Positions 1 through 6,822 of a DNA stretch of 6,822 nucleotides are shown piece after piece. Each line of letters starts with the position of its first letter. Position 1 is the first letter of the stretch. The stretch comes from Azolla caroliniana. Lineage: Eukaryota; Plantae; Polypodiophyta. The translations under genes and the position numbers were made by a program. The notes under the pieces are model-generated. The model saw only the letters and a list, made by a program, of their open reading frames with translations. It was not told the origin of the DNA and did no database searches. The stretch spans positions 1-6,822 of the forward strand of contig JBHGNT010001499.1 in the NCBI GenBank assembly GCA_043228905.1, read 5' to 3'.

Positions 1-626
1 GACAAGATTCTCATCTTCCTCTCATCATGTCTCCGGCATACCCTTTCGACTTTGGCCCAATCCTCGGTAAGACCGTTCGCACCGTCATCGTCTTCGAGTT
101 CGATCCCGATGTCCATCCTTTCTTTTCGATCGATCGATTTTACGAACATTAAGACTTTATCTTCTCCCACCAATCTTCGTTCCCGCTCCGAGAGTCGAGC
201 AAAACGATGCTCGAACTCTAGGAACGCTTGCGTTGCACTTCGGTGAGTCTTCTCCGACGCCACCCATTCGTCGAATTCTCGTCGATCTCGTCCCGTCCAT
301 CTCTCATAGTCATATGCCTCCCGTAAAGCTTCTTCAAAGGACTCCCATGTCGAGTTTTGTTGTTGTATCTTGTGGATTCTCTCTTGTAGTTCGTCCGAGG
401 CCACCCGACTAAAGGATATCACTTGCAATCCTTCCGGTATCCGATATTGCATCATCTCCGCCTTATATTCACGTAGGTAGCGTGACACACCCTTACCGTT
501 GAATTCCCCGTTTCGTCGCAGAAGCCGCTCTACTGCCGCCTTCATCTCCGACATCGCACGTTGTTCTTGTTGCATCCGCTCAAACATTATCATCATCATG
601 TTCATCGCCTCTTGTTGATTCTCCAT
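1..626 (-). CDS. gag: Gag (or Gag-Pol N-terminus) of the LTR retrotransposon, partial
   Basis: Manual translation from ATG at 626 gives 208 codons with no stop up to the window edge: MENQQEAMNMMMIMFERMQQEQRAMSEMKAAVERLLRRNGEFNGKGVSRYLREYKAEMMQYRIPEGLQVISFSRVASDELQERIHKIQQQNSTWESFEEALREAYDYE...DWAKVERVCRRHDERKMRIL. It has capsid-like F-x-G-x-x-V-x-x-Y and TW-x-x-F-x-x-x-L motifs and starts 16 nt after the PBS. It is probably missing from the ORF track because there is no stop in the window. Confidence 0.88.
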   Translation of the reverse strand, partial: MENQQEAMNMMMIMFERMQQEQRAMSEMKAAVERLLRRNGEFNGKGVSRYLREYKAEMMQYRIPEGLQVISFSRVASDELQERIHKIQQQNSTWESFEEALREAYDYERWTGRDRREFDEWVASEKTHRSATQAFLEFEHRFARLSERERRLVGEDKVLMFVKSIDRKERMDIGIELEDDDGANGLTEDWAKVERVCRRHDERKMRIL

Positions 627-642
627 CTCCTTGCCACCCGTC

Positions 643-660
643 TTCACGTCGGGTTCACCA
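643..660 (-). promoter_or_regulatory. Primer binding site complementary to the tRNA-Trp 3' end
   Basis: The - strand reads TGGTGAACCCGACGTGAA, 4 nt after the LTR end. The + strand TTCACGTCGGGTTCACCA equals the 3' 18 nt of plant cytosolic tRNA-Trp as I recall it. Confidence 0.88.
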
Positions 661-790
661 ACTGTGTCGTGCCTTTCGGCTCCGGATCGTTGCGTGAGTC
701 GGGTGGGAACCGCTGGGGTTTTGGACTAGGAAGAGGAGAGTTTTAAGGCTAATAAGAATATAAATATGTTGTAAGAAAGAGTTATAGCAA

Positions 791-896
791 ACTCGTGAAT
801 CCCACGAGTGTATTGTATTTGATTAATCAATATGAATATAAGAATATAAATTTGGGTTGAAAGAGAATGATATAGAATCCTCGTGAATCCCACGAG
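791..896. repeat. Dyad CTCGTG-N5-CACGAG, two copies (791-809, 880-896); further copies at 1635-1649, 1666-1684, 1754-1768, 2644-2660, 2732-2748
   Basis: Read directly. The spacer is always GGATT in the LTR sense orientation. Confidence 0.85.
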
Positions 897-1252
897 TATA
901 GTTTATTAATTGGTGTTTTTTAGAAACATATCCAGTTTCCAAATATTTTTCACACCTATTACATTGTGCTCCCCATCCTTATGTAGTGATGGGAGAGACT
1001 AAGCATAGCTACATGCTTTTTTTTTCTAATATGTTCATGCACACTAAATGTGCATGTGATGCTTTTCTAATCCTTGCTTTTATTTGCTAAATATAGTGCT
1101 CATGCACGCTAGATGTGCATGAGTCACTTTTTAGTCGCTTGCGTTTTTCTATAAAATATTCACGCACTCTAAAAATACATGATTTACCTTTTAATAAAGG
1201 TAGGCGCAAATAAAGCACTTATAGTTATTAAATCTATTTATAGAACACTAAA

Positions 1253-1339
1253 TATAAGGTAGCATAATGGTAAAGTTGAGGTTTGGCTACGTGGAGGTAC
1301 AGGGTTCAAATCCTGCCCTATGCACGTGATAAATATTTT
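1253..1339 (+). promoter_or_regulatory. tRNA-like Pol III internal promoter (A-box + B-box) inside LTR copy 1, antisense to the element
   Basis: A-box TAGCATAATGG 1260-1270; B-box GGTTCAAATCC 1303-1313 within a CAGG/CCTG stem; partial acceptor-like pairing 1253-1259 with 1316-1322; TTTT at 1336-1339. Confidence 0.6.
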
Positions 1340-1426
1340 GATATATTATTTTATTTATTTATATGTAATTAAATCGGTTATATTATTTTTTACTTTTTCA
1401 CGTAGTGTACGAAATACACTACGACA

Positions 1427-1896
1427 GCGTGCATGAGCACTATATTTAGCAAATAAAAGCAAGGATTAGAAAAGCATCACATGCATATTTAGTGTGCATG
1501 AACATATTAGAAAAAAAGCATGTAGCTATGCTTAGTCTCTCCCATCACTACATAAGGATGGGGAGCACAATGTAATAGGTGTGAAATATTTGGAAATTGG
1601 ATATATTTCCGAAAACACCAACCGATTAATATAATCGTGGGATTCACGAAAATAATATAATCTATACTTGTGGGATTCACAAGTTTCTTATATCTTTCTT
1701 TCAATCTAAATACATATTCTTATCTAAATATTGATTAATCGAATACAATACACTCGTGGGATTCACGAAATTTCTATCTCTCTTTCTAATAATCTATTCA
1801 TTACTAGCCTCATCTCATATTCTTCTTTCTCCTAGTCCAAAACCTCGGCGGTTCCCACCCGACTCACGCAACGATCCGGAGCCGAAAGGCATGACA
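1427..1896 (+). repeat. 3' portion (470 bp) of an LTR of the same family (solo or 3' LTR), copy 2, interrupted by the element at 1-1426
   Basis: Reverse-complement homologue of 665-1109. It ends GCCGAAAGGCATGACA at 1896 and is followed by copia coding sequence, not by a PBS. Confidence 0.9.
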
Positions 1897-2130
1897 CCGG
1901 AAAAACAAGGAGTGGTCGAAATTGGAGACGACACGCCGCATACCATCGAACATGTCGGAGAAGTTCCCCTCAGCCACGTCGGGTAGAAAGGGAAACTCAT
2001 GAACGTGCTACACGTCCTGACAATAACCAAGAACCTGGTGTCTGTCAGACACATCGTCGACCAGGGAGTTCAATTTACACATCTTGGTTCCTACATTGAA
2101 GAGGAAGGCAAGATAATCGAGCAAGGGCAC
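1897..2130 (+). pseudogene. pol: Copia pol fragment: C-terminal part of the aspartic protease region
   Basis: PEKQGVVEIGDDTPHTIEHVGEVPLSHVG*KGKLMNVLHVLTITKNLVSVRHIVDQGVQFTHLGSYIEEEGKIIEQGH matches the copia pattern L-x-NVL-x-VP-x-x-x-x-NL-x-SV-x-x-x-x-D-x-G. Stop at 1984-1986. Confidence 0.85.
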
Positions 2131-2862
2131 TATCGTAGTGTATTTTGTACACTACATGAAAAGCTTATAAAGTAACGTTTTAGTAAATATGAAGAAATAG
2201 AAGAAAATGTCAAAATAAATAATACATGCATAGGGCAAGATTCAAACCTTGCACCTCCATGTTAATAATGTAATGTCTTACCGTTGCACTAGCATTTCAT
2301 TAGTGTTAAAAAGTAAATGTTCCACATAGAAAGGTTAGTTCACCTAGGATAAACTTTAGTTAAAAGAAAACGCATGCTAAAAACAAAAGCTACGCATGCA
2401 CATCTAGTGTGCATGAAAGCTATAGTTGATAAAAAACGCACAAGTTAGAAAAAGCATGATCACTTTAGGTTAAGCATATAGTCTATCTATAGGAAAAAGC
2501 ATGGAGTCTATAGTTAGAGAAGAAAAAGCATGGATTGCTAAGACTCCCTCATCACCACAAAAGGATGGGGAGCACAATGTAATAGGGGGTGAAATATTTG
2601 GGAAATTGGATATATTTCCTAAAACACCAATTAATAAACTATACTCGTGGGATTCACGAGATTTCTATATCTTTCTCTATCAATCTAAATACATATTCTT
2701 ACATAAATATTAATCAATAAAATACATTATGCTTGTGGGATTCACAAGTTTCTAATCATCTATTCATAATTAGAATCGTCTCAAATTCTTCCTCCTCCTA
2801 GTCCAAAACCCCAGTGGTTCCCACCCGACTCATGCAACGATCTTGCGCCTAAAGGCACGACA
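2131..2862 (+). repeat. Solo LTR (732 bp), copy 3, inserted in copia pol
   Basis: Starts TATCGTAGTGTATTTTGTACACTAC (TG>TA mutation) and ends AAAGGCACGACA. No PBS or PPT is adjacent. The flanks GCAC / ACGC are compatible with a GCGC TSD, and removing the LTR plus 4 bp rejoins the copia frame (IIEQGH-HEGRMFILE). Confidence 0.92.
2212..2298 (-). promoter_or_regulatory. Second, more decayed copy of the tRNA-like A/B-box cassette in LTR copy 3
   Basis: On the - strand: A-box TAGTGCAACGG (2291-2281), B-box GGTTTGAATCT (2248-2238) inside a GCAAG/CTTGC stem, 32-nt spacing, TTTT at 2215-2212. Confidence 0.5.
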
Positions 2863-2866
2863 ACGC

Positions 2867-3800
2867 CATGAAGGGAGGATGTTTATCCTCGAGACCAACG
2901 ACGTAGGCACCACTATGTTCGCTAAAGGGTAAAAGGTCAAATCGGATATCGACCTGTGGCACAAGTGGTTTGGCCACATAAATTTCCCGAAGCTTCGATA
3001 AATGCAGACGAAAAACATTGTTTTCGGCTTGCCGAAATTCAGTTGTCGAAAGGGCCAAGTTTACGAAGCCTGCCAATTGGGAAAGTATCACCGACTTCCA
3101 TTCCCCAATGAGCGTAACTGGAGTCAAAATCCGCTCGATGTGATCCATTTGGATGTATGGGGACCAACACAGAACGTGAGTCTCGGTGGAAGCCGATATT
3201 TCGTGACTTTCATCAATGACTTCTCTCAGCATAGTTGGGCGTGCTTGATCGCGAAAAAGAGCGAAGTCTTCGCATGTTTCCTGAAGGTAAAGAGCCTTGT
3301 GGAAAGGGAAACCAGACAAAAGATCAAGTGCCTAAGGTCCGTTGGTGGGAAGGAGTACTTCTCTGACCAATTCTCGAATTATCTATAGGACGAAGGAATT
3401 CAACGCGAATTCTCCTGCAGCAGAACGGCGTGGCCGAGCGAAAAAATCGGACGATCAAAGAGGCGGCCAGGGCAATGCTCGAAGAGAAGCATATGCCAAA
3501 ATTTTATTGGGCAAAAGCCATAAGGAAAACCGTTTACCTGCAGAATCGGACTTCTGCTAATGGAGGAGTGTTGCCACATGAATTGTACTTCAAGAAGAAG
3601 CCGAACTTGGCACACTTGAGGGTTTTCGGTAGCATCACGTATGTGCATGTGCCGAAGGAGAAATGAAGGAAGTTGTATGCCAAAGCCGAGAAGTGTATCT
3701 TGGTTGGCTACTCGGACGAATAGAAGGGTTATAAGTGTTATAACCCCCGAACCAAACAAGCTCGTGTAAGTCGTGATGTTGTGTTCGACGAGTCCGCGTC
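2867..3800 (+). pseudogene. pol: Copia integrase (HHCC zinc finger, DDE core, GKGY/SH3-like region), disrupted
   Basis: LWHKWFGH...YEACQLGK, IHLDVWGP, FINDFS, IKCLRSVGGKEY (catalytic D>V), QNGVAERKNRTI, HLRVFGS, KCILVGYSDE*KGYKCYNP, VSRDVVFDES. Stops at 2930, 2999, 3386, 3664, 3721; frameshift at about 3420. Confidence 0.95.
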
Positions 3801-4280
3801 GTGGTACTTGCCTTCGCCTCCAACCACAGACGACTCCATTCCGATCACTGACGAAGAGGTCAGCGAAACTGAAATGCCTCGGGCCGAAGGAGACATCGGA
3901 GCTCCTATAGAGAGTCCGATCTCATTTAGGGTAAGTGGGCCAAATGAGCGACTGAGTCGGCATGACCAGTCAGACGTAGAGCCGACGAGTAGTGGTAAAT
4001 CGGCCGTGCATTCCCCGCACAAGAAGCCGAGGAGACGGCTTATGTACGAAGATAAGGGAAAGAAGAAGATGTCAGAGTACAACATTGATAAGGACGAGTC
4101 GGATCGAAGCGAATCCGACTCCGAGAAGAATGAAGACGGACCTCTGAAAATTAAGTCTGCATCGGCCAAGAGGGCCTCAAAATCAGCTAATGAACAATTA
4201 CGCCGATCTACCTGCCAGAAGAACCCATGGTGCGCTTCGGATATGAGTACATGGCGCATCATTACGCGTACATGACGTGA
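3801..4280 (+). pseudogene. pol: Copia IN-RT linker (acidic, Ser/Pro-rich, ending LRRSTCQKNP)
   Basis: In frame with the integrase and carries the typical copia LRRS-x-R motif before RT. There is a 1-nt frameshift near 4226. Confidence 0.8.
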
Positions 4281-5144
4281 GTGGCAGAAGTGCGTGAGTT
4301 GGAGAGCTACGCAGAAGTGGCAAAGGACGCAAACTAGCGTGCCACGATGAAGGAAGAGATGTGTGCGTTATAAGACAATGAGACTTGGGACCTGGTTGAT
4401 CCACCTAAAGGTGTGAAGCCGATCAGATGCAGATGGGTGTACAAGGTGAAGTACAACACCGACGGCTCAGTCAACCAATACAAGGCTTGGTTAGTGGCGA
4501 AAGGCTATGCGTAGAAGCACGACGTCGATTACGACCAGACCTTCGCGCTTGTCGGGAAGATGACCACTGTTCGTGTTCTGCTGGCCATAGTAGCGGCGAA
4601 GGGGTGGCACTTACATCAAATGGATGTAAAGAATGCGTTCTTGCAAAGTGATCTTGAGGAACAGGTGTACATGGTACAACCCCCCAGATTACTATCCGAT
4701 TAGAACACCTCGGCAGTTTGCCGACTGAAGAAGTCCCTCTACGGCCTAAAGCAAGCCCCACGCACATGGAACGTGAAGATCATGCAACGTCTACATCGTA
4801 TGGGGTTTACGACGTCCAAATTAGACTCTTCATTGTTCGTTTGGCAAGGTCAACATGGACCAGTTAGTTTTTGACTTTATATTGATGATGTAGTCATTGC
4901 CGGTGGCGACCTAGATGAAATTGGGCGCATAAAGTCTCAGCTTGCGGCCTCATTTGACATGAAGAATCTAGGGAACCTTCATTACTTCCAAGGGATCGAA
5001 GTGAACTGCACACCTGAAGGCATACTGATTAGCCAACCTCACTATGTGCTAAATATGCTCTTCAAGTTCAGGATGGCAGATTGTAAGCCCATCTCGATCC
5101 CTCTGGACAGAAACACAAAGCTTCACCGAGATTCGGGAAAGGCG
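4281..5144 (+). pseudogene. pol: Copia reverse transcriptase (RVT_2 type), disrupted and 3'-deleted
   Basis: [63 protein letters not shown] (YIDD at 4878-4889), FDMKNLG...YFQGIEV. Stops at 4335, 4371, 4512, 4701, 4872. Confidence 0.96.
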
Positions 5145-5146
5145 TT

Positions 5147-5560
5147 TTTGTCCGTGAGCGAGTTCTCTCAAGTGAAGTGGAACTACGATATGTTTCGATT
5201 GATCGGCAGGTGGCGAACATCTTCACCAAATCTCTCAGCCTGGACAAGGTGTAACAATTCTTGAGCATGCTTGGCATACAACACATCGACATGCTGAACT
5301 TGAGGAGGAGAAGTGAGAGTGAGAGCGAGAGAGATGAAGTAGTCCGAAAAGCCGAATCGGATGTGAAAGTCGATTTTGGGATGGGTGAAGAAACCAAGGA
5401 CGAATGCATGGGGTGTGGCCAAAAGAATGAGCCGGAGTCGGAGCCAACCGAACAAGGGGGAAGTAGAGCCGAGAAAAGTGAGGCAAGTGGTAGAGCCAAG
5501 AAAGGTAGAGTCGTTCTGAAGGTAAAGGCCAAGACTTGGATGTGGTCAGACGTGGTGAAG
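5147..5560 (+). pseudogene. pol: C-terminal end of copia RNase H plus a charged in-frame extension
   Basis: FVRERVLSSEVELRYVSIDRQVANIFTKSL matches the copia HFVRE...Q-x-ADIFTK-x-L motif. It is in the same frame as the 5261-5602 ORF. Confidence 0.88.
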
Positions 5561-6255
5561 CTTGGGATAAGAAGAATCAGAGACAAACATCGGGTCATTT
5601 GAAAGAGGTAATATGTCACATTCTCTTTTTCATATCTTAGTGAGATGTTAAAAAATGCCTTATTTAAGCAGAATTTCAAAAAGGCACGACGCATGTGTAG
5701 GTGGTTTATGAAAACATAGCGAAAAATAGAACTAACTAATATCATGTCAACAAAATCATCCGACGTATATTCTATGTACCATGTTTTTGTCCAAATCTTA
5801 GACAAGGGTATATTCATCAATGCAAGTATAATAGTAACACGAGTCCTTGTGCATATTCTAAAACGCATACCACACTGAATAAGTGACTTCTTCTAATTAT
5901 GTGTGTATATTTATATATAATATATCTTAAAGCAAATTGTGAACCTTACAGTTAAGAGATACTGTTATGTCAAGAAAAAATTTCCATTGACACGTGATAC
6001 ATGACACCATCAATGTATAAATAAACTAAGTCTACAATAACATTCCAATCATACGAGTAAATGATAGAGTATAATTTTATCTCCCAAATACCCCAAACGA
6101 TAAAGGAGACCTTAGACAACATGTACACATACAAATTATACTTAATCTCTAAGTTCAATGAGTGTTACACGAAAGTTATAAATAAGCTCAACTTATATAT
6201 TACGTAAAAATTTAACAATTCATATTGTTCAAATTTTACAATAAGCCATATCCAT

Positions 6256-6537
6256 TCAATCGAATAATAAGTCTGGTAAAGCCGTCTCTTCAAGATTAGC
6301 TCTGTTATCAAAATTGTCTTCATTGGCTTCGTTGGTACGCTAAGTTGAATCGTTAGTATGTTCAAACTCTGACACGTCTTCTAATTCAACAAGGTTCCCT
6401 GCTTCTTCATCTATAGGTTCCATAGGTTCTCTAGAAGTCATCTGGAACATCTCAGTTTCAATGATATGCTTTGCCCCAACTTCTTGGTCTTGATCAAAAT
6501 AACTTGCTCAGGGTCCTTCACTAATGCAACAGGGTTC
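6256..6537 (-). pseudogene. Possible degraded coding segment or terminal exon encoding an acidic tail, unidentified
   Basis: One - frame reads EPCCISEGP*ASYFDQDQEVGAKHIIETEMFQMTSREPMEPIDEEAGNLVELEDVSEFEHTNDST*RTNEANEDNFDNRANLEETALPDLLFD*. It has strong GAN codon periodicity and higher GC than its flanks. Confidence 0.4.
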
Positions 6538-6706
6538 CTGAACATCTTTAAGGCACATGTTGTAGTAGTATATGACAATAGAATGAAATTGCACATGTAA
6601 CATCAAACTGAAGAATAGACTATAATGTTACACTAAATAGATGTGATAAGTTTTATATACCTATGTCGGAAAACAAATCTAAAACCCATTGAAAATTTGA
6701 AAAAAT

Positions 6707-6759
6707 AAAAAAACTTGGATTTTCTACATTGGATTCTAGTTGAAAATCCAAGTTTTTTT
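6707..6759. repeat. Inverted repeat with perfect 18-bp arms and a 17-nt spacer
   Basis: AAAAAAACTTGGATTTTC (6707-6724) and GAAAATCCAAGTTTTTTT (6742-6759). Confidence 0.8.
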
Positions 6760-6822
6760 TAAATTTTAGATTTTGTAAGTCTTTTCCATAAAAAAAAATG
6801 GATTTTTAGCTAAAATACGATG

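Follow-up and report, generated by a model that had tools for sequence, protein, structure and literature searches.

An antisense, tRNA-derived A-box/B-box/T-run unit in the U3 of Phygy-like gypsy LTRs in an Azolla caroliniana contig and related loci

LTR elements of the window

The stretch of Azolla caroliniana DNA analysed here, referred to in full as the window (6,822 nucleotides), contains a decayed Ty1/copia element together with three LTRs that belong to a single family. The main elements are as follows.

3..626, - strand: gag-like open reading frame (ORF), still open where it reaches the window edge, with 99% identity to the 673-aa protein P0079
644..660, - strand: primer binding site (PBS) of tRNA-Trp type, able to pair with the 3' portion of a tRNA fragment (CCA anticodon) at locus L021
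665..1426, - strand: LTR1, a 5' LTR of 762 bp (TGTCG...CGACA), Phygy-like Ty3/gypsy
1427..1896, + strand: third LTR (LTR3), 3' two-thirds, interrupted by the LTR1 element, its unit-bearing end lying outside the window
2131..2862, + strand: solo LTR of the other subfamily, within the Ty1/copia element, with a decayed 4-bp target duplication

LTR1 occupies an NCGN site (1427-1430) within another LTR of its own family, and the 4-bp empty site of the solo LTR is bridged by one contig from sequencing run X21. The ORF at 3-626 has Retrotrans_gag look-alikes at 0.86-0.89, taken as a lead only. P0079 extends to the polypurine tract (PPT), and since so near-identical a protein ends there, the LTR1 element is, judging by its sequence, likely a gag-only member of the family. 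More widely, gag-like ORFs of 400-720 aa (that of the window on the - strand and P0079-P0095) carry long low-complexity tails running to the PPT and have LTRs in common with integrase-coding elements; the set likely represents gag-only non-autonomous families.

Integrase sequence with relatives in Riccia and Adiantum precedes LTRs of the window's family at L023 and L042. A Pfam search returned no chromodomain after the integrase, and the L023 ORF extends to the PPT. NCGN follows 48 of the 53 LTR ends that have no PBS after them. The family, which belongs to a non-seed plant, is called Phygy-like on the basis of three features, a 4-bp NCGN target, a tRNA-Trp PBS and no chromodomain. It shares all three with Phygy, a non-chromovirus Ty3/gypsy lineage described from Physcomitrella, for which Neumann et al. 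2019 (PMC6317226) list the NCGN target and the tRNA-Trp PBS; the available portion of that paper mentions no tRNA-like LTR segment.

Several further features of these LTRs were recorded. The adjacent inverted LTRs are 99% complementary at 945-1110 versus 1426-1589 and ~83% complementary at 760-864 versus 1697-1801, an unevenness reflecting either mosaic LTR subfamilies or local gene conversion between the arms. The motif around GTGGGATTCAC (787-805 and 875-893 in the window, with matching sites elsewhere) is present in two or three copies in each LTR and ranks with the best-kept sequences there. At L021:1567-1620, a sense-oriented tRNA-Trp 3' fragment spanning the anticodon arm to the T arm immediately follows an LTR end, with no clear target duplication in its flanks.

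Anatomy and distribution of the antisense unit

The plus strand of the window carries, by sequence inspection, an A-box at 1260-1270 and a B-box at 1303-1313 with a 32-nt spacer, followed by TTTT at 1336-1339, in agreement with the initial annotation. LTR1 reads from 1426 to 665 on the minus strand, so that the unit at 1260-1313 lies antisense within U3, again as first described. Its parts and its second copy are listed here.

1238..1348, + strand: nearly indel-free block comprising the unit, its AT-rich upstream edge and the terminator, delimited by sliding 54-nt windows
1260..1270, + strand: A-box, fitting TRGCNNARYGG in sequence and column counts
1271..1275, + strand: D-loop-like TAA(A/G) directly 3' of the A-box; GGTAA is invariant in three families
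1276..1291, + strand: middle, equivalent to the anticodon arm, constant in length, its letters differing by subfamily
1292..1302, + strand: variable-loop-like AGGT (invariant in three families) and 5' strand of the T-arm-like stem
1303..1313, + strand: B-box with C56 present, fitting GGTTCRANNCC; 11 of 11 majority letters are common to both subfamilies
1314..1327, + strand: conserved 3' trailer, able to pair as a hairpin with 1289-1297; between-subfamily identity 0.90
1336..1339, + strand: T4 run, the first after the B-box and a candidate Pol III terminator; 1337-1339 are T in 17 of 17 copies
2212..2298, - strand: second copy, in the solo LTR, with A-box 2291-2281, B-box 2248-2238 and T4 2215-2212

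Both boxes are at consensus in LTR1 and not in the solo LTR, where C56 of the B-box has changed to T. The spacer of the solo copy is likewise 32 nt and its TTTT is in place; the third G reported before its B-box is in fact an A, which leaves the spacing unaffected. The two copies also agree with the earlier description in keeping short T-arm-like stems around a middle that cannot be aligned. The 3' trailer contains CATGCA/CACGTG-type motifs, which we take to be RY and G-box elements.

A-box and B-box at tRNA spacing with a downstream T-run form the layout of a type-2 Pol III unit. A relaxed scan for an A-box and a B-box 28-36 nt apart gave 17 distinct hits in 125,330 nt (window plus loci), with a spacer of 32 in 16 and 31 in one, and 0 hits in each of 20 shuffles. 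The region upstream of the unit is AT-rich in all copies; a TATA-like sequence lies 19-29 nt before the A-box in 12 of 17, against that AT-rich background, and a CAA motif upstream of the unit is present in just 1 of 17. A and B boxes, an AT-rich upstream region and poly(T) make up the plant tRNA gene layout as given in the available text of PMC13578239. A separate TATA-like motif, TATAAGG in 10 of 15 rows, lies ~270 bp further into the LTR than the unit.

Copies for comparison came from 67 metagenome contig loci, which may stem from related species rather than from the window's genome, and were anchored on an R/U5 motif chosen independently of the unit. In fifty loci the LTR is truncated or interrupted short of its 5' end; the other 17 keep both LTR ends. 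The unit is present in 15 of these 17 complete LTRs (10 of the 15 have the strict two-box pattern), in both LTR subfamilies, and in gag-only (L013) as well as integrase-coding (L023, L042) members. Two 5' LTRs with PBS-like sequence next to them, L008 and L031, have lost it through different internal deletions.

Homologous sequence extends beyond the window's family. A second LTR family (L012, L014), which shares the PBS type, has other ends and encodes a more distant gag, carries the unit antisense near the LTR 5' end. The claim that the cassette is common to diverged LTR copies therefore holds within the family and reaches past it. Six copies from three groups align without gaps from A-box to B-box, and 16 of the 20 invariant columns fall inside; the cross-family invariants are tRNA-promoter positions (A14, GGTAA, AGGT, GGTT, A58 and C61). 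No match to the unit was found in the related-family LTRs of L002, L049, L068, L069 and L070, of which just L069 is complete, and the unit is thus patchy in the clade.

Some loci stand apart. L027:914-1020 holds a third tRNA-like unit with a spacer of 32, a few bases inside a TGTCA-starting LTR-like insert that interrupts a gag gene; this insert is a single copy ended by the contig edge. L012:306-665 is a chimeric LTR joining a second-family U3 to the R/U5 end of the window's family, with A/B matches on both strands around a palindromic B-box, and is the sole locus with boxes on both strands. Recombination can thus move the unit between families, and cross-family sharing need not imply long separate maintenance. 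A viral contig collection gave no match to the searched sequence, and a genome contig search gave no match to the cassette and three distant relatives. These relatives, L068, L069 and L070, are Phygy-like retrotransposon contigs in two bacterial genome assemblies, most likely plant contamination.

Conservation and tRNA likeness

The clearest conservation signal is length stability. The length of 1260-1313 is altered in 2 of 16 copies. For 12 other 54-nt stretches the corresponding figure is 8-15 of 16, and for the R/U5 end it is 3 of 16; the only 54-nt windows with three or fewer length changes in the 16 copies start at 1238-1295 or 666-700. The distance from the B-box to the first T4 run is 22 nt in 16 of 17 copies and 23 nt in the other. 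Partial copies (L003, L015, L055) were excluded everywhere and the two copies without the unit (L008, L031) from the conservation counts; L053 was left out of between-subfamily identity and of the length-change and window-rank counts, and L004 of these last counts only.

Letter conservation is uneven along the unit. In a comparison of 7 versus 11 copies, between-subfamily identity is 0.75 in the A-box, 0.83 in the D-loop, 0.76 in the variable loop and 0.84 in the B-box, with 0.50-0.77 elsewhere in 5' U3; the best-kept portion is the 3' trailer, outside both boxes. In the middle (1276-1291) identity is 0.39 between subfamilies versus 0.86 and 0.74 within them. Majority differences, with p-values that all overstate independence because the copies are related, mark the middle as less conserved (10 of 16 columns versus 55 of 208 outside, p=0.004) and the unit minus its middle as more conserved than other U3 columns (5 of 51 versus 55 of 208, p=0.01), whereas the two boxes alone do not differ significantly from non-cassette U3 (2 of 22 versus 55 of 208, p=0.12); an alternative p=0.012 for the boxes rests on three hand-picked divergent flanks. 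The comparison with neighbouring U3 thus bears out the unit around its middle and not the boxes by themselves. With transitions masked, the A-box window ranks 13th of 417 U3 windows and the B-box 49th; by raw identity the A-box ranks just 77th of 417. Other U3 motifs, a palindrome at 1095-1124 and the 5' hairpin, are equally conserved. Retention of the boxes, their spacing and the terminator position, as had been proposed from two copies, is seen across both subfamilies and the second LTR family.

The B-box CG is kept in only 4 of 17 assembled copies and C56 is lost in 10 of 17, a pattern that methylation decay following insertion would produce. In five public DNA runs, with contigs matched at 80% likeness, those with an intact B-box CG account for 66-84% of the summed depth, a measure that is not equal to copy number. 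Of 30 bins in run X12, labelled as a different species, that of the B-box has the greatest depth, above the R/U5 end; in run X20 the B-box half is well covered and the A-box half of the LTR1 subtype is not.

The unit is tRNA-derived in geometry, yet not a tRNA. The Rfam tRNA model aligns end to end to 1253-1323 (model positions 1-71) at 14 bits, below the gathering score of 29 (E 1.3), and gives no match in copies L026, L027 and L012. Among 19 copies, acceptor, D and anticodon stems are paired in 55.6%, 57.9% and 43.2% of cells with no excess covariation, and the T-arm-like stem in 93.6%. ARAGORN finds no tRNA gene at the unit in the window or among the 60 of 67 loci scanned; its one true tRNA in those 60 is a tRNA-Leu(CAA) gene at L031:2378-2461, less than 1 kb from an LTR without the unit. 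With cloverleaf stems unpaired, no ARAGORN call and an Rfam score below threshold, a functional tRNA gene is rejected. Box geometry and the end-to-end alignment do favour the suggested origin from a tRNA or SINE head, the capture itself being our inference.

Two other roles were considered for the unit and its strand. A self-encoded primer is rejected, as by inspection the 3' end of the unit is not complementary to the PBS, and a sense-strand promoter is unlikely in the window's LTR family, where the reversed B-box lacks G53 and has no A-box upstream. The tRNA-derived heads of SINE2 elements share with the unit their A and B boxes at tRNA spacing and a degenerate cloverleaf; here, by contrast, no body, tail or own target duplication was seen, and the unit travels within the LTR. 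All 24 model hits are in LTR context, at loci that had been selected by an LTR motif. Contig depth in runs X1 and X2, which is not copy number, shows no excess at the unit over neighbouring LTR bins of the kind that a free SINE would suggest.

Proposed function and known systems

A tRNA-derived A-box/B-box/T-run module is fixed antisense near the outer U3 end of Phygy-like gypsy LTRs. Because spacing and terminator are fixed while the middle is free, selection appears to act on a promoter-terminator unit, and from its sequence the module is probably a working Pol III unit. Its antisense orientation, and a T-run that ends it within U3, preclude transcription of the element, and since a backward, self-terminated unit cannot drive its host, its retention points to another use, in anti-silencing chromatin or as antisense RNA.

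Barrier activity of tRNA genes and TFIIIC is established in yeasts. We tentatively favour, ahead of the alternatives below, a tDNA-like barrier beside the Pol II promoter, in which an ancestral LTR would have captured a tRNA gene or SINE head. TFIIIC would bind intact copies such as LTR1, an RNA of 85-90 nt would run from ~1253 to the T-run, outward and away from the TATA-like motif, and TFIIIC/Pol III chromatin would be held as a tRNA-gene-like barrier next to the element's likely Pol II promoter. Since the middle can vary freely and the cloverleaf has not been retained, the benefit would lie in occupancy or in transcription as such, not in the RNA product. In its broadest form, which we consider rather doubtful, a coding plant gypsy lineage would have turned a tRNA gene to its own use, as a mobile Pol III insulator that faces outward: each LTR would carry a transcribed tDNA mimic shielding its Pol II promoter from silencing, swapped between LTR families and scattering Pol III/TFIIIC sites genome-wide.

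The unit may instead be a passive relic, a SINE head or tRNA pseudogene of an ancestral LTR that was spread by recombination and looks conserved through co-opted Pol II factor sites or recent homogenisation. The boxes tested by themselves agree with this, as do the best-conserved trailer, whose CATGCA/ACGT motifs recur elsewhere in the LTR, the chimeric LTR at L012, the several relatives without the unit and the damaged B-box of most assembled copies. A relic leaves unexplained the constancy of spacing and T-run when the middle, flanked by two conserved blocks, has turned over, and the coincidence of the cross-family invariants with tRNA-promoter positions; nor does depth in X1 and X2 point to a free SINE of the unit's sequence. 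We regard this explanation as unlikely.

A little less probable still is selection of the Pol III unit for its product, a transcript of 85-90 nt with complementarity to the 3' U3 of the genomic RNA, which would act as a brake in antisense, give rise to small RNAs or mimic a tRNA. The fixed terminator suits such a product. Pairing in the 3' hairpin around the B-box reaches 89%, its covariation score exceeds those of 497 of 500 shuffles, and departures on the cassette strand favour G-U over A-C (48 versus 6 cells; 30 versus 6 without one invariant pair); this hairpin was derived from the sequences on which it was scored, and C>T decay also yields G-U pairs. There are precedents in foamy viruses, which produce Pol III pri-miRNAs from U3 (PMC3993851), and in Ty1, where antisense RNAs restrict transposition (PMC12786077), both as described in the accessible parts of these papers. 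Against an RNA product, folding z-scores are weak and equal on the two strands (mean -1.45 versus -1.44; -0.2 for the window copy), the 5' hairpin is found in just 4 of 19 copies at the 5% level, the cloverleaf is lost, and the RNAalifold consensus is in a partly different register from the 3' hairpin. A conserved two-hairpin dumbbell is unsupported across copies. No run recorded as RNA contained the stretch. Two runs guessed to be RNA bear neither way, X21 giving three contigs (one a 257-nt piece across the unit into U3) and X22 none.

That the unit is a landing pad or decoy, drawing in elements that integrate upstream of Pol III genes, is very improbable: LTR3 in the window is indeed interrupted ~150 bp upstream of the expected A-box position, but the NCGN target rule obeyed by the family's insertions (48 of 53) explains the nesting there, and by eye the left break points of interrupted LTRs do not cluster, lying anywhere between ~25 and 620 nt upstream of the R/U5 anchor.

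Returning to the barrier that we favour, the family would supply many natural copies, with the B-box intact or not, for testing such activity in a plant. In the sources available to us, plant LTR Pol III promoters are known only as drivers of tiny non-coding elements, shown for Cassandra and proposed for Helenus. The initial annotation knew of no description of such a unit, which was too strong a claim, since tRNA-derived LTR segments are known from Helenus (PMC10886601); the narrower point stands, as a mainly open-access literature search (few subscription journals or Repbase reports covered) found no antisense tRNA-like unit in coding plant LTRs, and the main text of PMC6786969, as far as available, held nothing relevant. 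The accessible text of PMC10886601 mentions further Repbase LTRs with tRNA-like parts, left unanalysed, so that such parts may be commoner than published.

Helenus TRIMs (TRIMp3, Kojima 2024; PMC10886601) have, like the unit here, tRNA-derived sequence with conserved boxes A and B inside the LTR. According to the part of that paper available, they are non-coding elements of 311-1263 bp, whereas the unit described here sits in 670-760-bp LTRs of gag- and integrase-coding elements; LTR1 by itself measures 762 bp and has a gag ORF after it, and L023 and L042 encode integrase, so that these are not short non-coding TRIMs. Their tRNA segment is in sense orientation in four LTR entries and is proposed to transcribe the element (PMC10886601), in contrast to a unit that is antisense to PBS and gag and ends in a T-run, 22 nt beyond the B-box. 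Cassandra, the plant exception for Pol III transcription in the consulted portion of a 2025 review (PMC12786077), likewise carries, within the LTR of a plant element, a Pol III promoter and terminator that derive from an RNA gene; it differs in that its promoter is 5S-derived and of type 1, drives its own RNA, and belongs to a non-coding element (PMC10886601, PMC12786077).

The U3 cassettes of foamy viruses, as covered by the available text of PMC3993851, share with the unit a short Pol III arrangement of A-box, B-box and T-run that a coding retroelement carries in its U3 and that is distinct from the Pol II genomic transcript. They are dispensable in some isolates, are transcribed and yield miRNAs (PMC3993851), whereas the unit here is known from its sequence, keeps tRNA geometry and shows no miRNA-type precursor. 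By analogy, and on the parts of these sources available, foamy-virus U3 Pol III cassettes appear to be the best functional counterpart of the unit, and Helenus the closest known system.
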